Of a stretch of 49,581 bases of DNA, positions 1 through 49,581 are shown one piece after another. Position 1 is the first letter of the stretch. Each line of letters starts with the position of its first letter. The stretch comes from Chlorokybus atmophyticus (Eukaryota; Plantae; Mesostigma and Chlorokybus algae): NCBI GenBank assembly GCA_009103225.1, contig RHPI01002119.1, forward strand, positions 439,723-489,303. Reading direction: 5' to 3'. A model generated the notes under the pieces. That model made no database searches. It worked only from the letters and a program-made list of their open reading frames with translations, and was not told where the DNA came from. A program made the translations under genes and the position numbers.

Positions 1-380
1 AGGAGTAGAAGGTCGTAAGGACGAGCACTAGGTCCGGACTTAGCAAGATGGCATCGTCGGACCAGACTCCGGACTCCAGACTGGAGCCTTACTAACTGCT
101 TCGTATCTCCGCGTATACTTACTCATATTGGGCGTGTAAGAGCTTGTTGGAAAGATCTAGTTGTAAGGAAGACAACGCAGCTTAGAGCGCGTCAAAAGGC
201 TGAGTATAGCTTACGCAGTGCTTGCAAACGTAGACGTGTGTGTAACTGGCTGGTATAAGAACCAGCGGACAACTTGTAATAGATGAATGTGATGTGACTT
301 GTGTATGCTCTGGTGGCGGTAGCTCTGTCTCTGTGCATCTATGCTTGCCTCAACTACATGTGCATGCTAGTCCTTCAACA
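1..380 (+). mobile_element. Right end of an LTR (ends ...CCTTCAACA) from a different element nested in the Gypsy RT
   Basis: Non-coding sequence ends in TCAACA at 380. RT coding sequence (ATT TTT AAT GAT GTG GGA GAC TGC = IFNDVGDC) resumes exactly at 381. It has no visible similarity to the LTR at 3168-3580. Confidence 0.65.
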
Positions 381-1746
381 ATTTTTAATGATGTGGGAGA
401 CTGCACAGTCTTCAGCATCCTGGACATGCGTCAGGGGTACAACCAAATCGCCATCAAGGACGAGGACAAGCACAAGACCTCCTTCTGGGGCAACCGACAG
501 TTGTACCAATGGAAGGTAATGCCATTCGGGCTGAAGAATGCCCCCGCCAAGTTTCAACGCGTCATGGACAAAGCCTTGAAAGGGCTGGACTGTGCGCGGT
601 GCTACATCGATGACATCCTCATCTTCAGCCGCAGCAACGAAGAGCATCTTCAGCACATCGAAGCGGTGCTGGAACGACTCAAGGGAGTGGGGATGACCGT
701 ACACCCCGACAAGTGTACCTTCTTCACCCACAAGGTGCCGTACTTAGGGCACATGATTGTGCCCCATGGTGTGTATGTGCAGCAGGCAAATGTAGAGGCT
801 CTGGCAGCTATCCCTGCCCCGACCGACCTCACACGCCTGCGCGCTTTCTTGGGACTTGCCAACTACTATCGCCGGTTCGTGAAGGACTTCGCGAAGATCG
901 CAAGGCCCCTCAACGAGCTACTGAAGAAGGAGGTGGAGTTCGCGTGGAAGGAGCCGCAACAGCAGGCCTTCGAGGAGCTGAAGAGCAGACTCACCAGCGC
1001 TCCCATCCTTCAACGTCCGGACTACGCCAAGCCTTTCATCCTTCACACCGACTGGAGCAAGCTGGGGATGGGAGCGGTGCTGGTGCAGCACGATGAGAAC
1101 AAGAAGGAGCGGGTGGTGTCATACGCCAGTCGAAGCAACAACAGCGCCGAGGCCAACTACAGCAGCTACGAAGGGGAGTGCCTCGCTGCAGTGTGGGCCA
1201 TCTTCTTCTTCCGACCTTTCCTCTTTGGTCGACAGTTCCAACTGATCACCGATCATCAGCCCCTCAAGTGGCTGATGACCAACCAACATCTGACAGGGAA
1301 ACTTGCTCGATGGGCCCTGCTGTTGCAGGAATACGACTTCGAGATCGACCACCGCGCTGGCCTCACCAACCAAGACGCCGATGGCCTCAGTCGCAACCCT
1401 CACCTCAGCACCAACGACGCAACTGGAGCTCGGCATGAGCTCATCCCTGCAGCAACAGCCCCCACCATGGCAGCCATGTTTGCTGCTGCCGCGTTGCGCT
1501 CAGGGCGCAAGACCAATACCACGGCCTCAGCAGTGGTAGAGGAGATTCCTGCCCTTGAGTCTACCGACCCTGCGGCAAACACACCCTTGAGAGACGCCCA
1601 CGCAGCCGACATTGACATCAATGACACAGAGCTGGCGCCCACTGACACCAGGCAGGACATATGGCAGGACAAGCCATCACTCTCCTTTCTTCAAAGTGGC
1701 CAGCTTCCCTCCGGCATGAGCGCTCGAGAGAAGGACCGGGTACTAA
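381..1746 (+). pseudogene. pol part 1: reverse transcriptase, RNase H and linker
   Basis: RT motifs LDMRQGYNQI, MPFGLKNAPAKFQR, CYIDDILIFS; RNase H motifs LHTDWSKLGMGAVL, YEGECLAAVW, TDHQPL, NQDADGLSR. Confidence 0.95.
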
Positions 1747-3117
1747 CGCACCCGTCACTATCGATGGGCAGGTAACAAGCTGTATCGCCGCTTCCACGAC
1801 GAAGACAAGGAAGTGCCGACACCAGTCACGCGCGAGGGCACCATCACTTCCCTCCACACTGAGCTTGGACACTTCGGTGTCAAGCGTACAGTCAGCCTAG
1901 TGAGGGCACAATATTGGTGGTATGGATTAATAAAACAGGTGCAAAGGTTCGTCAGCCACTGCCAGCAGTGTGACATGGTGCGCGCCAGCCTCAACACGCG
2001 TAGCGCCACCTTGCACCCACTCCCCATCTCCGGTCTCTTTTACCGATGGGGACTCGACATCTTGGGGGACTTGGCACCCTCAGCACGTGGCAACCGTTAC
2101 ATCCTGGTCATGATCGAGCACTTCTCCAAATGGGTGGAGCTGGTGCCATTACCCGACAAGAGCAGCAGGGGGGTGTCTCAAGCCTTCCTCTCTCACGTTC
2201 TCAGCCGCTTTGGCAGCTGCGCCGAGGTCATCACTGACCAAGGTATTGAGTTCAGAGGGGAATTCGACACCCTCTTGGACAAATGTTACATCGACCACCG
2301 CCGTTCCTCGCGTGATCACCCTCAAGCCGACGGCCTCGCCGAGCGTACAGTACAAACCATCAAGCAGGCACTCCGCAAATACGTGCTGGAGTACGAGAAG
2401 AACACTTGGGATGACCACCTCCCATGGGTGGCCCTTGGATATCGATTGTCAAAGCAGGCGGCTCTGCGGGAGTACAGCCCGTACTATCTGCTGTTTGGGC
2501 GACCACCATTGCTCCCCTTCCGTGCGCAGCAGGAGGTGAATCGCGTCTTGAACAACCTCGACGACTCTGACTGGATGCACCACGACATCACCGCGCGCGC
2601 CGCGCTTTTCGAGCGCACCGTCCCCATGGCCTTCAACAACCTGCGCATCGCGCAGCATTGCGACACGCTGCGCTACGAGCGCGTACGCAGCGGCTTCTAC
2701 AAGGAGCGCAAACGGCGGTTCCAAGCGGGGGACTTTGCCTATCGCATGGCAGCCACCAAAGACACGCTTGACACCTCCGTAGGCCGCACCGTCTACAAGG
2801 TACTCAAAGTGTACCCTACAGGGGTGCTGGACCTCCTTGGTCAACACGGAGAAAGGTTGAAGGACAACATGGTGAACTGTGCGCTATGTCACCTTCCTTA
2901 CTTAGCCGGCTTCCGGCGTATCCAGCACCCTCGTCCCGCGCGCAGCACACGCTGTGAACACTGCGGCAGCGCCGGCGACGACGCACTCATGATGCTCTGC
3001 GATGGCTGCAACAAGGGCCTACATTGCTACTGCCTGGAGCCACCGTTGGACACGATACCTATGGAGGAGTATTGGTGCGACGATTGCCGTACCAACGGCC
3101 CTCCTCACTTGCGTTAG
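1747..3117 (+). pseudogene. pol part 2 (out of frame with part 1): integrase with C-terminal PHD finger
   Basis: Zinc-binding H(TELG)H...CQQC; catalytic core WGLDILG / VITDQG / GLAERTVQ (D-D-E); YSPYYLLFGR (GPY/F-like); terminal CEHC-x12-CDGC-x4-H-x2-C-x14-CDDC (C4HC3). The frame is open from 1747 (RTRHYRWAGNKLYRR...). Confidence 0.93.
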
Positions 3118-3154
3118 CAGCTGAGCTCTTGAGCTGGAACCTTCCCCAGAGCCC

Positions 3155-3165
3155 AGGGGGGGTGG
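3155..3165 (+). other. Polypurine tract (PPT)
   Basis: AGGGGGGGTGG lies 2 nt before the TGTTG LTR start. Confidence 0.8.
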
Positions 3166-3167
3166 CT

Positions 3168-3580
3168 TGTTGATGTTGTATGCTACAGCACAGCATGTTC
3201 TGCAGGGAGAACACCGACTCCATCTGCCCGTACTACCCAGCAGCAGCACACCAGCTGCACGAAGCACTTGTCACCAGACCTCGGAGGGTGGAGGTCATCT
3301 TGCTGTTTTTGCTACGCGTTACACAGGTGGCGCAGCAGCATGTCCAGCACAACATGGCTGTCCATGCAGCTGTCCGAGACAGCGTGACCCTCGATTCCCC
3401 TCGACCCGACAGCATGCTGGGGTAGTGGAGCATGGGCACATAGCCTAAACGTGTAATTAAATGATATGTGTGTGCTGATGGCCACGTGCATGCATAGGCT
3501 TTCCAATCATGGGCAAAGTATCAGTAGGCCGCAAGTCGAACAATGACACGGGCAGGAGCAACTTGATAACACGGTCAACA
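3168..3580 (+). repeat. 3' LTR (413 bp)
   Basis: Starts TGTTGA right after the PPT and ends TCAACA (6-bp terminal inverted repeat). It is followed by ACCAA, the candidate target-site duplication. Confidence 0.8.
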
Positions 3581-5134
3581 ACCAACCTTAGCTAAGTGCG
3601 CTAGCTATGTGCTTATTAAAGGAGGGGTGGGGCAAGGAGCAGCAAGGCAAGGGAGGGGAGGGGAAGCAAGTTCATTATGGCAAGGCAAGCAGGCATGTGC
3701 GCACAAGGCATGCATGTATATCATGCAACCATAGAGTGCGCATGTCCATATGTCTTGTCTTATGTCATGTAAATGACATGATAGCACATGTGACGGCAAT
3801 AACATTAGCAAATAGAGCACACAGATAGCAAAACAAACTGTAAATTTGGCCGCGTATATAAATGTTTACATAAATACTATTATCACACCCACGTCACTTT
3901 TATATGCATACCATGTTGTGCAATGCAGCAGTGGGCGAGGTGCAGGGACTGAACAACACTACTTTATGTATGCCAGCAACCACTCTCAATCGGTTTTATT
4001 GATTATTTATGTTAACCATCGGGGCACCCAAGTAGGCGCTACCTATGCATCTTCACTACTGCTTGAGACTGCATACCCGCTCACCTGCAGGATGCCAGGG
4101 TAACAATGACTTGCAACCTACTACTTGCAAGCACAATGTGTGATATGCATAGTTGCATGAGGCAGCAGCGTCTTCAATTTTCAGTACACATAGAGAACAT
4201 AGGAGTTGCAAAGCAGCAACTCACGCGCAAGGGGGGCCCAATGCATAGCACACCGGACACAAAGCACACAGCAAATGCAGCAAATTACAGCGGGGGCCAA
4301 TGTAGAGCTACCATTGCAGCTATCCTAGCTACGACACACTTGTCACAAACAGACAAGGGAGTGGGGCGAGGAACTGAGGAAGCCAGTAAAAGGGGAGAAC
4401 CACCTGCACATAGGTACACTAGTATGCAACACCGTCACACCAAGCCACGCACTGTCATCCCTGCCTATCACTGCACAAGCATACTCACGCGCATGCCAGC
4501 GGCATGCAAGCACGCCTACACAACTACACTGCCGCAGCCGCCAGCACAGCGTAGGGAGAGGACACATGCTAGCAAATGGAAATAAGAAGGGCCCCCAATC
4601 AGCAGTATACACACCGCACACAAGTCCTCAAAAAAACACCATCACCACCAGCAAGCAACATACAACTGCAACTAGGGGGGCTGGCGCTATATTCAAATGC
4701 AAGGACTACCATGCGTAGCTACACATCCAAGCCAGCATGTCAATGTAATGGACATTACAGACAAAGCTCGTTACCGGAGGTGAACAGCCGAACACTGCCC
4801 CCAAGTCCATTGCAGCGGGTTCGGGTGGCGACCAAACATGCATGCACGCATCAGGAAGCAAAGCAAAACTTTATGTTCCACAGGGTGCGCAGCTGGCACC
4901 ACAAGCTAGTCTCTGCAAACAAAGCGGGGATGCAGCCAGGCAACTAAACACGTCACCACAGTACGTGGCACAGACGCTGCTCTGCTACCCAACGCAGTGC
5001 GCACAAACAAATAACAACAAAGGGCTAATTCCCCACCGTCGCGCACTAGCCCACGTGTCACACGGTCATCACCTACGCAACGACAAAACTTCTATTTTCC
5101 CTGTTACCCCAAAAGGGACAAGCCATGCTTCCTC

Positions 5135-8100
5135 TCAATTTGGTGAAGACGCGAGCGACTTGGAAGACGATATGCTGGCAAGGCTATGTGAGCTACCCAG
5201 CTTTGAGCTCATCGAAATACCAGCGAACTTGTTGCTTCCCAGGTTCTCCAACGCCTTGGCCTCCATTTGCATCATCTGCAGCTTCAGGGACTGCAAACGC
5301 ACGTCCTTGTCCACATTGTCGCCATGCTCGCTGCTTTTCACCAGCTTCTCTGCTGCACCCTGAATTGCAGTCGCCTCGGAGCGAATGCGCTTCATCTGCT
5401 CATGCGTGCTTTGGTCTTGCTGACCACCATGGGACAGGCTATCCAGCCAGGCTCGGGCCTCACGCTGCAAAGCCACTGCATCCCTTGGCAAAGCAGTTGT
5501 GTTTGTATCACCGTTTGCCACTGGAGTTGGTGCACTTGAGGTGTGCGCACTCGAGTTGTGGTCGGAACTGCTATCATCCACCCTGAGGGAGTTTTCTCGG
5601 GTTGGCGGCTTGGAATGGGACTCTTGCAGGATGCCCAGCTCTGGCGAAGACGACCGGGAAGTACGCACAGGCGACTTGGCGTCCTGCACAGCGCGCATGG
5701 GCGGCGGCTGCACAGGTGGGACGGGTGCAGGATCAGGGATGCGCACGGCAAGCGCCGGGCGAGCAGCTGTTACAACATGCTCAGGATTCAGGCGTGAAGA
5801 GGCGCGAATCTGCTTGCCTGCTGGCACATTAGCTCCAGTGGCATGAGCGTCTGCGTCGATTGGTTTCCCGCTAGCTGCAACCTCAGCAAAGGTGGGCCTA
5901 GGAGGCTTGCCTGGGTCTGCCGTACTGTCTGAACTGCTGCGTGCTAGATATGGCGGCTTTGCAGGTTGCTCAACCTGTGAGACTGCTTCCAGTGCCATAG
6001 ATGAAAGATCAGCCCCTGACACAGACGGGTTGCTCATGGTGCGTGACAGCCCTTGGGTTTGATGCAAGTCCCCAGCAGGATTAAACACAAAGTCGTAGCT
6101 TGCAGACCGCTTGTATGATGGCCTCTCTTCTGCAATGCGTTGCATCTGAGCGACATGAGGGAAGGTATCACTTGATACAGCAGAAGGATCCATGGACAGT
6201 TGAACTGCTCTCCGCGTTTTCTGCGCCAAGCGCTCTTCTCTCCTTCTGACCAAACTCATCCTCATTTCTTGCGTTGCAAGATCGTGCTTTCTTATCATCT
6301 CCTTCATTTCTTCCAGCTGCAGCTTATTAAGGCGGTCGAGCTCCTCACGACCACGGCGCTCTTCTTCATCTTCCTCCTCGTCCTCTGTTTCAAGAGGCTG
6401 CTCATCAGGTGGTTCAAGCATGCTTGCAGTTGCTAGCCAGTCAGGCACTGCATCAGTTGTAGTCTCAATCGGCATCTTGGGTAGTGCAGAAGGCGAGTCA
6501 CTGGCAGAACTTGCAGGGGAAGCAGCGTGACTAACTGTAACAGCAGCAAGCATGTCTGGATGCACCACCTCAAACTCATCAGCTGCGTATGCTGCCATGG
6601 AAAGGAGTGGTGTACCAACTTGTGAAAGATCCGTTGCGGAAGTTGTTGCTGAAACACCAAGCTGATCTGGTGGTCTTTTAGTTGGAGACGTGCGCTCCAG
6701 AAGCTGTAATCGCGTATCCTCTGTGTTTCCCATGATGGTAAATGAAGCTACACGTGGGATCTTATTGCGCTTCACGCCAACTTTGCCATCCGGTTCAGCA
6801 TGGGGCATCCCCATAGTAGGTGACGCCTCACTTGACAATGGCACAGCCGCAGGGGCGCTGACAGTGGAATCATCCGACTGTGGAGATGAAGGTTCCTGCT
6901 CTTCAGGTGAAGGATTGGCAGTGACATCTGACGCAATGGATGTTGACACAACACCCACTCCATACAAGTGCTGATCCTCCATTGAGCTTCCAGGCACACG
7001 GACATTAAAGCTTTGCACACTTGTTAGCGCTCCAATCTTACGTAGCATGGCAGCAGATCTTTCGCGAGCTTGCGCATCCGCAACAGTTGGAGATGCCTAA
7101 TGCCATGATAGCCCATGGTTAGCAAATGGCGTGAATGCGACTTGCGACAAGCGTGCGTTAAGGGTAACAACTTACCGAAAGCGACTCGGAAGACGAAGTG
7201 CGTGCCAGGAGGTGGCTACCCTCTCCGCCATTGGTCAAGCCATTAGGCGGCTCATATAAAGCTTCACCTGGGGGCCTCCAACTGGGCACCAACTCTTGCA
7301 CCTCCTTCTCAATTTCCAATGCAATGGTGTGCAGGTCACTAACAGACAATGCCAGCTCCTGTACCATCTCACTAGCAACACTGAGCGCCGTGTCCGTCTT
7401 AATGTTGAAGGGAAACTGAATGGTTCGTACATGACCTGCAATGACAAAAGCAGGGTGAACTTGATGCATGAACCTACTAACTGCTACCGTCAATCGTAGC
7501 AGTCAGAGTAAGAGTGATGCTGATGTGTTTGTAAGTGATGTGTTTTTAACGAATACCTTCTGTATCCCTGATACGCAATCGGAGGTTGACAGTATCATCG
7601 TCATGGAGTTTGCCTTTCACCCTAAAGTCTCTGTTCGTACGTGAGCCGAAGCCGCGGGAATCGTCTGCATCGGGCAACAGGCAAACTGAGCACCTAAGCA
7701 AGACCACACAGCGCTGTCATGCAATCCGTACCTGTGATGTGCTGCAGCTCAGACTGAGAGTCTGCTAAGGTGGGGATCTCCAGCCGCAAAACTGGCGGTT
7801 GAGCAGGGGCAGCTTCTAGCCTTGATGAAAACGAATCTGACTTGGCCACCGAAGCCTTGCCACTGTCCACAGCTAAGAATGGATCCTGCAAGAGCTCGGC
7901 TGCGGAGAGCCTCTTGCTGGCTTCTGTACATAGGCACTTCTCCACGAAGGCAAGCACCTCCGGATCCAATACTTTGGCAAGAGCTGCTGGCTTTTTGCCC
8001 TGCAGAGTAGTAGTCAGCAGACATCCTGCTCTATCACTAAATCTGAAATGCACACGCAACTCACCGAGGTGACTTTCTTGAATATCTGTGCAGGATTGCT

Positions 8101-9722
8101 GCACTCACTGTACGGGTACTCCTGAGTAATCAATTCCAACAAGCACATGCCAAACGCATAGATGTCCACTTTCTCATCATAGTGTTCCTCGTATAGCTCA
8201 GGCGCCATAAATTCCGGTGTCCCTGCATCAGCAATGCAACCATGAATGAACATGGCAAAAGCTTGTGCTGCGAACAGGAACAATGCATGGATGATAACTC
8301 ACAGGACAGACAACTCAATAAATGATTAGATAGAAGCAAATGCACCCTTGCAACTTACCAATCACACTGTGTGCTGAATGGGCATGTGACAATATGGCGG
8401 CCAAACCAAGGTCTCCAATTTTGACCTCGCCTTGATTGCCATTCACAAAAATATTGTCACACTTAAGGTCTCTGTGTATGATGGGAGGGTTGTGGCTATG
8501 TAAATACAGCAACCCGCGCAAAATTTGCCGAGACCAGTTCTTCACAGCTTTCATATCTACATGCTTATGCTTTTTCCGATACCTGCTCAGCATAGACTTC
8601 ATCAGCATGGCAGTTCAATCATACCTTGGCCTAGCACCACTGTTGCAAGTGAGCAACGTACTGTCTGAGAGTGCCAGATGTGAAGATTTCCGTAATGAAA
8701 ATCACGTTGTTGGTGGCCTTGTCAATCCAAGAAGCATACAGCTTGATGATATTTTTGTGCTGTAGAGACTTCAGAAGCTCCACCTCTGCAAAGGCATCTC
8801 GCTCTCCTGAGCTGTGCATGACCGTGTGCATCTTGACCTCGTTCCATGCCACTTCAATGCCCTCCTCCTCATCGAATGCCTTGTACACAACTTTGCAGGC
8901 TCCTTGACCCAGTACCTCAGAATACTGCAAGCAAGTGGCACAGTTAGCTGATTGTCACGATGTACTCGATCACCCCAACACGGCGACTCCCCNNNNNNNN
9001 NNNNNNNNNNNNNNNNNNNNNNNNNNNNNNNNNNNNNNNNNNNNNNNNNNNNNNNNNNNNNNNNNNNNNNNNNNNNNNCCCCCTTCTACGCGAAACGCAC
9101 TATGACGGAAGAGCAAGAGGCAAGCGCACTGGTAGAAAGAAGTGGTCAACATACTACGAGAACACGTACAAAGTGAATGCTGGGAAACGCCTGCACTTCG
9201 CTCTTGAATGAACTCGTAGCACAATGCGTGTACAACAGTTTAGACGTGTGACACACGTGTGCGACAGACATGCAAAACATCTAGGTAAAAAAAGCAATAC
9301 TGCAAGCGGCCAACTTGTATAGCTGAAATCTGCTGATATAAGCATGCAAACCAGCAATAAGTGCGTTCAGCGACCGTGGTGCAAAGGAAAACGCGCCTTG
9401 CGATGAGGGCCAACACCAAGCACACTGTAATGCTTAACGCAACCCACGAACTGCGTACGTGCGCTGTTCATAACCATGAATGTAATAGCCTGAACTGCAA
9501 GAAGCACCACAAACAAAAACTTTGTGCTGTGCAAAAGGCGAGGGGGGGGGGGGGGGGGGGGGANAATAAGTTTATAACACGACTTACCCTGCCATAACGG
9601 CCTGTGGGATCCATGGCCACAAAGTTCCCCTCCTCATCATCTTGCGCGGATTGCGCAGACATTTGACGCCCTGCCATGACGAGCGCCCCATTGTCCATTG
9701 AGACTTCTGCAGTGTCGGGCAT
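5135..9722 (-). CDS. WNK: WNK (With No Lysine) Ser/Thr kinase, plant type, multi-exon, long disordered C-terminus
   Basis: Spliced exons give DPTGRYGR|[18 protein letters not shown] (subdomain-I Lys), [45 protein letters not shown], and the plant autoinhibitory/OSR1-C region [12 protein letters not shown]|HVRTIQFPF...[11 protein letters not shown]. Exon 1 donor at 9587, exon 2 acceptor at 8925. Confidence 0.93.
8993..9078. other. Assembly gap (86 N) in WNK intron 1
   Basis: Run of N flanked by C tracts. Confidence 0.99.
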
Positions 9723-12700
9723 CGTTCGTAGGGCAGCGTGCTACCAGCCCTACGAACAGAGGAGCATAACGACTGCGGCAGGTACGCAACAGGCACAGCT
9801 GCTTGAGCTATGCCTGCTAGCAGCCAAGACGAGCCAGCTGGCGCCCCTAGGCCGCCGCCGGCTGCAACTCTCGCACATACTATCTGCAAAGACAGTCGCA
9901 AAGCGCCAGGAAAACGGCAGGGTGTTGACAGTCGCAACAGAACAAGCGGGGAAGCCTGTAAACTCCCCCCTAATCACACGCTGCCTGCTGCACGCCTCCG
10001 GTCACGGGGACGACGCCCCGTGAGCAACAGAACCAGCTCAGCAGCAACAATCTGTGCAGCGCATCCTACATCCAAGCAACAGGAGCTTCAACGCAGCTAA
10101 AAACAGGTCGGCCCTGCTGGAGCCTCAAAATCCTCCTAACCCTAGACGTTCCGCCCCACACAACGCTGCAGCTATACAAACACACGTAAACAGCCTCTAC
10201 TACGGGGGCAGCTTTCCCTCCTTCGCCCTTGCCAACCAGCTGCACCCGCAAGCAGGGATTGCGGCACAAGCAGCAACCCTAACAGCTCCCCCAGAACTGC
10301 GCCGTCGTGTGCGGGCGCCGATCGCCACGCCAAACCTTCCACTCTCCGGGATCTCCTCAAACACACTCAACCACACGACCAACCAGCTCAGCTAGCCACC
10401 ACACCGACGCCACCACCACCCACAACGCCTCCGCCGCCAGTAACAGCTCCGCCGCCAATCTCAGTTGCTTCGGCCGCCCAAAACTACTCCAGCCAGTTGA
10501 CAGCTGCTATATTCACTTGAGAGAAAGGAACCAGAGAAATAAACCAACTCAAAAACCCCAAACAAAAGAAAGAGAAAAACCCATCAGTGGGTTCACTGAG
10601 TGTATCATGGTCGGTGGACAGGTGGCGGGCGGGAGAACCCCCAAGTGTGCGTGCCAATTGCTAGTTTAACTAACTAGTTACGAGTTGCGCGCGTCGCATC
10701 ACGGTACAGTTTTGGCTCTATCATTAGTCTAGCTGTGGATATCCGAACTTGTCGGGCCTGCGAATTCAGAGGATGTTTGCGTCCAGGGCAAAATGTTTCC
10801 GGCGGCACTCAACATACACAGGCCACTTAACTACAAGAGTTTAACCAGCAGGGCCTTTTCGCTTTGCGGTTACGTTACTGTTATCCGGCATATCGTATCG
10901 GTTTCTTCTGTACCTCCAGTGAATCTGCGCGATATCGGGTTTAGGCGTATCACCTTGGTTAAAGGATACAGCGCGTTCCACGTTAGGCATAACTATGAAG
11001 AGCAGCAAAGGCCGCGGAGTCGTGACCTCGCAGGTGTGCGGCGTGCTTGCTTGTGGTGCGCGTAACCTTGGATAGGCTGCCTCAACGCGGTGGATTTACT
11101 TAGTCAACTGACGCCAGCTTGTGACGGACAAGCAGTGTGGCTTGCTGCTCGAGCCGCTTGCTGACGAGCTTCGATTGTAGCAAGCAATGGATGCACTGAT
11201 CTGGTGAGTCCGCTGATTGAGTCGCGAAGGCATCCGATGGGCCGCGCATCAGCTGGGGCCACGGGCTGGGCTGAGAGTCTGGTACTGATCATGATTCAGA
11301 GGCTTTAGTTCGGAGTCCATCGGTTCATGACCAATGGAGATGCTGGCTGCGGGCGAGTCGCGTGATCTGCGTGTTGGTACGATCATTTCGCTTTTTTATT
11401 GCTCGTAGTATTGCCGGTATGTACGTTCTTGCCACTTCGTGGCCTGCAATGACTTGCAGTACATCATGCTACAAGAACAAATATCTGGCTGTCAAGACTA
11501 AAATATTCTGACATGTATGTCTTGATGCAATGCACTTAATATGTGTGACAGTCAATAAGGTGAAGTACATGCAATGCATTGTGTTTTGGGCAATTGTACA
11601 AAAAGCCATACATTTATCTTGTCAGCTTTGTCAACATTATCGTATTGATAGCGTTGGTTATGTGCTTACAAGAATGTGTACCATGCGTTTAGTGCAAGTA
11701 TTGATTGTGACGTGACAATCAACACCAACTTTTTTGCATATGTGATAATGAGCAAGTTGCGAATTAAAGTGAACTGTTGTGATTGTTGAAGCAATAAGAA
11801 CATATACACAATTGTAACGCCTTGCGGTATGAAACATGTGTGTGCGTCCTTGCATATTTTGCATTTGTATCAGTGGAATGCCTATACACCAATCTGTTAT
11901 TAGTGATATATGAGACACCACGCACAGTTTTTGAATGTCATACATATGAGTGTTTTTATTATATGCATTATGTATATGAGACATACTGCGCAGCTATGTA
12001 ATGTTTTGCGTTAATGCTGATATACAACATCGCATAATTGTTATTTAATTATCAAGTGCTTGCAAAACTCTTTATTACATACTGAATGGCATCATGTGCA
12101 ATTTAATTGTTGTATAAATCAGGTTCTTGCATCATCTGCATGTAGTGCAAAGAAAACACCCAGCCAATTAATACAATGTGAGATGTAACAACCGTATTAT
12201 ATTCATAGTTATAAGAGCATCATTGAGCACTATTATGCATGTAAGCTTGAGCGTCGATGACTGCAGTGTATTACCTGTCAATTGCGTGCAGCTAATGATC
12301 ATGTTGAGGCCTAGAGCACTACAATAGATTCTCACATTGTGTGATGCGGCTGCACGCCCTCGATACTCACCAATCCAAACACGGATTGAGGGCAAGTTGA
12401 ATGAGGAATTTATGCTTAATAACATAAAACGCTCTGATTATATTTTATCATAAATCTGATGTGTGCTTCCTTGTGGTGTTACGCTTGGGTTAGCTTTGTC
12501 GTTGCAAACGCTGCCACTCTCCAAGCTACAAGTGCGGCTTGAGAGCACACTGCTATATTTTTCAAATTGAGGATTTTATTCTTGATTTGTGCTAACTTGC
12601 TCACACTAGTACTGCTCTTATCATGCTTGTCTCAGGCTAACCCTCCTTCTCGTACCCAACCCTAGCCACCGCACCCAAATTACGTGGTGCGTGCTGGCCT

Positions 12701-13751
12701 ACCTAGTGTTGTGGTTGTCGCTTACTTCATACATGGTCGGTTGTTGTGTTGGTTATGGTTGTGTTTACAATGTTGCAATGCGGTGTTATGTATGGTGCCA
12801 CTTTATTCGAAGTTGATTCAATGTTTTGGCATATATGACTCCAGCCTGCAAGACAGCATCGTGACAGCGACATGCACACATTACCGTTTCGCATTGTATG
12901 TACAAGGTGTGTAATCAAGGCTGCAAGTGCATACGTGGATGACTGATAGGGGGGCGGTAGGGGTAGCAAGTAGGTAGCATGCAAGCGCATGCTACCTACT
13001 TGGCTTCGCTCAATGGTAGTGTATGCGGTATAGAGGTTAGTGTGGGTGTGGTGTGATGTGTTGCATGTAATTGGACATAAAGCACATGCACTACCCCACT
13101 TGCATCTTTTGTACACTTGCGGCAAATTCTGGCAAGCCTTTGAAAATGCCATGTGTCTCAACTGTCAATGGAAGTGATTGAGACCAGTCGTGCAACTTAC
13201 CATCCTGGGCAAACCACAAACGCGTACGCCTCAAAGCTGGGATGCTTGCCGCACAGATAAATTACTAACTCTTACCACATATCACAATAGCTACGTGTCA
13301 CTACACAGCGTCCGAGTATATATTCTGTTACCAAGCATGACCGCGCGTGCCGCCACTTATAGACAGTTCCATGCACATAGTACACGCACAGTGCAACCTG
13401 CTTGATTACACAACATACCGCACCTTCCTACAACTCTTCATGCGTACATCCCACGCGCGTCACCCGCCCACTAGCACATACCCAAAAGTGCAGTACATCT
13501 CACGGTACTATCTCACTCATCTAGAATCTGCACTAGAAGTCGATAGCATGACAAGTAACAGCAACTAGCGACCGGATCAAGCAGCCTGCACTATGTGGGA
13601 AGTGAACACACGAGGCAGTTCCGGTGTTCGCGAACCATGATGCAGTTTCACCTACTCCATCACGCAATATACAACACCCGCAAGCCTTCACATACGCATG
13701 CACTGTGCATCCTCTAATCGACACTAGCAACACGTGCTTACATGCTGTTTG

Positions 13752-15167
13752 TCACAAAATGATGCGCAAAATTGCCAGCCCAACAGCAGTGGTTGAGACC
13801 AAGGTACCTGTAAGAACAGCCAAATGTCATTTTATTTCAAATGACTTGTTGGCAGGTGAGCGGACTTCAAACTGAGCTGCGATGCTGCGGCAGCAGACTG
13901 GGGCTTACCAATGCAGTACTTGATGATCTCATACTTGTTCGCTTCAATGATGGTTTTCACACCATTAATCTCCTGCAGGTGACCAACGGTTAGGTGGCAG
14001 GCTCACATGAGGATATCCTGCACGCTCGGACTAGCCTTGTGCACACAAATCGCAATGTGCACTCACCCTATCCAACTTTCCATCTAGCTTTTTCAAAGAG
14101 TCATCCAAAGACCGCATTTCATCTCTTATTCGCCTGCGCAACTACTCCATTAGGTGCTGACCACAGCTGCTCCAGACCAAACTCCTCCAACGCACAATTG
14201 TGCATGCTCCACACCATCACACCCACTTACCCCTTCTCCAGATTCAGATCTAGCTTCTGGCTTGCAGTCAACTTGTCTATTTCGTACCTGCACAAGCGAC
14301 AACTGTCATACCTGGACTGCTGACGACGCCAACAAATGGGGCATATTGACAAGCAAGAGGCAGAAAAACAAGGAGAACTTGCTAATGGTGACCGACTCAG
14401 CGTGTGCTTTGCTGCACGACTTACTTCATCTCGACCTTGAGCTTGTCAATGTCGTTCCGCAATCGGTCAGTGTCCCTATTTACGGATGTCGTATGAATTT
14501 CCTATTGAACCGCACGCAGTGTTACTGAAAGACAACACCATAAAAAACAATGCACAATTTTCACATTGGACTTTGGCTATGACGACGCTGCCTCTACAGC
14601 TGTATTGCTCACCTGTTCACGTTTGAAGTCGCTCTTGAACTGACTGATTGAAGCATCGTGTTTCAGCTCATACTGCAAGTAGAATTTGCGGATCAGACAG
14701 GAATGAGTAATGTACCCTTGCCGGCTTTACGCGTGCATCCACAACAATAATATCTGCCAGAATATTTGCTATCTCTTACCGAAAGCATCTCTGCCTCTGT
14801 AGCAAAACCTGTTGTAAGCCTCTCTATCGACGCCGAGCAGACTGAAAGCAGCGCATTGGTGATAGCTTCAGCGTGGGCTGTGCTCAGCCCTTCTGACTCT
14901 AGCTGTCGCACCAATGCCAACGTGTCCACTGGAAGTCCCTACGACATGCAATACGTCAACCAATAGTGCCATCACCTAGCACCAATGTGCTGACACTGAA
15001 TGTACAGCATTTGCCTTTGCTGAGAAGCCACAGTGCAGCTGGCTAAGATCAACAGTAGAAGCTCATGCCTTGGGGTGCACAGCAGCGTAGTGGCGGGAAG
15101 CGATTGCGGGTCTGAGCTGAGATCCTGCTAGACGGCAAACGGCGGCGGCGGCCGCCCGCCTCGCCAT
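13752..15167 (-). CDS. DUF1640 / CCDC90 (FMP32-like) mitochondrial coiled-coil protein, 7 exons
   Basis: Presequence-like MARRAAAAAVCRLAGSQLRPAIASRHY; exons VDTLALVRQLESEG, DTDRLRNDIDKLK, YEIDKLTASQKLDLNLEKG, RIRDE, EINGVKTIIEANKYEIIKYCIG, and a C-terminal TM segment TLVSTTAVGLAILRIIL*. Confidence 0.85.
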
Positions 15168-15822
15168 GCCCACGCCCTTCGCCTCCCACCCCTGAGCTTA
15201 GCAGCACACCCCAGCCTTGGCTCCACGCACCCCTCAGCGCACCATGCGCAACACCAAGAGTGACCAACCAGAATACACTGCTTGCCTCAAACCCTACGTA
15301 CGCTCCCACCACTGCTCCTGCGCCAGCCTTGTCCTACTGCCCCAGCAGTAGGACCTGGCCAACCTCCTGTTCTGCTTCACGCCCTGCTCTTCATCCGCTT
15401 ACAAGAAGATCCCTTCTTTACCAACACCCACCGCTACGCTGCGGAGACAGACACGCCCGCGGGAACACTGACGTTGACAGCGCCACCTCCGCCCGCCTGG
15501 TCAACGACCTCGACAGCAATGACCACCGCGACGACGACGGCGACGGCGCCAACTCGGCTGCCTGCCAAGTGTCACCTTGCCCGAGCGTGGGTGCGCTGCG
15601 TTTAGCTCCCGCGGCGTTCGTTCGCTACAAGGGTGCCTCAAAGCCAACGTGCGTTACGAGCCCAGCAACCCAGCCAGAATCAATCAGTGTCACGAACCTG
15701 TTGTTACTAACACCCTGTTGTTGTAGGGACAGATGCGTTAGTTCTTGTTTTAGGGGGTGGGGAAGCTGCTTGATTCCTTCCAACAGAAGGGTGTAAGCTC
15801 TCAGGGAAGTTCCTGGGAATGA

Positions 15823-15830
15823 AAACCCTA
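15823..15830 (+). promoter_or_regulatory. Telo-box (AAACCCTA) upstream of POMP
   Basis: Exact motif about 155 bp before the inferred ATG; a second copy lies at 15289-15296. Confidence 0.5.
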
Positions 15831-15985
15831 GCTTCAACTTCCGGGACGCACTGGGCGAGCGGTTAGGCGGCGACGGCGGCGGTGGCGTTGTGGTTGTTGC
15901 TGGGTGGCGTATTGCGTTTCTGTGTAAAGACCGCTGCCTGGAGGATCCGCTCTGTGTCAATCAGCCTTGATCCACAGTGTTCAGC

Positions 15986-16804
15986 ATGGTACGGAGGCTG
16001 TCGTGTTGGGTCTGTTGTGCTGCCTCTCAACAGCCTGCTGTGCTTGAGTGCTGATGATGACTGTATTGTGTTACTACCATTTCACAGGAAACAAGCACTT
16101 CGCAATTGCCGCTGTTGCGGTCGGGCCCGGACGTGCTGCGGCAAGGGCTGCAGAGCCTGAAGAGCGACGCTCTGGGCGCTCCGCACCCGCTGGAGAAGGT
16201 GCTGCAGCAGACACCTGCGCTTGACTGGGAGAGGAAGCGCACCCTACTTGCCTTAACGTATGGCGAAGCGCTGCCTTTGCAAATGGAGATGGAGCGGCAA
16301 ATTCTGTCCAAGTATGTTAGTTGACTGTGTTCTGTGTTAGTTGTCATGCAAGGCTACCGCAATGTGAGAAGACAAGCTTGTGTCTGTTCCTGTACGCGCA
16401 AGCCTTAGTATCGCCTGCATGCAGATTTGCTCGGCCAGCTGGTCTGCCTTCGGGATACGTGGGGTTGGACTCATTGACAGGCGCGCTAGATGAGCTGGAC
16501 TTGGAAGACTATTTGAACGGTGAGTACCACAAGTGCTGTTTTGCATGTAAAGAACGCGTTTGTACTTGCCGCACAAATGCACAGAAAACTGTTGGCACAT
16601 CTGCGGGTTTGTGTGCATGTTCGTTACGCATGTACGCGCACACATGGTCTCGTGCTGCTTGTATGCTGTTGATGTCCCACCTAATCATGGGCTTGTCGCG
16701 TAGACTCACGTGAGTCTGAATTTGCATCACAAGTTGATTTCCATACCGCCATGGAGGCCAAGCTAGGACTTTCAAAGGGTCTTCCAGCGCGCAGGCGTTC
16801 GTAG
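15986..16804 (+). CDS. POMP: Proteasome maturation factor UMP1/POMP
   Basis: HPLE motif, YGEALPLQMEMERQILSK|FARPAGLPSGYVGLDSLTGALDELDLEDYLN|DSRESEFASQVDFHTAMEAKLGLSKG; canonical splice sites. Confidence 0.9.
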
Positions 16805-17181
16805 TCGGTCTGTGGTTGAGAGTGCTCATATGCTGCCACTCTCTGTACATGATGCTGTTTTGTACACATTGTATCGATCGTACCATGTTTGTGTCTGCTC
16901 CTCCGGATTCTGATTTGCACTGAAGTTAAAAGTTAATGCGTTGTTGTCGCTATACTTGCATTGCTTGCTCATTGCCAGAGACTGTCGCATGGATACGACG
17001 GACAGGCATTGGTATAATTCTGTAACCAGCTGTGTCCTTTGCCTGGTCCGGTTGGCATGGGATGTCACGCTGACAGGTTGATTGAGTGTTTGGCGGCTTG
17101 AATGAACTTTCTTTGACTGTGGTCCATTGTACAAAGTTCGTATGCTGCATATATGCCTCGCTGCAGCTGTGCTTGCATTGT

Positions 17182-17220
17182 GTGGTGGTGATGGTGGTGG
17201 TGGTGGTGGTGGTGGTAGTG
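17182..17220. repeat. (GGT)n microsatellite
   Basis: About 12 GGT units read directly. Confidence 0.9.
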
Positions 17221-17645
17221 GCAAGTTACAGTTAGGGGCCTGGGCCAGCCCGCTGTTATTGTTGCTGTTTACTTTGCTTGTAACCATTCTCACAGCTTGT
17301 TGTGCCTTGTTTGGTGGGCTGCCTGTGTACATCAAATGCAGGACACGCATGCACATGCATAACGTGTAGTTCAGTCAGCACGCAGCAACACATGCAAGGT
17401 GTCGCACAAATGACCATTAGTTGACCACCGGGCTACTATTAGCACGCTAATCTACTGCCTCTACCCCGTTAGATATGCAGCAGTCAATATGCAGTTGGTA
17501 ATCACCTGCCCACATGGGCGTTGTGCTTGCAAGCGTGCACAATGGCAATTGTGCCTATATGTGTACACTGTTGCCTTGCTTCTTGTTATGCATGCAGAAC
17601 AATAGCTGAGTCTTAACCTATGCATGGGATGCCATGCATAACAAT

Positions 17646-17692
17646 AGCTGTGCTATGCTGTGCTGTGCTATGCTATGCTATGCTATGCTATG
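17646..17692. repeat. (TGCTA/TGCTG)n pentanucleotide microsatellite
   Basis: Read directly. Confidence 0.9.
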
Positions 17693-18164
17693 GTGTGTTG
17701 TGCTTTGCTGTGCACCCTTATCACCATTCTATGGTCGTACATGTTCCTTAAATGCATCTGCCTCCCGCGACCACATCACATTATGCAGTTGGTGTCAAGT
17801 AACTGCAGGTTTCGTCTACAGTAGCAGGCGAGCAGAAACTGGTTGACTTTGCCTAGGCAACCATGTCCACTGACCAGCACAGTAGTCAGTAATACGCCCA
17901 AACCACAGCCACTGGCATAAATGAGGCTACGCTGTGTGCACTCACAAACGTGCTAATTATTTGGAGACCGCATGGCACTCATGCGAGCATCTGCATTGCC
18001 AGTGTACACGGACATACACAACCCACCAGTGCATAAAACTGTTCACAAGTTAACCAGAGACACTGTGGCTTAAACAGCAATGTCAAGCCAGCACCTGACA
18101 TTGCCTGAACTTGGGCGCTTGCATGCGTACTTGCTATGCATGCAAACCGCCTTTGATGCTCAGC

Positions 18165-21100
18165 CTACAACACCCTCTTGTAGCTGGAGTACTCCTTGCC
18201 ATCGGGCTTCACCAAGCGCAAGACGCGCACGGTGCGTGGAGGAACATTAGCGACAAGCAAGCCACAGTGCACAGGCACCAACACCTTGGAACCCCCTTCT
18301 CCAAGTTCATCCTGTAGAAAAGCGCCGTTCATGATCTTGGACTCTCGAACAGGCACTGTCTCAGTGACTTCTTCGTCGGTAGGGTTTGCCATCACGATGA
18401 CCATCTCTTCAACAAACTCCGTGCGACGCATGAAAGCGAGCAGCCTCTCACTGTCCAACAACCGGAAGTCGCCTATGCGCAAGGCGCGGTTGCTGTTGCG
18501 CAGTGCTATCAGCTTGCGCATCCACTGCAGATGAGGGTTGTCATCTGTGAACTGGTCCCACTCCATGGGACCCCTTTGCTCTGGATCTTCTCCACCCTGT
18601 GACATGACAAACATGAGGATCCAAGTGCTGTCTAAGAGAACATGTGCCTATCATCCACCATGCGGACAAAAAATGGCAAGCGGTAATCCCTATGTAATGT
18701 TGTTACCTAGCTAACTTACCTCCATGCCAAGCTCAACACCTGCAAAACAGCCAACGACACATCAACATGTCTTGTTGCTGTGGTCTTAGGCAGCACAATA
18801 ACAGCCATGCTAGAACATGTACCGTAGTAGATGCATGGCGAGCCAGGTAAGGTGAACTGTAGCACTTGAGCCATCCGCTCTTGCCATTGGTCAGGGAGGG
18901 AAGTTCTATGCACACACAGAGTGTTAAGTTGACATCTGACGGTAACTATAACTCATTTTACAGAAACATGCAGTTGAGCTACTATGTAGTGTACCTGAGA
19001 CGGGACACATCATGATTATCAAGCACCAGCCAGGAGCGCAACACGGGTTCCAACCCAGCATCTTGAATCATGCGGTCCAGTAGTCGGCCGGCATGGGCGC
19101 CAGAGATCACGTCCTTGACGAGGAACAGAATTACTTGCCGAGCGTACATGTTGAGCATTGCATCCAGTGATGGGAACCACTCCTCCGGATAGTTCTGCAT
19201 AGGAAAGCTGAGAGCTCAGACTAGAATATCATCCATACATGTGCCCCTCCCCCCCCCTCCTACACCACTTTGGGTAGAACGCACGTGAAATGCAACGGCA
19301 GTGGCAGAAGTTACCTACCCAGACTTCGCCCAGAACTAATGAACCTGGCTTGCAGGAGTGCGCTGAGGAGTAAAATGGTGACATGTTAGCTCTCAGAAGC
19401 GTACAAGATAAAATTGATGTGCTGAGTGCTCTCCACCCTTTCCCCATGCGTGAGTGTGCATATGGGGTACTCAGGCAAGCGATCATGGCAGCTAGAGGCA
19501 AGTGTGACCAAGACTCAACTCACCTGCGTCTGTCAGCTGCCGCAAGTAGTTGAACCCAAGATCAAACGCGACGTCCAAGCGCCAGCCATCCACTCCGTCC
19601 CTCAGGTACCCCTGCCATGACACACCGTCTGTCACCAGCGCAAGAGCATAGCACGTAGTTTCATATTGCTTAATACGTCAGTTGGCCCTGAGTTGTAACA
19701 AACCTGAACAACACTATCTGGATCACCATAAATACAGCCGCGCAGCTCAGGGTCCTCCATCCGTAACTCAGGCAAGTTAGCAGCATTGTACCAGGCCCTG
19801 CGATTACCAACATTGATCACTTCTGAACATGCGGCAAACCATGCCTTGAAGCTTACAAAATGAGACACACACCTGTAGCCCAGCTTGTACTCGTCATCAA
19901 TGAAGAACCACTTGCGGATCTTGCTGTTGGGATCCGCTAAAGCCGCTTGAAACCATTCAGAGTACTGGCCAACGTGGTTGAACACGCCATCAAGTACCTG
20001 GTGAACAAGCACCTGGCGTTATGCACCTGCACAATGCTAGCGTTGGCTTTACTGCTTGTTTCAATTTCAACATGCGCATTTGGTGCGGACAACTTATGCA
20101 CTCACCAGTTTCATACCAAGCCGATGGCATTCATCAGCCAGCTCAATCACATCTTCTCGTTTGCCAAACTCAGGGGATACGCTGAAGTAATCAAGGGCGT
20201 CATACTTGTGGTTTGTGTAAGCCAAGTGAATAGGGTTCAAGTACACAACGTCGGCTCCCAGGTCTTTGATATAGTTCAGTCGGCTGCGTAAGCTCTGCAA
20301 ATCCCCACCCCAAAAGTCAATCTCATGGCTCCATACGCCTTCCTCTTCCAGATACACACCTGATGCATGTACACCTCAGTCTGTGCTTCATACTTTACTG
20401 TGCTCGCATGCAAGTGCTTACATGCCATGCACAGGTAGACCACCTTGGCGTGGCTTTTCAGACCAATCCCGAAGCTTCTTCGGATCAGGGTAGAGGTCTC
20501 GCTTTGTTTCTAGATCCTCCGAGGGAGCAAATCTGTCCACCAAAACCTGCCCACCATCAACATGTAGCCTAGAAACATGATGTGACACAACACAACAACT
20601 GCAATCACGTGAGCAGATGTGACTAAACCTGCCTGATAAACTATGGCACCACTACGCCAGTCCTGCTCGCGCGCGCTATACACGCTAGCGCGCTGCAGGT
20701 CGTAGTCGTTAGCATACAGATCAAAGTCATTGTTGTCTGCTGGAGTCGAGTCCGAAGCGATTTCTTGTTCTGCAACAGCGCGTATGGCCAGGTCTCTGCC
20801 CAGTTGTGCACGCAGGCCACGTTGCGTCGTCCTGCAATATCAGAGGTCTTCATCAGGTCACAAGCACTGCCAGCTAGCGTGTCATTCCAATGGATGCAAT
20901 AAGAGCCTCTGCAGTGGTGGCTGCTGGTACTGGAGTCAGAAGTGATACGCAACTTGTGTATACTGGCAGGCATAACAAAATCAATATCAGGAACTCCTGC
21001 TGATCTGTCATTGACCCCAGAACACAATATGCAATATGCACATTCCACTCAAGAAACTGCTGGGACGGTGCGTATGATATAGGGCTTGGCACCCAGCGTG

Positions 21101-21702
21101 CAAGCACTGCTGGCAAACATGCTAACGCTGAACAAGCTCTTTCTTGTCACATTCCTCGCGCTATGACACTGTCATCTGCATGCAGAATATCTGAGCAGCT
21201 TCGTAATGCCAACGAGTTGGGCACATTGCAAACCCACCACAATATGCTTGCCATGTATGATGGGACGAGGACACGATAGCTACCTCAAGGGCTCAACCCA
21301 CAACAACTATGGACGCCAGAAAAATGAGACATCGATGGCATGCGGGGCATGAGGGCATCTTGCATGCACGGGCACACCTTGCATGCAAGCATGGACATTG
21401 TGCCAGGTGTTTGTGGTTAGTCGGCGTTTGGGTGTGCTGGTCTAGGCGACGTATTGCGACAACTAAATATTGTTGCCAAGCAGAAAAGGCCCTGACAGAC
21501 ACACTGCCTGCACCAAACACCTGCACAGCTGCCAAGCAGCAACAGCCCGCTTCATGTACCAGACTTACTACCTGAATGCACAGCGCTGCCTGGGTCGATC
21601 GGCCAGCCCCAGTGACCGCCTCGCTCCAGTACTAATCAATGACGCCTCGGTCGCACTGGGCGCCACCAATGCCACCGCCGCCGCCACCATCGCCATGGTC
21701 AT
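18165..21702 (-). CDS. GH13 alpha-amylase family, neopullulanase/cyclomaltodextrinase-like, with N-terminal plastid transit peptide-like extension; about 12 exons
   Basis: DWRSGAIVYQ|VLVDRFAP, FWGGDLQSLRSRLNYIKDLGADVVYLNPI, TNHKYDALDY, LDGVFNH, NLPEL, DGWRLDVA (nucleophile), LGEVW (acid/base), LDNHD, LPGSPCIYYG|VELGMEG|GEDPEQRGPMEW. Confidence 0.92.
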
Positions 21703-21736
21703 AGCCACGTGGTGCTGCCACAGCGTCTTTGGCTGC

Positions 21737-21746
21737 AAACCCTAAA
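21737..21746 (+). promoter_or_regulatory. Telo-box (AAACCCTAAA) between the GH13 and OTU starts
   Basis: Exact motif 35 bp upstream of the GH13 ATG. Confidence 0.45.
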
Positions 21747-22713
21747 TTGGTCCAAGTTTGCAGGAAATTTCGTCCAAGTCTGAGTCTAAGTCTTACAGGC
21801 ACACACAGACAAATTATAATTGATCTCGTGCCAACCTGGCATTCCCTTTTGCGACAGATTGCTGACGCGTCGTAATGCATTGAGGCTGTACCAAACAGAT
21901 TCAGGAATCTTCTGGATTCCACCGTGCGGTGGAAATTGAAGCAAACAAACAAAAGGAAAGCGTGCGACGCAACAGCAAGCACGAACCACAACCGCTGTTC
22001 CGGTATTGTCCCCCGTGCAGGATGAATCCAAAATGCAGAGCAATCCCTAAAACGTTTCATGGGTGCGTCATTACAACGCAAACGTAGGGTCTATGAATAG
22101 CACAAGAAAAGGACTTGCCACAAGCAGTAAAGCAGTCGGGATTGTCCTCGAAAAATAAAAAGCAGGACCATCAGGCGCAGAGAGTGACGTGGGCACCCGT
22201 AGCGGCGGCGGCGGGTGTGGCGGCAGCGGCGGTAGTGGTGTTTCGACTTGTAGTTGGATTGCAAGGATTCTTAGGTTGCCCTTTCAGCTTGCGGGTAGCG
22301 GTGCTGTTGGAGTGGTGGAACTGGTGAGCGCTGTGTGCGCAGCTGGCATTGCGGGAGAGTGTCAAGCGGCAGGTCACTGATGGCGTCAAGTTTGCTTTTG
22401 TTGCTATAGGCCGGCAACCTGTTTTAAGTATGTCGCATGGATTATATGTTTTGCTTGAATCGGCACTGGACTCTGATCGAACTTCCTGGCACTGACTGGA
22501 CTGCTGCTGCTGCTGTTTTGCTGTGCAGGTTGACGTTTTACATGCTAGTATCGCCTCACAATCATACTAAGGGAGCTTGATCTGGCTACCCTAGTTTGGG
22601 TTGGGCAGTCTTGCCCGCAGTATGGCTACTACCTGCAGACTGCGTTGTTCGTGCTTAGGCACTGCTATGACATGCTAGATCACGCCCGACCTTGTCTTGC
22701 TGCCGGCGCTAGC

Positions 22714-24007
22714 ATGGCTGTTGTCGCCGCCCGCGTGCTATCACGGCCTCCTGCGCGGCACGCCTTTGTTTCAACAAAAGCAGAAGTTCGCCATGCACAG
22801 GTATGGATTGGTTATCAGTTTTGCGGTACATATTGCTTGCTTTCTTCGTCACTGTTTGTGCCTTCTTATAGCCCCCTACATGCATGTGTGAAGTTTGACG
22901 TTGACGAGCTTTGTTTTTTTTCGGGGGGGTGCCTGTCTGTCCGAGTAATTGCCTGCCGTCTGCTTCTTGGTAGTACCAGCAGCCGTATATCGTGTTTACA
23001 GTAATTAGTCTTCTCCTTTCACTTGCAGCGGCGGCCATCATTGGGTTGTTTTGTTGGCTACCTCAGGAAGGGCAGCCTTGCACGAGCTGGCGAGCGGTCT
23101 CAGAGCGCAGGCAGTTGCGGGAGGTCAATATTCGCTGACCCTCCGCTTCGGCTTGGCAACCCTTTCAGGTTGTTGACGGCGCATCGGCAATGGTTTCTCA
23201 GGTCATCAGCGTACCTGCTCCTGTCCGCATCCATGCTGACGGCCACGGCCACAGCCAATGCGCGCGCTGAGCTGTCTGCTGCTGAGGCGGAGAAGACCGA
23301 GGAGACAGCAGCAAGTTCCAAGGCAGAGCCTGTTGGTAATTATCACATTGTGCGGATAGCTGGCGACGGAAGGTGCTTATTCAGGTCTGTTGCCTGCGGC
23401 TCTCAGTTTAGGAGAGGGGAAGGCATGCCAACCTCCGAGCAGGTATGTCATTCTGATTGGTTTGCTTTGCTTATATGCCATCAATTTGTTGGCACGAGGA
23501 GTGCCTGCGCTTAGCAGCATGTAGTGTTGTTCCTTGGTCGTGTTGGACTGCAGCACTACATTATTCACTTGTAGTTGAATACACAGGAGTCGGACATGGC
23601 AGATGAGCTGCGACGCAAAGCTGTTGACGAGTTTCGAGACAGACGGAAAGATGTTGAGTGGTAAGTTAATGTAGGAGACAGGCTTGCTTGTTTGTGTTGT
23701 TGTGCACTAGACAGGCTCATAGCAGTACATGTGTGACAGGTATATTGAAGGCGATTTTGACACGTACATGTCGCGGATGTCCAATCCCCACACTTGGGGA
23801 GGCGAGCCGGAGCTTCTGATGCTCTCACACGTATTAAAGTTGCCCATCACTGTGTACATACCCTCACAAGACAAAGTAAGGACGCATGTTACTCCAATTG
23901 CAGAGTACGGGCAGGAGTACTCTGATGGCAAGCCACCCATCAAGGTGTTGTTTGATGGTGTCGGCCACTACAATGCGCTGCTACCAAACGTGATATCTGC
24001 GCTTTGA
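22714..24007 (+). CDS. OTU-domain deubiquitinase (plant OTU3/OTU4-like) with N-terminal targeting-like extension, 4 exons
   Basis: IAGDGRCLFRSVA (catalytic D/C), HTWGGEPELLMLSHVLK, LFDGVGHYNAL (catalytic H). Confidence 0.88.
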
Positions 24008-25485
24008 GGCCGTCAAGACATGTGTAGAGTGTTCTCTGCTAGCTAGTGTTGGATTGAGCAGTAGTTGCATGGTACGACATGCCCATCAATTTTGTGCGCG
24101 GTGTGCACCAAAATGCAACAGTAGTTGTTATGAGCGGTTGTCGTCCAGAGTGGGCTGTACATGTCTGTGCTGCCCTAGCAGTTGTGGTGCAATGACAAGC
24201 ATAGAATACTGCTGACCTGTAGCTCTTCACAGCAATCGTTCGCCATTATGCGCATTGCGATACATTGCTTGTCTGTGCGTATGTATCATGCACTGAGCCA
24301 TGCATGCCAATCACATTGCCTCTTCAACTTGTGCTGCACAAGCCAAGCACAACAGCCCAATCACTATGTCTTAAGGGTATTGTGAGAGAGGGGTCAGGAG
24401 TAGCAAGCATAATAATATCGACACCACAATCGAAAAGAGATAGACCTACCAGACAACACACGTACACTTCAACCAGCCAAGCTCTAGCTAGGCTCAGCTA
24501 GACCAGGAGGGCTGGAGTTTATGCGCGTGCAAGTGCGAGTGCAAGGCAGGCTGAAAGTAGCAGGTTGTGTCTACAGCGTAGGAGAGAGGAGTAGAGGTGA
24601 GTAGTGCAGCAAAGGCAGCTGTTGACAACAGCAGACAGACGACGATTCTGACGACCAGAATCCACCCCTGCCGTCTGTGCAGGCGCTTAAATACACTCAT
24701 ATGCAAGGTTGCATCGCAATTGTTCATGTACATACATGTGCATGAGAAACATATGCGTGTCACCATATGACACCGCCTATCTTGCACTCTCCATCTACCA
24801 ATCTGTTAACGCGCGACAGCATAACCACGATAGCAACTTGACTCCCCCCCCCCTTCCCCGCCCTCCCCTTCCCCTACTTCCACTTGCCCAAAAGCACTTG
24901 CGGCACCCCATCCCACCCCCGCGCCATTCCCCTACCGGCACCCCTCACTGAAGGCAGGGCAATGCGACAGTCTAAGGCAGGCAGCTCAAGTGCTGTCCCG
25001 TGCCACGCGTCTCTCAGCTCTACTTCGCTCGAGTGAATCTCCCCTGACCTGTTGCGTACCCCTCTCACGTCACGTGTTTTGTGTGTCCGAAACGGGGCTT
25101 CGCGTCTCTCTCGCCTCGCAGGCGAAGTCAGCGCCCTGCCGGCCCGGACGGGCGGGCGGGCGCCAGCATCAACAAGGGGCGGAGAGAGAGGTGAGGCTTG
25201 CTGGGGCAAGTTAGGGTTTTGGACAACGTGTCGGCTGGCTGAGGCGAGGCGGCGGTGGGGCGGGCGGAGTTGAGGGCGGAGGGGCGCGGAGCGTGGGGCA
25301 CGGAGGGGGCTGGGATGAATTGCCGTTGCCGGGGAAAGGTGGTAAGGCCACGGAGGAGGGGAGATTTGTGTGTAACGGCTGCTTCACCTCATCCCTGCAG
25401 CCAAGGGCAGAAAACCTAGTTTGGGTTGAGCAAAGCGCAGAGGGTGGCCTTAGAAGGCTTAAAGAGGGCCCTTGTTGGGATCAGG

Positions 25486-28400
25486 ATGGAGATCCATCGG
25501 CGGCGTCTGGTGCGGATGCCCGCCCTCAAGTCCACCAGGCGCTGCGAGTCGGTGCCTCTGGAGGAGCCAGACGATAGGGTTTTCAGGTGCAATACACGAA
25601 CAGTGCCTATTGTCCAGCTGATGTGGTGGGAGAAGTTGTAATATTTCTGGCATGTCACTTTGAGTTGCTTGAAGAAGCGTATGGAGGAAAAGCTCTACTG
25701 AAACAGATCTCGAGTTAGGGTTGTTTGAATTCACGTCACGGGGTGTATACCCAGCTGGACAATCGCTGCCACACTGCGTGAAATTGCTTGCAGAGTCCGT
25801 GTACAACTTGAGGTCGTGTACTGGCTATGCGAATGCTGCTTGAGGACTATTCACACAAGAGGATACTGACAGCATACGTACTCAAGGGCTTGTTTCACTT
25901 CAGTAACACTATCTGCAGGTTGACGCATAGGTGTACAAAGCTACTTGTTTTGCTGTGCATATGTAAGCATCAACTGCCGTTGCGTAATATTCTCCACACA
26001 GCTAGGCCTTCTCATGAACATGCGGTGGCCACAGCACTAGTTGCCAGTTGTGCACAGAAGTTTGAACTGCAAGCAAGTCATCGTTACTTAATTCTTCTCC
26101 TGCATACTGTAATGCGCATTGCAGTGACGACGATAGACCAAGCTCCAACTTGCGCGCGAGCACTTCCGGTTCAGATGAGCGTTACTGCACTCCGGCAGAT
26201 GCCTCGCTGCTTGCACTCATCCCTCATGGTAAGGCCTTCAGTGGTCTTCAGTTGCAATCCCGTCATTGTAACTTGTACAATTGGTGAGTCTAACAATAGA
26301 GCATAATAAACGCACCATCGCCACTACCAATCACTGTGTTATCAGCTACAAGATTGGTTAGTCACCGCCAATTTGATTACCTACAGTACTATCTGGGCTG
26401 CTGCTGCTACCGGCACAAATGTTACAAGCCTGTATGATGCACGTACCAAAAAGCATTTAACGCACAGGGCATGGCCTGGACATGGATCCTGGAGGCAGGG
26501 TGACCCCGGCCGAGGAGCAGGACTGGTCGCTGGCGAAGCGCGAGCGCAAAAAGCTGATGAATATCCTCAATGCCGTGCGACGTGACGCTCGCGAGGGCAA
26601 GAATGTGCTGTGGCAGGTTTGTGTGTTGTTTAACTTGATGGCCACGGTCAGCCAGCAGAGCGATGCTGAGCATGGCTGCTGTCCATGTGCATCCACTCAT
26701 TGGCAATTCCTTTGCAGCAATCTCCAGAAGCATACATGCACCATGACCGCCATTTGGCAGACACTCAACACGAGGTATCGCTTGTTCATGTTAAACTAAT
26801 GTCTACTAAGCATGATATTCTGCAATTGTTCGAGCGTTTACTTAACGTTGTTAGCTGGTACTCATCACTATATGTAAGCAGTGGAACGATGCGAAAAGGG
26901 ATATGCACAGAAAAGAAGGATTGCTCGAGCGGCTGCAAGTAGAGCTCCAGGTTGGATGCATTGCGTTGTGATGTGTCATTGTGAAGCGTGGTTCCTGAGT
27001 CCTTGTTGTTTCAAACTCTACTGCTGTGTTTCATAGACGCTTCGACACCAGACAGACTTCACGCCAGAGGCCATGGAGAGGATACCTGTGACGACTGAGG
27101 CAATTGAGCAGTGGCATGCGCAACACGAGGTACACAACGGTTTTGTAGTGTTAGTTTTGTAGTTGCAAAGTTGCCATTGATTGATGAGTGCTTCAAGTCC
27201 GCAGTGCACTTGCTAATAACGGCTGCATGCGACTGATGCATGAGATTTTGTGACTACCACTACAGGAGGAGCGAAGCAAAGCAAAGCAGTTGGAGCACGT
27301 GCATGTGCGTACTATGGCTGCAAACGCCCGATGCAAAGCGGTACGCATGAGTCGATGCATGCCTTAGCCAAGCTTTTGTCGTTGCGAACAACAAAGGAAT
27401 AGCCCCTTTGACAACAACTGTTCTCGTATAGGTGGTTGAGCAAAGGAGAGAAGCTTGCGAGCTCTGTCTGGCAGACATTCAGACTCTCATCCTGCATCAA
27501 AAGGTGGCGTGAAACAGGTCTTGCTGCACAACCAGGCCTATGAACCCAATGTCGTGTGTGATGAAGCTTTCCTCTTAACGAACCGCAGGATGTGGTCACG
27601 GCAAAGCAAGAAGCAGAAGCACAATTAGCCAGACAAAAGGTGCCAAACCTTGATGCAGGATACAAGAGCTATGTGTTGTGTTGTGGAACACATATGAACA
27701 ATGTAGCGAGTACTTGAGCTCACTCCATGTCGTTCCAGGCTGAGTGTGACATCGATCACAAGTTTCGGGAGTCAAGGCTCTCAGAGCGCAGGAGAGAGGC
27801 TGCAGCGGTGGTTGAAGCACGCAGACTGTACGTATACATGCAATGCAATTACATATGATGTTGGTCGAACAATGCTGATGAATTGCGCTTCATGCAGAGC
27901 CGCGGAGGAGGCGGACCGGCAGCAGTTTGCCAGGCTGCAAGAGTTGCACAGGAAAAGCTCAGTGGCGTTGTTTACATCATCAATGGTAGTGTGTGATGCA
28001 ACACATTCAAGGTGTTGTTTGCAACACAATGCTGCGTATGTCGCTGCCCATCTGACGGTGCATTGGCTTGGGTGCGCAGCATTTGACCGGTGCAATGCAG
28101 CGAGCAGTCATTGAGACTCGCATCCAAACTGTCGCCAAATCTTTTGAAAAGCTCAAGAAGTATACCAATGGCAGCGAGGAATCGGATGACATCATTAGAG
28201 CGTTGAGCGACCTCAGAGCGAGGGGGAAAGAGGTACATGCACACACCAACCATGTACAGTTGAACGCTGCATGGCCTGATTGACCAGTGTTGACTGGAAG
28301 CTGTTGTATTCAGTTGCAAGAGCATTTGCAAGCTTTGCGGCAGAAGGAAGTCTCCCACCGGCAGTATGTGGTTCAGTTGAGGGAAGAGATGCAGAAGGCT

Positions 28401-29944
28401 GCAGTTGACGGCAGGCGTGCGCGGTATGTGCACATACATGTGTGCGTGGTTGTGCTTCAACCTGGCTTGCGCAGCTGAACCGCTCTGCTTGTAATTACCA
28501 GGCAAGGGTCCTTGAAAGAGCAAGACCAGTATGACAGAGCCATGCGGAAGCTTCAGGACATGAAACAGAGATGTGAAGCGACCTGGAGGCTGCTTGCAGC
28601 GGTTCAAAACGGGGTGCAGGTATGGCAGCAACAGCAGTCAAAGCAACCATTTACATTGGTGGCCATCTGCGCATGCATGGCTGTGGGCGCCTGTCATATG
28701 CAGCAGAGTAATAACGCACAAATGCAAAGGATTAATGTGCAAGCAGTCAGGATGCTCAGCTATAACACTGTATGAAGCAACCAAGTTTCTGGTTTGAACA
28801 CAAAGATCCTTTGTATCTAAACAGCAACTGGACTATCCTTGTTGCAGGGCCTGTCAGCAAGAGTTCAAGCGCTTGATCCCCATGATATACTTAGAGCGGC
28901 AAGTAATGGCGAGGATGATAGCACTGAAGATCCTTCCAGGTCCGCTTCTCAACTCTCATGTCACCACAACTCCACAACTTATGCAACTTGTGCATAGCAA
29001 CTTACTGTACAGCATTGCTTTCGTGTAGGGATGCCCTCCTATCGATTCCAATTCTGGCGCAAGCACCAATGGAAGACAGCTCCCTGTCGATGCTGGCAAC
29101 GGTTCTGCCCGAAGTGCTGTACAAGCTAAGCGACAAGCTCGTGAGAATGCTTCATGCCGCAGAAGATGAAGCTCGTTACGGCAACACGCACGCCGGCACA
29201 CAAAAGCGCACGTTCTCCACATCCCAACGCAAGCAACTAGTGACCGGCCCCAGCCAGCGCGAACTCAGTACCCAGCGTAAAGCAAGTGCAAGGTGATTGG
29301 AACACTTGGCCGTTGCCACTCGTTCTTTGTTGTGTGGACAAAGCTACTGCTGTGAAATGACTCTGTTGTCATCGCTGGAGGAAGAAACTTAACATGGCAC
29401 TTGCAGGAGTGCGCTTGGGCAAGCATCGCAAAGTCGCACATCGTTGGAGGAGTTGCTGCAGCAAGCCAAGGGACCCGGCTTGGGTGGCAGCTTTTCAAAG
29501 CCTGGAAAGGAGTCTGCAGGGTCATCTGGTCCAGGCTCTCCCTTCAGTGGTAAGCAAAACCATCCCAGAAACTTTCTGAAACATGTGGGTCCATCTCTCC
29601 ACTCTTTTTCATCTGTCACTCAGAAAGGTTGGCCGACGTGCACGTCCAGAGCCACAGTGCGTAGACTGACTTGGCCTGCTTAATGTGGCGCAGGTGATGG
29701 TGCACTGTCACCGCTTGATGAATACGAGTCCCGCAGCGAGAGCGACAGCAGCGATGAAGGGAGCACAGGGCGAGCGCAGACGCCGGTGCTGACCAGGCGC
29801 GACCTCAAGCGCGTGGCCCACTCCTCGGCATCCTTCAAAACGCCGTCATTCAAAGCAACGCCGCCCCACTCGCTGGGGTCCTCGTCATCAAGCCTTCGCT
29901 TACAACTTGATGCTGCCAGGGACGCTGTGGTGCCTGCTGGATAG
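25486..29944 (+). CDS. Multi-exon coiled-coil protein of unknown identity (possibly outer dynein arm docking-complex-like)
   Basis: Many short AG...GT-bounded exons encode E/K/R/Q/L-rich helices (WSLAKRERKKLMNILNAVRRDAREG; RIQTVAKSFEKLKKY; DRAMRKLQDMKQRCE). An acidic C-terminus contains VLTRRDLKR. The coding status is reasonably supported; the identity and exact start are not. Confidence 0.55.
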
Positions 29945-31524
29945 AAGGATGGCCGTTTGCAGACTGCTGCTGCTTAAACATGCTTCTAACTGGCGCAGGG
30001 TCTGTGTTGGTTTACTATGTTACCCAGCATTGCACGCTGTCACTCTCACTGTCACCATATATGGGCTCAGTGTTGTTAGCAAGGACATTACCGCAAGCAT
30101 ACCGGGTGCCATTGCAAGTACTGATAGGCCAGAATGACGACCCATATGATGCAAGGTTTGCTCCATTGCTTGTGTCTCATGCCATGTCTCATGTAACGTG
30201 CACACATACGGACAATGAGTTAAGGAGAAGAAGCCGGCTCGTCAAGTACCAATCAGAGGGCTATGCTATGAAAGGACTGTGTTTACTCACCACGGGGTCC
30301 TTATTGTGTTGCACATAATGCAACGCCATAGCTGTTGAGCAGGGATGACTGCGCACTGGTCAATAACACCATCAACGGCATACGAGTCTCCAAACACGCT
30401 TCACATATTGTAGAAGTTGCCTGCAACACCATCTGAGGCACACTTGGCAGCCCATTGCATTGCTTTGATGCACCCACTGCAATGTGGTCCCCATGGCAGT
30501 TGCACGCAACATTATGGTACTGTTTTTAACCATGCTGCTTGCTTGCAGTGTCACAGGCACTCGCGCAACTCGTACAACCTTACAGTTGTGCTCCGCGCAA
30601 CTGCGGCGAGCACCGTGCACTGGTTCGGTGCCATCTGCCCAACAAACCAAATCAAGCACTTTTCTTCCCAAACTTTACATGACGCACCATTTGCACTTAG
30701 CCCCCAGAGCCACTCGCAGAGATGGGTTGACATGCTAGAGCAGGAGAAATTGTCAGTGTTGATGTAAGAGATTTGTTGCGCCCCTCGCGTGCTGATACTT
30801 TGGGCGCGTGGTGTGATGGTGCTGGCGGTGGTGGTAATTGTGCTGTTGCTGTACTTGGTGTGGTGATAGTCGCTGACTTTGTTACTGCTGCTAGATATTC
30901 TTGCCTGAGTTGGCGCTTATGGTCGTTTTTTGGGGCCAAAGGTTGTTGCAGCAACAGTCTTGGCTTTGAGTTTGCTCATTGTTGGCTTGATGTCGCTTCG
31001 GCGATTGGTGCTTGATGGGAACAATATCTGTCCATCAATGCGCCGGCAATAATGCCTGCAGAAGGAGGTTGAGCTTGCATGAGGTGTGTGCATGCACAGC
31101 TAGAGCAATAGTGGTCACCATCATGGAATGATTGTTCACTCAAATGTCCGTGCACTACCAAATATCGTCCCCACCAAAGCCTTTGAGTGAGGCGCTGCCC
31201 GGCGCTGTGCCAGAACAGCATCCTGAAGAAGGCTTGCCTACTTGAGGCGCTGGGCAAGACTTTGTAGGGATGCTAAACTGGCCAGCATTGGGCGGTGACT
31301 CACTCGGGGCTTTGATAAGGACAACATCTGACAATGCATGGACAATCTATCGAATGAACAACCAAGCCATGGTCGTGTTAGAACGCAGGCTGAAATCCAA
31401 CAGATGCGACAACAATCTACCTGGTGCCCACCATTGAGCTGCAGCATCATGATACATGTCATATTCGGGGGCATATGACTGCCGCGTTGGCCGGCACGGC
31501 AACACAAGCCTTTCTCAAGGGCAG

Positions 31525-34500
31525 TCATATGCTGGTCAACGCCACGGGCCGGTCTTGATAAAACAGCTGAACTGCTCCTTGTTTAGTCCATTCCAGCCGG
31601 AAGCGCAGCGCGTAGATGGTGCGCGAAGCAGATGGCGAGGCTTCAATACGGTCCGTTAACTGCACTGGCACAGATCTCTGCAACAGAGAAAATAACATGC
31701 TTAGCGCGCTTAGCACGCACACACAGGCATTCTTTGACCATACAACAGCAGGACTTTAGCAGCGCACCTGAAACGGGACTGAAATGGGGCCTCGAGTAAA
31801 CATGCGCCAGCCCGCAGACAGCTGCCACAAGTGCAGATGCCTGTCGGTTGTGTAAGCCACAAGCGACTCACCATCAGGCGCAAACAGCAGCGCTGCCACA
31901 GTGTCGCCCACTTCCTTGCTGCCGGTATCAGTCTCTTGTTGTAGAATGCGAATGTGCATTGAGCTGCGAGCAAGATAGGCCTTGTTATATCAATACAACA
32001 ACCCAACATACAATGCAAGAAGCATGGCAGCTTACCTCTGCAAGTCATAGACATGCACGGGTGATACGGAAATCGCGTCTCCCACCGCCAAGCGCATGCT
32101 GCCTTTATGAAGGGCCAGCATCGGAAACTTGGCAACCATCTGGTAGATGAGAGCAGTGGCAGTCTGCAAGCACGTTCGCCGCAACACTTGCATGGATGGA
32201 TCCAAAGTCTGCAGCACAATCAGCTGTCAGCGCCCCTTACGGGGATACACAAGTGCTTGTTTTGCGTATATGTATACACTTGTGGAGGAACATTTGCTCA
32301 AGCCGCAATGAATTGCATGCTTGTTTAGCGCAATGGCTGGCAAGCACAGTGTCACACATACCCTCATCACGGTGGCGACAAGTGTTGGGAGGTGAGGCAC
32401 AATGACGGCAGGGTTGCCCTGAGTGAGGCGAAACATGGTCATCAGAGCATTGGTGTGCACGGCAGAGTCCGACGGTGCCGTCTCAAGCTGCAATCGCACG
32501 GCTGCCAAATACGTCGGCACGTCCGCTGCCGCCATAGCTTCCAGCAGCGTCGCTAAACTCTCGCGCCGAACCTGAAAACACACAACACCCTCACTCAGTG
32601 ATGTAATCACACAATCTCATGGTGACCTATGCCAACACATGTATGTGGTTAAGTCATGTATGATACACAAGTACATGCAAAAATAGAATGACCAATGCGC
32701 ACGTCAAATCCTACCATGGCACGTGTGGGGTCGATGAGCATGTCGCCGCCACCATCCGCAATGGCTCCACGGGCGCCTCCAAGGTGTTCCACCATGGCGG
32801 ACACTTCCAGCATCAGGCCGGACAGGTCTTTGATGAGCGGCTGCCAGGTGGTATCCATGCCTTCCGCAAGGATGTCGGCGGCGGCCGCGCTGTGCAATCC
32901 CTGTGACTGCCCGCTCCGCATCAGTCGCAGCAGCAGCGGCAGCACCAACGCGGGCACCTCGCGCTGAACCGTACTTGACTGATGGACAGCTGCAACACGC
33001 GACAAGTGTAACATAAGCCAACAACAACACAGATGCGATGTTACATCGTGCCAAGCACACCGACCGGCGAACACATGCACACGCAGCCTCACACGCGCGT
33101 GCATGCTCGTGCCCATGTGCGTGTGCACACATGCACAAGCGCACGTGCACACCTGCGCACACACGCTCACATCCGCAAGGACATACACATACACATACCG
33201 GCAGCGGCTGCAACAATGACTCTCAATGCAGACTCCTTCATGTCAGTTGGATGGGCATCCGCCCAATCAGGCTGGCCGTGCGGCCACTCCAGCCACAAGA
33301 GGAAGTCCGTAAGCTTCCCGCTGACTAACTGTGATGGCAGCGAGTGCGCTGCGGCCGCTCTGAAGAGGGCTCGCGCGGCCTCCCGTAATGGCTGGCAAGG
33401 GTGCTGCCACGAAGACGCATACACTTCCAGCCATGGCGGGGCCATATCAGGTAAGTCTGCGAGCAGACCAACGGCATAGTACGCCACCAGCGCACTGCAA
33501 GCATTGCACGCGGCCTCCGACAAACTCATCATCCGCTTCGCCAACGCAACAATGGCTAGCGTATGCTGCGCAGTAAACTCGCCAGAGTCCCGCCAAAGCT
33601 GCGCAAATTCAAACTCGGTGTGCGCAAGTTCAACATCACTGAATCGATACATACAGCGTGCACAGTACCAACCTGAGTTGTGTTAGTTTCACAAGGAAGC
33701 AAGAAAGTCATGGCGCCGTCATCGCCGATCAATCCGCTTGTGACGCTGCTTGGTTGGATTAAATGCACGTCACGTTGGAGGCGTTCATCCAAGGTGGGCG
33801 ACAGCCCCCACACGTGCAGCATGCTGAGCGCCATGCGCAGCGCTCGTCCTTCGGCGGAGTCGGCCTTACTGTTGTGCGAGTGTGGAGAGCTGACCGGCAC
33901 ATCCAAACTCGTACGCTTGATTGTGCTCGGGAGGAGCTTCTCTAAGGATGATCGCCGCTCTTGCGCAACCTTCGCCGACAACATGCCTGGCTCCAGCAGC
34001 AGCAGCACGTCGCAGATGACAGCTGCCAAGCCCGGCAACGGGCATAACCCTCTGATGGGCCTGGTCATGCCCGGCACGCCGACAACAGCTAGCGTGCCAT
34101 CAGTGCCACCTGTTGGGTAAAAAACAATGACGCCTGAGCAGCCATGCACTTGGCAGGAGATCACCGGTATGCAGGTGTGTGTGCGTTATGTACAATGCAA
34201 CGCAACACCAACCTTGGCTTGCTGGAGTGTCACCATCGGTTGCTGGGCTGAAAGGGCCCAACAGACCCCCTGCGCCTTGTCCACTGAGCGCTGCAGAGCT
34301 CGTTGAGCTGTGATCAGGCCTCTCAAAGCGCATCTGCACCCATCACATCAACCACCAGTTGGCGAACACAAGTCTCTCACTCTCGCCACGCAGTACCACA
34401 ATGAAGCTTACATCAGAAGAGACGCTCCCGCCAACAAACCCTCGGCCCGAGCTGCCACAGCGCCGTCTGAAGTGCGCGAACAACGACCGCGCGTCACCTC

Positions 34501-36731
34501 CATACACCACTCTATCGCGCACGCCGGAGTGCAAGTCCCATATGTACAGTGCAGCGTTGCTTCGCTGTGGCTCGCACATGCAAGCCAAGTAGCCCCGAAT
34601 GCTGTCCCACGAGCACATCTCCGGCGCGCTCGGGTGACCCGGCAGCAGCCTCTCGCACTGAAGCGTGCTCAAAGCTACCAACCCCACAGTTCCATCTGCA
34701 CACAAAAGACAGCCTCAGACACAGTAACAACTTGCAACCCACACACACAAGGCGTGTACCTTCGCCAATGGACATGAAACAAGTGGCCCACGGCTGATGT
34801 GTACCCGCGGGCGGCAGCAACAGCGACTTGACTGGCCCCGAGTGGTGCAAAAGTACTGCGAGTGCTTCACCCGCAGAGGTTGAGTCCCATACACGTACGC
34901 TCCAGTCAGCAGAACCCGACAGCAGCAAGCTTCTTTTGCCGACAGAGCGGTGCTCAGCGAGGCAGAGGACTGCGCGCGTGTGGCCAAGCAAGACCCAACT
35001 CCCCTCTCCCAACCTGCTGCTCCCAGTCATAAGGCTATACATGCCGATGAGACCGCTCGCATGACCTCGGGCCACCTTTGCCGGGGAGATGTTGTCCCCG
35101 CCAACGATCAAGCTGACAGTGACAGGATCATCATGCTCAGAAGCGGCTTGCCAGGCGCCTTTCAGATGTGGGACAAATGTGTCCACACCCTGCCAGTTGC
35201 TGTTGATGTTCCACACCATGAGTTGGTTGGTTGCTGTTGCGCTCGCAAGCCACTGCCCAGCTTGTGCAAGATGCAAAGGCTGTGATGTTGGGTTGCTGTA
35301 TGAAGTGCAGGTTGTGACCGAGGGAGAAGCCGGACCAGATAGGAGGTCCAAGTCGGTTGCAAATAGTTGGATGGACCCGTCAACGCCGCACAACACAAGT
35401 TCAAGTGTGGTTTCTAATGCTGAGGAGCGCAAAAACTGGCCTCTGACCCACAAACCAACATCACCGCGGTAGAGCATGTGCCCGTCTGCAGCGGACACAA
35501 CTTGCCAGGCTGATTCATCCAACACCAACACTAAACCTCTATCGGCCCACACGTCCACAACCGAGCCTGTGGTGGTGAGCGCTACCTGCCCTCGTGCGAT
35601 GTGCTGCAGGCCGTCACGCACGCTGTTGCTTGTCCATGTTAGCAGATGGCGATTGGTTGTGACTAGCATGATGCTGTTGGCTTTGCTGCATGACAGAGCA
35701 CACGGCCGTGCGGAGGGATGCTCGCTGGATGCCGAGTACGTGCTCACAACAACTGCCGATGCCACTTCAACAAGCAACACTATGATGCCTGTTGCCATGC
35801 TTTCCTCCTGTGCCCCAGTACTGCATAGCAAAGACACATGGAACAGTTAGAACAACCCAACTATACCACACCTTTTGTTGGTGTAACAACAACAACTGCT
35901 GAATGTGCTTGACCAGTGCTTACCATGCAATGCATATGTGGCGTGGTGTGGCGGGCATGAGGGCGGCCAGGAGAGGGGTGCCAAGGCTATTGGGTAGCCG
36001 CCGGCGCTTTCGGCAGCGGCCGCTGGCGCCTTCCCACACGCACAGCATGCCATTGCTGCCTCCGCTAACGACAGCACTGCCATTTGGGGAGAGATTGCCA
36101 ATGCTGCTGGGCAATGCTTCCTCACAGCCAATAAGCCATGCGATCGGCCCAAGGTGTCCGCAATGCACGGAAGTCGGGATGAGCTGTAAGAGGAGGAAGT
36201 CAACATCAACTAAGCTTTTCTTCTGATCCTACTGACTTACTGCCATGGCATGGCATTAAGTCCGCTCTCACACAACCAAGCTGAACGTGGGTGAGTTAAT
36301 TGGAGGTATGCCACTTCGCTCAGCTAACAATCAAGCGACACTAGCAACCTGCAGCGTGCATGCACTGAATCTACTCACAAACAGTCTGCATGCATACCAC
36401 ATGCTCTGTGCAAGTGATGCCCATACACTGTGTGGTCATCACTTGCACAGAGCATGCAATGTGTGCTGAGCCAAACTTAACCCGGTCTAACTGCGCCTTT
36501 GTATACACAGCTTACCTCATCACGTACGCGCTGCCAGCGCACGACCCTGCCGTCGTCTCCTCCCGTCCAGAGCGACAGCGAGGGCGTGAGCAACGTGGCT
36601 AGGCATGTGACGGGCAGAAGCGGCAGCGGTGGAGGCGCATGAGCCGCCTCGTCCTTGTCGTCGCCGCCCTCTACCCCCTGCGCCTTCTGCACCGTTTTCG
36701 TCCATACGGCGCAGGACACCGCGCAACTCAT
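31525..36731 (-). CDS. Large WD40-repeat protein, WDR7/rabconnectin-3beta-like (plant At4g11270-type), multi-exon
   Basis: N-terminus MSCAVSCAVW...LWTGGDDGRVVRW; GMLCVWEGASGRCRKRRRLP; GHTRAVLCL...LLSGSADWSVRVWD; C-terminal LDPSMQVLRRTCLQ...KFPMLAL...LAVGD and FAPDGESLVAY. Confidence 0.82.
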
Positions 36732-36935
36732 CCCGCATGGCTCCCCTCCTGTCCCTGCACCTCCGTTCTCTCCCCCTCCTCCTCGAGGCCCTGCACCGCC
36801 GCCGGCGCCGCTGCTGCTGCGCCCGCCTTCGCGGTGGAGCAAACTTGTCCCAAAAGCAGCCGTCCTAAAACCAGTTAGCAGCTTTGGGACTCGAACTGCA
36901 ACCAAGTTGGTTAAATGGGAACGGACTGCAGGGCC

Positions 36936-36960
36936 TGCAGTGCAGTGCAGTGCAGTGCAG
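36936..36960. repeat. (TGCAG)5 upstream of the WD40 gene
   Basis: Read directly. Confidence 0.9.
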
Positions 36961-37637
36961 GTCAAGTTTTCCTTGCATAAGGCGAAAACCATGCAATGTG
37001 GCGATGTGGCCTACAACGGCAAAGCAAACACTTCAAGGTGTACTTTGAGTGAATTGCACTTCCGCTATGCAAAAAGTGGAAATCTCGTTGGCTTGCCTTG
37101 TCTGGTTTCGTTGTGTATGCGTGAGCAGGCGTCACTCATCAAAGCCCTCAGAGAGCGGCCAGCCTAAACAGAGAGAGACAGCAGACCAGAGCCTGTAACT
37201 CGAAACGTGCTTGCCATTTATCAGTGTGTCTGTATAATAACGTTCAAGTACAGATGATGGTTGTGCACTCGTGTAACTCAGCATGCTCATGCGAAGTCAC
37301 ACACTGCGTGTTTGCAATAAGCAAAAATGAGAGCAGCCCCAATCCGCAGGGTATGCTCGCCATTGCCTACTACGATTGTGCGTTGACAATGAGGCTAGAC
37401 AGGACGCTACTGCTGCTTGCCTGCATGCCCACACAACAGCAATGCCAATGGGGTGGGCAAGCAACATAACGCGCACAGCAAGACCAACAGTAACCAACAG
37501 TGATTGAGCAACAAGATGTCACGGTGGAGTGACTGCATTGCACCCATGTGCCTGAATTGATGGCCAACTGGTCATGAAAGATGACCTGAAACATTGCTTG
37601 AACATAATAGCGATAGCGCAAGGCAGTAAAGCAGCTA

Positions 37638-39139
37638 TCAGTCTGATGCTGTTGCTTGATTTGCTGGATTACTTGGACTCTTCTTCCAGGTTTTCCATAC
37701 TTGATCCTTATACTGCGATAACGTCATGCCAGGTCGCTCTGCACGCAGGCGTGCCAACTCCGCCTCTTCAAACGACTGCAAGCGAGATATGATGTGTTAA
37801 GCAAACCCCACTACAAAGTCCTTCACAATGGCAGATCTGTCACAACACATCACATTCATGGCGACTGCACTCACTTTGTACGCTGCCTTAATCCGCTTCT
37901 CAGGATGCTTATCAGGAGTCGCTTCCGCAGCACCAGAAACTGACAGAGCAGAGAGCGCTGCATCCACACTTCGCGCTTCCACCAGTTCCTCTTCTCTGTT
38001 TATGTTGGGCTGTAGTACAATGGACTCATACTCCTGGCAGAACACAATTGTGAAAAAATGCTCATAATACACGACTTAATGCTGGAGTAGCATGAATACT
38101 TGTCAATGGCAGCAGTTGCATGCAAAGTGCCAATAAACAGTGTCTTCGCAAACAGCGCACCTCTTCGTGCACAGTGCGTGCGCGAGCCTTAGCGAGTTCC
38201 TCGGCCTCAGCCACCTGCTGCTTGCGCAGCCTCTCCTGCTGCAAAGCAAGCTCTGCTGCTGTGACCTTCTTGATTGGTGATGGAGCCTTTTTGGTTGGTG
38301 CCCGTTTGCCATAGTTCTCAAGCTCTTTGGCTTCCTGCAATAGCTTGGCTTGAGTTTGCGTGTGGCTCACAGCACGTGAAACACCAGTGCATGCCACTAC
38401 TTAACAACGTTACATGTCAGCCCCTATACATGTGAAGTGGTCTGTACGCAAGGGTGCTTGCCTTGACAATCAAAAATGCACTAGGGTGACTAACTGACGT
38501 ATACATGTACACGCATGACATAACCCCTTACTTGGTCGGCAAGTGCCTTAGCCTCAGCTTTTTTGGCCGCGGTTTCAGCTTTTTTAGCCGCTTCTTCCTG
38601 CTTTTTCAACTGAGCCTTGGATTTTGTCCCCTCCGCAGCCGCCCATACCGCATCTTCCTTTTGCTTTTCAGCTAGCGCTTTCTTCTCAGCCTCTGCAGTT
38701 TCCTGCGAGATGAAACCTACCTTTCATGCTGTGCCCCAACAAGCACGCATAATGTGGAAGCATGCACTGAGCACAGCATGCAAACCGCTCACGCTAGAAA
38801 CCAGCTCTTGAAGCATCACCTCGCACATGCTGCTTGCTTGCGAGCGGGTCATGTACGGGGGTTTGGACTACCCGTGTGCAGAATGCGTAGCAGGGCAAAA
38901 GAACCCCAATTGTTTAAGAGCGAAACAACAACAGCTATTCTAATTGTGATAAAGCCCCACATGCTCATGGTAAACGAGGACCATGTCCTTCTACCGACAG
39001 CCTTGTGCAAACTGCACACGTAAACTCCTCCGCAGCAGCATGCAACGCTAAGCTACCAACCAGTTCTGACACAAACACCAACCTTCCTCTCGCGGGCCGC
39101 CTCTGCCTTGCTATTCGCAGGGACCTTCTTGGGCGGCAT
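37638..39139 (-). CDS. CCDC124: CCDC124/Lso2/Oxs1 family (DUF1014) ribosome-binding protein
   Basis: MPPKKVPANSKAEAARERK, KEDAVW, NINREEELVEARSVDAALSALSV, DKHPEKRIKAAYK, LRAERPGMTLSQYKDQVWKTWKKSPSNPANQ. Confidence 0.9.
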
Positions 39140-39523
39140 GCTGACGGAGCCCACAGCAAACACACGTACCACCTAGTCCAAATCCTTGCCAACCACTTCC
39201 CTCAACACCTCGAGTTTCCAGCCCTCCTCCTCGCCCTCCTCCTGTTGGTCCTCCTGCTCCTCCTTCTCGGCCGCCGCCGCTCCCCAACCTAACCCTAGCT
39301 GCCACGTATCCAAGCTACGTGTGAGCATCTGATTGCTTGCGAGCATTCACTGCCTTAACGGGGCTGGCAGCCAACCTCAACGCTTACATTTTGGTTTCTA
39401 TAGCCCACACGTTAAGCCACTGAATGCGCCACGTTAAGTTGCTCACTGTTGCAGCACTTTGGTGCTTATCCGCTAGCCACTGTTGCTGGCGCTACGGTTG
39501 CCAGCTGGCAGGGCGCTATTGGC

Positions 39524-41773
39524 ATGGCGGCGGCGGCGGTGGTGGCGTTGCCGACGCCTGGCGTTGGCGTGGCACGCCTCCAGCGCCATGCCGACGTTGA
39601 CGTTGCGCCTCGTCGGCCTGGGTTCGTTGCTGGCAGCAGGGTGAAGGTGGCCACAAGGAGGCAACAATGGCAGCACGCATGGTCTTTGACCACTGGGGTG
39701 AGGGTGTCGGCCTCTGCGAATGCCAGCCAGCGGGTTGATGACACCGCCGCCGACAAGGCGTCCAAGGGGCTTCTGCAGGCGCTGCTGTTCGACTGCGATG
39801 GCGTCCTTGTGGACACAGAGCGTGACGGCCATAGAGTTTCTTTCAACCAAGCGTTTGCTGAGGTAGGCCGCCAAGCCCTTAGTGAGTTGCTCCTTGCATT
39901 ATGAATACAGATTGGGTGCATCTTTATCTTCGTCGCCTAGCAAGCATGCGCGAGGCAACAGCAGCTTCGCCGGCATTCACATTCGCGCATCACATCATCA
40001 GCAATGCAGCATCGTTTGCACACAGCCAAGAGAATGGTATACGCATTTGCGCTCCAATCAGCAAACGGTGGTGCTGCGGACGCAATTCTTGCACAACTCA
40101 TAGCTCATGTACAAGCACATGTGTGAGATGCCAGTACTATACCCAACGCACACCTTCAGCATCTCAACGCTCGTCGTTGGTTTGGCAATCTTTGCTCCGC
40201 TGGCCCACCTTGTGTACCAATTTTGAGTAACGGGCTGCGCATGCAGAAAGGTCTAGAAACAGAGTGGGGAGTTGAGCTGTACGGTGACTTGTTGAAGATC
40301 GGTGGAGGCAAGGAGAGGTAACGGGTTTTGCCATCAATGTAGTTAAGTGCTGCTGTTGCAGTAGAGTGGCTTGTAGGGAGTTACCAAGCACAGAAAGGTT
40401 CTTGGCGATTAGGTGATGCAACTACTGTGCTTGCAGTTGTCTTATGAGCTGACAAGTAGCAACTACTGTGCAGGATGACGCACTTTTTCAACAAAGTTGG
40501 GTGGCCATCAAAGGCGGGTGAGACAGATGAGCAGCGACAGGCATTCGTAGCGGGCCTGCACAAGCTGAAGACACAGCTTTTCATGGACCTCATTGAGAAT
40601 CGCGCGCTGGCACTGCGACCTGGTGTTGCAAGGCAAGCTTTACATGACTGTGGTTGTTTTACTAAGTGCAGACTGTTTGCAAGTTGTAATGTCACTTGTG
40701 GTTGCAGACTGAGAGTTCTAAATGGCCAGTTTGGTAGAGTATCATTCAGATATGTCGGTTGGCTGTAATTTTGTGCAGTCATGCAACAACGATGAGCACA
40801 AGCTGGGTTTTTGACTTCGGGCTGCTGATACAGTGGTCTTTGCGCGGTTCAGTGCAGGCTGATAGATGAAGCCATAACTGCTGGTGTTCCAGTAGCTGTG
40901 TGCAGCACCTCAAATGAAAAAGCGGTACTAACGCTGTTCAATTGCTCGTCGCAGCAGTTTCAGTCTTCCTTTTCGTGCTTCACTAAATGGCGGCCCGGCA
41001 GGTGGGTGCCATTGTGCGGGAGCTGCTCGGCTCAGCACGGGCAGATGTGATGCAGATATTCGCAGGGGATGTCGTCCCAAAGAAGAAGCCTGATCCGGTA
41101 CGTTGAAGTACCACTTACTATTGGTGTATGCAATTGCTTGTCAAACGTTGCTGACTGTGTAACCTCCCACAGAGCGTGTAACAGACTAACCAAGCTGATT
41201 TCGCAGGCCATTTACAATCTGGCAGCAGAAAAACTAAGCGTTGACCCCTCCAGGTTTGCTGCACAGCGTGCATTGCATTCCTGCGTGCTGCATCCCATTG
41301 CACCTCAACTTCTAATACCTGCATCGACATTGGTATCCTGCTTTGTTTTCATCTGTTTGCGCTCGACACCTGTGCGAGCTCCTTGCTGCGTGTGCTCTGT
41401 CATTTGACGGTGTTTACAATTTTTCGGGGGGTGGGTGGGGGGTGGGGATAATATCCATATTGAATGGTGAACTACTCAGGTGTGTAGTGATTGAGGACAG
41501 CGAGATTGGGCTGAAGGCTGCCAAAGCTGCTGGCATGACGTGCATCATCACCAAAAGCGGGTATGTCTGCTCGAGGCAGGATGTTTTTGTGCTCGTTGTG
41601 ACCACTATTGGCCAACACTCGGCAATTGTGGTTTTGCGCGCAGGTACACAGGCGAGGAGAACTTCGAGAGTGCCGATGCAGTGTTTGACTGCATAGGTGA
41701 CGGGCACGAAGCCAGGTTTAGCTTGTCAGGCCTTGTTCATTTTCTTGAGGCAAGTGCTGCGGCAACCTCGTAA
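39524..41773 (+). CDS. CBBY: CbbY-like HAD hydrolase (xylulose-1,5-bisphosphate phosphatase family) with chloroplast transit peptide
   Basis: LLFDCDGVLVDTERDGHRVSFN, LLKIGGGKER|M, LRPGVAR|LIDEA, AVCSTSNEKA, FAGDVVPKKKPDP, VIEDSEIGLKAAKAAGM; Ala/Arg/Val-rich N-terminus. Confidence 0.93.
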
Positions 41774-42467
41774 GTGCGCGGCAACTGAAATTACTGTGTC
41801 TGTTGCACTGGACCACTGGTAGGGCAGCGACCTCCAATCAGTCAACTGCAGAAGAATGTCGCACTAATCAACCGCAGTACAAATACTACGACAGTCAAAC
41901 TCTGCAGCAAGAAAATGGTATTGCCATCTGCAGTGCTTGACATTGCCATTACACTATGGTGTAGCTGTACCTGAAGCATGTCCATGCACGCTCACAGTGC
42001 CAACAGCCGTATTCACTTGCTTTGCCAAAGCCAAGCACATTTACTGAAGCTGTCCTTGTGCTTAGACACAAACACGATATGTGCAAGCGCACTGAGTGAC
42101 TAGTCTTTACGTATGTACATGTGAGTCCAGTGAACAACTTCATGTGGAACATTTGAGCTCGAATGTGCATGTCCCGCTGATTGAATCATTGACATTGACC
42201 CTGACAAGTCATATGGCGTCCTGTACTAGGGAGAACAGTGCACGTGCTTTCAACTGGTCGTGCGGGCACGCTTGCCTTTGCAACAATAAGTGTGTGGATG
42301 AGCTGCAACTGTAACCTGCCTCACCTTGCATCAAACCCCTCTCCCCGGTAGAAACTGTCATGCAATCATAATCAAAGCGTCTACATATTGATACATCATT
42401 CCTCCGTGTGGGCCACCTTACTTCACAATGCATACAAACCTATGCATGGCCTAAGCTCCCTCGCTCG

Positions 42468-43379
42468 TCATGTCAACCCGACAAACTTATCGACGGCGGC
42501 TGCATCCTGACACTGCGCGTCATCTAGCCTGTCCCGCGGGCCCTCTTTGCTCCACCGCAGCAGCGTGGGCACACAGACCACATTCAACCTGACAAGCATG
42601 TACACGCATCAATCAGCCTGCTGATGGCACACAGCAACTCGCAACACCACCTTCCATACCTCTTGTCGATGCGCAGGGGGAAAGCGGGCTTGCGCCACGC
42701 CTCGCGCGTGCCCACGTCGCAGCGCAGCACTGTCGTGTGCGACAGACGTGCGAAGGCGGCCTCCAAGATTGGCAGCGCCCTGTGGCAGTCTGCGCATGTG
42801 CATGGGGGATCAGTGTGTGCACAGTGTCATGCCACATACCCTCATTGCATACTTACACGCGTGCGTGCCAACGTGTGTATGCGCTGCATGTGTGCACGCA
42901 GTGCCATGTCACTGGCTCTTAAGGTAGTAACTGTTTTCATGGCTTTCTGTATATGTGGCTTATCGTCGGCGGCAATGCCCAGCTCTTGCACATTCCTCCA
43001 CGGGTCCACTTGTATAATGGATGTATTCGTTCGTGCACTTCGCTCATTCTGGCTTACTTGGGGCTCGTTCTTACCCTGTTTTCATTAACTCACTCTGCCT
43101 TACTGCTTTACCCTAATTATGCACTCGTACACGTTCACTTATTATCAAGCCTTCAGTCGCTCATGCACTCACTGAGTCAGTGACACTCATTCACCTCCAC
43201 TAACGCATACAATGCATGCACTCATGAAGTCATCCGTTCACCCATCCATGCACTGCACCTGGGCACCAATTGGCGTAGAACAGCGCGTACAGGCGTTCGT
43301 CCTCCGGCAGTGCCGCCTGCCGCTTCTCCGCCGCCTCGTAGAAACCCTCCACCGCCGCGTCCACGTACGCGCTAGGCAT
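42468..43379 (-). CDS. TRP14/Clot-type thioredoxin-like protein (DUF953), 3 coding exons
   Basis: Spliced ...LFYANWCP|DCHRALPILE...LRCDVGTREAWRKPAFPLRIDKR|LNVVCVPTLLRW, giving the WCPDC active site. This gene is not represented as a single ORF in the track. Confidence 0.88.
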
Positions 43380-43483
43380 GCCGCCCCGCACGTAGCCTGG
43401 GAAAAAGGTCTGAAAGAAAACAGTAAAGGGTCACGTACTTTAAAAGGATCTATACTTGCAACGAGATGTTTTGCCACATCGGG

Positions 43484-43565
43484 GCAGTCGTGTCCGAGTG
43501 GTTAAGGAGATTGACTAGAAATCAATTGGGATCTTCCCGCGCAGGTTCGAGTCCTGCCGACTGCG
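43484..43565 (+). tRNA. tRNA-Ser (anticodon AGA), intronless
   Basis: GCAGTCG/CGACTGC acceptor stem, A-box GTCCGAGTGGTTAAGG, anticodon arm ATTGA-CTAGAAA-TCAAT, long variable arm, B-box GGTTCGAGTCC, downstream T4/T5 terminators. Confidence 0.97.
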
Positions 43566-43685
43566 CTTACGAATGCACCCGTCTCTTTTCCCATTTTTCC
43601 ATCTGTGCCAATCGTCGTTCTCCAACACACAGGCCTCTCGGTTGTGTCCACTGCAAGCAACAGCAGCGATGTAAGTGCGGGCGGC

Positions 43686-46641
43686 ATGGTACTGTGGCGG
43701 CGCTGTCTGCCGGAGGCTTACAGGCTTGACGATGGCGGCGAGGAGGAGCGCTACCTTGCCGCCCTGGCAAACTTTCTGCGGCGCTACCAGTGGCTGTACC
43801 GCCTGCATGTTGTGGACTTCTTCAGAGTAAGTAGCGACGGCAATACAATTGCATGAATAACTGCTGCTCGTTGTATGGATGTTGGGCAGCTATTCGAACT
43901 GATAGTGTAGTAGCTTCTTCTTTCCTCCCTCCTTTCTCTCATTCCACAGTATAGCCATGCCTGTTTTTTAAAACAGAGCTAGCAATCCACTTGTCTGCAT
44001 TGCATGTGCCGAGTACGGCAACCCACAACTACCACAAAAACAACCTCTTGCATTGCTTGTTCGCACACAAACAGCTCCCAATGACTGTATGAATCCATGG
44101 CTACTGAGTTGCTTGCATGTAGGCAACGGAATCAATGAGTGTTGTTTACACACCCTATTACACTGGCAGGAACGACAATGGGAGCAGTTAGACCCCTCAT
44201 GGGCCGACGCCATGCGTGCGATGAGCATGGACGAGCAGCTCCACATGCCGTCTGGCTTCACGCAGGTGCGTGGACTTCCCCCCCATGAATGAACTCAATT
44301 ACTGACACTCACACGCATGCTGCCCCGCAGCCACACTGGCCGGAGTCCCTCAACGCCCTCTTACAAGAAGCGCAGGACTTGTCGATCATTAAACAACCAA
44401 TGCAGGTATGTGCTGGACTGGTGCACGTGCGCGTGCGCGTGCGCGTGGGTGTGTAGGCAGAGTAGCAGAGATGGTTCGTGAATTTGTGGGTGCGTGCATG
44501 CATGGTTTGGTTGTGGGTATGCAGCAGCTGCCACAGCAGTAGTTTATACATACTTGTTATAGGACGGCAGCGAATGGTGGGCAGCAAAGCCTCAATCCCT
44601 CAGCACAGTCGCTTCACGCGGGATGTCCCCCAAAAAACAACACGAGGTACAACCTCTCCTCCTGCATACCACACCCACAAACCCCACCACAAACCCCTCT
44701 CCAAACAGGTCTCCATGATGGCCGTCCTCGCCGCCAACGTGGCCCGCAAAGCTCATACTACCACCGTCGTTGACATCGGCGCCGGGCAGGGCTATCTCTC
44801 TCAAGTTCTTGCTTTCGAACACAATCTGAGAGTGACAGCCATCGACTCCAACGATCATCACGCCAGCTCGGCTTCGGTGCGCCACGCCGCCATGAACAAA
44901 CACTATGTCAAGAAGAAGGTCGAGGGTGAGGGTGAGGAGAGGGTGGAGGCGCCGGTGATGGTGACTGGACATGTTGGGGGTGGGGAGGACAGATGTTGGG
45001 GTGATGAGGGAGTTGTGCTGGTGGGACTGCATGCTTGCGGGGATCTGTCACCTGCCATGTTAAGGTGAGGGCCATGTTGGAAAGTGTCTGTGTGTGGGAT
45101 GTGGTTGTGTGTGAGGCACGCCTCCTCTTCATGCCATGCAACTTTCTCATGCAGGATGTTTGTGCAGTCGGAAGGCGTGAGAGCGGTCGTCAACGTGGGT
45201 TGCTGCTACAATTCGATCAGGGAAGCGACCAATGACACGGATGCGGATGACTCCAGAGACAACAAAGAAGCTCAGCACGGCTTCCCCATGAGCACCGCTT
45301 GCAGGGAGCTTGGGGTCGAGCTGGGCGGCCAAGCCGGCATGCTCGCCTGTCAGGTAGGTGCGTGTGCGTGTGTTTTAGAGGCTTTGCTACCAGGTTGTGA
45401 TGGGTACATATGTTGAGACCGAGTTAACTTGATGATTCCTGGCTTTTGCAGAGTGCTGATAGGTGGAGCAGAGAGTCTCCTCAGGCTGCTGCGCTCCGAT
45501 TCCGCCATCACGCCTTCCGCGCCGCCCTCGAGCTGGTGAGGAAGCATGTTGCCATTATACGCACACTCAATCGCAGCAGCACACACGCCGACACGCACAT
45601 GCACACATAGCCACACGCCGTACCAAACCACACCCAGGTGTTAGCGGAATTGCCAGCTGATGAAAGGCTAAACCACGCCCCTCTGCGTGACTTCAAGAAG
45701 AAGAAGCACAGGCACAAGCAGCAATCCGACGGCGCTGCGGGGCCGTCTGCTAATATCAACGCGGCCGAGGAGTTTGTCCTGTACGCGCGAGAGGCTCTGC
45801 GCGCGCTCGCACCAACCTGCAGTGTGAGGGATGAGAAGCTGACGGGTGTGTGGCACACCGTCGCACCCTATGAGGTACTGAAACGCCAGATGTGAACGTG
45901 ACAAAGAACATTGCCACTATGCTACCAGCAGTCAACGTCAGTTTTATGTTGTGGGTAGTGAGAAAGTGGCATACTGGCATTGATGGTGTTACCACTAGCA
46001 CTTGTACTGCTGGTACGGGTAGAAATGCCGGTACTGCTACCAACATTCTGCAACAGTACTGACGGTTAGTAGTAGCCGTTTAGACAGCAGTCCCCGTATT
46101 GCCAGCACCAGTAATGTTGGTAGTCCTACCTATACTGGTGCTCATATCATCGGTACGGGTAGAAATGCCGGTACTGCTACCAACATTCTGCAACAGTACT
46201 GACGGTTAGTAGTAGCCGTTTAGATAGCAGTCCCTGTATTGCCAGCACCAGTAAGGTTGGTAGTCCTACCTATACTGGTGCTCATATCATCACGTGCAGT
46301 GGCAGTATCACTGGTGGTAATGGTGGTGGTTGCAGTCGTAGTTCTGTTAACAGTACCAATGCCAACCACAACCAGTACCTCAAGCATCCGTAGTCGCAAC
46401 AGCACCACCACTAACATCATCTCCAACATCATGCCCCCTTCCTCAACAGGCCCTCGTCGGCCCCTTCTGGTCCCTCCGTACGGTCCTCGCCCCCCCTCTT
46501 GAGTCTCTGATCCTCCTGGACCGGTTGATGTACCTGAGGGAGCAGCATGGTTCCAACATAGAAGCCATGCTCGTGCCGCTATTCGACCCCGCCGTCTCGC
46601 CGAGAAACGTCGCGGTTGTAGCGTGGAGGGAGTGGGGGTGA
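43686..46641 (+). CDS. METTL25/RRNAD1-like SAM-dependent methyltransferase (Methyltransf_32), multi-exon
   Basis: MSPKKQHE|V, VVDIGAGQGYLSQVL, VGLHACGDLS, VNVGCCYN, FPMS; last exon 46450-46641 LESLILLDRLMYLRE...LFDPAVSPRNVAVVA. Confidence 0.88.
46012..46291. repeat. 140-bp tandem duplication (2 copies, 3 mismatches) in the last METTL25 intron
   Basis: GGTACGGGTAGAAATGCC... starts at 46012 and 46152. Confidence 0.95.
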
Positions 46642-47077
46642 GCAGGGTGGGGGAGTATAGTTGCCAGAGGGATGCGTGCGCTTTTGGTCTTGTCACATAT
46701 ATTGACTTTAACAAGGGTCTACGTAAGTCAGGTCAATGTGATTGTGCATTGCACGTAATGCACTATGGCTGTGCGCATGTGCTGCGGGGGAGCACTGATC
46801 ACGTGCGCTCGTGCGCTCGTGCGCTCAATGGCTAATGGGAGTTCTACCATTCCGCTCGCTGATGGGGCATGTCGTGCTGCGGTCTGCTCTGCTCTCCAAG
46901 CACCACTTCTGTCAACCATCTGTATGTAACTACTTTGTTGATTCCATGCCTGATCTGCTTGAATCTGCTTGAATCTGCTTGATTGACACCTCTAGTTATA
47001 GAAGCATTGCAAATACAGTCGCACAACTCTCGACTGGGCAGGATGTCAACGCGCTGTTATGTTTGGTCGACCATGTA

Positions 47078-47267
47078 TACCAATTCCTAAACACACGTTT
47101 GCAACAATGTATGTGCACGTAGGTTTGCATGTACGAATTCCCTCTTGCTTCTTTTGTACAACAAGCACCCTCTACCAATGCCTAAACACAGGTTTGTAAC
47201 AATGTATGTGCACGTTGGTTTGCATGTACGAATTCCTTGTTGCATCTTTTGTACAACAAGCACCCTC
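47078..47267. repeat. 95-bp tandem repeat, 2 copies
   Basis: GTACGAATTC recurs at 47131 and 47226, with matching flanks. Confidence 0.9.
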
Positions 47268-47294
47268 AATCACACCGATACCACAGCAAACGCC

Positions 47295-47570
47295 ACGAGA
47301 TACTACGCCAAGAACAAAAGCACATACTGCTCTGGTGCTTTGGAAATCTAGGTTCAGGCATCATGTTTAATCTACTATTGATACTGGATGATTTTGGATT
47401 GTTTTCGAGATGTGTACATAAGAAGTTACACCTAGGATATACCGCCAAGACAAAAAAGACTCACTGCTCTGGTGGTTTAGATATCCACGTTCATACATCA
47501 TGTTCAATCTACTGTTTATACTGGCTTATTCTACATTACTTCTGAGATGTGTGCATAAGATACACCGAGG
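47295..47570. repeat. About 137-bp diverged tandem repeat, 2 copies
   Basis: CTGCTCTGGTG at 47327 and 47464; GAGATGTGTRCATAAGA at 47407 and 47544. Confidence 0.8.
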
Positions 47571-47850
47571 AAAAGGCGCAGCATGTACTTGACCAAAGAG
47601 ACACCATTTACAAACCATTAGCCAGGGTGGCCCCCAACCCTGGGCGGATGTACCACGTTATATACAGCACAATCACTATTTTGCCTAGCTATGTTGATAA
47701 TTTGTCTTGCAGCCGCAACGCTCGCCATGACAAAATGGGCAGGCTTGAGACCGGTCTTTCGGCCCTTCTTTACTTTGGCTTGCCAGAAGCCTATCGCTTT
47801 TGAACCCCTCGAGGTAATCTGTGATTCAACTATGTGGTATGAGTATCACC

Positions 47851-48086
47851 ACCCAGTAGCATGCGCGCATGGCCATGTGACATGAGTTTGCATAACTGCG
47901 TGGATGACGATAACCTACATATGTGTATATATGTGTACGTGCGTGCACGTGCGCGCATGCACACATATATACCCAGTAGCATGCGCGCATGGCCATGTGA
48001 CACGAGTGTGCATGACTGCGTGGATGACAATAAACTATATATGTGTATATATGTGTACGTGCGTGCGCGTGCGCGCATGCACACAT
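47851..48086. repeat. 120-bp tandem repeat, 2 copies
   Basis: ACCCAGTAGCATGCGCGCATGGCCATGTGACA at 47851 and 47971. Confidence 0.93.
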
Positions 48087-49259
48087 GCATGCATGTGCGC
48101 GAGGTGGGGGGTAAAAAGGTTCTTACATGCGTTGTGCATAAGTGCGTGTGGTTGTGAGTGTGTACCTCTATTTGTCCTGGTAGCGAACCGTACTCATCCT
48201 ACGCTGCAACATCGCGTGCAAGGTGTTGAAGTCATATTCGGGGACCATCTTTTACATGTTGTTGCAGATGACAATTACTATGTATAAGTGATGCTGTTTT
48301 AGCAGCCACCCTGTCATCAGGTACATATGCGCCAGCATCCTCAACTCGCACCGCACATAGATATACAAAACTTATTCTCACAGTTTACATGGGTATCACA
48401 ACAACCACTGGAAGGCAACAGTCGGAATGATTGTGGTTGCTCTAGTCAATGTTGTTTACAATCATGTCATCATTGTTATTGTGTGTATTGCCGATGCACA
48501 ATGGACCGCATCGCTAGCGACAGCAACGTTGACAACAACAACAACAACAACCCTTACCAGCACGAACCGCCGTCAATCTCCGTCACCTTTGCATGGGCAC
48601 AGTTGCACTGCCCATCTTTTGTTTAAGTGTCTCACGTCCTCGGTTGCTTAGCTCATACATCTTTCTCTCAGGGTCATCGGGCCGGAGTTTGGTAGTTACA
48701 CGGCTTGTACAAGTAATTACTACTAGTAGTGTGCGTAGCATGCATGGTGGTGTCGCCCGTGACGGGGGAACAAGAGCTTTTATCGTTTTGTGATAGTTGG
48801 AGATTGCAGGGTATTGACATTGTGAACTTTATGGTTGTCTTGGTCCAGGTGGTCGTCTATGTGGTCTGCTATGTTCAGATGAACGTAACCTATGTTTCAG
48901 GAATTAGGGGATGCATGGTGGGCAGGAATTTGACAAGCATGAGCAAGAGGCAGCGATACTTATGCTCATATATGCGATATACCGCAAAGCGCAGGCAAGA
49001 ATTGAAGCACATATACGCACACATACACACACTTACTGTATGGATGCGCTGAGGCTGTGTTGTCTCTCATCTCGGCTGCTTCTTGCCTCAGCGCCTTGCC
49101 CTTGCCTTTCACCTCATCCTGTTGCAGGCGGTCATTATCAAGGCCGAGCTCGCCAACCTGGACCCAGCGGTTCACCACAACGCAGCCCATGCGAGCCATG
49201 CCACCGCCAATACCACCGCCGCCAATAAGAAGACGTAGTTTGGAACCGCTTCGCAAGTG

Positions 49260-49488
49260 GTTACATGTTTGAATGTTTGAAGCTGTGAATGTGCGGGAGC
49301 AAGGGCAGCCCTTCGATGGTCTAGCGGACTGAACATTGCATTTATCAATTTCATCAGAGGCGCCACAAGCATANGTTACATGTTTGAATGTTTGAAGCTG
49401 TGAATGTGCGGGAGCAAGGGCAGCCCTTCGATGGTCTAGCGGACTGAACATTGCATTTATCAATTTCATCAGAGGCGCCACAAGCATA
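49260..49488. other. Identical 114-bp direct repeat separated by a single N (probable scaffold-overlap artefact)
   Basis: 49260-49373 equals 49375-49488, with N at 49374. Confidence 0.85.
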
Positions 49489-49581
49489 CCCCGCCGCCAA
49501 TGGCAAGCATGGTGTGAAACTCGAACACTTTTTGCTTGTTGCATGGGCGGGAGAGGACTAGAAAGAAGTTGACAATAAGCG

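Follow-up and report, generated by a model that had tools for sequence, protein, structure and literature searches.

Gene structure and expression

A gene of 12 exons and 11 introns lies at positions 18165 to 21702, on the minus strand of the window (the whole 49.6-kb stretch of Chlorokybus atmophyticus DNA that was analyzed). Its coding sequence of 1773 nt specifies a GH13 enzyme of 590 amino acids. The gene model was compared with spliced transcript contigs from four runs (X1 to X4), giving the following features.

17896..21747, minus strand: transcribed region, from the X1 contig: the CDS flanked by at least 45 nt of 5' UTR and ~270 nt of 3' UTR
21572..21702, minus strand: exon 1, start codon and residues 1 to 44 (MTMAMVAAAVALVAPSATEASLISTGARRSLGLADRPRQRCAF+R); junction 20830/21571 in X1 and X3
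20832..21571, minus strand: intron 1, 740 nt, phase 2, GT-AG, between the presequence exon and the remainder (model and transcripts)
20633..20831, minus strand: exon 2, end of the basic extension (about residue 62, IRA|VAEQE), acidic linker and first bacteria-conserved part (model and transcripts)
20547..20632, minus strand: intron 2, 86 nt, GC-AG; skip seen in four runs
20444..20546, minus strand: exon 3, VLVDRFAP...KPRQ (model and transcripts)
20106..20359, minus strand: exon 4, WSHEIDFWGGDL ... NHKYDALDY (model, transcripts and PF00128 at 70 bits)
19873..19997, minus strand: exon 5, conserved region I, LDGVFNH (model, Pfam and transcripts)
19704..19797, minus strand: exon 6, region V equivalent, NLPELR (model and transcripts)
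19524..19611, minus strand: exon 7, region II, GWRLDVA, with the codon of the nucleophile D315 at 19573-19575 (model and transcripts)
19319..19362, minus strand: exon 8, region III, GEVW, with the codon of the acid/base E344 at 19325-19327 (model and transcripts)
18995..19194, minus strand: exon 9, region IV, LDNHD, with the D408 codon at 19009-19011 (model and transcripts)
18823..18905, minus strand: exon 10, ...LPGSPCIYYG (model; upstream junction 18905/18995 in transcripts)
18720..18739, minus strand: exon 11, a 20-nt micro-exon, VELGME (model, transcript length and unbroken alignment to bacterial proteins)
18165..18596, minus strand: exon 12, end of the barrel and C-terminal β domain, EYSSYKRVL, stop (model, transcripts and profiles)

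Transcript contigs from two studies bore out every predicted junction, including the one at which the N-terminal exon meets the catalytic exons across the 740-nt intron. The X1 contig is 2088 nt long, spliced, and differs from the exons at 4 positions in total. Introns are likewise skipped at the predicted junctions in X2, which comes from a separate study, and in X3 and X4, which represent orthologues ~5% diverged; the junctions skipped include that of intron 1 (20830/21571). In both X1 and X2, ~104 letters lie between the piece that ends at 18595 and the one that starts at 18995, which is what exons 10 and 11 add up to. No earlier start codon is available, as a TAG in the same frame precedes the ATG by 42 nt within the transcript. 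The original prediction of about 11 introns can thus be made exact, and the spliced N-terminus that it proposed (CAFR|TTQRGL) reads as given, with the N-terminal exon joined to the catalytic exons in the transcripts.

Ten of the introns have GT-AG splice sites and the remaining one, intron 2, is GC-AG; the same 86-nt skip was present in all four runs. The publicly available model (P0235; JGI Chlat1/7058) describes the same protein, agreeing at 587 of the 590 positions, and lacks three residues because intron 2 was mis-called. Use of the GC-AG site restores the conserved 'VYQ', and the locus therefore corrects the public gene model. Database searches were run with exon sequences or the near-identical P0235 as the query in place of the spliced 590-residue model. 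GC content of the coding sequence is 54.6%, and 62% at third codon positions, versus 65 to 67% and 85 to 92%, respectively, in close bacterial homologues; the composition of the gene is that of the host genome. A Pfam scan of the neighbouring long open reading frames in the window returned no match.

Catalytic motifs, fold and enzyme family

None of the four conserved GH13 regions is disrupted. Within the 590-residue protein the motifs lie at positions 107 to 118 (IVYQVLVDRFAP), 154 to 165 (WSHEIDFWGGDL), 194 to 202 (NHKYDALDY), 231 to 237 (LDGVFNH), 278 to 283 (NLPELR), 311 to 317 (GWRLDVA), 343 to 346 (GEVW), 404 to 408 (LDNHD) and 436 to 441 (PCIYYG), so that the minus strand carries the triad and every signature named beforehand from the DNA. 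D315, E344 and D408, the catalytic residues, are retained together with H407 (in LDNHD) and H237 (in LDGVFNH), and all five columns are invariant or nearly so across 67 homologues. PF00128 matched P0235 at 171.1 bits, against a gathering cutoff of 22, and single exons at 70 and 23.5 bits.

The AlphaFold model has a mean pLDDT of 89.7, with values below 50 for residues 1 to 76 and mostly above 95 for residues 78 to 587. It comprises a (β/α)8 barrel and a C-terminal β domain and lacks an N-domain; pLDDT climbs past 90 near residue 78, where the folded part begins and a pair of helices runs straight into the barrel. The top Foldseek matches are all GH13 enzymes (TM 0.62 to 0.72), the best in the PDB being TVAII, TVAI, neopullulanase, MalZ and the acarbose hydrolase Apg.

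Among curated families the best match was NCBIfam NF041090 (Cyc-maltodext_AglB), the Thermotoga-type cyclomaltodextrinase/maltodextrin glucosidase 'TMG'. The alignment is end to end (profile positions 13 to 470 of 470), and both proteins have an architecture of ~470 to 500 residues without an N-domain. P0235 nevertheless scored 447.1 bits, under the 540-bit cutoff, and is ~36% identical to a Thermotogaceae homologue; the scores of its relatives were 403.7 bits (Mesostigma) and 470.2 bits (P0002, the closest bacterial relative). Judged by sequence, the algal protein is a member of a sister family to AglB and not an equivalog. Malt_amylase_C was weak in exon 12, which scored 101.6 bits with the AglB profile.

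The protein had been called neopullulanase-like, a description that holds insofar as it is a GH13 enzyme of bacterial type. It does not qualify as a classic neopullulanase, since it lacks the N-domain, carries LPELR in place of MPKLN and has AglB as its best family. Members of the neopullulanase subfamily (CDase 1EA9, neopullulanase 1J0H, ThMA 1SMA and TVAII 1BVZ), which we take to be CAZy GH13_20, are the best PDB matches in sequence (~200 to 209 bits) and in fold (TM 0.68 to 0.72) and have regions I to IV and the C-domain in common with the alga. Identity to them is, however, 25 to 30%, and the alga is without their N-terminal dimerization domain of ~120 residues, which caps the active site of the dimer partner; in the PDB alignments the first aligned chain residue is 164 to 169, and the bacterial relatives of the alga are 500 to 545 aa long. 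Region V is NLPELR in the alga and NLPEL in the consensus of its bacterial clade, versus MPKLN, which Oslancova and Janecek reportedly put forward in 2002 as the region V signature of the neopullulanase subfamily.

The starch-active GH13 enzymes canonical in Viridiplantae (α-amylase, isoamylase, pullulanase/limit dextrinase and branching enzyme) belong to the same superfamily and act on α-glucans by the same catalytic mechanism. None of these plant-type families was found among the close matches of the algal protein, and models for GlgX, pullulanase, GlgB and α-amylase scored 0 to 50 bits versus 447 for AglB, in agreement with the proposal that it differs from the canonical set. Given its similarity to characterized enzymes and the fact that malF/malG permease genes are linked to its homologues in Burkholderiales, the enzyme is predicted to hydrolyze α-1,4-linked maltodextrins, possibly also cyclodextrins or short branched glucans; the relatives on which this prediction is based are at most ~36% (Thermotogaceae AglB-like) or 25 to 30% (PDB) identical. 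In Pelomonas (L010), MalF- and MalG-type permease genes immediately precede the homologue, and two further loci (L011 and L014) have the same layout of open reading frames, compared by layout and not by Pfam scan.

N-terminal extension and predicted location

The conserved portion of the protein starts within exon 2 (LYANDYDLQRA...DWRSGAIVYQ) and is preceded by a disordered, Ala/Arg-rich extension (residues 1 to 76), most of which is encoded by a separate exon and which is absent from all bacterial relatives. Residues 1 to 62 contain 23% Ala, 16% Arg, 15% Ser plus Thr and three acidic residues, for a net charge of +7, and are followed by an acidic stretch. The 42 residues after residue 20 are 24% Arg, with a net charge of +8 and almost no acidic residues. 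Exon 1 is also the fast-evolving part of the gene: in X3, 30 of 142 bases differ, with indels in addition, versus ~5% in the catalytic exons, making the presequence exon 4 to 5 times more diverged between Chlorokybus lineages. In this exon and in the linker, the indels listed add up to 3 nt in each case.

Composition, disorder and rapid evolution fit a transit peptide, and the extension is a candidate organelle-targeting peptide. A plastid location is predicted as the most plausible, since green-lineage α-glucan turnover occurs there, with confidence about evenly balanced for and against; the Arg-rich part fits a mitochondrial presequence as well, and the absence of an extension from the Mesostigma gene model speaks against targeting. 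A plastidial enzyme would add a maltodextrin hydrolase of bacterial style to starch breakdown, and the earliest-branching streptophytes would then degrade starch-derived maltodextrins in part by a noncanonical bacterial enzyme.

The N-terminus could instead be a signal peptide, and the product of the transferred gene a secreted protein, directed to the cell wall, extracellular space or vacuole, that scavenges external α-glucans, a role that its exported bacterial homologues probably have. The first 20 residues resemble a signal peptide: residues 3 to 14 (AMVAAAVALVA) are hydrophobic, with a mean Kyte-Doolittle hydropathy of 2.65, and lead into P-S-A-T-E-A|S, in which the residues at -3 and -1 are small. 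Many of the bacterial homologues are exported lipoproteins or carry Sec signals, with a lipobox or Sec signal in several of the close ones (P0169, P0248, P0229, P0267 and P0002), and a secreted role is therefore possible. However, the Arg-rich 42-residue stretch is needless for a plain secreted protein and typical of organelle presequences, and the likely green-algal substrates are plastidial; we consider secretion unlikely. Many green-algal transit peptides begin with an uncharged Ala-rich stretch.

Bacterial relatives and origin of the gene

The nearest relatives of the algal protein are from Phycisphaerae (Planctomycetota), Sumerlaeota and unclassified metagenome-assembled genomes, with 60 to 66% identity over ~500 residues (from WANxYDxQRA to EYSxYKRV). 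They form an uncharacterized bacterial GH13 clade annotated as 'glycoside hydrolase family 13 protein / cyclomaltodextrinase', examples of which (P0168, P0171, P0182, P0002 and P0169) come from Phycisphaerae, Sumerlaeota, Tepidisphaeraceae and Burkholderiales. Domain layout, catalytic residues and the motifs IVYQVxVDRFAP and WSHEIDFWGGDL are common to this clade and the alga. The Burkholderiales (Proteobacteria) sequences constitute a neighbouring subclade at 50 to 55% identity. A likeness to proteobacterial proteins had been proposed in the original prediction; the bacterial relatives do have the motif cited there (WRxGAIVYQVxVDRFAP...WSHEIDFWGGDL) as their consensus, but the nearest of these are Phycisphaerae, Sumerlaeota and metagenome-assembled genomes, not Proteobacteria. 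Among 1.84 billion cluster representatives, the closest full-length relative was P0002 (63% identity), an intronless gene on a 23.9-kb contig with genes for LpxI, a MacB-type ABC transporter and RND proteins. At least about 16 close relatives were identified by a scan of genome contigs.

Word searches were made of a database including EukProt and NCBI nr, with the best 120 matches reaching down to ~52 to 54% identity. All of those of P0235 were bacterial (Phycisphaerae, Sumerlaeota, Tepidisphaeraceae, Paraneptunicella and others) except for P0304 (Mesvir1/23578) from Mesostigma viride, and the search with P0304 gave the same picture. No protein from other Viridiplantae was present among the best 120 matches of either alga at this depth, and P0304, at 57 to 59% identity, was the sole other close eukaryotic copy found. 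The nearest ESM Atlas clusters, among those listed, are 98 to 100% Bacteria.

Both algae were placed inside a 145-row bacterial clade (support 98) in a FastTree analysis of 185 rows, inside clades supported 100/100 and 96/93 using IQ-TREE with LG+G4, and within enclosing clades of 99 and 95 in a quick tree with C20. They remained deeply nested when the tree was rooted with a Thermotogaceae AglB-like sequence. With bacterial sequences as the closest relatives and this nesting in three trees, an old gene transfer from a bacterium to an alga, proposed from the DNA at the outset together with the gain of introns and an N-terminal extension, is well supported. The gene would have come from a bacterial donor and subsequently acquired its 11 spliceosomal introns, a host-like composition and the basic extension of ~76 residues, the features that set it apart from the bacterial clade, whose members have either no leader or a lipoprotein or Sec signal. 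We regard the protein, with good confidence, as a GH13 retaining α-glucan hydrolase of the AglB/cyclomaltodextrinase/maltodextrin-glucosidase type that is derived from an old bacterial transfer and encoded by an expressed nuclear gene.

High similarity to bacterial proteins is also what contamination or an assembly artefact would produce, and nothing further speaks for it; against it stand the eleven spliceosomal introns with canonical splice sites, the spliced transcripts from two independent studies and from diverged sister lineages, a GC content that is host-like and far below that of bacterial homologues, and the position of the gene within a eukaryotic window containing Gypsy retrotransposons, making this explanation exceedingly improbable. 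Descent from an ancestral eukaryotic or green-lineage gene, or from the cyanobacterial ancestor of the plastid, followed by loss almost everywhere, has slightly more in its favor. AglB-like GH13 proteins exist in the dinoflagellates Polykrikos (P0037) and Durusdinium (P0050), a EukProt transcriptome sequence (P0033) groups with P0037, and one ESM Atlas look-alike cluster (rank 11) is mostly cyanobacterial. However, the dinoflagellate proteins are 41 to 46% identical, and P0033 and P0037 fall in a separate, distant clade (P0050, of 824 aa, was too long and was left out of the trees). No cyanobacterial sequence was among the best 120 matches of either algal protein, and the alga is nested with strong support within Phycisphaerae and Sumerlaeota sequences; an ancestral origin is thus very unlikely.

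Whether the bacterial transfer occurred once or twice is less clear-cut. The P0304 model has no N-terminal extension and contains two insertions (21 and 14 residues), and its top bacterial matches and bacterial subclade are those of the Chlorokybus protein. Independent transfers into Chlorokybus and Mesostigma from related bacteria would explain why the IQ-TREE analyses do not join the algae, Mesostigma being placed with P0207 (85/97) or without a resolved position. Against bacterial proteins, Chlorokybus also reaches 66% identity and Mesostigma 63%, in each case more than the algae show to one another. The two algal proteins have one rare residue in common, versus a mean of 1.3 in random bacterial pairs of similar identity, and Mesostigma has seven to eight in common with P0207 and P0309. 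On the other hand, the AU test does not reject algal monophyly (P = 0.20), the densely sampled FastTree joins the algae (SH-like support of 95), the algal branches are long (0.5 to 0.8), and both proteins have the same top matches. Published species trees place Chlorokybus and Mesostigma as sisters, and a single transfer is therefore more parsimonious; two transfers are a possibility to which we give some, but limited, credence. Most parsimoniously, the gene was probably acquired before the Chlorokybus-Mesostigma split.

Bacterial CAZyme transfer into streptophyte algae is a recognized theme, and the present gene is a documented case of intron gain, compositional amelioration, an added N-terminal extension and expression. 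Full-text literature searches found no paper describing it. The transfer touches α-glucan metabolism, and the enzyme set of the green lineage for this pathway is generally regarded as having been fixed from primary endosymbiosis onwards. Mesostigma and Chlorokybus form the earliest-diverging streptophyte lineage, and a more specific scenario can be put forward tentatively, although as a whole it is rather doubtful: their common ancestor would have received the gene once, from a bacterium resembling Phycisphaerae or Sumerlaeota, and the gene would have persisted over hundreds of millions of years and, in Chlorokybus, have gained a plastid transit peptide on a separate exon, yielding a maltodextrin/cyclodextrin hydrolase that acts in plastid starch catabolism. 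If true, this would be a route of starch catabolism that no other green plant studied so far is known to have.

Fragments of 110 to 250 aa starting at Met458 were considered as possible exons of other algae and rejected. The contigs that carry them are short, come from metagenomes and have genes of bacterial type nearby (HDOD/PilZ genes and split GH13 open reading frames); the fragments are partial or broken bacterial genes.

Gene structure and transcripts

The GH13 motifs lie in collinear open segments in the three minus-strand frames of positions 18100 to 21800. Joining these segments at splice sites gave a model of 12 exons and 11 introns with a coding sequence of 1773 nt, encoding a protein of 590 amino acids (aa). 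Every GH13 motif quoted in the original prediction was found in the spliced protein, and its estimate of about 11 introns agrees with the model. Ten of the introns are GT-AG and one is GC-AG, with lengths of 75 to 161 nt, except for intron 1, which is 740 nt. The GC-AG intron and the catalytic codons are as follows.

20547-20632, minus strand: intron 2, 86 nt, GC-AG
19573-19575, minus strand: codon of catalytic D315, within GWRLDVA
19325-19327, minus strand: codon of catalytic E344, within GEVW
19009-19011, minus strand: codon of catalytic D408, within LDNHD

In a sequencing-run index, some runs covered approximately 36% of the words in the 3.5-kb gene stretch, and four of these runs (X1 to X4) were aligned to positions 17800 to 22100; contigs from all four were intron-less over the GH13 gene. 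The X1 contig (2088 nt) extends from 17896 in the 3' untranslated region (UTR) to 21747 in the 5' UTR with four mismatches to the exons, and the X2 contig (1831 nt), from a separate study, has identical junctions; expression was seen in two independent studies. X3 and X4 carry an orthologue that is approximately 5% diverged and shares its junctions with X1 and X2. As the intron 1 junction (20830/21571) was seen in X1 and also in X3, where the flanking bases are diverged, the N-terminal exon is spliced to the catalytic exons, and the transcripts match the model. An in-frame TAG occurs within the transcript 42 nt upstream of the ATG; therefore, the reading frame begins at 21702.

The 86-nt skip at intron 2 was present in four of four runs, and only a GC-AG solution fits it. 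A word search started from the nearest bacterial protein brought up a public gene model, P0235 (jgi/Chlat1/7058/Chrsp56S06722, 587 aa). It agrees with the spliced protein at 587 of 590 residues and differs solely by the absence of VYQ at the exon 2/3 boundary. The GT donor that it uses 9 nt upstream (region 20547-20641) was rejected, as the transcripts support GC-AG; the restored IVYQVLVDRF agrees with the bacterial consensus IVYQVxVDRF. One extra X4 contig has a noncanonical AG..AG joint skipping 102 nt (19205-19308) at the usual site of the 124-nt intron 8; alternative splicing, a splicing error, or an alignment artefact arising from sequence divergence may account for it. Approximately 190 nt past the transcript contig end at 17896, 3' of the gene, is an imperfect pentanucleotide microsatellite, (GCTGT/GCTAT)n, approximately 55 nt long (17649-17705).

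Family and predicted fold

Each exon separately matched NCBIfam model NF041090 (AglB-type cyclomaltodextrinase) collinearly, and the whole protein scored 447 bits, under the 540-bit equivalog cutoff. The second-best model was maltodextrin glucosidase MalZ (262 bits); GlgX, pullulanase, branching enzyme, and alpha-amylase models scored far lower than these two. In Pfam, PF00128 scored 171 bits and Malt_amylase_C was sub-threshold. The best PDB matches by sequence (approximately 200 to 209 bits) were cyclomaltodextrinase 1EA9, neopullulanase 1J0H, maltogenic amylase 1SMA, and TVAII, but these alignments begin at chain residues 164 to 169, past the N-domain of those enzymes. An AlphaFold model based on 67 homologues (mean pLDDT, 89.7; below 50 for residues 1 to 76 and mostly above 95 from residue 78 onward) consists of two short helices, a barrel, and a C-terminal beta domain, without an N-domain. 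Foldseek matched it to a similar group of neopullulanase, TVA, MalZ, and acarbose hydrolase at 25 to 30% identity. Region V reads LPELR in place of MPKLN, the signature of the neopullulanase subfamily. Thus, of the neopullulanase-like type originally proposed, a bacterial-type GH13 enzyme was upheld but a classic neopullulanase was not, given the missing N-domain, LPELR, and AglB as best family; the protein is outside both the AglB equivalog and the classic N-domain neopullulanase subfamily.

Relatives and bacterial origin

When the last exon was searched with HMMER against all 1.84 billion cluster representatives, only 202 matches emerged. The best full-length match, P0002, shares 63% identity over residues 83 to 589; its gene is taken to be bacterial because it is intron-less and lies among LpxI, MacB-type ABC transporter, and RND genes on a 23.9-kb contig. 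The best last-exon match, P0001 (61% identity), is a 227-aa open reading frame (ORF) that follows a second GH13 ORF on one of several short ENA metagenome contigs (L003 to L005); it appears to be part of a bacterial homologue broken up by a frameshift or assembly error.

Word searches with P0002, P0235, and the Mesostigma viride protein P0304 each returned thousands of proteins, of which the best 120 of each were examined. Named entries among these were Phycisphaerae, Phycisphaerales, Tepidisphaeraceae, Sumerlaeota, Telluria, Pseudoduganella, Paraneptunicella, Inhella, and Burkholderiales, with top identities to the algal protein of 63 to 66%. The matches listed from a scan of species-representative genomes (47 to 55%) included Phycisphaeraceae, Planctomycetota, Pelomonas, Rubrivivax, Rhodoferax, Comamonadaceae, Ozemobacteraceae, Kofleriaceae, and Chthonomonas, and the nearest listed ESM Atlas clusters were 98 to 100% bacterial. 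The sole other close eukaryotic protein among the best 120 was P0304 (Mesvir1/23578, 556 aa, 57 to 59% identity). Its two insertions, of 21 and 14 residues (columns approximately 474-494 and 583-596 of protein alignment A1), have no counterpart in any other homologue and may be unspliced introns.

In a FastTree phylogeny of 185 full-length proteins, Chlorokybus and Mesostigma were sisters (SH-like support, 95) inside a bacterial clade of 145 rows (98). A careful IQ-TREE analysis (LG+G4, 48 rows) placed both algae inside clades with support of 100/100 and 96/93, the enclosing clade being a polytomy in which Mesostigma paired weakly with the row P0207. Quick C20-mixture trees likewise placed both inside clades (99 and 95) without joining them as sisters. 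The nesting of the algal proteins within bacteria is therefore robust. Algal monophyly was not rejected by the AU test (P = 0.20); rare residues shared by the two algae gave no signal of monophyly (one, against a null mean of 1.3). Published species trees place Chlorokybus and Mesostigma as sisters, and the two share their top bacterial matches; thus, one shared transfer is more parsimonious than two. The old bacterial transfer originally proposed is supported, with a correction to the donor lineage: a resemblance to proteobacterial proteins had been noted, but the best identities are to Phycisphaerae, Sumerlaeota, and unclassified metagenome-assembled genomes.

Dinoflagellate-type proteins were 41 to 46% identical: P0037 (Polykrikos kofoidii), P0050 (Durusdinium trenchii, 824 aa, left out of the tree sets as too long), and P0033 (a EukProt transcriptome). 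P0033 groups with P0037 in a distant clade of their own, apart from the two algae, which may represent a separate bacterial acquisition. Dinoflagellate AglB-like GH13 proteins carry long N-terminal extensions; a literature search for cyclomaltodextrinase in dinoflagellates found nothing relevant.

The Chlorokybus coding sequence has a GC content of 54.6% (GC3, 62%) versus 65 to 67% (GC3, 85 to 92%) in close bacterial homologues, and diverged Chlorokybus lineages have the same junctions, save the one minor noncanonical X4 joint. The 11 introns, host-like GC content, conserved junctions, and expression point to an old, domesticated gene. It is a well-documented example, from an early-diverging streptophyte lineage, of a bacterial carbohydrate-active enzyme gene that has gained introns; a full-text literature search (Chlorokybus/Mesostigma, horizontal gene transfer, GH13/amylase) found no paper describing it.

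N-terminal extension and localisation

The bacterial alignment begins at approximately residue 80, at LYANDYDLQRA. Residues 1 to 62 are 23% Ala and 16% Arg, with three acidic residues and a net charge of +7, and residues 63 to 100 are acidic (net charge, -7); the composition switches from basic to acidic at IRA|VAEQE, where a break had been predicted. In X3, 30 of 142 bases of the presequence exon are changed, with indels in addition, compared with 4 to 7% of bases in the catalytic exons, and the indels listed for this exon and for the linker each total 3 nt. Such fast evolution with a largely kept frame would be expected of a targeting peptide and linker.

Plastid targeting, as originally proposed, is plausible, and we give a plastid location an even chance. 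A hydrophobic stretch at residues 3 to 14 (mean hydropathy, 2.65) precedes a site satisfying the signal-peptidase (-3,-1) rule, and many of the bacterial relatives are exported, as lipoproteins or through Sec; a secretory location is nonetheless considered unlikely. The Arg-rich segment would likewise fit a mitochondrial presequence, and a mitochondrial or dual location is held to be slightly less probable still. The remaining probability falls to an extension without targeting function. The Mesostigma gene model has no N-terminal extension, which may reflect a truncated 5' end of that model.

Predicted activity

The catalytic machinery and predicted fold are intact. From its family matches, we infer that the algal protein would resemble a cyclomaltodextrinase or maltodextrin glucosidase in action, with alpha-1,4 maltodextrins and possibly cyclodextrins as probable substrates, hydrolyzed by the retaining GH13 double displacement. 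Neighbors on Phycisphaerae-type contigs were uninformative as to function. At a Pelomonas locus (L010, 431-4500), the homologue is directly downstream of genes for MalF-like (with a P2 domain) and MalG-like ABC permeases, a gene order that suggests a maltodextrin utilization operon; two further loci (L011 and L014) match L010 in ORF layout alone. In Rhodoferax, the homologue follows another GH13 gene.
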